From: Eledone cirrhosa
Taxonomy: Eukaryota
Reading direction: 5' to 3'
Assembly (NCBI GenBank): GCA_964016885.1
Contig: OZ024754.1
Location: forward strand, 33,852,001-33,916,000
DNA: 64,000 bases
Part shown: piece by piece, positions 1 through 64,000 of the stretch
How positions within the stretch are numbered: position 1 is the stretch's first letter
Layout of the letters: each line of letters opens with the position of its first letter
Made by a program: the position numbers and the translations under genes
Notes under the pieces: model-generated
The model's database searches: none
What the model was told of the DNA's origin: nothing
What the model saw: only the letters and a program-made list of their open reading frames with translations

Positions 1-809
1 TTACTAGGAGACAAAAGTTGAGATACTGCAAGAACACACATGCCTTTTGTTTCCTATTACTAGGGAACAACAGATGAGATAATGCAAGAACACGCATGCC
101 TTTTGTTTCCTATTACTAGGGGACAAAAGATGAGATACTGCAAGAACACACATGCCTTTTGTTTCCTATTACTAGGGGACAAAAGTTGAGATAATGCAAG
201 AACACACATGCCTTTTGTTTCCTATTACTAGGAGACAAAAGTTGAGATACTGCAAGAACACATGCCTTTTGTTTCCTATTACTAGGAGACAAAAGTTGAG
301 ATACTGCAAGAACACGCATGCCTTTTGTTTCCTATTACTAGGAGACAAAAGTTGAGATACTGCAAGAACACACATGCCTTTTGTTTCCTATTACTAGGGA
401 ACAACAGATGAGATAATGCAAGAACACGCATGCCTTTTGTTTCCTATTACTAGGAGACAAAAGTTGAGATACTGCAAGAACACACATGCCTTTTGTTTCC
501 TATTACTAGGGGACAACAGATGAGATAATGCAAGAACACACATGCCTTTTGTTTCCTATTACTAGGGAACAACAGATGAGATAATGCAAGAACACGCATG
601 CCTTTTGTTTCCTATTACTAGGGGACAAAAGTTGAGATAATGCAAGAACACACATGCCTTTTGTTTCCTATTACTAGGGAACAACAGATGAGATAATGCA
701 AGAACACACATGCCTTTTGTTTCCTATTACTAGGGGACAAAAGTTGAGATAATGCAAGAACACACATGCCTTTTGTTTCCTATTACCAGGGGACAAAAGT
801 TGAGATACT
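1..809. repeat. 56-bp tandem repeat (~14.5 copies, runs off window start); each unit self-complementary
   Basis: Unit TTACTAGGAGACAAAAGTTGAGATACTGCAAGAACACACATGCCTTTTGTTTCCTA restarts at 1, 57, 113...; TAGGAGACAAAAG pairs with CTTTTGTTTCCTA. Confidence 0.95.
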
Positions 810-1899
810 AGGAGTGTCCCACTGGACAACTGAGGATAGTATAGTTTTGGTTTATTTTTTATCAGGTAAACTGCATTTCATAATGTGAGATATTAAAAAC
901 TATAAATATTTGTTTCCCTTTCACTATGTAGGGATTTTAGTCCATATTCCCCTGTTGATATGTGGTAAAGAGATAAAGTGATGTCCGTGCATCTTGCTAC
1001 AATTAATTTTCTTTTTCTAATAAATCATTTGGAATTTACATACACAGATCAATCAGGTACCCTTGATTTTCATTTTAATGTTTGGTACGGATATGCGATG
1101 TGCATGGATGATGATTGCTGGGTGAAAAAGTACCAGGAAATCCCAGTAAAAGGAAGCTACAGTAGAGGTAGACCAAGACCTGAGCAGAGGTGATGAGAGC
1201 TGACCTCAAAGATGATGATGATATTATGTATGGCGATTATTGCCTGAGTGAAACATCTGTGAATGTCTTGTAAAAGATTTATAAATGGCTTGTGACCCAG
1301 ATTTAGAAAGGATTTCTCTTCAGCAGATCAAAAAAAATCGACAGTAAAATTGTAGGGGGGGGGGGCATATATATACATCATCTAAACAATGTGCTGACTA
1401 ACTACCTGGGCTTATAAATGGGGTTTTGATTTTAGCCCATTTCTCAGACATAAAATAAGAGGATCAACTTATATTCGAGTATATACGTTATATAAAATTT
1501 TAGTATTGCTTTGATGAGGACTGATAATAAAATGTAAATGAAAGGTATCTGAATGATCTAATCGTTTTTGTGTCCACTTTTTTCCATGATCGCATGGGTT
1601 AGAGGTGATGTTAAGAGACAATGTTTTACAGCTGGATGTCCATCCTGATGCCAACTCTTTTAGTCGCCTCTTATAACACTCGGTGATACCAATATGACTG
1701 TTCTAAAAACTGGGACACACGGCTCTAAATTATCTATTTGGAAAAGAAAAGAAAAGGAAATATATCAATCTGGCTGGACATCACTATCTTTTTCTAGGAA
1801 TCTGCAAGAAAGCAATCTACTTTTAATAAAAGAATGCCAGTTATCTCAGAACATCAACATAGGTTATCAACTATGTCAATATAATTTACACTTCTTCAC

Positions 1900-2130
1900 C
1901 CACTTATTCCTGAGAGGCTCGTGGGGCAGAGTCCTCAAACACTCCTTCCAGCAGGTCCAATCAGCAGCAACCATCTCCAGCTGATCCAGCTGGATCCCCT
2001 AGTGAGACCAGTCGAGCTCATGGGTGTTATCCAACCATCTTGCTCGGGGTCTACCCCTGGGTCTCTTGCCGGTTGGTTTTGCCTGTAAAATCTGTCCAGC
2101 AATTCTTTCCTGAGACATTCTCACCACATG
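1900..2130 (-). mobile_element. Degenerate non-LTR retrotransposon (RTE-like) 3' fragment
   Basis: Minus strand translates to RMSQERIAGQILQAKPTGKRPRGRPRARWLDN, a typical RT C-terminal GRP motif; related copy on plus at ~41200-41460. Confidence 0.55.
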
Positions 2131-2180
2131 CTCATAGTAAATAATTTACATAAAGGTGTAAAGTTGTGCTTTACATTTGT

Positions 2181-2900
2181 TAATAATAATAATAATAATG
2201 ATTTCTTTATTAACCACAAAGGGTTTACATCAAGAAAAACATTATGACAGCACAGAGCGAAAACAGTATGTATGTATGTGTGGGGGTTATGCAAGTAAAC
2301 AAATTTTAACAATGTTAAAAAAAAGTAAGATAACAAAATTAAAATAAAGCAAGTTCTTCAACAGGAAGGCGACTCATGGGAAAAAAACCCATAAAACCAC
2401 GGGTACCCTGTCCCAGTTGTACTCCTCTAATCTACAGGCTCACACTTAGAGCAGGCCCATACATTCGGGCCATGCTTGCTTCTCTCACCCACCTTTCAAC
2501 ATCAAAAGAGTGGTTAATTGATTTTCGTCAGTGTCTAGTTTCCCCAAGAACTTTGTCGCTTCCATCCGCCACTAACCCTCTATAAAATGCCAAGGTGGAG
2601 TTTTCATAGATCATATTGCCCGATTGGTGCAAGGCTGTAAGCGCCTGAAAACATTCCAGTTTCCAAGTGCTCCTCCTCGGTCGCCGCTTGGCCCTGGACT
2701 GCAACTCCATTAAGGATACGAGCTGAGGGAAATATGCATCTGGTGAACGACGACCACACCTGTTTACCATTAAGGAAAAGATAGAGATATCATAGCCTCA
2801 GTGCATCATCAACCACAGCATTCCCAGACCTCCGTGCAGCAGATCGCCTGACCATTGGAACAGGTCCCTTCCACAGGAAGCGGAAGAGCTTCTTAATAAT
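2181..2900 (-). mobile_element. Possible degenerate LINE 3' end (L1/Tx1-like)
   Basis: GC-richer coding-like segment ending on minus in AATAAA followed by a (TTA)n tail at 2181-2211; family assignment is weak. Confidence 0.3.
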
Positions 2901-3001
2901 ATGTGTGTGTATGTAGCAATATTCGTAGATGTGAAAAGGAAAAAGGAAAACAGTGCTCAATTGGGAAAAGAGCAGAAATATTATATTATTTATTAAGTAT
3001 G

Positions 3002-3170
3002 GGTAGAGGGTCGGACGCCATGCTTTCCAGCATAGTTACGTCCCTTTACGATCTGAGTTCAAATCCCGCCGAGGTTGACTTTGCCTTTCATCCTAACGGG
3101 GTCGATAAAATAAAGTACCAGTAATGCACTGGGTAATTGCTGGCCTTGTGACTAACGTAGAAACAATTAT
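3002..3170 (+). mobile_element. tRNA-derived SINE, 5'-truncated copy (family A)
   Basis: B-box GAGTTCAAATCC plus core GTTGACTTTGCCTTTCATCC..GGGGTCGATAAAATAAAGTACCAGT shared with >10 copies in the window. Confidence 0.85.
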
Positions 3171-3302
3171 TTATTAATGTTCATATACAGAACAAAAGCA
3201 CAACCCAAGGTTTCAAGGCATCAAAATTGTGACCCGTCTTTTTGGCAGTAAAAAAAGTATTTGTTGTAATAACAAGAAAATGATGTTTGTAGCAATAGAT
3301 GT

Positions 3303-3645
3303 ATCATCATCATCATCATCACCATTTTACATCCATTCTTCCACGCTAGCATGGGTTAGATAGGTTGTCCTGTTGTGGATAGTGTCTGGTCAGCTGACCA
3401 TGTCTTGCTCATAAGGGAACTGATTTTGGCTCGATTTCTACAGCTGGATGTCCTTCCTAACACCAACCTCATTTACAGTGAGTGTTGGGTGCTTTTTTTC
3501 TGTGGCGCCTCCACGTCCACTTTTTGCCAAGGCACCTCCACGTCCACTTTGAAGTGGGAGGGGGTGGGGGCATATTGTCAATATGTTTCAGCCTTGGCTT
3601 GTACCTGTGGGAAGTCGGGTCTTCTGTATTACTGCGTGACACCAG
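3303..3645 (-). mobile_element. RTE LINE 3' UTR fragment with (GAT)n tail
   Basis: Near-identical to the reverse complement of 63385-63732 and 44935-45272. Confidence 0.8.
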
Positions 3646-4284
3646 TTATTATTTGGTTGTAGCCACGAAAGCAGATGAATTGTTAACATAGTTGTAGGCA
3701 AGTGAGTGGGTGAAGATTAAAATCTCAGTAGGTCGAGATTTGCTATGTCCTATTTAAGGGAAGGAAAACTGTACTCACTTGCCGTGGTGAACTGACGTGA
3801 TATTTTTAGTGTGTGGCAGAAATATCAGAAGGCTTTATAAACATTTTTACAAAAAGGTTTATTTACAAGATTACAATAAATTGTTGCCAGCATGTTGCAA
3901 TGAGTAAATGAACAAAAGTTAAGTGTTGGAAGAAAGAAATTGGTCCCTCGCCGATAAGGGCCAAGGTTTCATTTTTTACCATTACATCTTGCTAGTTACA
4001 TCTTAGACACGAGAAAGTAAAAGAGTCTTGACTTGACGAAGTGAAAGCAGCAACTGGAGTGAAGTCAAAAGAAGCGCACATTTCTTCTAGCGGAAGTTGT
4101 ATATTCATGTGCAACTTCCACGATTGGTCAACCAGCGACCAATTCGCACATGAAAGATTGTTGTTGCGAGCTTCGAAGTAATGCTGCTACATCTTCAGGC
4201 GCATAGACGAGTTTATATATATATATATACAAGTTTATCCCGGGTTCAATTGGGGGTAACCACAGTAATATTACTTAGACAGTC

Positions 4285-4335
4285 GGCTTCCTGATGATTT
4301 CTCCCGAATGAAACAGTTCTAGTCATGTAGAAGCC
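4285..4335 (+). ncRNA. Type I hammerhead ribozyme fold (Penelope/retrozyme-like)
   Basis: Stem I GGCUUC/GAAGCC, core CUGAUGA (4291-4297), short stem II UUC/GAA, GAAA (4310-4313), stem III ACA/UGU, cleavage triplet GUA; degenerate second copy at ~61637-61690. Confidence 0.6.
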
Positions 4336-4487
4336 ATTTCTATATTAAATATTTATATATATATATATGAAAAGATTCAGGACCCCGATGCTTGAGTTCC
4401 GGCCGTTTCGATACCCCAAGTATCGAGTACTCTGGTGCGCTATGGTCCACCTGGTATCTTACCACACCTTCTTTGTTATATATATAT

Positions 4488-4858
4488 ATCTATCTATCTA
4501 AGGCGGGTAAAATTCCCGAGATCCATGGACGAGTTCTCTCCAGCGGTCTCTGTCCCTCATTATCGCTGCCATGTCCTGCGTCTCCAACAGACCAGTGTCT
4601 GTCCTTAGGGCATCAACATATGTTAACCTTGGTCTTCCTCTTCTAGTGTGTCCATGTAGGGGCTCCCAAAGGAGCACTGAGTGCAATGTCAACTCTGGAT
4701 GTCGGTGAGCATGTCAGAGCATGGCTCTGAACATTAATCAGTATACACTGAGAATGAAAAACTCAGAGCTGTATGGGAGCATCCCAAAAGTCAGCTCAAA
4801 AGTGACACAGAGGAGACTGAGGTTAGCTGGACATGCTCACCGACATCCAGAGTTGACA
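4488..4858 (-). mobile_element. 5'-inverted LINE (RTE-like) insertion in a (TA)n tract
   Basis: Minus part 4488-4715 encodes LLWEPLHGHTRRGRPRLTYVD..DRDRWRELV then a (TAGA)n tail; plus part 4716-4858 encodes the upstream RRLRLAGHAHRHPEL; 29-bp overlap present as an inverted repeat. Confidence 0.75.
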
Positions 4859-5053
4859 TATATATATCATCATCATCATCAACGTTTAACGTCCGTGTTC
4901 CACGCTCGCATGGGTTTGGACGGGGGTAGTCCCACTTGAGGCAAGAGTGATTGTCTTGCTCGCATATATATATATAATTGCTGTTGGATGCTTAAAGCGT
5001 CCGTATGCGGTAGGCCGTTTGAACACTCGATGCTCTCACAGAGCAGAGTATGA

Positions 5054-5207
5054 TATCACAAAAAAAAAAAAAGAATCACCTTACGATTTCAGAGTCAGGT
5101 TCGATCATCACATCGATCGTGTCTCGAGCTGGTCGCCAGAGAAACGATTGTAATATGTCCAATAAATTCCATTCGTCACAACACTGATTCTCTTTTTTTT
5201 TGTGATA
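5054..5207. mobile_element. Small MITE-like element with terminal inverted repeats
   Basis: TATCACAAAA(A)nGAATCA ... TGATTCTC(T)nGTGATA. Confidence 0.4.
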
Positions 5208-5252
5208 TATCATCATCATTTTACGTCCGCTTTTCCCTGCTTGCAAGGGTGG

Positions 5253-5302
<50 letters not shown>

Positions 5303-5638
5303 TGTTGACTTCTTGCTTACATTAATTTCTCTATTTCCATTTATATATTTATACTCGGAATTTTTCCTTGAGTGCTTAAAATTATTTGTGACTAATCCCG
5401 GTTTTTTTTTTTTTAACCGCGATAATATTGATTTATGCTGAACTCCATATCTTTTGTTGATTTTTTTTCGGAATGTTTTGACTGCTGTTTCTTGTAAACG
5501 GACATTCGTCTCATTCTGACGTCACTAGCCCTGTCTCCATGTGTGTTTATTAATTCAATTCCACACGAGGTTTGACTAGCCTGCTTTTAAATTCCCCTTT
5601 GGCATATTTTAGCTGTGGAGCTTAGTTAACGTTGTTGA

Positions 5639-5719
5639 GCACTACTGAGGAACGACTCCAACCGTGACTAACCCCACTGAAAAGTTTCGTGAAATAGTCT
5701 TTTTAAGACTATATAGTGC
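5639..5719 (+). ncRNA. Type I hammerhead ribozyme
   Basis: Stem I GCACUA/UAGUGC, core CUGAGGA (5645-5651), stem II ACGA/UCGU, GAAA (5691-5694), stem III AUAGUCUU/AAGACUAU, cleavage triplet AUA (5711-5713). All three helices pair perfectly. Confidence 0.85.
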
Positions 5720-5963
5720 ATTTGTAGATTTTTCCAAATTGACGGATAAGTATTTACTCTTAATTTTATTTTGAGTTAAGATTCTATTGGTTTTTCCCCG
5801 GATTACACAAAATCTGTGGATAAAATTTCTGGTCTTGACTTGTTTTGAATTGGGATTAAATTATTTTCCCATATCTTACGTTAAATATTTTTCATCTTGA
5901 CGTAATAGTCACTTATATGTCTGAATTACTGTTGGCTTCTTGCTTACATTAATTTCTCTATTT

Positions 5964-6149
5964 GAGGGCGGTGGATTGGCAGTATCGGTAGAGGGTCGGA
6001 CGCCATGCTTTCCAGCATAGTTACGTCCCTTTACCATCTGAGTTCAAATCCCGCCGAGGTTGACTTTGCCTTTCATCCTTACGGGGTCGATAAAATAAAG
6101 TACCAGTAATGCACTGGTAATTGCTGGCCTTGTGCCTAAAGTAGAAACA
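5964..6149 (+). mobile_element. Full-length tRNA-derived SINE (family A) with 16-bp TSD
   Basis: A-box TGGCAGTATCGG, B-box GAGTTCAAATCC; TSD ATTAATTTCTCTATTT at 5948-5963 and 6150-6165. Confidence 0.9.
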
Positions 6150-6167
6150 ATTAATTTCTCTATTTTC

Positions 6168-6210
<43 letters not shown>

Positions 6211-6214
<4 letters not shown>

Positions 6215-6354
6215 ATATGACTTTTAACGGTCTGAAAAATTAAAGTAAATTTATTTTCATTTTCGAACGTCGTGTTTACATTTTGTGTGTGTGTTTAGAT
6301 CTAAATTAGTTACTGAGATTAAAGACAAAATCAGAGCCTCTGTCGTTTTAACTG

Positions 6355-6398
<44 letters not shown>

Positions 6399-6843
6399 TA
6401 TATGTGTGTGTGTGTAGTTGACAGTTAAGAGAAGAGTACTCAATACCGAAGTAATCTTGTAATGAGGCTTGCAGATGGTGAGTCCGCCATCCTGGACGCT
6501 GCTGCTTTGTAGAAGTCCCAAATCGAAGCCGTGACACTCTCGTCTCCATCATTCAGCAGGGATTTTGCCAGGCAGCCGCATCATCTCCTATGGTTGGGCT
6601 TCCTATTCGGAAATTGAGGAAATTGAAGGTGGGATTTACGTTCATGATGTTGTGGTGCACGAACGGAACTTTGTAGATCCTGCGGACCCTGATGTGCACA
6701 CACAGCTCATAGAGAACACATGGAGCCGTGCAAAGAAGAAGCTTCGTCGCCAGCATGTTTCGTTTAAACACAAAATGTAAACACGACGTTCGAAAATGAA
6801 AATAAATTTACTTTCATTATTGCGACCTAAAAGTCATGTATGC
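6211..6843 (+). mobile_element. Merlin/IS1595(ISXO2)-like DNA transposon deletion derivative
   Basis: Perfect 47-bp inverted repeat 6242-6288/6768-6814 plus outer IR GCATATATGACTTTTA; frameshifted transposase remnant CFVEVPNRSRDTLVSII/LPGSRIISYGWASY..VVHERNFVDP..VHTQLIENTW. Confidence 0.85.
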
Positions 6844-7951
6844 TAATATATATATATATATAACGATAATTAGTTATCCTCTATTCCTCGACCGAATGGA
6901 GGGAAAGGTTTATTTTACATTTATATAAAAATAAAGCAAGATTTTTTTCACAAAAACAAACATCACGAATAAAATAGCAAAACAAGGAATAAGAAGTAAA
7001 CAGGGGAGGCAACTCATTGGTATCTATTTTATTTAGTGAATGTGTGAAAAATAATTATAATAAACACATGCTCATGTCATGGAATAAATGTACATGATTG
7101 TTTCTATTGAATAATAATAGAAATAAAATGGAAAGTTTTCTTGGAGTAAGAAACCTAAAAATGAAAGTTCTGCTGAAGGCAATATGTTCGGTGATTGTAT
7201 TAGATCTTTACAGTTACTGTCTTACAATTGGATTGTTTATATAATGGATATAAAAGGGTTTATTATTCACTGTTATATAAATAACATTACAAATAAAAAA
7301 GAAGTTATAGAATGATGGAAAGATAAAAACAAAATTACTTAATGAGTAAAAGGGAGAAGGGGTAAAGAAGGGCAGATCTGGCTGTATGGGAAAGGATAAA
7401 GACAGCAATTGTGGTTGTGGCAAGGCAAAAAGTGTGACACCATTTCTACTCCTTTTTAACGAATACATATACTTGTTCATTTACTCATCATAGGCGCAGG
7501 TATGGTTGTGTGGTTAAGGAGCTCGCTTGTGGTTTTAGTTTTGGTCCCACTGTCAGGTACTTTCGGAAAATGTCTTTGAGTTAACCACTGCCTCGTGCAT
7601 GAAATTTGGTAGACGTAAATTGCGAGGAAGCCCGTTAATATATATATATATATATCCGTGTTTTATTGGCAGACGTGAGAATAAGTACTCAATCCTGTGA
7701 GTGCGCAGGTGAAACTCCAGAGTAACAAGGCTCATCACTTAGCCATAATCTAGATACGTGTGTATGTTTACAGTTTGTTTATAGCGGTTCGACAAATAGA
7801 GATCGATAAAAAAAAGTACTAGACTTGAAAAAATATGCAACTAGGGTCAATATGATCAACTAAATTTCTTCAAGCCGGTGTCCCAGTGTGGCCGCAGTCT
7901 TATGACTAAAGCCAATAAAAAAAAAATAATTAAGACAAGAAAAGTTCAGTC

Positions 7952-9244
7952 CTAGTATAGATAAGGAATAATTCGATACTTCACTGTACTGCAATATTTT
8001 TTCCAACTATTTCCATATTTCTTTTCACATGCAGCCGAATCTCGTCTCTCCCGGTGGATTAATAAGATGGTCATATAAATCGGATAAAAATAAGGAATGA
8101 TGCTTCCGAAGCCACAAGTCAAAGACCAGCAAACAGCCATTATAATATCTCCGAAATAATTAGGTTTCCGACACATGCCCCACCATCCAGACACTAGCAA
8201 TCGACGGTTGCATGCAGTAGGGATACTTTGTAAATTTGCTACCGACGGATGTTTGGGATCACGTCTAAATTTATTTTTTTGGGAATTAGATGAACGAAAA
8301 ATAAAGTAACCAACAAAATTTATAATACATAAAGTAATCAAAATATACCACGGTGGGCTGTATGACTGGGTCATAAGGTATTTACCCTGTAGCGGATACA
8401 AAAATGGTACCCAGACAAGGTCGCCAAAACACAACATAAAACCGAATCCATCATGAGTCAAGTCCATAGTAGTTAATATAGCATCTTCAAACCACAATGC
8501 ATCTAGTACGTAGATACTCTGGAAGATGGTCACAAGTAAGAGAGAAGGTGATGGACCAAAATTATCTAATAAAGATTTTACAACAAAACTAAGATTTATA
8601 ATAACCCAACCGATCAATCCTGGGCGCATTTCACAGAAAAACTTCAGATCGAAAGAACCTATCCTTGGATTCAGTTCACGTCCGATGAAAAAATCGTAAA
8701 AAAGATTGCCAGAGTTTCCTCCTGGGGCAAGTTTCGAAGGTGTTACTTTCAAAGATTTTATGTAAAGTAAAATACTTGAAATGTAGCTAAATATTAAAGC
8801 ACATATCATCAATTGAAAAAACTTGTCATAAATAATGCTTACTGGAAAACCCATGTGGACAGCAGCTAAAAAAACAATTATAGATATTAATAAACACAGG
8901 AATCCGTTACATCTATACTGGAGACGTGTACCGTCTTTTAGGGGGACACCTAAGTGTAATTTTCCAATAGGTAGTAGAGCCAATAAAGATTGTAAAATCA
9001 TCCAGAGTAAAAACATCGATATCCCGGTCCAATCGATAAAATATGTCCACCAATTATAAATGAAAGGTAATTGACCGAATGTACATGTTTGTTCATTACA
9101 CATAAGATTCATGACAATAACAATACATGGTAAAGCTATGATGTTCATTGCAGTTCCAAACACACCACCAAATTCTAAATCAGTTGTTTTTTCAATTTTG
9201 TTGGAACCTTTTTTATTTAGGCGGTTGTTTCGGTAAGTTTCCAT
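7952..9244 (-). CDS. TM7SF2: Delta(14)-sterol reductase (ERG24/TM7SF2/LBR sterol-reductase domain), single exon, 430 aa
   Basis: Intact ORF with motifs LEFGG, GN.FYDFFIGRELNPR..FDLKFFCEMRPG, TTMDLTHDGFGFMLCFGDLVWVPF, LLVSGWWG..R.PNYFGD, KYRIIPYLY; no N-terminal Tudor domain. TM7SF2 versus LBR orthology is not resolvable by eye. Confidence 0.93.
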   Translation of the reverse strand: METYRNNRLNKKGSNKIEKTTDLEFGGVFGTAMNIIALPCIVIVMNLMCNEQTCTFGQLPFIYNWWTYFIDWTGISMFLLWMILQSLLALLPIGKLHLGVPLKDGTRLQYRCNGFLCLLISIIVFLAAVHMGFPVSIIYDKFFQLMICALIFSYISSILLYIKSLKVTPSKLAPGGNSGNLFYDFFIGRELNPRIGSFDLKFFCEMRPGLIGWVIINLSFVVKSLLDNFGPSPSLLLVTIFQSIYVLDALWFEDAILTTMDLTHDGFGFMLCFGDLVWVPFLYPLQGKYLMTQSYSPPWYILITLCIINFVGYFIFRSSNSQKNKFRRDPKHPSVANLQSIPTACNRRLLVSGWWGMCRKPNYFGDIIMAVCWSLTCGFGSIIPYFYPIYMTILLIHRERRDSAACEKKYGNSWKKYCSTVKYRIIPYLY

Positions 9245-9582
9245 GGTGCTTTCTTCTTATTATTATTATAAAATTGTTATAAAATTATTTTCTTTTAAGA
9301 TAAAAACAAAAAGGTTGGATATTGAATGAAGTGCTCGCAAATTACCAAGACTTCCGCTATAAATTGTTTTGCTAGGAAACAAACCTGGAACTTCCTGTGA
9401 ACACGTGGCTAGTTATCTGGCCAATCAGATATCAGCTAGACGGAAGGAAATTCGAAGATGGTCGTAAATGTTTGTCGTCTGCGGAGATGATGGTTAAACT
9501 ATTGTATCAACTAATTATTTAACTTCTTGTGAGATCGATTCACGATATTTGTCGCGTATTCTAAAGAAAAACATTAATCAAT
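9245..9582. promoter_or_regulatory. Bidirectional promoter between sterol reductase and PPP2R3C
   Basis: 338 bp between divergent ATGs; CpG-enriched; ETS-like CTTCCG/CGGAAG (9351, 9441), E-box CACGTG (9402), CCAAT (9421), YY1-like AAGATGG (9455). Confidence 0.7.
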
Positions 9583-9661
9583 ATGACGCTGATAGACCAA
9601 GGGATAAGAAATGGGGAAATTTTTCGCCGAAAATTGAAGAGATGTCTTGAAATAAACACAG
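9583..9661 (+). CDS. PPP2R3C: PP2A regulatory subunit B'' gamma, exon 1
   Basis: MTLIDQGIRNGEIFRRKLKRCLEINT, G|GTAAAA donor, phase 1 matches exon 2; poorly conserved N-terminus. Confidence 0.65.
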
Positions 9662-9988
9662 GTAAAACTTCCGTTGAACTTAGTAATTACGACAACTATC
9701 TTTTTTTTGTAAATAAAATCCGTTATGTTTACCATTGATCAATCAAATAATTATAATAATAATCATCGTTATTATTATACCATTAAGAAGCCTATAGTAA
9801 CAAATGCTTTACTTTAATGTTTCACTGTTTTTTTTGTTTCTTTTTTTGTGCATGTCGCCTTAACGGCCTTAGATACCGTTAAACTAACAACCAGGATACT
9901 CACACACACACATCTATCTCTCTCTCTATATATATATATACACACATTGATATTTAATAAATGGAAACTATATTTATAAAACCATATT

Positions 9989-10049
9989 TATTCTATTATA
10001 TATATTTCAAGGATACCAAAATTTTGGTACGCTATCATCAGATAAAATA
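9989..10049 (-). ncRNA. Minimal type I hammerhead ribozyme (antisense copy)
   Basis: Minus strand UAUUUUAU CUGAUGA UAGCGUACCAAAAUUUUGGUAUCCUU GAAA UAUAUA UA AUAGAAUA. Confidence 0.7.
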
Positions 10050-10201
10050 CAAAATGTTTTATAAATTTTTGACATAACCAAGGATAATATACCTTAATGG
10101 TTGAAGTTATCCCTGGTTCAGTTATCAAGTTATTCCAGGGATAACTTGAACCGTTAAGGTATATTATCCTTGGTTATGTCAAATATTTATAAAACATTTT
10201 G

Positions 10202-10262
10202 TATTTTATCTGATGATAGCGTACCAAAATGTTGGTACCCTTGAAATATATATAATAGAATA
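10202..10262 (+). ncRNA. Minimal type I hammerhead ribozyme (sense to PPP2R3C intron 1), Penelope-type palindromic stem III
   Basis: Stem I UAUUUUAU/AUAGAAUA, CUGAUGA 10210-10216, stem II AG.GUACCAA/UUGGUAC.CU, GAAA 10243-10246, palindromic AUAUAUAU stem III, triplet AUA. Confidence 0.72.
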
Positions 10263-10397
10263 AATATGATTTTATAAATATAGTTTCCATTTATTTAATA
10301 TCAATTTGTATTATACTCCAGAAAACTGATGAGTGCTCTAAATTAGTTATAAACATTTATATTTGTTGAATTACCAACAAATTAAATATCCCTTCTG

Positions 10398-10449
<52 letters not shown>

Positions 10450-10578
10450 GAGGTTATATTTAATTTGTTGGGATTCAACAAGCTTAAAATTTTTTATAAC
10501 TGTTATAAAGCACTCAACAGTTGTGGAGTAAATACACAATATATTAATAAATGGAAACTATATTTATAAAACCATATT

Positions 10579-10644
10579 TATTGTATTATATATATTTCAA
10601 GGGCCACCAGGACAAATTATGGTGCGCTTTCATCAGATGAAATA
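10579..10644 (-). ncRNA. Diverged third hammerhead copy
   Basis: Minus strand CUGAUGA AAGCGCACCA..UGGUGGCCCUU GAAA UAUAUAUA; stem II sequence changed yet still paired, stem I weakened. Confidence 0.5.
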
Positions 10645-11422
10645 CAGATTTTTTTTTTATAAATAAATATTGACATATATGTGTGTGTGCGCGCGTGTTT
10701 GTATGTGACCTACCGTGGTGAGTACGGCTACTTCCCTGACATGACCAAAATCAAACAGAAAGTGGTGGAAGTCAACCAGGAGTGAGAAGGCCTTGAATTG
10801 GAATGTATATATATATACACACCACTGAACTTCTATTATCGAAACTGCTTAAGCTTAACTGCAGAGTGTACATGTCTTTAAATATCTACAGTTTACTTTC
10901 TTTTAAGTATGGAATATTAAGTTGAATAATGGTTTTACTGGTCTCATTTAGTCATATGTCAACCACACACACACACACACACACATATGTATATTATTGT
11001 AAGAAAGGCAATTTTATCTGTCAGCATAGCTTTTATCACAAATAAAAAGAGAAAAGGGGGGAAAAAACAACACACAAGCAGGTAATGCACACATCTAGGA
11101 CCACATACAACAAAAAGCAGGCGAAAGGGGTGGACAAACGAACTGCTGCCAGGACAAAAGATAACAATATTGTAAGGAGCACTGGGAAGCCTCTCTAATA
11201 ATTTTTGAGGCAAGCTAGCACGCCGCTCGCAATATTACTTCGGGTGATGGCGAGGCTGATACGCTTGAATAGCCAAGCGCCTTCACAAGCTTCACTAGTT
11301 ACCTCGGTTAGGCAAGCCGCCATATATATCAAATGTAGAACTATATTAACAATTCTCAAAGGGAATAAAATATGTTGTTTTTTTTTTTATGAAAGAAGTA
11401 AAATTTCACCATTAATACCCTT

Positions 11423-11468
<46 letters not shown>

Positions 11469-11630
11469 AAAAGATAACAAGGACGATTGGTTACTCCTTC
11501 ATTACATTTATTGGTAGGTGATGCGCGTTTCGCCACTGATCAGCTCAAGGTTCGATCTGTATCGATCTTACCCGACTCTATAATCCGCAGCTCGACGGAC
11601 CCCTTAAAATGCTAGTAGATACATATATAT

Positions 11631-12921
11631 ATCATCATCATCATCATCATCAACGTTTAACGTCCGTGTTCCACGCTTGCATGGGTTTGGACGGGGGTTT
11701 TCCCACTTGAGGCAAGAGTGATTGTCTTGCTCGTATAGGACCGGCTGGCGGGTTTTCTACAGCTGGATGCCCTTCCTAACACCAACCACATTTACAGTGT
11801 GGGGCTGGGAGGTTTTTACCGTGTTGCCTACACGGCCACATTACAGCGTGGACTGTGTGTTTTTTTGTCGTGACACCTACACGATCTCATTTGTTTCGGC
11901 CTGGATGTTGTGGCACCAACATAACTTTACATTGAAAGGGGCGGTGTGGACGGGGTGGGGGTGGTGGGACGGGGGTGTATTTTGTTAGAGTTGCTTACTG
12001 ACTGTAGTAGGTTTTACTTTGTATTTAGGTAAGTCGGGTCTTCTCTATTACTGAGTACCGCCAAAGGTCTCGGTCCAGTGACATTGTCTTGGAGAGGTGT
12101 AAGTGTGTGAGGTCGGAATTTATCAGCTCGTCCCAGGTTTTTCTGGGTCTGCCTACTCCGTGGCTACCGTCTATCTTTATTGCCCTGCACTTTGTTATAC
12201 AGCTATCGTCTTCATGCGCATCACGTAGCCTTCTCTCGAGTAAACAACAGCTGATCCCTCTTATTTCTAATTTTTTCCTTAGTTCGTTTATGCTTTGCCG
12301 TTCACGTATATTACTATTGCACATCCAGCGGAGCATGCAAGCTTCGTTCCTCTCTAGTCTGCGTATATCCTCTGCACACAATGCCCAGGTCTCACTGCCA
12401 TGCAACATTGCTGTTCGTATGCAGGCATCATACAACCTGCCTTTCATTTTTAGGGAGAACCCTTTAGCTGCTAATAGTGGTATAAGCTCTCTGAACTTTT
12501 TCCATCCAGTTCTGACTCTAGCTACTGTACTTTCAGAGCACCCACCCCCACTGCTGATTTTGTCACCCAGGTAACGGAAGCTGTCCACTATTTCTATAGA
12601 ACCCTCTGTGCAGTTGAAAAAGCTAGTATTTTGTGGGCACTTGCTGCTACTTATTGCACCAGAGCAGCGGCCACATGTAAAATCTATGTTCTTAGTTAGC
12701 TTACCTGTGATCCCACTACATCTTTTATGCACCCATACTTTGCATTTGGGATACAAAATGGAGTTTCTACCTACGCCTTTCCTACACACTGAGCATGGCC
12801 ACTTCCCGGAAGGGACCGCCGCCTTATTTTCTTTCTTACAAACTAGAACTTTAGTCTTAACCAGGTTAATTTTAAGGCCTTTTGATTCTAGGCCGTGCTT
12901 CCATATATTAGAAGTTACCAC
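11631..12921 (-). mobile_element. 5'-truncated RTE-clade LINE (RT C-terminus with Cys-rich insert, 3' UTR, (GAT)n tail)
   Basis: ORF 12025-12921: GLKINLVKTKV, KWPCSVCRKGVG..WVHKRC, FRYLG, MLHGSETW, GRPRKTW; (ATC)n at 11631-11651. Confidence 0.88.
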
Positions 12922-13032
12922 ATGATTATATGGTCATTTGTTTAAAAAATATAGTCTTTTGAAATCGGGTGATTCTTTGTGATACACTCTGTATATATGT
13001 TTTAATTTTTTCTTACAATGTTTGCCTTTTAG

Positions 13033-13160
13033 CTACTGAAAACAACGAAAACTCTCAACTAGAAGAGTTAGAAATATTTACCAAATATTATCAACTTTGG
13101 AAAGGGAATTCTGTTCAAAATAACAACACATACTGTAGCATTCCAAAATTTTATTCTCAA
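13033..13160 (+). CDS. PPP2R3C: PPP2R3C exon 2
   Basis: ATENNENSQLEELEIFTKYYQLWKG...IPKFYSQ; AG/GTAAGT sites. Confidence 0.9.
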
Positions 13161-13891
13161 GTAAGTTACTGTTTAACTTTTTGTTACCATATTCCTAAAG
13201 AAATACACTGTCTATGATTTTCAAATACTTTTTTTAAACAATCAAAAATTTAGAAATTTAGGAATTTAGTAATATAACTTTCTCATTATTAAGCTGGTGT
13301 TTAGAACCTGACTTAGAGCTTCTTACATAAAGTTAAAATAAACAGCATATGTGTGTGTATCTGTATTTGTGTTTACTGTTTGTTAATTTACTATAACTTA
13401 GCAGTTCGACAAATAGAGACTTGAAAAAGATGAAGTACTGCAGGCAATATAATCAATTAAATACCTTCATGGTTGCAGTCTAATGATTGCAACCAGTAAA
13501 GAGAATTTTTATCTATAATTTATCTTCATCATCATCATTACCATTTTACGTCCATTCTTCTATGCTAGCATGGGTTAGACGGGTTGTCCTGTTGTGGGCA
13601 ATGTCAGGTCAGGTGACCATGTCTTACTCATACAGAACTGATTTGGGCTTGATTTCTACAGCTGGATGCCCTTCCTAACACCAACCTCATTTAGAGTGAG
13701 AACCGGATGCTTTTTATCGTGGCGCCTACATGACCACATTACTGTGTGAACTGGGTGCTTTTTTGTTGTGACACCTACACCACCACTTTTCAGTGGGAGG
13801 GGGTGGAGGCATACTGTCTATATGCTTCAGCTTTGGCTTAAACCCGTGGGAAGTTGGGTCTATGCTATTTAAATTTTTCGTTATTTTTTAG

Positions 13892-13941
13892 CTCCCCCTA
13901 GAAGAGGAAATTTTATTACAAAAGGTTCGAGAAGAAGCAAG
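13892..13941 (+). CDS. PPP2R3C: PPP2R3C exon 3
   Basis: LPLEEEILLQKVREEAR; phase 0 to 2. Confidence 0.9.
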
Positions 13942-14028
13942 GTAATTATTACATTTCTATTTTATTTGACTGGATTATTGTGAGTAGAGTGTTGCCTAAA
14001 GAATACAGTGAATTGCTGAAGGTGTTGA

Positions 14029-17000
14029 GAATAGAGCCAGAGATAAATGTTGTGAGACTGGGTGAGGAGAATAGAGCCAGTGATGAATGTTGTGAGACTG
14101 GGTGAGGGGAATAGAGCCAGTGATGAATGTTGTGAGACTGGGTGAGGAGAATAGAGCCAGTGATGAAGGTTGTGAGACTGGGTGAGGGGAATAGAGCCAG
14201 TGATGAATGTTGTGAGACTGGGTGAGGGGAATAGAGCCAGTGATGAATGTTGTGAGACTGGGTGAGGGGAATAGAGCCAGTGATGAAGGTTGTGAGACTG
14301 GGTGAGGAGAATAGAGCCAGTGATGAAGGTTGTGAGACTGGGTGAGGAGAATAGAGCCAGTGATGAAGGTTGTGAGACTGGGTGAGGGGAATAGAGCCAG
14401 TGATGAAGGTTGTGAGACTGGGTGAGGGGAATAGAGCCAGTGATGAAGGTTGTGAGACTGGGTGAGGGGAATAGAGCCAGTGATGAAGGTTGTGAGACTG
14501 GGTGAGGAGAATAGAGCCAGTGATGAAGGTTGTGAGACTGGGTGAGGGGAATAGAGCCAGTGATGAATGTTGTGAGACTGGGTGAGGAGAATAGAGCCAG
14601 TGATGAATGTTGTGAGACTGGGTGAGGGGAATAGAGCCAGTGATGAATGTTGTGAGACTGGGTGAGGGGAATAGAGCCAGTGATGAAGGTTGTGAGACTG
14701 GGTGAGGGGAATAGAGCCAGTGATAAATGTTGTGAGACTGGGTGAGGGGAATAGAGCCAGTGATGAAGGTTGTGAGACTGGGTGAGGGGAATAGAGCCAG
14801 TGATGAAGGTTGTGAGACTGGGTGAGGGGAATAGAGCCAGTGATGAAGGTTGTGAGACTGGGTGAGGGGAATAGAGCCAGTGATGAATGTTGTAAGACTG
14901 GGTGAGGGGAATAGAGCCAGTGATGAAGGTTGTGAGACTGGGTGAGGGGAATAGAGCCAGTGATGAAGGTTGTGAGACTGGGTGAGGGGAATAGAGCCAG
15001 TGATGAATGTTGTGAGACTGGGTGAGGGGAATAGAGCCAGTGATGAAGGTTGTGAGACTGGGTGAGAGGAATAGAGCCAGTGATGAATGTTGTGAGACTG
15101 GGTGAGGGGAATAGAGCCAGTGATAAATGTTGTGAGACTGGGTGAGAGGAATAGAGCCAGTGATGAAGGTTGTGAGACTGGGTGAGAGGAATAGAGCCAG
15201 TGATGAATGTTGTGAGACTGGGTGAGGAGAATAGAGCCAGTGATGAATGTTGTGAGACTGGGTGAGGAGAATAGAGCCAGTGATGAATGTTGTGAGACTG
15301 GGTGAGGGGAATAGAGCCAGTGATGAATGTTGTGAGACTGGGTGAGGAGAATAGAGCCAGTGATGAATGTTGTGAGACTGGGTGAGGAGAATAGAGCCAG
15401 TGATGAAGGTTGTAAGACTGGGTGAGGAGAATAGAGCCAGTGATGAATGTTGTGAGACTGGGTGAGGGGAATAGAGCCAGTGATGAATGTTGTGAGACTG
15501 GGTGAGGGGAATAGAGCTAGTGATGAAGGTTGTGAGACTGGGTGAGGGGAATAGAGCCAGTGATAAATGTTGTGAGACTGGGTGAGAGGAATAGAGCCAG
15601 TGATGAATGTTGTCAGACTGGGTGAGGAGAATAGAGCCAGTGATGAATGTTGTGAGACTGGTTGAGGGGAATAGAGCCAGTGATGAAGGTTGTGAGACTG
15701 GGTGAGAGGAATAGAGCCAGTGATGAAGGTTGTGAGACTGGGTGAGGGGAATAGAGCCAGTGATGAAGGTTGTGAGACTGGATGAGGGGAATAGAGCCAG
15801 TGATGAAGGTTGTGAGACTGGGTGAGGGGAATAGAGCCAGTGATGAAGGTTGTGAGACTGGGTGAGGGGAATAGAGCCAGTGATGAAGGTTGTGAGACTG
15901 GGTGAGGGGAATAGAGCCAGTGATAAATGTTGTGAGACTGGGTGAGGGGAATAGAGCCGGTGATGAATGTTGTGAGACTGGGTGAGGAGAATAGAGCCAG
16001 TGATAAATGTTGTGAGACTGGGTGAGGGGAATAGAGCCAGTGATGAAGGTTGTGAGACTGGGTGAGGGGAATAGAGCCAGTGATGAAGGTTGTGAGACTG
16101 GGTGAGGGGAATAGAGCCAGTGATGAAGGTTGTGAGACTGGGTGAGGGGAATAGAGCCAGTGATGAAGGTTGTGAGACTGGGTGAGGGGAATAGAGCCAG
16201 TGATGAAGGTTGTGAGACTGGGTGAGGGGAATAGAGCCAGTGATAAATGTTGTGAGACTGGGTGAGGGGAATAGAGCCAGTGATGAAGGTTGTGAGACTG
16301 GGTGAGGGGAATAGAGCCAGTGATGAAGGTTGTGAGACTGGGTGAGGGGAATAGAGCCAGTGATGAAGGTTGTGAGACTGGGTGAGGGGAATAGAGCCAG
16401 TGATGAAGGTTGTGAGACTGGGTGAGGGGAATAGAGCCAGTGATAAATGTTGTGAGACTGGGTGAGGGGAATAGAGCCAGTGATGAAAGTTGTGAGACTG
16501 GGTGAGGGGAATAGAGCCAGTGATGAAGGTTGTGAGACTGGGTGAGGGGAATAGAGCCAGTGATGAAGGTTGTGAGACTGGGTGAGGGGAATAGAGCCAG
16601 TGATGAAGGTTGTGAGACTGGGTGAGGGGAATAGAGCCAGTGATAAATGTTGTGAGACTGGGTGAGGGGAATAGAGCCAGTGATGAAGGTTGTGAGACTG
16701 GGTGAGGGGAATAGAGCCAGTGATGAAGGTTGTGAGACTGGGTGAGGGGAATAGAGCCAGTGATGAAGGTTGTGAGACTGGGTGAGGGGAATAGAGCCAG
16801 TGATGAAGGTTGTGAGACTGGGTGAGGGGAATAGAGCCAGTGATGAAGGTTGTGAGACTGGGTGAGGGGAATAGAGCCAGTGATGAAGGTTGTGAGACTG
16901 GGTGAGGGGAATAGAGCCAGTGATGAAGGTTGTGAGACTGGGTGAGGGGAATAGAGCCAGTGATAAATGTTGTGAGACTGGGTGAGGGGAATAGAGCCGG

Positions 17001-17575
17001 TGATGAATGTTGTGAGACTGGGTGAGGGGAATAGAGCCGGTGATGAATGTTGTGAGACTGGGTGAGGAGAATAGAGCCAGTGATGAAGGTTGTGAGACTG
17101 GGTGAGGGGAATAGAGCCAGTGATGAAGGTTGTGAGACTGGGTGAGGGGAATAGAGCCAGTGATGAAGGTTGTGAGACTGGGTGAGGGGAATAGAGCCAG
17201 TGATGAAGGTTGTGAGACTGGGTGAGGGGAATAGAGCCAGTGATGAAGGTTGTGAGACTGGGTGAGGGGAATAGAGCCAGTGATGAAGGTTGTGAGACTG
17301 GGTGAGGGGAATAGAGCCAGTGATGAAGGTTGTGAGACTGGGTGAGGGGAATAGAGCCAGTGATAAATGTTGTGAGACTGGGTGAGGGGAATAGAGCCAG
17401 TGATGAAGGTTGTGAGACTGGGTGAGGGGAATAGAGCCAGTGATGAAGGTTGTGAGACTGGGTGAGGAGAATAGAGCCAGTGATGAAGGTTGTGAGACTG
17501 GGTGAGAGGAATAGAGCCAGTGATAAATGTTGTGAGACTGGGTGAGAGGAATAGAGCCAGTGATGATGGTTGTGA
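14029..17575. repeat. 40-bp G-rich minisatellite (~88 copies) in PPP2R3C intron 3
   Basis: Unit AATAGAGCCAGTGATGAAGGTTGTGAGACTGGGTGAGGGG; degenerate copies extend to ~17700. Confidence 0.97.
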
Positions 17576-17823
17576 AGAGAAATGGAATGATATAGTTGGG
17601 TGATGTGTTGAGGAAGGATGGAAGTGACTAGGGAAGAGGAATAGAGCCAATAGTAGATGTTGTGAAAATGGAATGAGATGGCTGAATCACATGTTGAGGA
17701 AAGATGAAAACTTATCATGAGACCCACAACATTAACTCCTGCTGTAGCAGAGAAAGTGGCTTTAAAATGCTTAATGTTGTTGTTTATTCTGTTATAACAA
17801 GAGTTTTTTTATTGCATATTTAA

Positions 17824-18030
17824 CCCTTTAGCATTTAAACCAGCCATATCCGGCCAGAATTCTTTCACCTCTCTCTGTTCAAACCGGCTATAACTTGCTG
17901 CTCATACTTATGTTAAGGTATTGTTCTCAAAATATATATCGAAATCTCGTAGATTCAATATTATGTGAGATAATTATGTAAGATAAAGCCTTTACTGTGA
18001 AAATATAATAGTAATGTAAATACTAAAGGG
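17824..18030. mobile_element. piggyBac-like MITE
   Basis: TTAA|CCCTTTAG ... CTAAAGGG|TTAA; related copy in opposite orientation at 61302-61501. Confidence 0.8.
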
Positions 18031-18074
18031 TTAAGTCAGTATTTTATCGTGTATTTAAGACATCACATTCATTT

Positions 18075-18372
18075 GTGGATTGGCTGTATCGGTAGAGGGT
18101 CGGATGGCATGCTTTGACGCATAGAGTTACACCCCTTGCCATTCTGAGTTCAAATCCCACCAAGGTTAACTTTGCCTTTCATCCTTACAGGGTCGATAAA
18201 ATAAAGTACCAGTAATGCACTGGGTAATTGTTGGCCTTGTGCCAAAAGTAGAAACAATTATTATGGAATTGGCAGTATCGGTAGAGCATCAGACAATGTG
18301 CTTTGTAGCATAGTTATGACTCTGTACGCTCTGAGTTCAAATCCCACTGAGGTTAGCTTTGCCTTTCATCCT
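18075..18372 (+). mobile_element. Two tandem SINE family A copies (second truncated)
   Basis: Same head and core as 5964-6149. Confidence 0.8.
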
Positions 18373-18789
18373 ATTTACAGCTGGACGCTCTTCCCGATAC
18401 CAACTCATATTGTGTGTGCCGCTAACATATGTCAAACCACTACGCTGCTGGAGGTGTATTGTTTATGAGGAATAAATACCTCAAAGCTTTTATCAGCAGT
18501 GTTAATATGATGTTTGTGACAACTGGCATACATACACACACAACAGGGTTCATACAGTTTCCAAATTTCACTCAAAAGGTGTTTGTTGACCCAAGGCTAT
18601 ATTTGAAGACACTTACCCAAAGAGTTATACAGTGGGTTAGAACCCAAACCTACCTACTTGTGATGGGTTAAATATGCAATAAAAAGCTGTGAACTTGTTC
18701 TAAATTTATCTGATCCCATATTATTTTAAAATTATTTATCAAGGGGCCAATTCAGTTTCTGTTAGTTCTTTATTTCTTTATATTATTAG

Positions 18790-18844
18790 AGCCTTATTTT
18801 TGCAAAGAAGAAGTCGTGTTTTACTTGGAAATGAAGAATTGCAG
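18790..18844 (+). CDS. PPP2R3C: PPP2R3C exon 4
   Basis: ALFLQRRSRVLLGNEELQ; phase 2 to 0. Confidence 0.9.
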
Positions 18845-19027
18845 GTAATATGTCTTCTATAAATTCATAATTGCGACATATACTCATGTAAAAGTGAATC
18901 TTTTAGGCTATTTTCTTGAGGTTAAATTTATGGTATCGACTCATCATCATTATCATCACCACCATTTAACATCCATTTTTCCATGCTAGCATGGGTTGAC
19001 TACTGTTGAGGAACTGAAATTTACAAA

Positions 19028-19249
19028 CAGGGTGTCCCAATAAAATTGACATCATTTCATAGTCTAATAACATAGCCAATTCTTGCTCAAATGATCTCAA
19101 AATATGTAAAAACTAACCAAGTTTAATGTTAAATGTTTTCTTTTGTTCAGGTTGAAGAATGACGTTCACTAGAAATTTTGTTTGCCTAGGACATGTAGTT
19201 GCTCAGATATTCACATTTCAAATGATGTCAAATTTTTTGGGACACCCTG
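19028..19249. mobile_element. Tc1/mariner-type MITE
   Basis: TIR CAGGGTGTCCCAA..AATTGACATCATTT / AAATGATGTCAAATTTTTTGGGACACCCTG followed by TA. Confidence 0.8.
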
Positions 19250-20042
19250 TATAATACAAAATACTGTAGGAGTCAGTAGAACTCCCAAATGAATTGCAGT
19301 AACGATTATGAAGTTTCTACACATCAAAACACATAAATAAGGTCACATAGTTCTTATAAATATTTCCATTTGCCTAATCTGAGCATAGAAAAATTCATTT
19401 CCTCACCGTAACATTTATGTTCAGGATAATACCTTGATTCACAAATATTAGAGTTGTAGAATCAACTTTTATATGAGATACATAGAAAATATCCAAATTT
19501 TTTTGTTAAAAAATAGAGCATTAGTTTTACATGGGATTGACTTTTACATAAGCATATCCAGTTACATTTTAATTTTCAAATCTATTTTTCCATCCTATAA
19601 GAACATGAAGGGAATGCCAATATGTCTCTCCCTAGTTGTTCTTAATTTTCTCCAGTCTTTACATTTAATTTGGTGTGGAACCCTAGTACCGTGAAGGCAT
19701 ATGACCTAATAGTTAGGGCATTAGATTGACAATCGTAAGACCATGGGTTCAATTCTTGGACCAGGTTGTACCTTGTGTTCTTGAGCACTTCATTTCACAT
19801 TGCTTTTCATGACAGGCCTGGACCGGGGCCCCTACCATTAAAACATGGCTAGAGATGATGTACAATGAAATGAAAGCCAGAAGTTTAGTGAGAGGGTATG
19901 TAGACAATAGGTTAAAATGGAGAAGCTTTTCATGAGGCCCTGCAAGGCTAAACCTTGTTTTAGCAGGGAAAATAGCCTTGATATGTTTGTTGTTGCTGTT
20001 GTACATTTATTCTTTTTGTAAATTGCCTTGATCTCTTTGTAG

Positions 20043-20155
20043 CATTTGTGGTATCTACTTGACAAACATCACACTCCACCTCTTGTTGCTGATGAACAGA
20101 TGATAAATTATCACGACTTTCTTAAAGTCGCTGAAGAAGCAGGGAACAAGTGCAA
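20043..20155 (+). CDS. PPP2R3C: PPP2R3C exon 5
   Basis: HLWYLLDKHHTPPLVADEQMINYHDFLKVAEEAGNKCK. Confidence 0.92.
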
Positions 20156-20336
20156 GTATGCTTAATCAATTATCAATATTTAACATTCGTTTTCAATGCT
20201 AGCAAAGGTTGAACGTGTCATCACAAACCTAGTCAGTACTTAATCAGAGCTAGTGATCAATTATCAATATTTAATGTTGTTTTTCCATGCTAGCAAAGGT
20301 TGACAATCAGCTCTTGTCGTCTACCAAGAGTTACAA

Positions 20337-23300
20337 CCAGGAGATAGTATCAGCCATAGAAAGACTCATAGAAACATTGTTACTTTGGTCTGATCTGACA
20401 ATCAGATTTCCAGGAGATAGTATCAGCCATAGAAAGACCAATAGAAACATTGTTACTTTGGTCTGATCTGACAATCAGATGTCCAGGAGATAGTATCAGC
20501 CATAGAAAGACCAATAGAAACATTGTTACTTTGGTCTGATCTGACAATCAGATTTCCAGGAGATAGTATCAGCCATAGAAAGACCAATAGAAACATTGTT
20601 ACTTTGGTCTGATCTGACAATCAGATGTCCAGGAGATAGCATCAGCCATAGAAAGACCCATAGAAACATTGTTACTTTGGTCTGATCTGACAATCAGATG
20701 TCCAGGAGATAGCATCAGCCATAGAAAGACCCATAGAAACATTGTTACTTTGGTCTGATCTGACAATCAGATTTCCAGGAGATAGTATCAGCCATAGAAA
20801 GACCAATAGAAACATTGTTACTTTGGTCTGATCTGACAATCAGATGTCCAGGAGATAGTATCAGCCATAGAAAGACCCATAGAAACATTGTTACTTTGGT
20901 CTGATCTGACAATCAGATTTCCAGGAGATAGTATCAGCCATAGAAAGACCCATAGAAACATTGTTACTTTGGTCTGATCTGACAATCAGATTTCCAGGAG
21001 ATAGTATCAGCCATAGAAAGACCAATAGAAACATTGTTACTTTGGTCTGATCTGACAATCAGATGTCCAGGAGATAGTATCAGCCATAGAAAGACTCATA
21101 GAAACATTGTTACTTTGGTCTGATCTGACAATCAGATGTCTAGGAGATAGTATCAGCCATAGAAAGACCCATAGAAACATTGTTACTTTGGTCTGATCTG
21201 ACAATCAGATGTCTAGGAGATAGTATCAGCCATAGAAAGACCCATAGAAACATTGTTACTTTGGTCTGATCTGACAATCAGATGTCCAGGAGATAGCATC
21301 AGCCATAGAAAGACCCATAGAAACATTGTTACTTTGGTCTGATCTGACAATCAGATGTCTAGGAGATAGTATCAGCCATAGAAAGACTCATAGAAACATT
21401 GTTACTTTGGTCTGATCTGACAATCAGATGTCCAGGAGATAGTATCAGCCATAGAAAGACTCATAGAAACATTGTTACTTTGGTCTGATCTGACAATCAG
21501 ATGTCCAGGAGATAGTATCAGCCATAGAAAGACTCATAGAAACATTGTTACTTTGGTCTGATCTGACAATCAGATGTCCAGGAGATAGCATCAGCCATAG
21601 AAAGACCCATAGAAACATTGTTACTTTGGTCTGATCTGACAATCAGATGTCCAGGAGATAGCATCAGCCATAGAAAGACCCATAGAAACATTGTTACTTT
21701 GGTCTGATCTGACAATCAGATGTCCAGGAGATAGTATCAGCCATAGAAAGACCAATAGAAACATTGTTACTTTGGTCTGATCTGACAATCAGATGTCTAG
21801 GAGATAGTATCAGCCATAGAAAGACCAATAGAAACATTGTTACTTTGGTCTGATCTGACAATCAGATGTCCAGGAGATAGCATCAGCCATAGAAAGACCA
21901 ATAGAAACATTGTTACTTTGGTCTGATCTGACAATCAGATGTCCAGGAGATAGTATCAGCCATAGAAAGACCCATAGAAACATTGTTACTTTGGTCTGAT
22001 CTGACAATCAGATGTCCAGGAGATAGTATCAGCCATAGAAAGACCCATAGAAACATTGTTACTTTGGTCTGATCTGAGAATCAGATGTCCAGGAGATAGC
22101 ATCAGCCATAGAAAGACCCATAGAAACATTGTTACTTTGGTCTGATCTGACAATCAGATGTCCAGGAGATAGTATCAGCCATAGAAAGACCCATAGAAAC
22201 ATTGTTACTTTGGTCTGATCTGACAATCAGATGTCCAGGAGATAGCATCAGCCATAGAAAGACCCATAGAAACATTGTTACTTTGGTCTGATCTGACAAT
22301 CAGATGTCCAGGAGATAGCATCAGCCATAGAAAGACCCATAGAAACATTGTTACTTTGGTCTGATCTGACAATCAGATGTCCAGGAGATAGCATCAGCCA
22401 TAGAAAGACCAATAGAAACATTGTTACTTTGGTCTGATCTGACAATCAGATGTCCAGGAGATAGTATCAGCCATAGAAAGACCAATAGAAACATTGTTAC
22501 TTTGGTCTGATCTGACAATCAGATGTCCAGGAGATAGTATCAGCCATAGAAAGACCAATAGAAACATTGTTACTTTGGTCTGATCTGACAATCAGATGTC
22601 CAGGAGATAGCATCAGCCATAGAAAGACCCATAGAAACATTGTTACTTTGGTCTGATCTGACAATCAGATTTCCAGGAGATAGCATCAGCCATAGAAAGA
22701 CCCATAGAAACATTGTTACTTTGGTCTGATCTGACAATCAGATGTCCAGGAGATAGTATCAGCCATAGAAAGACCCATAGAAACATTGTTACTTTGGTCT
22801 GATCTGACAATCAGATGTCCAGGAGATAGCATCAGCCATAGAAAGACCCATAGAAACATTGTTACTTTGGTCTGATCTGACAATCAGATGTCCAGGAGAT
22901 AGCATCAGCCATAGAAAGACTCATAGAAACATTGTTACTTTGGTCTGATCTGACAATCAGATGTCCAGGAGATAGTATCAGCCATAGAAAGACCAATAGA
23001 AACATTGTTACTTTGGTCTGATCTGACAATCAGATGTCCAGGAGATAGCATCAGCCATAGAAAGACCCATAGAAACATTGTTACTTTGGTCTGATCTGAC
23101 AATCAGATGTCCAGGAGATAGCATCAGCCATAGAAAGACTCATAGAAACATTGTTACTTTGGTCTGATCTGACAATCAGATGTCCAGGAGATAGTATCAG
23201 CCATAGAAAGACCAATAGAAACATTGTTACTTTGGTCTGATCTGACAATCAGATGTCCAGGAGATAGTATCAGCCATAGAAAGACCCATAGAAACATTGT

Positions 23301-26300
23301 TACTTTGGTCTGATCTGACAATCAGATGTCCAGGAGATAGTATCAGCCATAGAAAGACTCATAGAAACATTGTTACTTTGGTCTGATCTGACAATCAGAT
23401 GTCCAGGAGATAGTATCAGCCATAGAAAGACCCATAGAAACATTGTTACTTTGGTCTGATCTGACAATCAGATGTCTAGGAGATAGCATCAGCCATAGAA
23501 AGACCCATAGAAACATTGTTACTTTGGTCTGATCTGACAATCAGATGTCCAGGAGATAGTATCAGCCATAGAAAGACCCATAGAAACATTGTTACTTTGG
23601 TCTGATCTGACAATCAGATGTCCAGGAGATAGTATCAGCCATAGAAAGACCAATAGAAACATTGTTACTTTGGTCTGATCTGACAATCAGATGTCCAGGA
23701 GATAGTATCAGCCATAGAAAGACCCATAGAAACATTGTTACTTTGGTCTGATCTGACAATCAGATGTCCAGGAGATAGTATCAGCCATAGAAAGACCCAT
23801 AGAAACATTGTTACTTTGGTCTGATCTGACAATCAGATGTCCAGGAGATAGTATCAGCCATAGAAAGACCCATAGAAACATTGTTACTTTGGTCTGATCT
23901 GACAATCAGATGTCCAGGAGATAGCATCAGCCATAGAAAGACCAATAGAAACATTGTTACTTTGGTCTGATCTGACAATCAGATGTCCAGGAGATAGCAT
24001 CAGCCATAGAAAGACCCATAGAAACATTGTTACTTTGGTCTGATCTGACAATCAGATGTCCAGGAGATAGTATCAGCCATAGAAAGACCCATAGAAACAT
24101 TGTTACTTTGGTCTGATCTGACAATCAGATGTCCAGGAGATAGTATCAGCCATAGAAAGACCCATAGAAACATTGTTACTTTGGTCTGATCTGACAATCA
24201 GATGTCCAGGAGATAGTATCAGCCATAGAAAGACCCATAGAAACATTGTTACTTTGGTCTGATCTGACAATCAGATGTCCAGGAGATAGCATCAGCCATA
24301 GAAAGACCAATAGAAACATTGTTACTTTGGTCTGATCTGACAATCAGATGTCCAGGAGATAGCATCAGCCATAGAAAGACCCATAGAAACATTGTTACTT
24401 TGGTCTGATCTGACAATCAGATGTCCAGGAGATAGCATCAGCCATAGAAAGACTCATAGAAACATTGTTACTTTGGTCTGATCTGACAATCAGATGTCCA
24501 GGAGATAGCATCAGCCATAGAAAGACCCATAGAAACATTGTTACTTTGGTCTGATCTGACAATCAGATGTCCAGGAGATAGTATCAGCCATAGAAAGACT
24601 CATAGAAACATTGTTACTTTGGTCTGATCTGACAATCAGATGTCCAGGAGATAGTATCAGCCATAGAAAGACCCATAGAAACATTGTTACTTTGGTCTGA
24701 TCTGACAATCAGATGTCTAGGAGATAGCATCAGCCATAGAAAGACCCATAGAAACATTGTTACTTTGGTCTGATCTGACAATCAGATGTCCAGGAGATAG
24801 TATCAGCCATAGAAAGACCCATAGAAACATTGTTACTTTGGTCTGATCTGACAATCAGATGTCCAGGAGATAGTATCAGCCATAGAAAGACCAATAGAAA
24901 CATTGTTACTTTGGTCTGATCTGACAATCAGATGTCCAGGAGATAGTATCAGCCATAGAAAGACCCATAGAAACATTGTTACTTTGGTCTGATCTGACAA
25001 TCAGATGTCCAGGAGATAGTATCAGCCATAGAAAGACCAATAGAAACATTGTTACTTTGGTCTGATCTGACAATCAGATGTCCAGGAGATAGTATCAGCC
25101 ATAGAAAGACCCATAGAAACATTGTTACTTTGGTCTGATCTGACAATCAGATGTCCAGGAGATAGTATCAGCCATAGAAAGACCCATAGAAACATTGTTA
25201 CTTTGGTCTGATCTGACAATCAGATGTCCAGGAGATAGTATCAGCCATAGAAAGACCCATAGAAACATTGTTACTTTGGTCTGATCTGACAATCAGATGT
25301 CCAGGAGATAGTATCAGCCATAGAAAGACCAATAGAAACATTGTTACTTTGGTCTGATCTGACAATCAGATGTCCAGGAGATAGCATCAGCCATAGAAAG
25401 ACCAATAGAAACATTGTTACTTTGGTCTGATCTGACAATCAGATGTCCAGGAGATAGCATCAGCCATAGAAAGACCCATAGAAACATTGTTACTTTGGTC
25501 TGATCTGACAATCAGATTTCCAGGAGATAGCATCAGCCATAGAAAGACCCATAGAAACATTGTTACTTTGGTCTGATCTGACAATCAGATCTCCAGGAGA
25601 TAGTATCAGCCATAGAAAGACCCATAGAAACATTGTTACTTTGGTCTGATCTGACAATCAGATGTCCAGGAGATAGCATCAGCCATAGAAAGACCCATAG
25701 AAACATTGTTACTTTGGTCTGATCTGACAATCAGATGTCCAGGAGATAGTATCAGCCATAGAAAGACCCATAGAAACATTGTTACTTTGGTCTGATCTGA
25801 CAATCAGATGTCCAGGAGATAGCATCAGCCATAGAAAGACCCATAGAAACATTGTTACTTTGGTCTGATCTGACAATCAGATGTCCAGGAGATAGTATCA
25901 GCCATAGAAAGACCCATAGAAACATTGTTACTTTGGTCTGATCTGACAATCAGATGTCCAGGAGATAGCATCAGCCATAGAAAGACCCATAGAAACATTG
26001 TTACTTTGGTCTGATCTGACAATCAGATGTCCAGGAGATAGTATCAGCCATAGAAAGACCAATAGAAACATTGTTACTTTGGTCTGATCTGACAATCAGA
26101 TGTCCAGGAGATAGCATCAGCCATAGAAAGACCCATAGAAACATTGTTACTTTGGTCTGATCTGACAATCAGATGTCCAGGAGATAGTATCAGCCATAGA
26201 AAGACCCATAGAAACATTGTTACTTTGGTCTGATCTGACAATCAGATGTCCAGGAGATAGCATCAGCCATAGAAAGACCCATAGAAACATTGTTACTTTG

Positions 26301-29300
26301 GTCTGATCTGACAATCAGATGTCCAGGAGATAGTATCAGCCATAGAAAGACCCATAGAAACATTGTTACTTTGGTCTGATCTGACAATCAGATGTCCAGG
26401 AGATAGTATCAGCCATAGAAAGACCCATAGAAACATTGTTACTTTGGTCTGATCTGACAATCAGATGTCCAGGAGATAGCATCAGCCATAGAAAGACCCA
26501 TAGAAACATTGTTACTTTGGTCTGATCTGACAATCAGATGTCCAGGAGATAGTATCAGCCATAGAAAGACCCATAGAAACATTGTTACTTTGGTCTGATC
26601 TGACAATCAGATGTCCAGGAGATAGCATCAGCCATAGAAAGACCCATAGAAACATTGTTACTTTGGTCTGATCTGACAATCAGATGTCCAGGAGATAGTA
26701 TCAGCCATAGAAAGACCAATAGAAACATTGTTACTTTGGTCTGATCTGACAATCAGATGTCCAGGAGATAGCATCAGCCATAGAAAGACCCATAGAAACA
26801 TTGTTACTTTGGTCTGATCTGACAATCAGATGTCCAGGAGATAGTATCAGCCATAGAAAGACCCATAGAAACATTGTTACTTTGGTCTGATCTGACAATC
26901 AGATGTCCAGGAGATAGTATCAGCCATAGAAAGACCCATAGAAACATTGTTACTTTGGTCTGATCTGACAATCAGATGTCCAGGAGATAGTATCAGCCAT
27001 AGAAAGACCCATAGAAACATTGTTACTTTGGTCTGATCTGACAATCAGATGTCCAGGAGATAGTATCAGCCATAGAAAGACCAATAGAAACATTGTTACT
27101 TTGGTCTGATCTGACAATCAGATGTCCAGGAGATAGCATCAGCCATAGAAAGACTCATAGAAACATTGTTACTTTGGTCTGATCTGACAATCAGATGTCC
27201 AGGAGATAGTATCAGCCATAGAAAGACCCATAGAAACATTGTTACTTTGGTCTGATCTGACAATCAGATGTCCAGGAGATAGTATCAGCCATAGAAAGAC
27301 CCATAGAAACATTGTTACTTTGGTCTGATCTGACAATCAGATGTCCAGGAGATAGCATCAGCCATAGAAAGACCCATAGAAACATTGTTACTTTGGTCTG
27401 ATCTGACAATCAGATGTCCAGGAGATAGCATCAGCCATAGAAAGACCCATAGAAACATTGTTACTTTGGTCTGATCTGACAATCAGATGTCCAGGAGATA
27501 GTATCAGCCATAGAAAGACCCATAGAAACATTGTTACTTTGGTCTGATCTGACAATCAGATGTCCAGGAGATAGTATCAGCCATAGAAAGACCCATAGAA
27601 ACATTGTTACTTTGGTCTGATCTGACAATCAGATGTCCAGGAGATAGCATCAGCCATAGAAAGACCCATAGAAACATTGTTACTTTGGTCTGATCTGACA
27701 ATCAGATGTCCAGGAGATAGTATCAGCCATAGAAAGACCCATAGAAACATTGTTACTTTGGTCTGATCTGACAATCAGATGTCCAGGAGATAGTATCAGC
27801 CATAGAAAGACTCATAGAAACATTGTTACTTTGGTCTGATCTGACAATCAGATGTCCAGGAGATAGTATCAGCCATAGAAAGACCCATAGAAACATTGTT
27901 ACTTTGGTCTGATCTGACAATCAGATGTCCAGGAGATAGCATCAGCCATAGAAAGACTCATAGAAACATTGTTACTTTGGTCTGATCTGACAATCAGATG
28001 TCCAGGAGATAGCATCAGCCATAGAAAGACTCATAGAAACATTGTTACTTTGGTCTGATCTGACAATCAGATGTCCAGGAGATAGTATCAGCCATAGAAA
28101 GACTCATAGAAACATTGTTACTTTGGTCTGATCTGACAATCAGATGTCCAGGAGATAGTATCAGCCATAGAAAGACCCATAGAAACATTGTTACTTTGGT
28201 CTGATCTGACAATCAGATGTCCAGGAGATAGTATCAGCCATAGAAAGACCCATAGAAACATTGTTACTTTGGTCTGATCTGACAATCAGATGTCCAGGAG
28301 ATAGTATCAGCCATAGAAAGACCAATAGAAACATTGTTACTTTGGTCTGATCTGACAATCAGATGTCCAGGAGATAGTATCAGCCATAGAAAGACCCATA
28401 GAAACATTGTTACTTTGGTCTGATCTGACAATCAGATGTCCAGGAGATAGTATCAGCCATAGAAAGACCCATAGAAACATTGTTACTTTGGTCTGATCTG
28501 ACAATCAGATGTCCAGGAGATAGTATCAGCCATAGAAAGACCCATAGAAACATTGTTACTTTGGTCTGATCTGACAATCAGATGTCCAGGAGATAGTATC
28601 AGCCATAGAAAGACCAATAGAAACATTGTTACTTTGGTCTGATCTGACAATCAGATGTCCAGGAGATAGCATCAGCCATAGAAAGACCAATAGAAACATT
28701 GTTACTTTGGTCTGATCTGACAATCAGATGTCCAGGAGATAGCATCAGCCATAGAAAGACCCATAGAAACATTGTTACTTTGGTCTGATCTGACAATCAG
28801 ATTTCCAGGAGATAGCATCAGCCATAGAAAGACCCATAGAAACATTGTTACTTTGGTCTGATCTGACAATCAGATCTCCAGGAGATAGTATCAGCCATAG
28901 AAAGACCCATAGAAACATTGTTACTTTGGTCTGATCTGACAATCAGATGTCCAGGAGATAGCATCAGCCATAGAAAGACCCATAGAAACATTGTTACTTT
29001 GGTCTGATCTGACAATCAGATGTCCAGGAGATAGTATCAGCCATAGAAAGACCCATAGAAACATTGTTACTTTGGTCTGATCTGACAATCAGATGTCCAG
29101 GAGATAGCATCAGCCATAGAAAGACCCATAGAAACATTGTTACTTTGGTCTGATCTGACAATCAGATGTCCAGGAGATAGTATCAGCCATAGAAAGACCC
29201 ATAGAAACATTGTTACTTTGGTCTGATCTGACAATCAGATGTCCAGGAGATAGTATCAGCCATAGAAAGACCCATAGAAACATTGTTACTTTGGTCTGAT

Positions 29301-32275
29301 CTGACAATCAGATGTCCAGGAGATAGTATCAGCCATAGAAAGACTAATAGAAACATTGTTACTTTGGTCTGATCTGACAATCAGATGTCCAGGAGATAGC
29401 ATCAGCCATAGAAAGACTCATAGAAACATTGTTACTTTGGTCTGATCTGACAATCAGATGTCCAGGAGATAGTATCAGCCATAGAAAGACCCATAGAAAC
29501 ATTGTTACTTTGGTCTGATCTGACAATCAGATGTCCAGGAGATAGTATCAGCCATAGAAAGACCCATAGAAACATTGTTACTTTGGTCTGATCTGACAAT
29601 CAGATGTCCAGGAGATAGCATCAGCCATAGAAAGACCCATAGAAACATTGTTACTTTGGTCTGATCTGACAATCAGATGTCCAGGAGATAGCATCAGCCA
29701 TAGAAAGACCCATAGAAACATTGTTACTTTGGTCTGATCTGACAATCAGATGTCCAGGAGATAGTATCAGCCATAGAAAGACCCATAGAAACATTGTTAC
29801 TTTGGTCTGATCTGACAATCAGATGTCCAGGAGATAGTATCAGCCATAGAAAGACCCATAGAAACATTGTTACTTTGGTCTGATCTGACAATCAGATGTC
29901 CAGGAGATAGCATCAGCCATAGAAAGACCCATAGAAACATTGTTACTTTGGTCTGATCTGACAATCAGATGTCCAGGAGATAGTATCAGCCATAGAAAGA
30001 CTCATAGAAACATTGTTACTTTGGTCTGATCTGACAATCAGATGTCCAGGAGATAGTATCAGCCATAGAAAGACCCATAGAAACATTGTTACTTTGGTCT
30101 GATCTGACAATCAGATGTCCAGGAGATAGCATCAGCCATAGAAAGACTCATAGAAACATTGTTACTTTGGTCTGATCTGACAATCAGATGTCCAGGAGAT
30201 AGCATCAGCCATAGAAAGACTCATAGAAACATTGTTACTTTGGTCTGATCTGACAATCAGATGTCCAGGAGATAGTATCAGCCATAGAAAGACTCATAGA
30301 AACATTGTTACTTTGGTCTGATCTGACAATCAGATGTCCAGGAGATAGTATCAGCCATAGAAAGACCCATAGAAACATTGTTACTTTGGTCTGATCTGAC
30401 AATCAGATGTCCAGGAGATAGTATCAGCCATAGAAAGACTCATAGAAACATTGTTACTTTGGTCTGATCTGACAATCAGATGTCCAGGAGATAGCATCAG
30501 CCATAGAAAGACTCATAGAAACATTGTTACTTTGGTCTGATCTGACAATCAGATGTCCAGGAGATAGTATCAGCCATAGAAAGACCCATAGAAACATTGT
30601 TACTTTGGTCTGATCTGACAATCAGATGTCCAGGAGATAGTATCAGCCATAGAAAGACTCATAGAAACATTGTTACTTTGGTCTGATCTGACAATCAGAT
30701 GTCCAGGAGATAGCATCAGCCATAGAAAGACTCATAGAAACATTGTTACTTTGGTCTGATCTGACAATCAGATGTCCAGGAGATAGTATCAGCCATAGAA
30801 AGACCCATAGAAACATTGTTACTTTGGTCTGATCTGACAATCAGATGTCCAGGAGATAGTATCAGCCATAGAAAGACTCATAGAAACATTGTTACTTTGG
30901 TCTGATCTGACAATCAGATGTCCAGGAGATAGTATCAGCCATAGAAAGACCCATAGAAACATTGTTACTTTGGTCTGATCTGACAATCAGATGTCTAGGA
31001 GATAGCATCAGCCATAGAAAGACCAATAGAAACATTGTTACTTTGGTCTGATCTGACAATCAGATGTCCAGCAGATAGCATCAGCCATAGAAAGACCCAT
31101 AGAAACATTGTTACTTTGGTCTGATCTGACAATCAGATGTCCAGGAGATAGCATCAGCCATAGAAAGACCAATAGAAACATTGTTACTTTGGTCTGATCT
31201 GACAATCAGATGTCCAGGAGATAGTATCAGCCATAGAAAGACCAATAGAAACATTGTTACTTTGGTCTGATCTGACAATCAGATGTCCAGGAGATAGTAT
31301 CAGCCATAGAAAGACCCATAGAAACATTGTTACTTTGGTCTGATCTGACAATCAGATGTCCAGGAGATAGCATCAGCCATAGAAAGACCAATAGAAACAT
31401 TGTTACTTTGGTCTGATCTGACAATCAGATGTCCAGGAGATAGCATCAGCCATAGAAAGACCCATAGAAACATTGTTACTTTGGTCTGATCTGACAATCA
31501 GATGTCCAGGAGATAGCATCAGCCATAGAAAGACCCATAGAAACATTGTTACTTTGGTCTGATCTGACAATCAGATGTCCAGGAGATAGTATCAGCCATA
31601 GAAAGACCCATAGAAACATTGTTACTTTGGTCTGATCTGACAATCAGATGTCCAGGAGATAGCATCAGCCATAGAAAGACCCATAGAAACATTGTTACTT
31701 TGGTCTGATCTGACAATCAGATGTCCAGGAGATAGCATCAGCCATAGAAAGACCCATAGAAACATTGTTACTTTGGTCTGATCTGACAATCAGATGTCCA
31801 GGAGATAGTATCAGCCATAGAAAGACCCATAGAAACATTGTTACTTTGGTCTGATCTGACAATCAGATGTCCAGGAGATAGTATCAGCCATAGAAAGACC
31901 CATAGAAACATTGTTACTTTGGTCTGATCTGACAATCAGATGTCCAGGAGATAGTATCAGCCATAGAAAGACCCATAGAAACATTGTTACTTTGGTCTGA
32001 TCTGACAATCAGATGTCCAGGAGATAGTATCAGCCATAGAAAGACTCATAGAAACATTGTTACTTTGGTCTGATCTCACAATCAGATGTCCAGGAGATAG
32101 TATCAGCCATAGAAAGACCAATAGAAACATTGTTACTTTGGTCTGATCTGACAATCAGATTTCCAGGAGATAGTATCAGCCATAGAAAGACCCATAGAAA
32201 CATTGTTACTTTGGTCTGATCTGACAATCAGATTTCCAGGAGATAGTATCAGCCATAGAAAGACCAATAGAAACA
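20337..32275. repeat. 73-bp satellite array (~163 copies, 11.9 kb) filling PPP2R3C intron 5
   Basis: Unit CCAGGAGATAGTATCAGCCATAGAAAGACCCATAGAAACATTGTTACTTTGGTCTGATCTGACAATCAGATGT; no indels seen, variation at about five positions. Confidence 0.98.
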
Positions 32276-32368
32276 GCTCTTTTCCTTTCTTTGTTGTACT
32301 ATCTCCAATTAATCATCACATAAAACTGAAGTAAAAAGTATTGTTTTGTTGTTTTTTTTACATTTTAG

Positions 32369-32537
32369 ATCTTTCTTCACTGCAACTATCTTTGGAAAAC
32401 TTTACCAGAATGAACATTACGGAAGAATCCCTATTATGCAGTTTTTTAATTATGTGATGCGAAAAGTTTGGTTACATCAAACTAGAATTGGACTATCTTT
32501 ATATGATGTTACTGGTCTTGGTTACTTGAAAGAACCA
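32369..32537 (+). CDS. PPP2R3C: PPP2R3C exon 6
   Basis: SFFTATIFGKL..YGRIPIMQFFNYVMRKVWLHQTRIGLSLYDVTGLGYLKEP, highly conserved. Confidence 0.96.
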
Positions 32538-32589
32538 GTAAGCAATCTTCTTTGAATTTGTATATCATTATCTTTATCATCACTCTTTA

Positions 32590-32800
32590 GGGCGGTGAAT
32601 TGGCAGTGTCAGTAGAACATCAGACAACATGCTTTATGGCATAGAGTTACAGCCCTTTACATTCTGATTTCAAATTCCACCGAGGTTAGCTTTGCCTTTC
32701 ATCCTTACAGGGTCGATAAAATAAAGTACCAGTAATGCACTGGGGGTCAATTTAATTGACTTTCCCCTCTCCCAAAATTGTTGACCTTGTGCTTAAAGTT
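32590..32800 (+). mobile_element. SINE family A copy
   Basis: GGCGGTGAATTGGCAG head and CCTTTCATCCTTAC..GTCGATAAAATAAAGTACCAG core. Confidence 0.8.
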
Positions 32801-32848
32801 ATGCTCCGAACACCAGTATTTATTTTATCATTTATATTTTTCTTGTAG

Positions 32849-32893
32849 GATTTAGAAAATTATATTCTAGAACTCATCCCAACCTTACCACGA
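32849..32893 (+). CDS. PPP2R3C: PPP2R3C exon 7
   Basis: DLENYILELIPTLPR. Confidence 0.94.
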
Positions 32894-34508
32894 GTAAGTT
32901 ATTCTTTAATATTTAATGCATGATTTATTTATTTCATAACTTTACATGGTTCATTTGCATTAATACGATTCAGGAATTAATTAGTTTTATTTTACAATGG
33001 AGTTCATCTTTTTTGGAATCATAGCTATCAAGTAGCTTTCAGCCACCCAACTTCTGTAACTAAAAGGATGTTTACTTCATTGCACCATTCTTTTCCATAT
33101 AACACAAGGAAGGATGTCAAGTTAAACAAAAAATCATGGAACAATCTAGGTATGTTTTCTCAATAAAACATATAAATATTCCATACAACAAAATGGATGA
33201 AAATGAAATGTTCACTGCAAAACTCAGCACAATTGAAGAAGGCCTGTGGAATAAATTCTCACAAATTTTCAGTTTATCTATTAGTAAAGACACTATAAAC
33301 ATTTGAATTAACAAACTCGTTTTTAGATAGTTTTTTGTTAAGAGTTTTAAAAAATTGTTAAACAAGTAAACATTGCAGAAAGAAAATTTTGTGTTTTCTA
33401 TTGTCACTATTTTAGTCAATTCATTTTATATTATTTCATTCTAATTGATATGAAATAATTTTTTTGTGTGAAGCAGAAAACAATCAGAAATTAACACAAA
33501 AAACAACAGAATTTTATCTTAATGCTATAACTACAACACAAGAACAAGTTGCATTGTAAGGTCATTTTCCCTGCTAAAACAGAGGTTAAGCCTTCTGAGG
33601 TCCCATGATAGGCTCTATAATCATCATGGGTCTTTTTTAAGGTCATGTTTTACAGCCAGATGCTCCAACTGAATTACTGAAATATTTTTGTTTCTTAAAG
33701 AATTCCCAGCTCCATACTTGGATAATTAAAGGAGGGTATAGGGTAAGTGGTTGATTCAGATGACCATCATCCCCTTTCTTTATGACCAAACATCCTGTTT
33801 TCCCCCCCCCAAACTATTATTTCATTCTCTTCTTTAGAACCTTTATAACAATTCTTCTAAAAAGAAAAAAAAAACAATTTTGATGACCAACCAACTTTCT
33901 TAGTTCTGTGATACAAAGCCTACCATTTTAAAGTGTTCATATTTAACAGTCTACGACAACATCGAGGGTTCTTTTAAGGTTTTCCCACTGACCAATCATT
34001 GCCTAGGCCCTAAACACCCCAGAAATAGGTGGAGCTTGCCACAAAGTTCATATTCTGACTAATTTTTTGCCTTTAGTTTTAGGCATATCATGCAACATCA
34101 GAGAGTGTGTTAAATTTCTTTAACAAGTTTCCTTAGTACCTTCGATGCTGTCGGGGACTAAATTAAAATCTGGTAGTGTAATTTTTAAGTTTCTAAAATG
34201 AATTTATCTTTGGAATACCACAATATTTGATCAAGCAAAGTTCTTAATAAATTGTTAAGTTGTAGTTTTTGATATTATGAGTATATATAGATATAACTGG
34301 GGAAATCATAAAAGGCAATATTTGGGTCCTGAAGAATTAAAGCCATTGTTAAATAAGCAATCTACAAAATACATATGTTGTTTATTTTATGTTAGAAATA
34401 TTTGTGTAGCATGTGACCTTGTGTTTAAAATTTTAATTGAAAAATTAGAAAAAAACATTAAATAAAAAATTCTTCTCCCTGTTAAAAAGGTTTGACAATA
34501 TTACATAA

Positions 34509-35129
34509 TCTATATATATATATATAAAACTGAGAATGTCTGTGTGTGTGTGTGTCTGAGTTTGAATCCCTAAAACTCGAGAAGTACCCAACCGATTTTT
34601 TTTCAAACTTTACATGTGTATTACTTATGGTTCGACTTTTTGATCCCCTAGGGCCCGCATTAGGTGAAAAACTGCGTTTTTAAAGATTTTTAGGGGTTTT
34701 TTGAGGCGTTACGTCAGACCAATTTCCTGGAAATTGTAACTATGTATTAGTCAGTCTCTTCTTCATACCGTGAACAAAGAAAATCCAACTTTTTTATGGC
34801 CTAGGGCCCGCATTAGGTGAAAAACTTCATTTTTTTAGCTTTTTAGGGCTCTTTTGAGGCGTTACGTCTAGCCGATTTTGCCAAAATTTCAAGGCATATT
34901 ATGCACATAAAAAAAATTCATTTTCTTGATCCCTAGGGCCCGCATTAGGTGAAAACCTGCATTTTTCCTGCTTCATCGAGGAAAATCTTAAAGATTATCC
35001 AGCCATAAGAGTATTCGGTTTATTTTCTTTACATATTGTCCAGGCATGCAATTTTTCCACGATTAGGTCTGTTGGTGGCCCGACATTCCAAAATACCTTA
35101 TCCCGTGCAACGCTGGGTACCACTGCTAG
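34509..35129 (+). mobile_element. Non-autonomous Helitron
   Basis: A|TC 5' end, subterminal hairpin CCCGTGCAACGCTGGG, CTAG|T 3' end; three internal repeats CCTAGGGCCCGCATTAGGTGAAAA (~34646, 34800, 34932). Confidence 0.8.
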
Positions 35130-35954
35130 TTTATCATAAAACTGCATTAGCAAGACAATCTTGTAAAGTACAAAATAGTGCTATGACTGCAGCAAATTAA
35201 AAATTATAGTCTTTACCTTATAATACCGCAAATTTTCACCATGTTCTGTCCAGTAGTAAAGATATTATAAACATTCAAATTAACACCCATATGAAACTGC
35301 ATTAGCAAGACATGACTGCATCACATTAAAAATCAAAGTTTTTTTCTCTAATACAATTTGTCTACTAGTAAAACTGTAAATATGTATATATTCTTATATA
35401 AAGGTATAATTTTTCAACTCATTCAGAATTTTAAGCTGACCTATTAAAGCAAAATAAACTTAGTCAATTATTAATGTCCTGTACCACATGAATCCACATT
35501 AGCAAAGCATTATTAAAAACTACAAAACAGCACTATGACAGTATTACATTAAAACATTTTTACATTAAAGGCTTTATTTCAATTTACTACAAATTTTCAC
35601 AACTGTAAACATTTTGATTACTAAACAAGATGTTAAGTATTTACTTATTTAATTAAAAAAAACCTTTTCTACTTGTCTTTACACTCAGTTTTCTAGCTTC
35701 TATTCTTCAAACTTTATTTCCTGTTTAACAGTCTACCTTAACCAATATTTCTTATGTTTATATCTTGGCTTGTTTATTAACAACTATATAAGAAATAAGA
35801 GAGTGAACTGGTAGAGTTGTTAGAACACCAGATAGAGTGCTTTGCAGCTTTCTACTCTCTGAGGTCAACTTTGCCTTTTATCCATTCAAGGTCAATAAAA
35901 AAAGTACCAGTTAAGTCCTGGGGTCGACTCTTCCTAAATATCTCTTCCACACTT

Positions 35955-35985
<31 letters not shown>

Positions 35986-36573
35986 TCTGGAAGAAATCTG
36001 CTGTATTCAGACCTGGAGAGGTTTGGGCTCCTCCAGGTTTAAAAAAAGAACCCTAGAAATGCTGTATGTCAATACGACTCCCACAAGAGTTACAGGACCA
36101 TGCATATATATAAGAAAATAACCTCCCATCTCTAATCAACTTTTTATAATTCTCAGATTATCTGGTGTAACAAGAATGCTGATATTGTATATTGTTTTGT
36201 TTTTTTTACTATTATATATTAAGTCATGCTGCCTAGTGGTTAGGGTATTGGACTAGTAAAACTGTAAATATGTATATATTCTTATATAAAGGTATAATTT
36301 TTCAACTCATTCAGAATTTTAAGCTGACCTATTAAAGCAAAATAAACTTACTAAATTATTAATGTCTTGTACCACATGAATCCACATTAGTAAACCATTA
36401 TTGAAAACCACAAAACAGTACTATGACGACATTACATTAAAAAAAAATTTGTATTAAAAGCCTGACTTTAATTTATTACAAATTTTCATAACTATAAACA
36501 TCTTGATAACCAAACTTGTTTTTAGATATTTTCTGTTAAATCATTACAAGAAGTTAATTGATATATTTTTCAG

Positions 36574-36717
36574 TTGAATATCCTGGAAAGATCATTTTAT
36601 TCTTTCTATGTGTGTACAGCTGTCAGAAAATTCTTTTTCTTCCTTGATCCCATGAGAACTGGAAAGATAAAAATTCTGGATATCCTTGCCTGTGGTTTTC
36701 TCGATAATTTATTAGAG
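36574..36717 (+). CDS. PPP2R3C: PPP2R3C exon 8
   Basis: LNILERSFYSFYVCTAVRKFFFFLDPMRTGKIKILDILACGFLDNLLE. Confidence 0.96.
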
Positions 36718-36968
36718 GTAAGTTTCATTATATGGGCTAAGAGGCCCCTCCAGTGTGTCTAAGACATGATAGCCAGCCTGGTGTTGGGAATATGATGAAC
36801 ACAATACACTCTAATGTAGTTGATGATGGGAAAGGTATCCAGCCATAGAAAACTTGCCAAACAAAGGGTTGGAAAAACTGTAGCACTACCATAGACATGA
36901 CAAACCTCCAGTATATTCTTTTGTTTTCAAATATATAAGTAGAGCAAACATTTATTATTACTACACAT

Positions 36969-37300
36969 GGAGACACATGGCTGAGTGGTTAGAGCATTGG
37001 CCTTGCAATCGAAAGGTTGAGTTCAATTCTCAGACCGGGTGATGTGTTGTTTCCTTGAGCAAGACACTTTATTTCACATTGCTCCAGTTTACTCAGCTGT
37101 AGAAATGAGATGATAGGGACTGGGGTCCCTATCATTCCACTGCAAAGTGGTCGTGGAGGTGCCACGGCAAAAAAAAACACCCACCACTCACTAAAAATGA
37201 GGTTGGTGTTAGGAAGGGCATCCAGCTGTAGAAATCAAGCCAGAATCAGTTCCCATCGCACCCTTGCAAGCAGGGAAAAGCGGACGTAAAATGAAATGAA
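36969..37300 (+). mobile_element. tRNA-derived SINE (family B) with RTE-derived 3' tail
   Basis: Head TGGCTGAGTGGTTAGAGC..GAGTTCAATTCTC, core CCTTGAGCAAGACACTT, tail GGTGTTAGGAAGGGCATCCAGCTGTAGAAATC shared with RTE 3' UTR; second copy on minus at 61792-62155. Confidence 0.8.
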
Positions 37301-37928
37301 TTGATATGACTACCGATTAAAGTTTAAGCACAAAATTTCTACTTTCACCTTATGAGATCTTCTGAAGACCCTGCATTGAGTGAAAGCAGAAATTATTTGC
37401 TTAAACTTTAATCCGTACTAATAATAAGAATATATATATACACACACACACACATATGCATATATATAAGATGGCTGCAAACTCTGCTAAGAGTACTGCA
37501 ATTGCTTGCCAGGTTATAGAGTTTGGTGCACTTTTAGGCTATGGCCAGCCACATGAACCTATAACATATCCTGAACAAACAATGCCTGTGCTTTGAAGGT
37601 TTTTTAAGTGGGGAAAGGCCTTGCACTCGACCAATCCCACACTCTGAGCATCGAAAACACTATCCGAAAAAAAGTGGTCAACATCATCGGATGCTTCTGA
37701 AGCTGCAAGTTTTTTTCCAGAGTTTCCATCTCTTAGGTGTTGTGACAACAACATACATGCATACATACACTCAGATACACAACAGGATTCTGCAGTTTCC
37801 GTTTGCCGAATTCCACTTAATACCCTAGGCTGTGTAATAGGAGTGAACCCCAAAACACGTGATTGCAAAGCAAACTCCTTAACTATACATCCATACATGT
37901 ATTATTTTTTTCTGTTTTTTTTTTTCAG

Positions 37929-38065
37929 TTACGAGATGAAGAACTCTCAAAAGAAATGCAAGAGTCTAACTGGTTTTCTGCTCCATCTGCATTACGTGTG
38001 TATGGCCAGTATCTAAATTTAGATAAAGACCACAATGGTATGCTTAGCAAGGAAGAGTTATCTAG
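37929..38065 (+). CDS. PPP2R3C: PPP2R3C exon 9 (EF-hand)
   Basis: LRDEELSKEMQESNWFSAPSALRVYGQYLNLDKDHNGMLSKEELSR. Confidence 0.96.
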
Positions 38066-38786
38066 GTAATTAATATATTCTTTATTCAAAAATTTTGCTA
38101 TTTTTTTATACCAAACTGCCTGAAATTACCCTTGGTTCTATAATATAAAGCTGTTTTAAATTATTTATATTTATCTAAAGAATCTTCAGATTAAATAAGG
38201 AGAAAGTTATTTCATTAAATCTCTTCAAATTCTTTGTATTTCCAAACTCCTAAAACTGCCCTATGGTAGTGTTTGTGTTTATTGAAAAACTTTCCCTCAT
38301 AATTTTATGTAAGATAATTACTGTTTATACTCAGATATAGGCCGATCCGAATATAGTTCCCCCCTTTCCAAGTTTATGTCTGAGAAATAGGTGAAAATCC
38401 AAACCTTGTTTATATACCAAGGCAACTTATCAACACATTGTTTAGATAGCATTTATAAGCCAATCCCCACCTCCCCCCTTTTACCATCGAATTTTTGGTC
38501 ACATATTTCTCGGCTTATATTCAAATGTAAATAGTATGTTTTTTTTTTTTCAAACAGTTTACTAACAAAAAAGTTATTTATTTTAATCAATTTCTCGAAA
38601 TGTTTGATTATTTATGAAATCTTAAACACATTGGCAGTGTATTTCACTAGAAATATGTTAGAAAAATGGTTAACGTTTTATAATGTAAAGCTGAGATGAT
38701 AATTTATATTTATTCTCAGAATATAGCCATTTTTATTATTATTTCAGAGTTTCTTGTTTTATTATTGAAGTATTTTACCACCACAG

Positions 38787-38862
38787 ATATGGTACTGGAA
38801 CTTTGACTGATGTCTTTCTTGAACGAATATTTCAGGAATGCTTAACGTACGATGGAGAAATG
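38787..38862 (+). CDS. PPP2R3C: PPP2R3C exon 10
   Basis: YGTGTLTDVFLERIFQECLTYDGEM. Confidence 0.95.
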
Positions 38863-38939
38863 GTTAGTGTCACAGATTGTTTGATCTTGCAATAGTTTCA
38901 GATTTGTTTTCATGTAACATTGCTGTATGTATTTGGTGC

Positions 38940-39140
38940 AGAATAGGTATCCTTGTGTGTTGTAAGAGGTATTGAATAGGTACACTGTATCCCACCATGT
39001 GTTAAGTGGTTTAAAATAGGTACAGTGTATCCCTGCATGTTGCAAGAGATTTAGAATAGGTTCACTGTATCCTAGCATGTATTAAGTGGTTTAAAATAGT
39101 GTATCCCTGCATGTTGTTGGAGATTTAGAATAGGTACACT
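38940..39140. repeat. Degenerate ~38-bp tandem repeat
   Basis: Recurring AATAGGTACACTGTATCCCTGCATGTTG. Confidence 0.6.
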
Positions 39141-39525
39141 GTTGTAAGAGGAAATTAAAAGGAGTTGGCACCAGGAAGACATCATCATCATCATTTTGAC
39201 TCAAAAAAGTCCCTTGATGGATATGTAACCTGTCATGGAGCTCAGAAGGCTAAAATGCTTCTTGTCTGTTATGTAACAGTCCCTTGATCCTTATCTTCCT
39301 CATGTTTCTCTTTATTATTATTTTTATTTATTTTTGTGCACACAACCTTGCTCAGTGTTTAAGAAGTTTGTGTGGTATGAGGTCCTTGGAAAGAAAGGAT
39401 TGAGTAAGAGGTTATTAAAAGGAATGAGATGATAGGAAGAGGTCTTTGGAAAGAAAAGGTGTCTACACCTAAACATTAAATTTAAAAAAAAAACTCAATC
39501 AAATCCTCACTCTAATATTTTTCAG

Positions 39526-39663
39526 GACTACAAAACTTACCTTGATTTTGTTTTAGCCTTAGAGAATCGGAAAGAACTGCAGTCTTTACAATATCTGTTT
39601 CGTATTTTGGATGTACAGCAGAAGGGTTACCTTGATACATTCTCTCTCAATTATTTTTATCGA
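39526..39663 (+). CDS. PPP2R3C: PPP2R3C exon 11
   Basis: DYKTYLDFVLALENRKELQSLQYLFRILDVQQKGYLDTFSLNYFYR. Confidence 0.95.
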
Positions 39664-40717
39664 GTAAGTATACACTTGTATTATCTTTCATATAATTAGA
39701 TTTGGTTTCATATACTATTAGGCAGCAAATTAACAGTGTCATTAGACTGCTTTGGTATGGACATGTGATGCACAGGGATGATGATTGCTGGATGAAGAAA
39801 GATGCTAGGAAAGCCTTCAGGAAGGCAGCCGCTGTGGAGGTAGACCAAGAGAGACTTGGGCAGAGGTGGTGAGAGCTGACCTCAAATCACTGAGACTCAC
39901 AGAGGAGATGATGAAAGAACATGGCGAGTGGAGAGATGTTATATTGAGAAGGACCTGTCCAACCCATGCAAGCACGGAATTACTGGCCATAGAAGCGATG
40001 ATGAACTTTTGTTATGCTTCAAACATCAATTTAATGAGAAAATTAACTATTTCTATTTCTATATTTCGTGTTCCGGCCAACAGGCTGAGGCCATGCTGGG
40101 GCACTGAATCACTCAAAATTATTTTTAAATCATTGGCATTAGAAATATAGTAAGAAGGTTAAGAACCACAGGCCTTCAAAGGCATTTTTGTCCAAGTAGA
40201 ATAAATTCATTGAGAAATTATAACTTTTCTTGGTTATTATATATTTTGATTCTTTAACATGTTTGTTAATTCAAATGTTTATAGTATCTTTACTAGTGGA
40301 TAGAGCATTGTGGAAATTTGCTGTAAATTAAATAATTATTCCTACTTTTGGCACTTACTGGTACTTTATTTTATCGACCCCGTAAGGATGAAAGGCAAAG
40401 TTAACCTCGGTGAGATTTGAACTCAGACCGCAAAGGGACGTAACTCTATGATGCAAAGCATGGCGTCCGACCCTCTACCGATAGTGCCAATCCACAACAA
40501 TTAAATAATTGTTTCTACTTTTGGCACGAGGCCAGCAATCATCCCAGTGCATTACTGGTACTTTATTTTATCGACCTTGTACGGATGAAAGGCAAAGTTA
40601 GTGCTGTTTTGTACCTTTTAAGAAAGTCTTGCTAATGTGGTTTCATGTGGTACAGGATATTGTGAGTTATATTGTTCCCAATATGTTTTGTTTATATAAG
40701 TTAAAAATTCACTTCAG

Positions 40718-40845
40718 GCTATTCAAGAACAAATGAAAAGACATAATCAAGAACCAATTTTATTTGAAGATGTTAGAGATGAAATATTTGACATGGTGAA
40801 ACCAAAGGAACCTTTTAAAATAACTTTACAAGATTTAATTCATAG
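40718..40845 (+). CDS. PPP2R3C: PPP2R3C exon 12
   Basis: AIQEQMKRHNQEPILFEDVRDEIFDMVKPKEPFKITLQDLIHS. Confidence 0.95.
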
Positions 40846-41689
40846 GTGAGTAATCATCATTATCATCATCATCACCATCACCATTATTTAGTGTTACAAA
40901 TACCATCTTTGTCATCATCATTTAACAGGCATGGGTTAAGAATGAAATAGTTAATAACTTGAGCAAATCCATCCAAAGTTAATTAGAAATATGACCACTA
41001 AAGCATTTAAATCTTCAAGTTTATTCCTGTTGGTTATCATGCTTACCTATGGCCATGAATCTTGGGTAATGACCAAAAGTATATGATTGTGAATACAAGC
41101 AGCTGAAATGGGGTTTCTTTGAGAGGTCTTTTGAGTAACATTACTTGATAAGGGTGTAGATCAAGAAGTTGCTCATTGTAGAGCCGCTACTTCTCCAAAT
41201 TGAAAGATCATAGCTCTGATACTATGGATATGTGTTTAGAATGTCTAAGGAAAAAAATCACTGGCCAGATTTTACATGCAAAGCCAACTGGCAGGAGAGG
41301 AGACCCAGAGGTAGATCATGAGTAAAATGATTAGATAACATCCATGAGCTCATTTGGTCTCACTTGGAGATGGTTGCTTCTGATAGGATCCCCTGGAAGG
41401 CATGTCTGAGGACTCTGCTCCCATGACCCTACCAGGAATAAGTGGGGGAAGTAGAAGATGGTTACCTTCATCAGATTTAGACATTTTCACAGATTTTCCC
41501 TAAAACATATTCATTATATGTCGCACATTTAGTGAATAATCGTCAGTTTTCTATCTTGGAATGGCTTGGATAGGCCATCACAGTCCGATTTTAGATGAGT
41601 TAGAGAAGCATATCTTGTTCATAAGTTCCATATTATTTCTACAGGTGGGTGCCCTGGATTCATTTTATTGTGGCTCTGGCATTGCCTCT

Positions 41690-42365
41690 TTGCAAAGTGT
41701 ACTGAGTGCATTTTATCCTAGCACCAGCACTACCACTTTACAGAGTGTACTGAGTGCATCTTAACATGGCACCATCACTACCACTTTACAGAGTGTACTG
41801 AGTGTATCTTAACATAACACTATCATTTTACATAGTGGACTATGTACCTTTTATCCTAGCACTAGCACTACCACTTGACAGAGTGTACCTTAACATAACA
41901 CTACCATTTTACATAGTGGACTATGTACCTTTTATCCTAGCACCAGCACTACCACTTTACAGAGTGTACTGAGTGCATCTTAACATGGCACCATCACTAC
42001 CACTTTACAGAGTGTACTGAGTGTATCTTAACATAACACTATCATTTTACATAGTGGACTATGTACCTTTTATCCTAGCACCAGCACTACCATTTGACAG
42101 AGTGTACCTTAACATAACACTATCACTTTATATAGTGGACTATGTACCTTTTATCCTAGCACTACCACTTGACAGAGTGTACTGAGTGTATCTTAACATA
42201 ACACTATCACTACCACTGTACATAGTGGACTATGTACCTTTTATCCTAGCACCAGCACTACCATTTGACAGAGTGTACTGAGTGTATCTTAACATAACAC
42301 TATCACTACCACTGTACATAGTGGACTATGTACCTTTTATCCTAGCACCAGCACTACCATTTGAA
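41690..42365. repeat. Compound tandem repeat of ~35-45-bp subunits
   Basis: Recurring CACTACCACTTTACAGAGTGTACTGAGTG / CATAGTGGACTATGTACCTTTTATCCTAGCAC; resembles internal repeats of the RTE 3' UTR. Confidence 0.75.
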
Positions 42366-42443
42366 GCGTGAAGCTCATGTAATAACACCATATCTCAGAG
42401 ATAGATGACGTGTAAATTACATGTTATTTTCTATTTATTTCAG

Positions 42444-42537
42444 TGGCAGAGGTGACACTGTGTTGAGTATTCTTATTGATCTTAATGATTTCTGGACCTA
42501 TGAGAACCGGGAATACATTGTTCTTGACGCAGCAAAA

Positions 42538-42571
<34 letters not shown>

Positions 42572-42585
42572 TATACAAAATTTAA
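42444..42585 (+). CDS. PPP2R3C: PPP2R3C exon 13 (last), with poly-Asp tail
   Basis: GRGDTVLSILIDLNDFWTYENREYIVLDAAK(D)11VYKI*; AATAAA at 42603. Spliced CDS totals 1404 nt = 467 aa. Confidence 0.94.
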
Positions 42586-43839
42586 ACATTTATTATAATA
42601 TCAATAAAATTCTTGACATGAACTAGATATATTTTTTGAAATGTATAAAAATTTCTCTAAAAATAGGTTGATTTTTTTTTAAGACATCTATTTTTCTGTT
42701 TTTATAAAAAGCATAATCGTGTTTTGTTTTGTTTGTTTTTTTTTTTCTCAATAAAACTTGGGTGATTTCATTAGGAATGGCTGTGGTTAAAGAGTTCACT
42801 CCGTAACCATGTTTTCAGGTTCAGTTGCATATATAAATATATACACACATACATGTATTATCAGATCTGATGTCTGTATTATTAGTCCACACTATCAAAC
42901 TACCTGTATTATCAGATCTGATTAACACAGCTCTTTCTAGCTCAACTTGGCTTAGCTCTCTCTCTCTCCACACTACCAATATTGTCCAAGGGAAAGGCAA
43001 AAGCTGATACAACTTGGCACCATTGTCTTTGCAGTCCATTATATTTTCCAACTGACTGGATTATGAGCATCATAAAAGAAAAGTGTCTTACTCAAGGATA
43101 CAACACACTTTCTTCCAGGAATCGAACTCACAACCTGTCATAAACCTACTACACTTACAATTGATATTTAAGGGAATTCTTATCACCATTTCTCAGGAAT
43201 GTGAACATTGGTTAAGGGTCCCTATACACACACCTGCTCCCAATATACATTACACCTGTACCACATGTCATCAACTTATGACATGTTAACTGCATATGTA
43301 GTGTTGGTATTCATGGAGGTCTCAGTTTTGGGCATGAAATGACATCATTGTTTTGAATAACGTTATTTTTACATTCAACAAATGTTGCTTGCTGGTGTAT
43401 ATATATATATATATGTATGTATGAATACACATGCATGTATATATCATTACTTATATACATATATGTGTATACATTGATACACATATACATACATCCCTCT
43501 TCACCAACTCCATTTTTCGACACATCTTTCTTGGTTTTCCCCTCCTTTTACTTCCTCCCACACCTAAGCATTTTAAGGTCATCTTCCCAGCTAAAAGAAA
43601 GAGTTAACCTTACAAGCCCCATGACAAGCTTCACCATTTTGCACTACTCTCTTCACCAACACCCTGGCTTTTATTTCCTCGCCCTCCTCCATTTTTAGAC
43701 ACATATTCAACTTCCACATTAATTTCCATCACAACTCTCACCCAGTCAACAGTGATTAAGAGTACAAAAGTAATGGAGAAAATACAAACATCCAATTTTA
43801 TTACAAAAAGAATGATTTATATAAAAAGATTTACCCAAA

Positions 43840-43921
43840 AATCTTTATCAAGGAAAGAAATATCTATGCTAACAAGTATTTTGATTTATTGTTAACATGT
43901 CATGTTGACTTAATTAAGATT
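43840..43921 (-). promoter_or_regulatory. SECIS element (form 1) in GPX 3' UTR
   Basis: Minus RNA: helix I AAUCUUAAUUAAG/CUUGAUAAAGAUU, core AUGAC..AGAU, helix II AUGUUAACAA/UUGUUAGCAU (10 bp), apical loop UAAAUCAAAAUAC with unpaired AAA. Confidence 0.88.
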
Positions 43922-44060
43922 CAAGGAAAAAATGTTTATAACATCAGTCTTTATGTAATAAATAATATGCCAAATACTTTTTCACATATGAAATGGCAAA
44001 AAATTACGACTAATATATTTTTGTGTGAAGCTAAACTAGATTAAACTTTTTAACTTTTAA

Positions 44061-44425
44061 CATCCTGTAATACTTTGATAAAATATATCTAAAAACAAGT
44101 CTCTTTACTATTGATTAGAATTTGCAGTGTTAGAGTAAACACTAATTTTTTAAAGTAGTCATAGTGCTGTTTTGTACTTTGGTTGTTGTTTTAGATCAAA
44201 TACAGAATAATAACTCTTCATTGGTATTGCTTACATTGTTCATTAAATACTATAAACATTTAATTTTGTACGAAATGTATATAGTACCTTTTATACTGGA
44301 TATTTCGTTATAAAAATTTACATTATTAGACTAACGACTTTAATAATTTTTAATGTGATGCAGTTAGTATTATTTTTCACTTTTAAAAAATGACTTGCTA
44401 ATGTGGTTTCATATATTATAGGATG
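44061..44425. mobile_element. TTAA-flanked MITE inside GPX 3' UTR
   Basis: TTAA|CATCCTGTAATA ... TATTATAGGATG|TTAA; related sequence at ~35470-35630, 36360-36530, 40600-40665. Confidence 0.7.
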
Positions 44426-44454
44426 TTAAGAGTTTAACAAAGTGTCCCATGAGT

Positions 44455-44805
44455 CTAAGAGAATTTTTCAATAAGGAATTTTATATCCTTCTGGATATCT
44501 ATAGTTTGGAAAACTTTACTATAACGAAGAAACGGTTGCCCATCGGGTGATATGAGAAACTTCTCAAAATTCCACGAGATATCATTACGTTTGACTGGAG
44601 ACCAGATGATACTGGAAGGACTTTTCACAAAACTTACAGGATCATCACTTGGGTAAGGTAGATGGCTTTTCAGAAACTGAAACACAGCATGGCTAGTGTC
44701 ACCATTTACATCCACTTTCTCCATCATCATAATATTTGGTTGGAAGCCACTTCCTGGGCGGACATTGTGAAGGGACTGTAATATTTCTTCACTGTTTCCA
44801 TTTTC
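44455..44805 (-). CDS. GPX1: Selenium-dependent glutathione peroxidase (GPX1/2-like), last coding exon
   Basis: ENGNSEEILQSLHNVRPGSGFQPN..KVDVNG..WSPVKRNDISWNFEKFLISPDG..FS*; acceptor AG at 44806-44807. Confidence 0.95.
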   Translation of the reverse strand, partial: ENGNSEEILQSLHNVRPGSGFQPNIMMMEKVDVNGDTSHAVFQFLKSHLPYPSDDPVSFVKSPSSIIWSPVKRNDISWNFEKFLISPDGQPFLRYSKVFQTIDIQKDIKFLIEKFS

Positions 44806-44902
44806 CTATGAATCAATGGTAAAGATTATTCATATAAATTAATACAAATCAGTATTATATTATATACTGTCATACAATGTGAATATATATATATATATAT
44901 AC

Positions 44903-45272
44903 ACCTCTCAAAGACACACGACCGTGACTTCTGGCGTCACGCAGTAATACAGAGTACCTGACCTCCCATGGGTACATGCTGAAGCATATAAACAATATGC
45001 CCCCACACCCCCCACCGCAAGGTGGTCGTGGAGGTGCCACGGCAAAAAAGCACCCAGCCCACACTAAAGTGGACGTGTAGGCACCACGAAAAAGCACCCA
45101 GCACTCACTGTAAATGAGGTTGGTGTTAGGAAGGGCATCCAGCTGTAGAAATCAAGCCAGATCAGTTCCTGTATGAGCAAGGCATGGTCAGCCGACCAGA
45201 CACTGCACACAACAGGACAACCCGTCTAACCCATGCTAGCGTGGAAGAACGGACGTAAAACGGTGATGATGA
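44903..45272 (+). mobile_element. RTE LINE 3' fragment
   Basis: Near-identical to 63345-63732; ends in (GAT)n. Confidence 0.8.
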
Positions 45273-46064
45273 TATGTGTGTGTGTGTATACATATACATA
45301 TATATATATATATGTGTCGTCTATCTTTGTTTACAGTTGCCTAAAAAGGTAGCATCACATGCATCTGCACAATTGCACAATCTAACATACATGCAGCATT
45401 TGAAGACATGGCCATTATATATATATATACTAACACAAACACATTATATACACACTCAGATCTATATATACACATATATAATCATCATCATCACCATTTA
45501 ATGACCATTTTTCCATGCTAGCATGGGTTGGACAGGTTGTCCCGTGGGTCAGGTGACACAACTGATTCTAACTTGGTTTGTACGGCTGGAAGACTTTCCT
45601 AATGCCAACCACTTTACAGTGTGGGCTGGATGCTTTTTGTCATGATACCTACATGGCAACTTTTCTGCCATGTCGCCATCAGAACCACTTTACAGTGTGG
45701 GGTTGGGAAACTTTTTATCATTTATATATAGCGAGACACGGTCACCCGATCAATCTTGGGACAACTGTCTAACTCATGCTAGCGCGGAAGATGGACGTTA
45801 AACGAAGATGATGATATAAAGTGCAGGGCGATCAAAATTGATGGAAGTTAGAGTAGGTAGACCCAGAAAAAACCTGGGACGATTTGATAAATTCCGACCT
45901 TACACACTTGCACCTCTCAAAGACAATGTCACTGGACCGAGATCTTTGGCGCCACGCAGTAATACAGAAGACCCGCCTTGCCTATGTACAAAGAGTATAA
46001 TATAAATATGCACACTACACATGCTAGCACAAAACCACCCGAAGGGTGGTTTTTCTGCTAGTTA

Positions 46065-46430
46065 TAATTGTTTCTACTTTTGGCACAAGACCAGCAATTA
46101 CCCAGTAAATTACTGGTACTTTATTTTATCGACCCCGTAAGGGTGAAAGGCAAAGTTAACCTCGACAGAATTTGAACTCAAACCGTAAAGGGACGTAACT
46201 ATGCTAGAAATCATGGCGTCAGACCCTCAAGTTATTTTTGTTGTTGGATTGGCAGTATCGGTAGAGAGTCGGACGCCATGCTTTGACGCATAGAGTTACG
46301 GCCCTTTCCATTCTGAGTTCAAATCCCGCCATGGTTAACTTTGCCTTTCATCCTTACGGGGTCGATAAAATAAAGTACCAGTAATGCACTGGGTTTTTGC
46401 TGGCCTTGTGCCTAAAGTAGAAACGGTTAT
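46065..46430. mobile_element. Two SINE family A copies in divergent (inverted) orientation within the GPX intron
   Basis: Minus copy ~46065-46227 and plus copy ~46245-46430. Confidence 0.8.
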
Positions 46431-46698
46431 TATTATTATTGGGCCATAGAAGGAAAAAAAAACTAGTTCTATACACACACACATACATAAACAAAATTCC
46501 TCTACTTTGGGATTTGGAGGGAAGGCCACAAAGACAATACAAACTTCCATGAAAAACAGACATGAATTATCACTGTAATGTGGTTTCATGGGGTACAAGG
46601 TGTTAATGTGGTTTTATGTGGTACAGGAGGTTAAGTGTTAATGTGGTTACATGTGATACGGGACATTAAGTGTTAATACATCCTACATATTTACAAAC

Positions 46699-46929
46699 CT
46701 GAAATCCAAATTGGTTGCATGGAAATCCTAAAATGACAAGCTTATTGGAAAACTGAGCGACAAGCTTGTTCATTTGAGTGTAATCCCGGGTGGTTGTGCC
46801 TCATAATGAAGCTACATTCTCAACAAGTACAACTTTACCCATGAACTTACTGAAGTCAATATGCTCTCCTTTTAAGGTTTTTGCTGAAAGTTCAAAAAAA
46901 CCTTTAACAGCAGTAGGAAATGTGGCCAT
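46699..46929 (-). CDS. GPX1: Selenium-dependent glutathione peroxidase, first coding exon, with Sec (UGA) at codon 43
   Basis: [65 protein letters not shown]; TGA at 46803-46801; donor CAG|GTTTGT at the GPX1/2 intron position; total 193 aa. Confidence 0.95.
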
Positions 46930-47385
46930 TGTTCTGAAATAAATAAAAAAGAAAATATTACTCCATAGATATTAGTTAAAGCCTTTTAGTTATATATATA
47001 TATATATATATAGTAATAATAAATGTGAAGACTAAAATCCGAAGAGGGCTCGATAAGGATTATAATAAATATATATGTGTGTGTAAGGTAAAAAGCAAGT
47101 AAGCTAATCAGGTGATTAGTTATGCAGATTACTAGCCAGTAGAGAGAGAGTTAGTGTGCTCGATGCATATAGGTTGCTAGACTAGCGAGCGATGCGATTA
47201 GATGGAAAGAGAGATAGTTTAACGTATAATACGCAGAGCAAAAAATGTGTCTATCCTAGACAGACACATAGAAGCAGGTAATTTTCATACTATATAATGT
47301 ATGGATATTTAATGATGACGAACAGAAATGAAATCAAAGAATTAGATGATTAAATTTCAAATCCTAAAAACGTACGAACACATAC

Positions 47386-47516
47386 CTTAACGAAATGGAG
47401 AAGAAAGATTTTCTACGTAAAATTAACCCAGCCGCCTTGTTTGACCTGCTACAAACTGAATTGAATTGTTTCACTATCGCCAGCTATCCGTATTGCTTCA
47501 TTGGTCCTTTATATAA
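47386..47516 (-). promoter_or_regulatory. Putative GPX non-coding first exon and core promoter
   Basis: Acceptor TTTCAG 4 nt upstream of the ATG implies a 5' UTR exon; donor AG|GTATG at 47386/47385; TATATAAA on minus at 47508-47515. Confidence 0.45.
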
Positions 47517-48127
47517 CCGCTCTTTAAAACAGGGGCAAGCATGTTAACATTCTAAAAATAGTTAATTTAAATAACAAACGAAGCATGAGTACTTTAAAGA
47601 ATTTAACCTCTAAAGTAAGTTAAATTTGTAAAACAGTAAAACCACACGTAGGAGTCATTTCAGTTAGGTTAGAGTGTGTAAATACGATTTAATTCTAACT
47701 TGTTTCTATATGCTTTTATTTTGAAACTTTTTTTGCTCCTCATCTCAGCCCCCCCCCCCCCCCCCCCCCCATCATCTCACTCTCATTCTTTTTCAAACCT
47801 GCTAATCTTTCTCTTCTACGTCCTCCCACCCCCATCATCAACAACACGTAGGTCTTGTTTGGATAGGGAAGAATCTACATATAAGATCTCAAATTTCAAT
47901 CCTCCACTTTCTCGACCAGATATGACAACATTTAAAACATATCAGACACAGTGCAATGCTAATAATGATAATAAAAAAAATCTATGCTGGCTTCGAAGTA
48001 TATTACTGAGTTACAATTTATCACGAACTTGTCCTAGACAATTAAGACTAGTTCGTGATAAAAATGTTCTGAAATTGAAGAATTTTGATTACATTCATAT
48101 CAGATAGAAATACATACATATAATCAA

Positions 48128-48252
48128 TTAATTATTGCTAGGAACCTTATAAATATATAATTATTGCTAGGAACCTTCTAATTATATAATTATTGCTAGG
48201 GACCTTATGATTACATAATTATTGCTAGGAACCTTCTAATTATATAATTATT
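48128..48252. repeat. ~29-bp tandem repeat (about 4 copies)
   Basis: TAATTATTGCTAGGAACCTT(A/C)TAA repeated. Confidence 0.8.
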
Positions 48253-48999
48253 AAAAATGAGTACCAGCAGTAGCTGGGGAGTTTAACCCTGTGATGGACA
48301 GGCATCCTATCCAGGTGGGAGTCTAGTATTCTCAATTGCTTCATGCCAGAATAAGTACTGGCCTAATGAACTTCTGGGTTTGAGACAGGCTTTAGATACA
48401 TGTTTGTGGAATGGTCAGCCACTTATATATCAATTCTGTGAGCTGCCTTCTCTGTTAATCAAACAACTGTCAAATGCAACAGATTCATTCCTTTTCTTAT
48501 TTCCTAGAAAAATACTTCAGTTGTCAGAGTAAAACACTTGACTTTCTGTTACTTCTAACAACACACCTCACACTCCTATGCAGATGATATCATACTTGAC
48601 TCCTTAAACATCTGTACAAATGCGTCATACACACACAATCTAGAGGTTTCACTCTACAAACTTTCATTTCCATCATAAAGAGAAACATTGAAAACATCTT
48701 CTAATAGGAACATGACCGTTATACTGTATCGTTGACCTTGTTGTTTCTGTTTACTTTTTGTATACAACTATATACATACGCTTCATACACACACACATAC
48801 ATATATATATATATACATACATACATACATACATACAAGTATGGCCATTGCATGATAAAAAAACCCGAAAAACATATATTAATAATTAATGGTGTTGCGA
48901 TTGAATATGTCTTTTTAGCTCAGCCAATGATCTAAAATGTCTTGCACAGAGTTGGTAACCATGATAAAAACATTCACTGGCAATAGCCAGCTGTGGTTG

Positions 49000-50200
49000 G
49001 TCTTCATCTACTTTTGCATGTCATTTGAGCCCTCCTGCTGATTTACACTCTTTTCCACATGCTTGACAGGTATGATGAGTAACATCTCCAACAGCAGCTT
49101 GGTAGTCAACCACTGGTCTCATTTTATGACTGCAAAGATGACTTCTGAGTCCAGCTTTGCTGAGGCAGAATCTCGCACAAACACTGCATATCAGCGCCAT
49201 AGGAGGACCTTTCCTTGTATGCAATTCGAGATGCTTCAAAAGCAACTTTCCCTTCATGTAGTCTTTCTCCATTTATTACGATCAGCAACTATGCTTTCCG
49301 ATGTATCAGCAGAGATGTTAGCGTCTTTCAAGGAATTCTTATACCTCTTTTTTGTTTTATGTGAAGGTCGTTTTCCATAACTCTCCATAAAAGAGTTGTT
49401 TTGGTATCCTAGAATCCTTCATCCTGGCCAGGTGACCACTCTATTGGAGTCTGTGCTTAAGCGCAAGAGCTTCTATGCTTTCACACAGAGAGCTTTCCCA
49501 AATCTCAACATCACTGATGTGGTCCCTCCAGTGAATGCCATGGATCCGTCTGAGACACATCTTATGGAAACGTTCCAACTGTTTAAGGTGGTATCGATAT
49601 GTGACCCATATCTCGCAGAAGAGAAGAGAGTAGGCATGCCTTGTACACCTTTACTTTTGTCTTCTTGCATATCTCTCACCAATCCCAGGAATGTGAAATT
49701 TCATTATCAAGATTGTTGTATCGATTGACAGTGCTTCCCAGGTAGACAAACTGATCAACCACTCCAAGTCGTTTACCATACACATAGATATTTGGTTCAA
49801 TGTACTGCTTACGAGGGGCAGGTTGGTACATGACAACGGTTTTCTTGAGACTGACAGTTAATCCAAGGACAGTGCAAGCATCAGAAAAGGTATTCAAAAT
49901 GTGTTGCATATCAATCTCTGTGTGCGCTACAAGATTGCAATCATCTGCATACAAGAGGTCTCTTATGATTGATGTAAATACTTTTGTTTGTACAGTGAAG
50001 CGCCTGATGTTAAATATGCTGCCAGAGGTTCGATAGTAGATGTAAACACCATGCTTGCAATTCCTGCGAAGCGGTGTCACCAGAGAAGAAGACGGTCCAT
50101 AAACTTCACCCAAGAGACTGTACAACAGCTTTGTGTTATTGGAATCTGACGCAGTTTGTATCTCATCAGCCTTCTCACTCCACCACTGATCCTTCATCTG
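49000..50200 (-). mobile_element. Degenerate RTE/BovB-like LINE with C-terminal C2H2 fingers
   Basis: LLYADDCNLVAH..GLTVSLKKTVVMYQPAP..FVYLGS; CSVCARFCLSKAGLRSH and CQACGKECKSAGGLK; frameshifts and an internal deletion. Confidence 0.85.
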
Positions 50201-50254
50201 AGAAAGACTCCGCCTAACACGTTACATACATACATACATGAGAACATATCTTAT

Positions 50255-52080
50255 AATGGTATCTGTAATAAGGCATGTGTAACCAGGGAATACTACACCC
50301 GATTAAGAAAAATATGGTCATGCAAGCGTGGAACATGGACGTTAAACGATGATGATGATGATGATGGTCATCGGAACTCTCTGCACAAAACAAAACAGTG
50401 ACTCACAATGTGTTTGCTGTGCCCGTCCTAACACCAACGTTTGGAATACTCAATTGGACGATAGACAAAATCCAAGCAATTGATGTTAGAACTCGAAAAA
50501 TACTAAACAACACCGGAAACTTCCACATCAATGGTGACATAGACCGCCTTGAAACATAAGCAGGGAGGCAGAGGCCTAACATCAGTCCAGACAGCATTTG
50601 AATGTCGCATCATATCCCTCCAACAACATCTACGAACCTCGAAGCGTAGGAGCCCGTCTCTCGAGCAAGTCTATCTGCATGATACAGATAAGATCATGTG
50701 AGTTGGGAAGGAACTCCTTGAAAGATATTCCCTGTGTGATAATCAAAAACTCACACCCAGCGCAGCAGTATCGCAGTGAATCCATGGATGAAAAACTGCA
50801 TGTTTATCAGCAAAAAATCATGCATGCATATGTTGCCAGGAAGATCCAGAGTGAGAGTAATATAGATAAGGAAAGTAGTCTTTCTTGAACCAACAACCGC
50901 TATATTGGCTCCCACTTTCAAGGATACGCTTTTGCAATCCAAGAACAGGAGATTAACGCAAAATACCTGATTCACAAAAGAGATAGGGATGCAGGCAAAA
51001 TACCTAGATGTGACAACACGTGCAGACTCTGCAGAATTAACATCGAAGATGTCACCCATGTCATAAGCAATTGTCCAAAGATGTCATGGCGGTACTATCT
51101 ACCTATGAGGCATGATGTAGTGGCCAAACACACTGTACAATGCAATCCGTAGAAAAGATAGCCTCGATAATAAACACATTAAAAGCTACAGCAATGTGGA
51201 AGACATACATATACATAATATGAAAGAGTACTGGTGGAATATTCCAGTAAAAACCCCAATAAAATGCAGGCATAACAGACCAGATATTATGATATGGGAC
51301 AGGGAGAAGAAAACATGCACAGTAGTGGAAGTTAGCTGCCCAGCAGATGACAATATATCAAAGATTAGCGAAAAGGAGAATATTTATGCAGAACTAATGA
51401 GAAATCTGCAGATACTCCACCCTGATTGCACCTTCAGATTTATGCCTGTGATTATTGGGGTACTGGGATATGTTAGTAACTGCCTCAATACAAATCTTGA
51501 GAAGCTGGGCTTCACAGGAACAGATAGAACACAACTAGTTAGGAAACTACAAAGTACAATCCATTAATGGAACAGTAAAAAATATGTAAAACATTCCAAA
51601 AATTTTGCATCTAATTACTGCATATAGACATGTACAGATACAAAGCATATGCACATGCACACATACAACTCAAAACATACACAACCACACATACAATAAC
51701 ATCCATACCTACACATGCAGACATGTATACATATCTACCTAGTTGATGTTGTGTAAATTCCAATGAGAGAGTCTTGTCTCTATGATAGAAACCGACTCTC
51801 TCTCTATTGGTAAAAATTTGTGAAATTATTAAACCAGAAGAACATACATATAATTGTAAAATGGGGAAAAACTACAAGCCAATCTAGCAACATTTGTATC
51901 AATGGCCTAACTGTTTCACTAACATCTGGTGAGGACTGCAACAGATAGCTAGGGATAGATGAGAATAAATCATAGTTTGGCATCTGTAGCAAGGAACACA
52001 TAACCAGGGAATATTACACCCGATTAAGAAAAATATGGTCATCTGAAATCTCTGTGTACAATAAAACAGAGGCTGACAAT
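50255..52080 (+). mobile_element. Degenerate RLE-type non-LTR retrotransposon (R4/Dong-like)
   Basis: CCHC finger CRLC..ED..H..NC, RHD motif, RPDIMIWDREKKTCTVVEVSCP (PD-(D/E)XK nuclease); segment 50280-50321 repeated at 52001-52042. Confidence 0.8.
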
Positions 52081-53327
52081 GTTAATCATTCCATGAGTAT
52101 CTTAGTCAACTTATACAGGAGTGATGGTAGAGCAGTGAAATTTTGCATGCACTAATTTCAACTCTTCTTATTAATAACTTCATTGTTTGTTGCTAGGGAT
52201 TAGGTTGAAAAATCAACTTCCTTTAGTCATTCCATGAGAGTATCTTGGTCAGCCTGTGAACTTTTCTGTCAACCCTCATATAATCAAGAGAAAAAACACT
52301 GTAACCACTGAATAATGGGATACTGTTTTGGGTGGGTTAGGGTTAAGTTTTAGAATTGCTATCATATTGCTCAATTTCCAGATGGTAAGCAATGAACTGA
52401 CAGAATCTTTAGAACATCAGACAGAATACTTTGCAGTGTTTTGGATATCTGTGCTCTGAAATCAAATCCCACCAAAATCAACTTTGCCTTTCATCCTTTT
52501 GAGGTTTATAAATAAAGTAGCAGTCCAGTACTCATGTTGATTCTTCTCTATATCTTTTTCTCACTTCCTCTCTCCTTCCTTAAAAGAAATCAGCTATGTT
52601 CAGACTTGAAAAGAGATAGGCTCTCTCAGGTTAAAATATCCCAAAACTGTAGTGTCATAACTGCGCACCTATGATTCCTACAGGATCTCAGGGCTGATGA
52701 ATGCATAGATTTTATGTATTTACCTCAAACAGCTAGAAAAGGAAATCTGAAATAGTTGGGTTAACAAAACAAACAAAAGAGAACATGGAGGTGTAAAACT
52801 AAATATTATAATATATTTAGTCTAGCACATTGTCTTGGTTATTTCCAGTACCTTTGTAAGACAAATAAAGGAAAGCAAAGGAGTCAATTATCTGATCACA
52901 CCAAGGGAATTACGTTTCCAATTATCTTTTCATTGCTGATATTATCTGCCAGCTGCATCTCTTGGTAGACAGAGACATGTTTGAATTCAGAATGCACAGA
53001 GCCAGATTAGATATTGCAAAGCAACTTATCCAACTCTTTAACAATGTTTACCAATCTACCACAACTACACTAAACTGCTTATTTATTTATTGAATCAACC
53101 CCAAAAGATGAAAGACAAAGTGGTAAGATAAATGTATCATTGAATGACTGATTATTTGATTGATTAAATTTAGATGAAAATCAACTAAAACATACATACA
53201 AATAGAAAAACAAACATCGGAAATCGTTTATTTTCAAATAGAAAATAATATTTATTTTTAAAATGTACCAATTTTATTTTAAAATTTAGAAAATGTAAAT
53301 TTTAAAAATCTTTTAGATAGAAGAAAT

Positions 53328-53479
53328 TCATTCAAAGACTGTTCTTCTGATCGTTACTCCATGTAGAATGCCAGCAATTAAAGAGATGATCCCAGCAAGA
53401 ATTGCCAAGTATGAAGAATAAGATGGACTAAAGTTATGTATTCCAAAACTGATTAATGGAGCAATAAATGCCAATGTAC
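53328..53479 (-). CDS. Claudin/PMP22/EMP-family tetraspan protein, exon 3 (last)
   Basis: GTLAFIAPLISFGIHNFSPSYSSYLAILAGIISLIAGILHGVTIRRTVFE*; phase 1 acceptor; SYS.YLA before TM4 is typical. Confidence 0.82.
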
Positions 53480-53824
53480 CTGAAAGCAAGAAAAATATAC
53501 ATATAGTTATGTATTGCATAAGGAAAATAAAAAATAACTAATTCCAAAGAGAAGAAACCAAAATATTTTTATCTGAGAGTTCCTTATACTCTGAAGAAGG
53601 GAATTTTAAGTCACAAAATATTAGGACAAAAAAGAACAACAAAGATTACCAGGTAACTAACCTTTTCGTTACCTTCATCTTACCACTCATTTTGTATTGT
53701 TTAGCCTTATATCACTTAACCACAAACCCATGCTAGCGTGGAAGATGGACGTTAAACAAAGATGATGATGATGATGATGATATATACAATGCTTCAAGCA
53801 AACTATAACATTTTATTATTATTA

Positions 53825-54160
53825 TTGGCAGTATCGGTAGAGGGTCGAGCGCCATGCTTTGCAGCAAAGAATTACGGCCTTTTATGATCTGAGTTTGAAT
53901 CCTGCTGAGGTTAACTTTGCTTTTCATCCTTACGGGGTCAATAAAATAGAGTACCAGTAATACACTGGGATAATTGCTGGCAGTATTGGTAGAGGGTTGG
54001 ACGCCATGCTTTTGACGTATAGAGTTACGGCCCTTGCCTTTCTGAGTTCAAATCCCGCCAAGGTTAACTTTGCCTTTCATCCTTACGGGGTCGATAAAAT
54101 AAAGTACCAGTAATGCACTGGGTAATTGCTGGCCTTGTGCCTAACGTAGAAACAATTATT
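53825..54160 (+). mobile_element. Head-to-tail dimer of SINE family A
   Basis: Two consecutive copies of the head and core. Confidence 0.8.
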
Positions 54161-54259
54161 ACAATTTTTTTTATATTCTTTGAATATTTCCTGCTGTACA
54201 AAACAAACATGTAAAGTTGAAAAGGCAGCTGTAAACTCCATCACATATACTCAGTCTAT

Positions 54260-54600
54260 ATTAAAACCAGACATCATCTTGGTTCCTGAGGTATCAAGGC
54301 AGCTGATTTTACTGGAGCTAACTGTTGTCAGGGAGGACAGAATGGAGAAGGCACAGCAGAGGAGAGAAAAGTACCAGAAGTTGTAGAGGAACAGATGCAA
54401 ACCCCCACTACAGTGCATGTAGTGGAGGTTGGCAGCAAAGGATTTTTTAGCTCATTCCCTTAGTAAAGCTTATGAAATCCTAGGTGTTATGGGAGTGAGG
54501 AAAAGAAGAGTCATGAAAAACAATGTGAAAGCAATCTAGATGATTATGGCTGAAGAGAAGTGTCACATGGACACAGATTGGTGATCTGGATGAAGGGGGC
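54260..54600 (+). mobile_element. RLE nuclease fragment of a HERO/NeSL-like retrotransposon
   Basis: LKPDIILV..SRQLILLELTV..EDRME.A..R.EKYQKL followed by VEVGSKGF. Confidence 0.7.
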
Positions 54601-56724
54601 TGTGTTGTAAGACCTGAAACACCTCGTGATTCTAGGATACCACACAGACAATGTATCCAAGATTTTGCTACTGCAGATGTGTGATGAACTTGGAGAAAGA
54701 GTAGTATTTCAAAGAATATAAATTCATGTTATCCATATTTCTTTTTTTTTTTAGGTTTTTATCCATTAATAATACCAAATGGGGTATATAGAAGACAACT
54801 GACAATCATAAGCTCATAGGTTCGATTACCTAACTGGACAGTACATTGTGTTCTTGAGTAGGGCACTTTATTTTATGTTGCTCCAAAAATAAGTGCCAAC
54901 ATCAACTGATGGTTAACACTTTGACAGACTCTCAGTCTGACCAAGATAAACATCAGACTTTGTTCAACCCATGTGAACATGGAAAAATGGGTTTAAAACA
55001 AAAAATTCTGACTCACACTAACAACTAGAAGGAATAGAGGTAGTTGTGATCTTTATACCTTTCCTATGGATATCATTAGTGTAGGTAATGTGATTTTGCA
55101 TTATCCAGGAATCAAAAACACACCACACTTTCAACTTGCCTGGAAATTCTTGTTAAACATTGCTCAGAAGCTTTAATGTGATTTTAAGAAAGGTATGAAC
55201 ATCACATTTCCTTTTCTTCCTCTAAAATATATTGCTATGAGCTTAGTAAAAAAATCTTTTCATTAATTTTTATTGATTGCAGTGAGAGTGATAAAGCAAG
55301 GAATAAGCTCCAGCTTGTTGAGTCACCCAACTGGTTTCATAACTTTATAATGATCAAAACTTTAGATACATTTAGCCTTTTGACACCAACCCAACCAAAA
55401 CTGGCTCTGATCCTATGAAACAAAGCCACACATTTTAAAGGGTACCTATTTAAATTAGTATCTTCTAACAATTATATATAAGAGCCATAAGATAAAGTAC
55501 TGTCTTAGTAATGAAAAATAAATAATTTTTGTAAATCCCTCAAAATGCTTCATTAATTCATTAAAGTAGAGTGTATTTCATTAGAAATAAGGTCATGGAA
55601 AGGTTAAGAGCAGCTGTAGAGGACCAGATATAGAAGAATGGGTCTTCTATTTGAAACCCCACTGTAGCAGACTGTGATTCTCTTTTTCCCAAGATCAGTC
55701 TTTTATTGTTGTTGATGTTGGACTTCCATTGGTTCTGACAATGAGTGTTCCAGTTGTTTGATAAATGGAACAGCTTGCTTGTGAAGTTAATGTGAGCATG
55801 ACTGAGCATTCCACAGATACGTGCAGCATTAAAGTAGTTCTCAGAGAGATTCAGACACAGTGTGTAACAAATCTGGTCCTTTGAGTTATAGATACAACTC
55901 ATTGTATCTAACTGAGTGGACTGGAGCGATATAAAATTGTCTTGTTCAAAGACACCATATACTGCCAGGAATTGAACTCATGACCTTTTCATCATGAGCT
56001 GAATACTCTAACCACTTAGTCATGCATTTTCACTTAATTATTTATTAAACTTGTGCCAAGTAAAAGGAAAAAAATTCAATATTGATCATTTTGTTGCTAT
56101 TTTCCTCAAAATTTACTTAACCATTTTGATAACAACACAACCAAAACCAGCTCGGGTTCTGTGAAACACACCACCAATTTTAAAGTGTTTCCATTTAAAT
56201 TAAAATCTCCTAATATATTGTATTTACTGGTCTATTGGATGTCCCTTCATATAAGACACCCCCTGGTTTTACAAGGACATTTTGAGAAAAAATAATCTTA
56301 GTACATTTCTTCATAAATTTATTAAAAATTATGTCACTGTTTTTTCAGAAACCTTTATATAAGTTTGGCATCATTTTGCTTATATAAATTGTATTGTATT
56401 ACTGTATTACTAATACTAATAGTAATACAAATTATATTATTTTAACCATGATTGTTCCCCCTCCCCACTCCATTTGGCCTCCCATCAGTGATATGGGGGT
56501 ATTGGATGCAAGGAAGATTTTTTTTGTTTTGGGGGGAAAAAAGTGCATCCAATAGGCTGGCAAATACAGTAACTTTATATAAGAACCATATGTTAACTTA
56601 TTATTTTAGCAATGAAATAATTAATTATTTTAGTAAATCCATCAAAATTGTTGAATGATAAATGAAAATACAATGTATTTTATTAAAAACATGGTAAGGA
56701 AAATGTAAAATATTGAACACTTAC

Positions 56725-56877
56725 CTCCAACTATCAGCAATATTGACACAGCCCAACGGTACTTTCTGTTATTTCTCAAAGTGTGTTTGAATATATACAC
56801 TGTGGCCATTATGGCAGCAACTAACAGGATTAAGAAGCCAAGGCAGGAGAGCCCCTTTGTCATTTTGAAGCTTCCAG
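56725..56877 (-). CDS. Claudin/PMP22-family protein, exon 2
   Basis: SGSFKMTKGLSCLGFLILLVAAIMATVYIF..RWAVSILLIVGG; phase 1 to 1; G|GTAAGT donor. Confidence 0.82.
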
Positions 56878-57154
56878 CTAAAATTAAAAATTTAGCATTA
56901 AATAGCAATATATGAGGGCAAGGTGAAAAGTTCATAGTCCGATTATGAAGGAGTGATGCTAGAGCTGTGAAATCTTGCATGCATCAATTTCATTTCAACT
57001 CTTCTATTAATAATTGCATTGTTTCTTTCCAGGGACTATGTTGAAAAATAAACCTCATTTGATCATTCCATTGAAAAAGTTGGTCTTTCAGTCCAGCGAA
57101 ACGTACATTCCTTATTGTAGTAACTATCCTTAATAATTGTTTCTATCCTTAATA

Positions 57155-57345
57155 ATTGTTTCTATTTTTGGCACAAGTCCAGCAATTATCCCAGTGCATT
57201 ACTGGTACTTTATTTTATCGACTCCGTAAGGATGAAAGGCAAAGTTAACCTCGGCGGGATTTGAACTCAGATCATAAAGGGAGGTAACTCTATGCTTCAA
57301 AGCATGGCATCCGACCCTCGACCGATACTCCCAATCCACCGCCCT
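57155..57345 (-). mobile_element. SINE family A copy
   Basis: Reverse complement of 5964-6149. Confidence 0.82.
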
Positions 57346-57362
57346 CTATCCTTACTAATTAT

Positions 57363-57438
57363 ATGTATTGGGTCGTCAAATATGAAATTTGTAGAAATTA
57401 TTTTTTCTACAAATTTCATACTTGATGACCCAATACAT
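57363..57438. mobile_element. 76-bp palindromic mini-MITE (mariner-type termini)
   Basis: 35-bp arms, 6-nt loop, TA|TTGGGTC ... GACCCAA|TA. Confidence 0.75.
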
Positions 57439-58176
57439 CATAGTATTTGCACCCCATTCTGAAGTCCCATGTCCCACCTTGGGAAATACTGTTTCCAATG
57501 ATAAATGTTCCAGTTGTTTGATGAATGGAACAACCAGCTCCTGAAATTAACATACAAGTAGATGAGCATTCCATTGACATGTGTACCCTTAACGTAGTTC
57601 TCAGGGAGATTCAGCATGACAGTGTGTGCCATGGTTGGTCTTTTTAATTACAGGTACAATTCATTTACACCAGCTGATGGACTTGAGCAAGGTGAAATAA
57701 AATATTTTGCACATGGACACCAATACACAGTCAGTCAAATACCCTAACCACTAGTCACAATTTGAGGTATAGTTATAAAATGCAACTAACAACAATAGGA
57801 AATGTAAAAACATGACGGGACAATTGCATGAATTCATCACCATCATCATCATCATCATCATCATTTTATGTCTGCTTTTCCCTGCTTGGACGGGTCCTAT
57901 TCAGCACAGCATCTCTCCTCTTGTCATGGTCCTTCGTCATCTCCTCGGTGAGTTTCAGCGATCTTAGGTCTGCTCTCACCACCTCCGCCCATTATCGAAA
58001 CAAATAAGTTTCCGCCTGCCAAAAATTTTGTTTTATATGGGTTTACATAAGAAATGAAATTTTTATCCTTTAAAGTATATTTAACGGTTTTTTTTTCCTT
58101 CATATAGAGTTTGTTTTTTAAATCATAACCTGGTTAGGTTTCAGGGAATTTACAGCTGCAATACTTTTATTTGATA

Positions 58177-58437
58177 TTAGCAAAAGAACCCGTTGTTGCT
58201 GGCACATCTTTCGCCAATGTAAATAAAGAGCCCCCTCTCTCCTTAACATAGCCATCTTTAAATAGACCCAGAATTCTGTTATTTTAGGAGAGAAAAAAAT
58301 TTAAACTATATGTTGACATGCTCTGGGAGCTAAATAACCTGTGTATCAAATTCGAACAAAATTGAATGGAAACTGTGGAAATGCTCCGCCTATATACAGA
58401 GAGACAGGCAGACATTTTCGTTTTTATGCACATAGAT
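58177..58437 (-). mobile_element. Degenerate non-autonomous Helitron-like element
   Basis: Minus strand begins TCTATGTGCATAAAAACGAAAATGTCTG, similar in layout to the 5' end of 34509-35129. Confidence 0.45.
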
Positions 58438-59270
58438 ATATAAATATGTCTGAATTTGTGATGAAATTTTAATCCTTAGTAGATTGAAACTGAAATATCA
58501 GCATTTAAAATTTTCAGAATGGGAAACAAAATGTACTTAGCAGTTTATTTGTTTAAAATAATTTAATTTAAAAAGTGCCCTATAGGTATAGTTGATGTAA
58601 AACAACAGCAGAAACACAAGAAATTAGGTCCACAGGAGAAATTCGAAATTGTTGATCAAGTTTTGATCTCGAGATCCAGGTCAAAGAGTGGTCCCTGAAC
58701 ATCTGGTGGTTGTCTAGAGTGGTCTCTGAACATCTGTATGAGTGACTAATTACGAACAGAAAGAGGTGAGAAAATTCTGGCTGGATACAGTTGGTTTAAA
58801 TGCTATGAGGTTAAAATAACCAAGACTTGCCGTGTATCAGGATGCTGACCCTACAACTCCATCAGAAGTTATGGATCCTATTTATATACATGCTTGATAA
58901 TTAATTAATGCAGCTGTTCATTTATCACTAGGTAGATAAAGAGGAGAGATGATATTTTTTTTTTTTATATTTTAATTAGAAGTATTTATTTAGAAACTAA
59001 ATAGTACTAAGTTAACTAGATTAGTTAACTAGTTTTCATAATACATATGCTTTTAAAATGAAATCAATATTTGATTAAGAGAGAGGAGTAAAATCTGAGT
59101 TAATGAACAAAATTATTTGTTTCGGTAATGCATGAAAACTAAGATATGTTTTTATGTTTGCTATTATCATTATTTCCTTATTTAGGATAGAAAAGAAACC
59201 AATTATTGGATTGGACCAAGAAGGCAATATTTCTATTGGTCTTCGGTGGATTGGCAGTATTTCTATTGGT

Positions 59271-60530
59271 AGGCGGTGGATTGGCAGTATCGGTAGAGGG
59301 TCGGACGCCATGCTTTCCAGCATAGTTACGTCCCTTTACGATCTGAGTTCAAATCCCGCCGAGGTTGACTTTGCCTTTCATCCTTACGGGGTCGATAAAA
59401 TAAAGTACCAGTAATAAATAAATAAATAATAAATAATAAATAATGAAATTATTGTGTACAGTGCTCAGGTGCACTACAACTCATCAAAGGTGCATGTATA
59501 GTACATAGAATAATGTACAAATGTCAGGAAAATAAACAGTGTATGAGTCATGATATAATAACAATAACAATAATGAAATATTGTGCACAGTGCCCAGGTG
59601 CACCACAACCCATCAAAAAAGTGCATGTACAGTACATAGGGCAATGCACAAACATCAGTAAAATGAACAGTGCACACATGTGTGCATGTGTATGGAAGGG
59701 GCACATCAGGTGTAGTTTTGGCGTATTTCGGGAAGCATGAGTGTCTTAAAGGATGCAGTGTCTCGGCAGCTAACAATTGACGCAGGCAGTTTGTTCCATG
59801 TTTCAGCAACTCTGAGCGTGAAAAAATGTCTGCGAAAATCATGGGAGCTGTGCTGTTTTCTTATCTTGTAGGCATGTCCACGTGTGTTAGATACATGGAG
59901 ATCAAAGAGGCGCTCAGGGTTGCAGTTGGCGAGATGGTTAAAAACTTTGTGGGTATTCACCAAGTCCACTGCCAGACGTCGGAGCTTCAATGAATCCATG
60001 CCCAGGGAAGCAAGGCGTTCAGAGTATGGTAGGTGTCTGATAGAGGGTATGCGCTTGGTTGCACGTCTCTGAACAGTTTCCAGGAGGTCAATGTTCCGAG
60101 CAAGATAGGGGTTCCAGACTGATGATGCGAATTCCAAGTGTGGTCGCACCATAGCTGTATACAGTTTTAAATAGATGGCTGGAGAGCGGCTAACAAAGGT
60201 CTTGCTGAGTGATGCCAAGACACCCTCGGCCTTCTTGACAATCTTAGAGACATGCTTTGTCCAACGCAAATCGTTGCTGACAGTAATGCCCAGGTCACGT
60301 TCACAAGAGGACTTTTTGATGTCAGTGTTGTGGAGGGAGTATGTGGACGCTGGATTTTTCCTTCCAAAATGCATGGTGGTACACTTGTCCACAGCCAGCT
60401 TCAGTTGACAGTCTGTGCTGCATTGTGTCCAGGTCTGATTGTAGGAAAGAGTTGTAAATTTCAGGATCAGTCCTTTTGAGTTCAAGTAATGAACTGGGTA
60501 ATTGCTGGCCTTGTGCCTAAAGTAGAAACA
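59271..60530 (+). mobile_element. SINE family A interrupted by a CR1 insertion
   Basis: SINE 59271-59415 resumes at 60485-60530; flanking repeat AATATTTCTATTGGTCTT at 59226 and 60531. Confidence 0.8.
59413..60450 (-). mobile_element. 5'-truncated CR1-clade LINE
   Basis: DKCTTMHFGRKN..ERDLGITV..VRPHLEFASSVWNPY..LETVQRRATK..TRGH.YK..FFTLRV..WNKLP; (TTAT/TTA)n tail at 59413-59443. Confidence 0.9.
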
Positions 60531-60973
60531 AATATTTCTATTGGTCTTTCTATTGCTGGTACTATCTGTTGGTTGCAACTCTTGGCAGAAGGAGGTAAGA
60601 TTAAAACTTAGATGAGATGCAGCAAAACATCCCATTTGACTCTTTAGCCACTCTGCCAGTACACCAACACTCCATTGGTACTTTATATTTCAACCACGAA
60701 AAAATAAAAGGAAAGTTGAAATCAGTAAGATCTGAACTCAAAGTGCAATGAATGAACACATGCAGACTCCCAAATGACTCATGCACATCAAATTTCCAGT
60801 ATAATGAAATATTATAGTGTCATCATAATCATTTTTACATCTGTTTTTCCTCTTAAACCCAGTTTCTTCCTCAGTTCATCCAAGCTCTGCCTTTCTCTCA
60901 CATTTACATTGCTCATCCAAGAAAGCATAGATATTTAGAAAACGAGTTATAAAAAAAGAAAAGCAAAACTTAC

Positions 60974-61130
60974 ACACTTTATGAATGCGATTACAGTAGT
61001 CCTTATAGCAAATCTTAAATAACCCGAAATGCCAGTTGTTGCCAGCCAACCAGCCGGTTGTACTTAAAGCAATAATATGTAGCAGAAATCCAAATATCTG
61101 CACACCAAAGTTAATTTCAAGCATATCCAT
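60974..61130 (-). CDS. Claudin/PMP22-family protein, first coding exon
   Basis: MDMLEINFGVQIFGFLLHIIALSTTGW..WHFGLFKICYKDYC, the W-GL(W/F)-C-C ECL1 signature; donor T|GTAAGT; spliced CDS 462 nt = 153 aa. Confidence 0.85.
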
Positions 61131-61301
61131 TTTGGCTATTTGGTGAAATGAACAAACTGAAAAGTTTGTTCCAACGTCTCCTTAAATACTATTCTTTAAT
61201 ATTAATTGGATATCCGGTTTCTTGACAGGATTGGTTAACTATCTGAAAATAATCAGACGCAGAAACTTTATTTGGGGAGTGCCAAGCAGTCATTTACTTA
61301 A

Positions 61302-61501
61302 CCCTTTAGCATTCACATTACTCTATATATACTATTATATTTTCATGGTAAAGGCTTTACCTCGCATAATTATCTCACATAATATCGAATCTATGAGATT
61401 TTGAAAGTATTTATTTTGAGAACAATACCTTTGAGCGACCAGTTACATCCAGTTTCAACAGAATGGGGTAGAGAATTCTGGCCGGTTTGAACATTAAAGG
61501 G
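61302..61501. mobile_element. piggyBac-like MITE (same family as 17824-18030)
   Basis: TTAA|CCCTTTA ... TAAAGGG|TTAA. Confidence 0.78.
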
Positions 61502-61791
61502 TTAATATGTCACCAGAAAAAATAATTGATAAAAGTGTTGTGATTTTTTTCAAGGGTAAACATACTAAAATAGGACAACCCATCTAACCGATGCTAGCGT
61601 GGAAGCACGGATATAAAACTGTGATGATGATGACGATTCCTGATGATTTCATACAAATGAAAGAGTTCTAATTCTGTAGAAGTAATTTCTATATATAATA
61701 AAAGTGCCTATACTCAACCAACTTATTGACTACCGTTTTTAACTGTGGTTACTCCTTGACACAATTCGAGAACCTACATAATATATATATA

Positions 61792-62155
61792 TCATCATCA
61801 TCATCATTTTATGTCCGCTTTTCCCTGCTTGCAAGGGTGGGACGGGAACTGATTCTGGCTTGATTTCTACAGCTGGATGCCCTTCCTAACACCAACCTCA
61901 CCAACCTCATTTACAGTGAGTGCTGGGTGCTTTATTTCCTGTGGCACCTATACGTCCACTTTACAGTGTGGGCTGGGTGCTTTTTTGCAGTGGAATGATA
62001 GGATACCCCAGTCCTATCATCTCATTTCTACAGCTGAGTAAACTGGCGCAATGTGAAATAAAGTGTCTTGCTCAAGGAAACAACACATCACCCGGTCTGA
62101 GAATTGAACTCACACCCTTTCGATTGCAAGCCTAATGCTCTAACCACTAGGCCAC
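61792..62155 (-). mobile_element. SINE family B with RTE tail
   Basis: Reverse complement of 36969-37300. Confidence 0.8.
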
Positions 62156-62198
62156 ATATATATATATATATATAAGGATTGGTGTTCATATACATATA

Positions 62199-63020
62199 CT
62201 AGCTGAGGAACCCGGCTTCACCTGGGAGAACAGTTAAGAAAGAAGACAGGTAAAAGAGAAAATGACTGTCTTGGATGTGTTGTCTGGCTTACAGTATGAG
62301 GTGAGACTGAAATGTATGTGTGTGTGTGCGAGAGAGACATAAAAAAAACAATCATAAAACTTCCTTATTAGGCTGGGAGAGTAAACTAACAATTAAATAG
62401 TAGCATTGGCCTTGGATTTTAAATGTTGTGAAATAACCATAGTCAGTATGATATTTTTCAGCTCCAAAGGACGTCATCTGAAATGCAGCAATATACCACA
62501 TAACATTGCTTCTGAAGTGTTGCTTCGTTAGTATGGTCTGTAAGCAGTATATGGATAAAAGCTGGAGGGTCCGCGACCAGTAGAAGTCTGACCTTTCCTC
62601 CTAAACAACACATTCCAAGTGTAATATCCATGCTACCAATCGCGACTTTAGTATCATTTCTATAATCCTTCGATGGATCATATGAAAACACAGCTCTTAG
62701 CTAGTTTGTTCTGCAGCTCTCATTGCCTCTTGGTTATTTTCATATCGAACCTCTGTTTGTTGCGATAGTCTTTCTTCTTAACTTAATCTTTCTGTTTCCT
62801 GTCTCAGGTTCTGTACACTTTCAGAAAGTTGCAATCGTCTCTTCTTGCAATCGTCTGTCTGTTTCCCGCCTCATATTCTGCTGAATGTCACAATGTTGAC
62901 TTGTCCCTTTATTCCCAAGTCTTTTATTGTTCATCAGTTTCTCTTTCGTTTGAAGATTTCAAACGTTTGGCAGACAGTGTGTGTGTGGTTTTTGTGCAAC
63001 CAGCCAACCAACCAATAGAC
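62199..63020 (-). mobile_element. Helitron deletion derivative with RepHel remnant
   Basis: Minus: FSYDP..Y..VAIGSM..GMCCLGGKV.L..PP and AFQMTSFGAEK (Helitron N-terminal motifs); 3' end hairpin CCCAGGTGAAGCCGGG then CTAG at 62199. Confidence 0.8.
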
Positions 63021-63067
63021 ATCTCTCTTTTATCATCATCATCATTTTACGTCCGCTTTTCCCTGCT

Positions 63068-63108
<41 letters not shown>

Positions 63109-63110
<2 letters not shown>

Positions 63111-63732
63111 AACAATAATATACGTGAACGACAAAGCATAAATGAATTGAGAGAGAGACTGAGCATAAGAGGAATCAAATGCTGTGTGCAGGAGAGGCGG
63201 TTGCGCTGGTATGGACATGTGATGCGTATGAAGGATGATAGCTGCATAAAAAGGTGCAGAGCATTAGAAGTTGATGGAAACCGCGGAGTGGGGAGACCCA
63301 AGATGACCTGGGATGAGGTGATAAAAGCCGACCTTACCCAATTACACCTCTCAAAGACAATGACACACGACCGTGACTTCTGGCGTCACGTAGTAATACA
63401 GAGTACCCAACCTCCCATGGGTACAAGCTGAAGCATATAGACAATATGCCCCCACACCCCCCACCGCAAGGTGGTCGTGGAGGTGCCACGGAAAAAAAGC
63501 ACCCAGCCCACACTGTAAAGTGGCCGTGTAGGCGCCACGAAAAAGCACCCAGCACTCACTGTAAATGAGGTTGGTGTTAGGAAGGGCATCCAGCTGTAGA
63601 AATCAAGCCAAATCAGTTCCTGTATGAGCAAGGCATGGTCAGCCGACCAGACACTGCCCACAACAGGACAACCCGTCTAACCCATGCTGCGTGGAAGAAC
63701 GGACGTAAAACGGTGATGATGATGATGATGAT
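63109..63732 (+). mobile_element. RTE LINE 3' fragment with (GAT)n tail
   Basis: ERRLRWYGHVMR..GRPKMTW; same family as 11631-12921. Confidence 0.88.
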
Positions 63733-64000
63733 ATATATATATAAAGAGCTCTGTCCATTTCAACAGCTAGATCAGCCGTTGGGGTCCTGACGCTTTACTA
63801 CTCTACTATCCTAAGTATCGAGTGGAGAGATGCTGTGCTGAATAGGACTCGTCCCACCCTTGCAAGCAGGGAAAAACAGATGTAAAATGATGATGATGAT
63901 AAAGTATATTCTATAAGTTGATAATACAACAGCAAGGCGTTCAGATATTTAATGCTCAGATGTGTTTTTTTCAATATCCAGGTATTTCAGAGGTAAATCC

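Follow-up and report, generated by a model that had tools for sequence, protein, structure and literature searches.

The closest described relatives of the element reported here are metazoan retrozymes and Penelope-like retroelements. A retrozyme cycle, in which transcripts of repeated units are cut by their own ribozymes, closed into circles and returned to the genome by reverse transcription, has been proposed in PMC7229834. Retrozymes are tied to Penelope repeats in 10.64898/2026.07.22.740005, which also reports that eight of nine predicted retrozymes showed no cleavage. According to PMC11167929, a Penelope reverse transcriptase (RT) used uncut RNA, and cleavage was not required. The linker of the Neptune clade is connected with (TA)n targeting in PMC8557442, where the connection is offered as a hypothesis.

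We have analysed a window of 64,000 nucleotides from the genome of Eledone cirrhosa, and coordinates below are positions in this window. It contains one copy of a repeat family whose non-coding, 627-nt units each carry a hammerhead ribozyme. The copy is likely a non-autonomous retrozyme that was put into (TA)n by the RT and endonuclease of a Neptune-type Penelope element. Among the papers listed for octopus hammerhead ribozymes and cephalopod retrozymes, none on this family was found; supplements may list it.

Structure of the window copy and its hammerhead

One full unit occupies positions 5300 to 5926 on the forward strand and is preceded by a (TA)n target at 5256-5299 (the TA run in the repeat scan extends over 5256-5301). 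Unit positions (q) are counted from q1 = 5300, the point at which this copy is truncated at its 5' end. The repeat period is 627, and the opening sequence recurs at 5927, one base before the position originally predicted (5928), with unit positions 1-37 at 5927-5963 identical to 5300-5336 in 36 of 37 bases. A SINE of 186 nt (5964..6149, forward strand) inserted later at this point, as had been foreseen, and lies outside the element proper; it is bounded by a 16-bp target duplication (5948-5963 and 6150-6165). Since the repeat resumes beyond the SINE, at 6150-6175, the SINE splits a terminal redundancy of about 47 nt. The remainder carries the fixed 3' end of the family near unit position 47, which merges into TA, and the predicted (TA)n flank on the 3' side was located at 6171-6209. 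The same base of the unit tail (q22) was hit by this SINE at least 64 times genome-wide in one orientation (L363-L392 among them); SINE lengths and duplications (0-22 bp) vary among these cases, which are thus independent insertions. The SINE generally targets ATTAWT-like sites.

Units contain short stop-to-stop frames only, with no RT or GIY-YIG match inside them. A candidate promoter motif, TGACGTCA, which we take to be CRE-like, is present at 5517-5524 on the forward strand; its GACGTCA is preserved in 44 or more of the 64 near-full copies. A weak internal repeat pairs 5445-5469 with 5869-5893 (80% over 25 nt, spacing 424). The window copy is a monomer, comprising one unit, the tail and a single ribozyme, and is 95-97% identical to the best other copies. 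It is a decayed end product, ordinary decayed repeat DNA, and nothing points to a host role. The nearby ERG4/ERG24-family open reading frame (ORF) is on the opposite strand, with the copy about 1.8 kb beyond its stop, and the ribozyme would be antisense there.

Several neighbouring features of the window were recorded. The ERG4/ERG24 ORF runs uninterrupted for 434 codons at 7952-9256 on the reverse strand (PF01222, E 1e-139); it is single-exon and possibly a retrogene. Inverted repeats of 60 bp flank a fragment of an ISXO2-like transposase (PF12762) at 6229-6827, presumably a remnant of a Merlin-type DNA transposon. A second, degenerate hammerhead-like motif (CUGAUGA ... GAAA) lies at about 4285-4345 on the forward strand, in another small element inside TA runs. 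Homogeneous minisatellites with 93-98% matches are found at 1-807 (56 bp), 14029-17575 (40 bp) and 20337-32275 (73 bp).

The hammerhead was located by descriptor search at 5639-5719 on the forward strand and agrees in every part with the original prediction. Helix I has 6 bp (GCACUA at 5639-5644 with UAGUGC at 5714-5719), and is followed by the core CUGAGGA (5645-5651), a helix II of 4 bp closing a loop of 31 nt (ACGA at 5652-5655 with UCGU at 5687-5690), the core GAAA (5691-5694) and a helix III of 8 bp (5694-5701 with 5705-5712). The triplet AUA at 5711-5713 places the predicted cut at 5713/5714. The copy thus has the CUGANGA, GAAA and UH elements of a type I hammerhead, together with three helices and an open-ended helix I. 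It was the single strict descriptor match in the 64-kb window; when the window was shuffled with dinucleotide composition kept, a looser match arose in 1 of 200 shuffles and an equally strong hammerhead in none. As a sequence motif the hammerhead is therefore confirmed. An Rfam search gave no hammerhead match, neither at the gathering score nor at E<=10, for which the long loop II is our guess at a cause.

Folding predictions were less favourable than pairing on paper. The original prediction held that all three helices pair perfectly, in a textbook ribozyme that needs no dimer. The pairing does hold when written out, and the 8-bp helix III supports independence from dimerization; in ViennaRNA ensembles of the window copy, however, the probability of helix II was near zero in all five contexts tested and helix I was lost in two of the five, under an energy model that ignores the core and tertiary contacts. 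A competing hairpin at 5675-5691 (forward strand) is predicted to sequester G12 together with the 3' side of helix II; the minimum free energy (MFE) fold, which contains this hairpin, lies 3.9 kcal/mol below the ribozyme fold. In subfamilies a, b and c (defined below) the ribozyme fold lies above the MFE by a median of 3.9, 1.1 and 2.1 kcal/mol, respectively, and the hairpin is predicted to dominate in 31 of 86 intact copies. Helix II, with 4 bp (3 bp in subfamily c), is weak and is predicted to be outcompeted by the hairpin in the monomer. Each of the six hairpin pairs is possible in 108 or more of 114 copies. Because these pairs are kept without covariation, a role as a switch is hypothetical; a small hairpin in loop II is conserved, likewise without covariation.

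A long hairpin was also predicted at 5748-5865 on the forward strand (window z -3.4). Of the 53 pairs in the predicted fold of 5720-5899, 33 are unchanged between subfamilies and 20 change, 13 of the latter being broken in at least one subfamily. A conserved rod-like fold of the unit was considered and rejected: the circular z of the window copy is -4.2, yet conservation of its pairs is poor and the alignment yields only a weak fold.

Family structure, insertion ends and conservation of the ribozyme

A search of the 3.0-Gb genome returned 3,486 candidate copies, of which the best 40 scored are 90-97% identical. A 19-mer from the ribozyme has 1,026 exact genome matches, and two tail-variant motifs have 616 and 593; the reversed controls gave none. 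The family therefore has at least 1,026 copies. Four subfamilies of the 627-nt unit, labelled by helix I, were distinguished, the fourth of them rich in multimers. Among the other three, identity is 90-91% within and 82-87% between subfamilies. Contigs from two sequencing runs of one sample contained only variants already known.

Insertion anatomy was examined in all exact tail matches on one contig, from which 131 insertions with a terminal tail match were kept and internal-only matches dropped. The 3' side runs into TA in 128 of these insertions, and a TA run is found at the 5' junction in 83. Most (117/131) are shorter than one unit, including 39 that consist of the tail only (about 60 nt), and 14 are longer than one unit. 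In a set of 80 copies anchored on the ribozyme, from which array loci were omitted, the 3' end falls at q38-60 of the next unit in 71; an alternative fixed 3' end, some 60 nt further upstream, was seen in one of the 80. The 5' ends, in contrast, are scattered across the whole unit. Position 5300 is thus a chance truncation point of one copy, and the defined direct repeat that had been proposed to bound the unit was not upheld. Unit positions 340-363 are slightly enriched in 5' ends (8/54), which may be chance over 27 bins. Neither an LTR pair nor a target duplication is present, as the ends merge into TA and the 5' ends vary. Both orientations occur within one locus in only 3 of 288 loci, so that the family is mostly one-armed. 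The Penelope insertion signature, namely a fixed internal 3' end, a partial tandem and a microsatellite target, is found in this family.

Consecutive units that each carry a ribozyme occur in the family (L159/L160 and arrays) and are absent from the window copy, whose single cleavage site makes excision of a monomer by this copy impossible. Two complete ribozymes are found in only 2 of the 131 sampled insertions. Satellite arrays of about 15 (L191+L356), 43 (L423-L426) and 7 units (L427) were also observed, with both intact and broken ribozymes among their units. Higher-order dimers within arrays are 99-100% alike, and a repeated, spreading internal deletion of about 73 bp is seen; the two larger arrays grew by DNA-level duplication. 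Even the arrays end at the family 3' site in TA.

The ribozyme is under selection and is kept by compensatory change across subfamilies. Many loci were chosen by the exact 19-mer, which spans GAAA and part of helix III, so the conservation figures that follow are inflated in those two segments. In 114 copies (105 distinct, from a set of 175), 94.9% of 1,872 cells are paired with 62 double changes, against 25-54% paired in a slid-partner control. Three haplotypes of helix I were seen, represented by 26, 43 and 27 of the 175 copies, and mixed forms are few. Since these haplotypes agree with a tree made without the ribozyme, they reflect two successive compensatory changes; the changes in helix I are two lineage events, not 62. 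Helices II and III are conserved and have no lineage-level double changes. Subfamily-diagnostic changes fall on 0 of 11 core positions and 0 of 14 helix III positions, compared with 79 of 486 outside them (63 of 66 copies assigned). The free core position 7 is T, G, C or A in 64, 32, 15 and 3 of the 114 copies, and core and helices are intact in 87 of the 114.

The original prediction had staked itself on the conservation of core and helices among homologues, and this conservation was found across copies. The copy number, tandem arrays and covariation that it asked after also proved to be there, with two compensatory changes in helix I. Its central claim, a retroelement of the retrozyme/Penelope type that is non-coding and bears a ribozyme, is accordingly supported by the family copies. 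Mean divergence between the two rounds of a single insertion is 4.1% (30 copies); given this and the 95-97% identity of the closest relatives of the window copy, the family looks quiet at present.

Proposed mobilization and choice of template

The genome is rich in Penelope copies with a C-terminal GIY-YIG domain and the Neptune linker CxxxxCxxC, and their ORFs carry RT. Using PF01541, the best 150 of 10,596 GIY-YIG candidates were scored and 70 loci were compared. A ribozyme motif was detectable in 44 of the 70 loci, with a TA run no more than 600 nt downstream in 41 of the 44; these runs lie at family-specific sites that follow a pyrimidine tract. This Neptune-type layout of a ribozyme and a fixed end leading into TA is the layout of the 627-nt family, and from it we infer a Penelope mover. 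When an autonomous partner was sought by nhmmer and blastn among the 70 loci drawn from the 10,596 candidates, only another copy of the 627-nt family was recovered. No ORF continuous with the unit was found by tblastn in any locus examined, and neighbouring elements are separate. In the four listed cases of a Neptune ORF upstream (L207, L208, L224, L030), each belongs to a complete other element with TA runs between. As no partner sharing sequence with the unit was found among the loci compared and the adjacent ORFs are separate insertions, the partner is deduced from its signature. We nevertheless assign the family to the retrozyme/Penelope type with high confidence.

Other Penelope and hammerhead families were noted in the course of this search. 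At least five Neptune-type Penelope families are represented (L031-L060, L091-L130), and ORFs of 938 and 1,096 codons occur among them. Minimal hammerheads with a U3-A8 core variant are found in families A, B and C, and alternative 3' ends 45-68 nt apart in families B, C and D. Further hammerhead families with a palindromic helix III lie in TA runs near L108, L117, L125, L126, L129, L143, L144, L146, L155 and L157.

It is hypothesized that a source locus with at least two units would be transcribed, that the ribozymes would cut the transcript and that a host ligase would likely close a unit-length circle. The Penelope endonuclease would nick (TA)n, and the TA end would prime at a UA-rich site near unit position 47. 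The RT would then run backwards via the ribozyme junction and halt at varying positions, in many cases at a further TA-like motif and in some after more than a single round. A few insertions would later give rise to satellites through DNA-level duplication.

An RT that starts near q47 reaches the cleavage site after 260 nt. None of the 59 insertions that extend that far stops at unit positions 409-420, where the cleavage site lies. A cut linear RNA would stop the RT there, so the template was either RNA that had stayed uncut or a circle re-ligated after cleavage; template jumping is a less likely cause of the read-through. Given the retrozyme/Penelope assignment, we lean towards a circle. Read-through alone is no proof of one, because insertion from uncut RNA is described in PMC11167929. 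First and second rounds show no systematic differences in 31 copies. Mean divergence within copies is 4.1%, compared with 2.9% between nearest neighbours, and 16 private variants are shared against 175 unshared; as divergence within copies is not the lower of the two, this comparison fails to separate a circle from a uniform tandem. Three loci (L167, L281, L282) begin where a cut template would, and TA microhomology gives the same picture. Exact TA junctions at the cleavage site number two genome-wide, with no matched control pattern.

The same element and enzyme could have used linear RNA that was transcribed from a tandem source locus and left uncut, with no circle needed and a ribozyme that is slow or restrained by the hairpin. 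We regard this as possible, though we do not favour it. The Penelope RT of PMC11167929 starts internally on unprocessed RNA, and ribozyme mutants there still insert; the cleavage-site read-through fits equally, tandem arrays of about 43, 15 and 7 units are present, and the median energies given above for subfamilies a, b and c point to a restrained ribozyme. Retention of the ribozyme by compensatory change is hard to explain if cutting merely destroys the template. Moreover, dispersed copies are not nested inside the two large arrays and do not derive from them, and the two units of dispersed dimers mostly cluster (together in 6 of 8, adjacent in 1, apart in 1). Near-intact Neptune ORFs (938 and 1,096 codons) in the same genome allow a direct test of circular against uncut templates.

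Three other readings fare worse. The idea, also entertained in the original prediction, that the unit serves an autonomous Penelope element as its pseudo-LTR, the copies being the 5'-truncated ends of that element, is improbable. The layout does match local Neptune ends, with a ribozyme followed by a fixed end into TA, and truncated Penelope copies are common according to 10.64898/2026.07.22.740005, but copies longer than one unit extend upstream into another unit and never into an ORF. No coding sequence with RT and GIY-YIG is continuous with the repeat in the loci examined, the four listed upstream Neptune ORFs belong to complete other elements beyond TA runs, and the local Neptune ribozymes are minimal and unrelated in sequence to the unit. 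That a LINE or RTE element moved the unit as a conventional SINE-like parasite is very improbable: the fixed 3' end and 5' truncation, which target-primed reverse transcription produces generally, are seen here, whereas the 3' end lies inside a permuted repeat, some copies are longer than one unit and a poly(A) or simple-repeat tail is not seen. The genuine SINE adjoining the window copy uses ATTAWT targets with duplications, unlike the 627-nt element. A DNA satellite spread by recombination, with the hammerhead as passenger, would account for the large arrays, in which near-identical higher-order dimers and the repeated deletion of about 73 bp record DNA-level duplication. This is scarcely credible for the family as a whole and is largely refuted by the polarity of its ends: most copies are dispersed and shorter than a unit (117/131), with one end fixed and the other truncated, even arrays finish at the family 3' site in TA, and the ribozyme covaries.

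Returning to the circular template, a more speculative extension concerns the loop II hairpin. It might be a built-in off-switch that captures helix II and G12 and so protects the ligated circle; the family would then be a long-lived retrozyme lineage whose hammerhead works alone by virtue of its 8-bp helix III, and whose off-switch allows an RT borrowed from Neptune to roll across the junction. We consider this doubtful. If it were true, dispersed copies would record rolling-circle retrotransposition and would show the block on re-cleavage of the circle that must exist according to PMC7229834.

Comparison with known systems

A plant LTR retrozyme, with a type III hammerhead in LTRs and a 4-bp duplication, was rejected as a model, since the topology here is type I and there is no LTR pair or duplication. 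The Poseidon element PAc of Anolis, as described in PMC11167929, resembles the family in an internal, fixed RT start downstream of the hammerhead, in AT-rich targets and in copies that span the cleavage site; PAc is autonomous and starts at sites without homology to the target, whereas the start site here is TA-like.

The canonical minimal hammerheads of metazoans and Penelope elements in PMC4209133 share with the present ribozyme a 6-bp helix I, a 4-bp helix II, a C3-G8 core and type I topology. Their helix III is palindromic and 1-2 bp long, as is usual in the animal hammerheads described there, so the non-palindromic, 8-bp helix III found here is a real difference. The 31-nt loop II, which offers a competing fold, also sets this ribozyme apart.

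The Neptune-clade elements of PMC8557442 have the (TA)n targets, the lack of a visible target duplication and the partial-tandem layout of this family. In both, the ribozyme lies upstream of a 3' end that is fixed and rich in pyrimidines and has a TA-like internal copy. The 627-nt family differs in having no ORF and a full rather than a minimal ribozyme. Apart from some 15 terminal bases, it has no detectable homology to the 70 local GIY-YIG loci, and one 3' end dominates, compared with two or three in local families B, C and D.

By its testable features, as read from the genome, the family belongs to the metazoan non-LTR retrozymes (PMC7229834; 10.64898/2026.07.22.740005). Its unit is longer than the 170-400 nt RNAs that PMC7229834 describes; the 8-bp helix III and the predominance of dispersed, 5'-truncated copies of less than one unit are further differences. 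With these retrozymes it shares a non-coding repeat of low GC content, a single type I hammerhead in each unit, the occurrence of monomers, dimers and arrays, co-occurrence with Penelope elements and a length of 627 nt within the 51-972 bp range of 10.64898/2026.07.22.740005. The family offers subfamilies in a dated series, in which the ribozyme changed stepwise by compensation, along with insertion ends of the Neptune type; all 59 informative insertions read through the cleavage site. It adds invertebrate genomic support for the dependence of retrozymes on Penelope enzymes that has already been proposed in print.

Follow-up and report, generated by a model that had tools for sequence, protein, structure and literature searches.

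The window, that is, the whole stretch of DNA that was analysed, comprises 64,000 nucleotides of one Eledone cirrhosa contig. A gene on its forward strand was called PPP2R3C, because an internal exon was 96% identical to the Octopus protein named PP2A B'' subunit gamma and the peptide of exon 1 matched the N-terminus of Octopus PP2A B'' gamma at 21/26 residues. Exon 1 lies at 9446..9661 (+), with the ATG at 9583 and a 5' limit that is the mere end of one contig, and exon 2 lies at 13033..13160 (+). The splice joint between them was read from a single contig of run X4 (n = 1), which fused 9659/61 to 13031/33 with GT..AG ends and kept the reading frame, so the hammerhead motif described below starts 541 nt into intron 1 of PPP2R3C, on the sense strand. 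The initial annotation had placed this motif in PPP2R3C intron 1, about 550 nt past exon 1, and both the host and the distance were borne out.

Divergent to PPP2R3C, a single-frame gene of the ERG4/ERG24 sterol reductase family was found at 7955..9256 (−) (PF01222, E 1.4e-139). Its frame encodes 434 aa without introns, stands head-to-head with PPP2R3C across about 100–330 bp, and was represented by an expressed contig in run X4. The introns of PPP2R3C hold two young tandem arrays, one at 14029-17575 (40-nt unit × 89, 97% matches) and one at 20337-32275 (73-nt unit × 164, 98% matches), and RTE-type retroelement fragments also lie in intron 1 at 11640-12930, where contig depth indicated a very high copy number. 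A glutathione peroxidase-like exon (PF00255) was seen at 44458-44805 (−).

Within intron 1, an inverted repeat was identified at 9942-10116 / 10135-10309, with sides of 175 nt that are 95% complementary and a spacer of 18 nt. The palindrome reported by the initial annotation is therefore present, but its arms are 175 nt long rather than 171 nt. Arm A (9942..10116, −) was classed as a short-form pseudo-LTR piece of subfamily 1 that runs antisense to the host transcript, and its 3' end touches a (CA)n/(CT)n/(TA)n microsatellite at 9897..9947, the likely target. The spacer (10117..10134) looks like a short piece of the neighbouring arm sequence in two copies and is likely a templated insertion at the inversion joint. 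Arm B (10135..10399, +) is a long-form pseudo-LTR piece of subfamily 1 in the sense orientation of the host transcript; its tail of about 90 nt occupies 10310-10399. The (TA)n tract at 10400..10446 is shared by arms B and C at their tailed ends and was taken as their target site. Arm C (10447..10677, −) is a long-form piece of subfamily 2, again antisense to the host transcript. With arm B extending to 10399 and arm C beginning at 10447, the two form a second inverted repeat of about 80% around the (TA)n, which the initial annotation had omitted; judged by its sequence, arm C is an independent and somewhat older insertion.

The type I minimal hammerhead motif of arm B lies at 10202-10262 (+), with a predicted cut at 10254/10255. 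Stem I has 8 bp including one G·U, the core CUGAUGA occupies 10210-10216, positions 10.1/11.1 are U·U (10217/10242), stem II holds a C·C mismatch (10220/10239), and GAA at 10243-10245 is followed by AUAUAUAU at 10246-10253, the site being AUA. All type I positions were present (C3 U4 G5 A6 N7 G8 A9, G12 A13 A14, A15.1-U16.1, H17), in agreement with the earlier claim of a complete minimal type I hammerhead on the transcribed strand. A search with the Rfam hammerhead models, which had been proposed as a check, found no hammerhead family at gathering score or at E ≤ 10; the only Rfam matches were hairpin-shaped miRNA models far under their cut-offs. A possible second hammerhead at 10327 in the tail (CTGATGAG) was rejected, as relatives show CTGTCGAG/CTGTTGAG and GAAA does not follow. 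Antisense hammerhead motifs lie on both sides of the arm B motif, as had been stated: one at 9989..10049 (−) in arm A, found by core scan and alignment of copies, and one at 10579..10644 (−) in arm C, with cores at 10041 and 10636 (−).

Compared with the majority of 29 relatives, arm A carries 5 uncompensated changes and arm B carries 2, neither of them inside the ribozyme. The 61-nt ribozyme of arm B, having no private change, would thus be a family-typical copy that is possibly competent for cleavage, but arm B has only 2 private changes in its other 114 nt, so the unmutated ribozyme is not informative in itself. Among the changes private to arm C are two, near 10639 and 10583, that break stem I pairs and are shared by 0/29 relatives.

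Repeat family and linked coding element

The 3.0-Gb genome contained 1,943 candidate relatives of arm B, and the 40 that were scored were mostly 97–99% identical. For arm C there were 2,119 candidates; among the 40 scored, the best non-self copies had 93–95% identity across all 231 nt, which defines a second subfamily. The exact ribozyme pattern matched 15,368 times genome-wide and the reversed control 0 times, so the hammerhead motif is not a product of chance. A pattern for the flank gave 30,570 genome-wide matches and again 0 for its reversed control.

A gene with a reverse transcriptase (YRDD) and a GIY-YIG endonuclease sits 5' of some repeat copies on the same strand. When loci were instead located through the endonuclease side of the protein (30 fetched loci, one being the query's own), the repeat was found downstream on the same strand in 28/30, in the short form at 21 of these loci, in the long form at 3, and cut or partial at 4. 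An inverted repeat copy lay upstream of the ORF in 16/30 loci, and all 16/16 were of the long form. The initial annotation had suggested a genome-wide search for such linked ORFs and a Penelope-like origin of the hammerhead; the linkage, the hammerhead, the inverted 5' copy and the optional tail all speak for that origin. A C-terminal GIY-YIG ORF linked on the same strand and a pseudo-LTR with a hammerhead are what define EN+ Penelope-like elements (PLEs), and both were found. The element protein has the DKT motif, a CxCX5C linker, and CxxC and CxH flanking endonuclease E and N, with CCHH absent; the place of the N-terminal RWK motif reads RWR, and RW[KR] occurs in 87/120 homologues. Insertion into (TA)n, a feature of the Hydra clade, was also observed. 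On this sequence evidence, all three copies are assigned as terminal (pseudo-LTR) pieces of a Penelope retroelement resembling the Hydra clade, the likeness resting on motifs read from alignments and on comparison by eye with Hydra-1_Obim. Five PLE ORF fragments had no match in Pfam, and a PDB sequence search with the 699-aa frame returned 0 matches.

Two other assignments were rejected. Naiad/Chlamys PLEs have an N-terminal endonuclease and no canonical hammerhead, whereas the element here has its endonuclease at the C-terminus and does carry a hammerhead; a non-LTR retrozyme was set aside since the head-to-tail tandem hammerhead array is missing at the locus. Several PLE lineages coexist in the genome: a second, divergent Hydra-type ORF was seen at L032:1522-2922 (−), and a CCHH-type GIY-YIG fragment of another lineage at a neighbouring locus (L034:1704-2249, +). 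The window also contains two copies of another hammerhead-like motif (CTGATGA T...T GAAA), at 4283-4350 and 61632-61700, both +, which are 81% similar, adjoin TA-rich sequence and probably represent a second Penelope-type family.

The ends of the copies were sharply distributed. The 3' ends fell into two classes at about +100 and +190 from core C3. The 5' ends of subfamily-2 arms lay at −84..−76 in 20/45 cases, with 4 reaching further, and those of subfamily-1 arms at −83..−72 in 21/33, in a set that is biased by the query start. Arms A and B, one short and one long, have their 5' ends at −77 and −75. The anatomy of the window pair, a short arm and an inverted long arm with a shared 5' stop and (TA)n flanks, is thus the family norm. 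At loci L097 and L118 the tail runs into the element ATG, 248–249 nt past the core. The 5' ends cluster at a conserved motif resembling CACT(A/T)TCC, some 80 nt ahead of the core and, in the window, just upstream of 10135. The motif has the look of an initiator and is likely the RNA start of the element. Cleavage in vivo might show as an excess of copies that begin at the cut site; no such excess was seen, with 108 copies beginning there beside (TA)6 genome-wide, a count confounded by (TA)n microhomology. The ribozyme was retained in 54/64 flank-anchored copies, and together with the few cut-site starts this is in line with uncleaved RNA as the template.

An antisense core followed by a sense core within 100–160 nt was matched 5,436/5,422 times on the two strands (about 5,400 loci), compared with 3/2 in the controls. 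This pattern demands A at 10.1 on one side, so the window pair itself is unmatched, and many of its first matches belong to a related repeat without an ORF link here. This related repeat is abundant as well, and its compact palindromes have CTGATGAAA as their core, for example at C1:723616-723778. In a count by eye, 12 antisense-then-sense pairs occurred among the first 100 matches listed for the ribozyme pattern. The initial annotation had treated the palindromic cage as a special feature of this intron, but with about 5,400 compact pairs it is a common insertion form of the family. The head-to-head layout is likely a routine product of copying and not a safety catch that controls PPP2R3C.

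Conservation of the hammerhead fold

Conservation of the core was analysed in 68 segments from two sets that had not been core-selected (overlapping loci duplicate some segments, and at most 3 core mismatches were allowed). The nine core positions showed 4 changes in 612 cells; N7 differed from U in 19/68 segments, with all four bases occurring. Covariation was then analysed in 59 sequences, namely the 3 window copies and 56 of 114 distinct ones chosen to cover the subfamilies. In these, 97.2% of 944 cells pair compared with at most 58% in slid controls, and the hammerhead stems had 54 double changes compared with 17.8 in shuffles, but the sequences are related, so the cell counts are inflated and the shuffle comparison is not a probability. 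The number of covarying pairs was 6, which is not above the shuffles; compensatory pairs were seen in stem II, and stem III of the 59 sequences showed no covariation. Covariation among genomic copies, on which the initial annotation had made its reading depend, was thus found by the excess of double changes, though not in stem III.

Two positions of stem II deserve separate description. At 10.4/11.4, C·C was present in 171/181 segments and a pair in 1, and the flanking pairs on both sides covary; the near-invariant mismatch is possibly a tertiary or protein contact. Positions 10.1/11.1 vary by subfamily, with A-U in 107, U·U in 41 and G·U in 20 of 181 segments. U·U also occurs in 14/25 Hydra-clade hammerheads by a count by eye in the available supplement of PMC8557442, and its description as an unusual defect that may reduce activity was not upheld.

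Selection on the fold is real as judged from these alignments, but it acts at the level of the element and not at this locus. The stem II of arm C, changed and still pairing, had been taken as a hint of selection here; it was inherited from a subfamily of 93–95% identical copies, and the private changes of arm C break stem I.

Masking of the ribozyme and origin of the palindrome

Folding prediction gave a cost of 5.9–7.0 kcal/mol for the hammerhead fold of the monomer alone and a stem III probability of about 0.002. The proposal of a minimal, dimer-type hammerhead was supported. For minimal PLE hammerheads, no activity of the monomer and weak activity of the dimer are reported (PMC4209133, in the part available). 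The predicted penalty of the ribozyme fold was 70.5 kcal/mol in the nascent RNA once the motif is complete, 78.6 kcal/mol in arms A and B together, and 58.7 kcal/mol with arm C alone, and about 96% of the ribozyme bases were predicted to pair with arm A. Masking by a long duplex is therefore supported by the model, at a penalty of about 70–79 kcal/mol. Arm A is transcribed first, so the hairpin would zip up ahead of ribozyme folding. No second sense copy of the arm B family was found within the 64-kb window.

Cephalopods are a group with heavy A-to-I editing, and editing and dicing of a long intronic duplex are plausible. The thousands of family palindromes are ready-made long duplexes in a heavily editing animal group. 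The initial annotation had suggested that editing could unmask cleavage, and this was simulated with random sites, inosine treated as unpairable, and 12 replicates each. With 25% editing, 73% of the ribozyme bases stayed paired and all 5 core A's were unedited in 24% of molecules; with 50% editing, the values were 43% and 3%, respectively. When inosine was read as G, the duplex stayed closed. In this model, editing heavy enough to open the duplex would usually strike the core adenosines, which speaks against unmasking by editing.

We consider it highly probable that the arms are PLE end-pieces at (TA)n, that the palindrome arose from one short insertion with two reverse transcriptions, and that the hammerhead is locked and has no host job. 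The element RNA would start near −80 within the pseudo-LTR, the element protein would nick both strands of the (TA)n target, and cDNA would be primed at two internal sites of uncleaved element RNA, as the copy ends suggest. Both cDNAs would run off the 5' end of the RNA and be joined head to head through the short templated spacer to give arms A and B, and arm C would be a separate insertion of the other subfamily at the same (TA)n. Purifying selection would keep the fold in active master elements, where the ribozyme is probably active in dimeric form or together with the element protein, and copies would decay once inserted. In the host pre-mRNA, the likely effect would be passive A-to-I editing of the intronic duplex. 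For the Anolis element, internal two-site priming with uncleaved RNA as the main template was described in vitro, and its hammerhead (PAc) cuts only with the element's protein (PMC11167929, available part). Inverted 5' copies, tails and a (TA)n bias are described for PLEs in the accessible part of PMC8557442.

Other readings give the cage a function or an effect. Sense intron copies might survive only when caged, with editing or the element protein freeing cleavage, so that conditional pre-mRNA cut sites would exist genome-wide; we regard this as very unlikely. If it were true, the thousands of palindromes would each contain a selected hammerhead variant, with the C·C in stem II and the (AU)4 stem III, silenced by its own inverted partner. 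We give hardly any credence to a passive filter without regulation, in which cutting by trans-dimers or with protein assistance purges uncaged sense intron copies and the caged ones survive. The fold is under selection in the family, the PAc hammerhead cleaves with its element's protein (PMC11167929, in part) and retrozymes are reported as depleted from Xenopus introns (10.64898/2026.07.22.740005, in part), but inversions are frequent wherever copies sit and are a product of the insertion mechanism.

That the host has exapted the locus as a switch, with ADAR editing or a helicase opening the duplex and the hammerhead cutting PPP2R3C pre-mRNA to lower its output, seems to us extremely improbable. 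The motif is intact, sense and close behind exon 1, and in a cephalopod ADAR might plausibly act on the 175-bp duplex, which counts for a switch; however, an equal layout occurs at thousands of loci, the arms bear independent, non-compensated changes, the fold is costly for the monomer even off the duplex with no same-family sense partner in the window, and the simulated editing seldom spares the core. Conserved intronic hammerheads are known from amniotes (cited in PMC7229834, in the part available), but minimal PLE hammerheads in the literature are either without activity as monomers or dependent on the element's protein (PMC4209133 and PMC11167929, each in part).

Finally, an assembly chimera from a fold-back read can be dismissed almost entirely: 10099-10124 was unbridged by the listed contigs at 99% likeness, but these contigs are filtered and break at repeats, and the arms differ at 8–9 places with their own changes and different 3' ends, arm A-specific sequence was at single-copy depth in three runs, and the layout is that of the family, the arm differences and the single-copy depth making a chimera unlikely. 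Contig differences over the repeat derive from other copies, and an opposite-strand joint at 10125 in contigs probably stems from another copy.

Comparison with known systems

The ultraconserved intronic hammerheads of amniotes, HH9 and HH10, are reportedly single-copy and conserved. Arm B resembles them as a sense hammerhead in an intron, but it belongs to a repeat with tens of thousands of recent copies. Non-LTR retrozymes likewise carry a type I hammerhead within a short, PLE-related repeat that does not code for protein, but the copies here are inverted or solo and form no head-to-tail tandem array (PMC7229834, in part).

As in the metazoan PLE pseudo-LTR hammerheads described in the available part of PMC4209133, the motif is of type I with a long helix II and a palindromic helix III suited to dimers, and has many dispersed copies; opposite-strand pairs 100–700 bp apart were already noted there for Schistosoma. 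Unlike those hammerheads, G10.1-C11.1 is not kept here, being A-U, U·U, G·U or G-C by subfamily, and stem I is 8 bp long and AU-rich.

Many features are shared with the Hydra clade of EN+ PLEs, including Hydra-1_Obim of Octopus bimaculoides (PMC8557442, in the parts available): a reverse transcriptase followed by GIY-YIG, DKT, YRDD, the CxCX5C linker, CxxC before E and CxH after N without CCHH, (TA)n targets, a type I hammerhead near the 3' end and inverted 5' copies. The same parts of that source also give differences. RWR stands here for RWK, and the hammerhead is unrelated to the listed Hydra-1_oBim motif and missing from the supplement. Stem III consists of (AU)4 and the site is AUA, whereas 25/25 listed Hydra hammerheads begin A15.1-C15.2; stem II has the invariant C·C; the tail is about 90 nt compared with 30–40; and the 3' region is long, about 0.9–1.4 kb from the ORF end to the repeat. 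In the octopus, Penelope and PPP2R3C-intron ribozyme literature that was searched, we found no description of the locus or of the stem II C·C, and in that literature and the available supplement of PMC8557442 no (AU)4 stem III with an AUA site or tail of about 90 nt. As a locus, this site is ordinary; what appears unreported is the invariant C·C mismatch of stem II, and the recent copies of several subfamilies, numbering tens of thousands, provide strong natural covariation for a Hydra-type hammerhead.

PAc, a Poseidon element of Anolis, belongs to another clade, and the ribozyme here precedes the ATG by about 250 nt instead of covering it (PMC11167929, in part). As for PAc, two internal priming sites would account for the tail, and AT-rich targets nicked on both strands and an uncleaved template are suggested, here from copy ends alone (PMC11167929, same part). 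The sharp ends (5' near −80, 3' near +100/+190) and the pairing of a short arm with an inverted long arm thus offer a genomic test of two-site internal priming.
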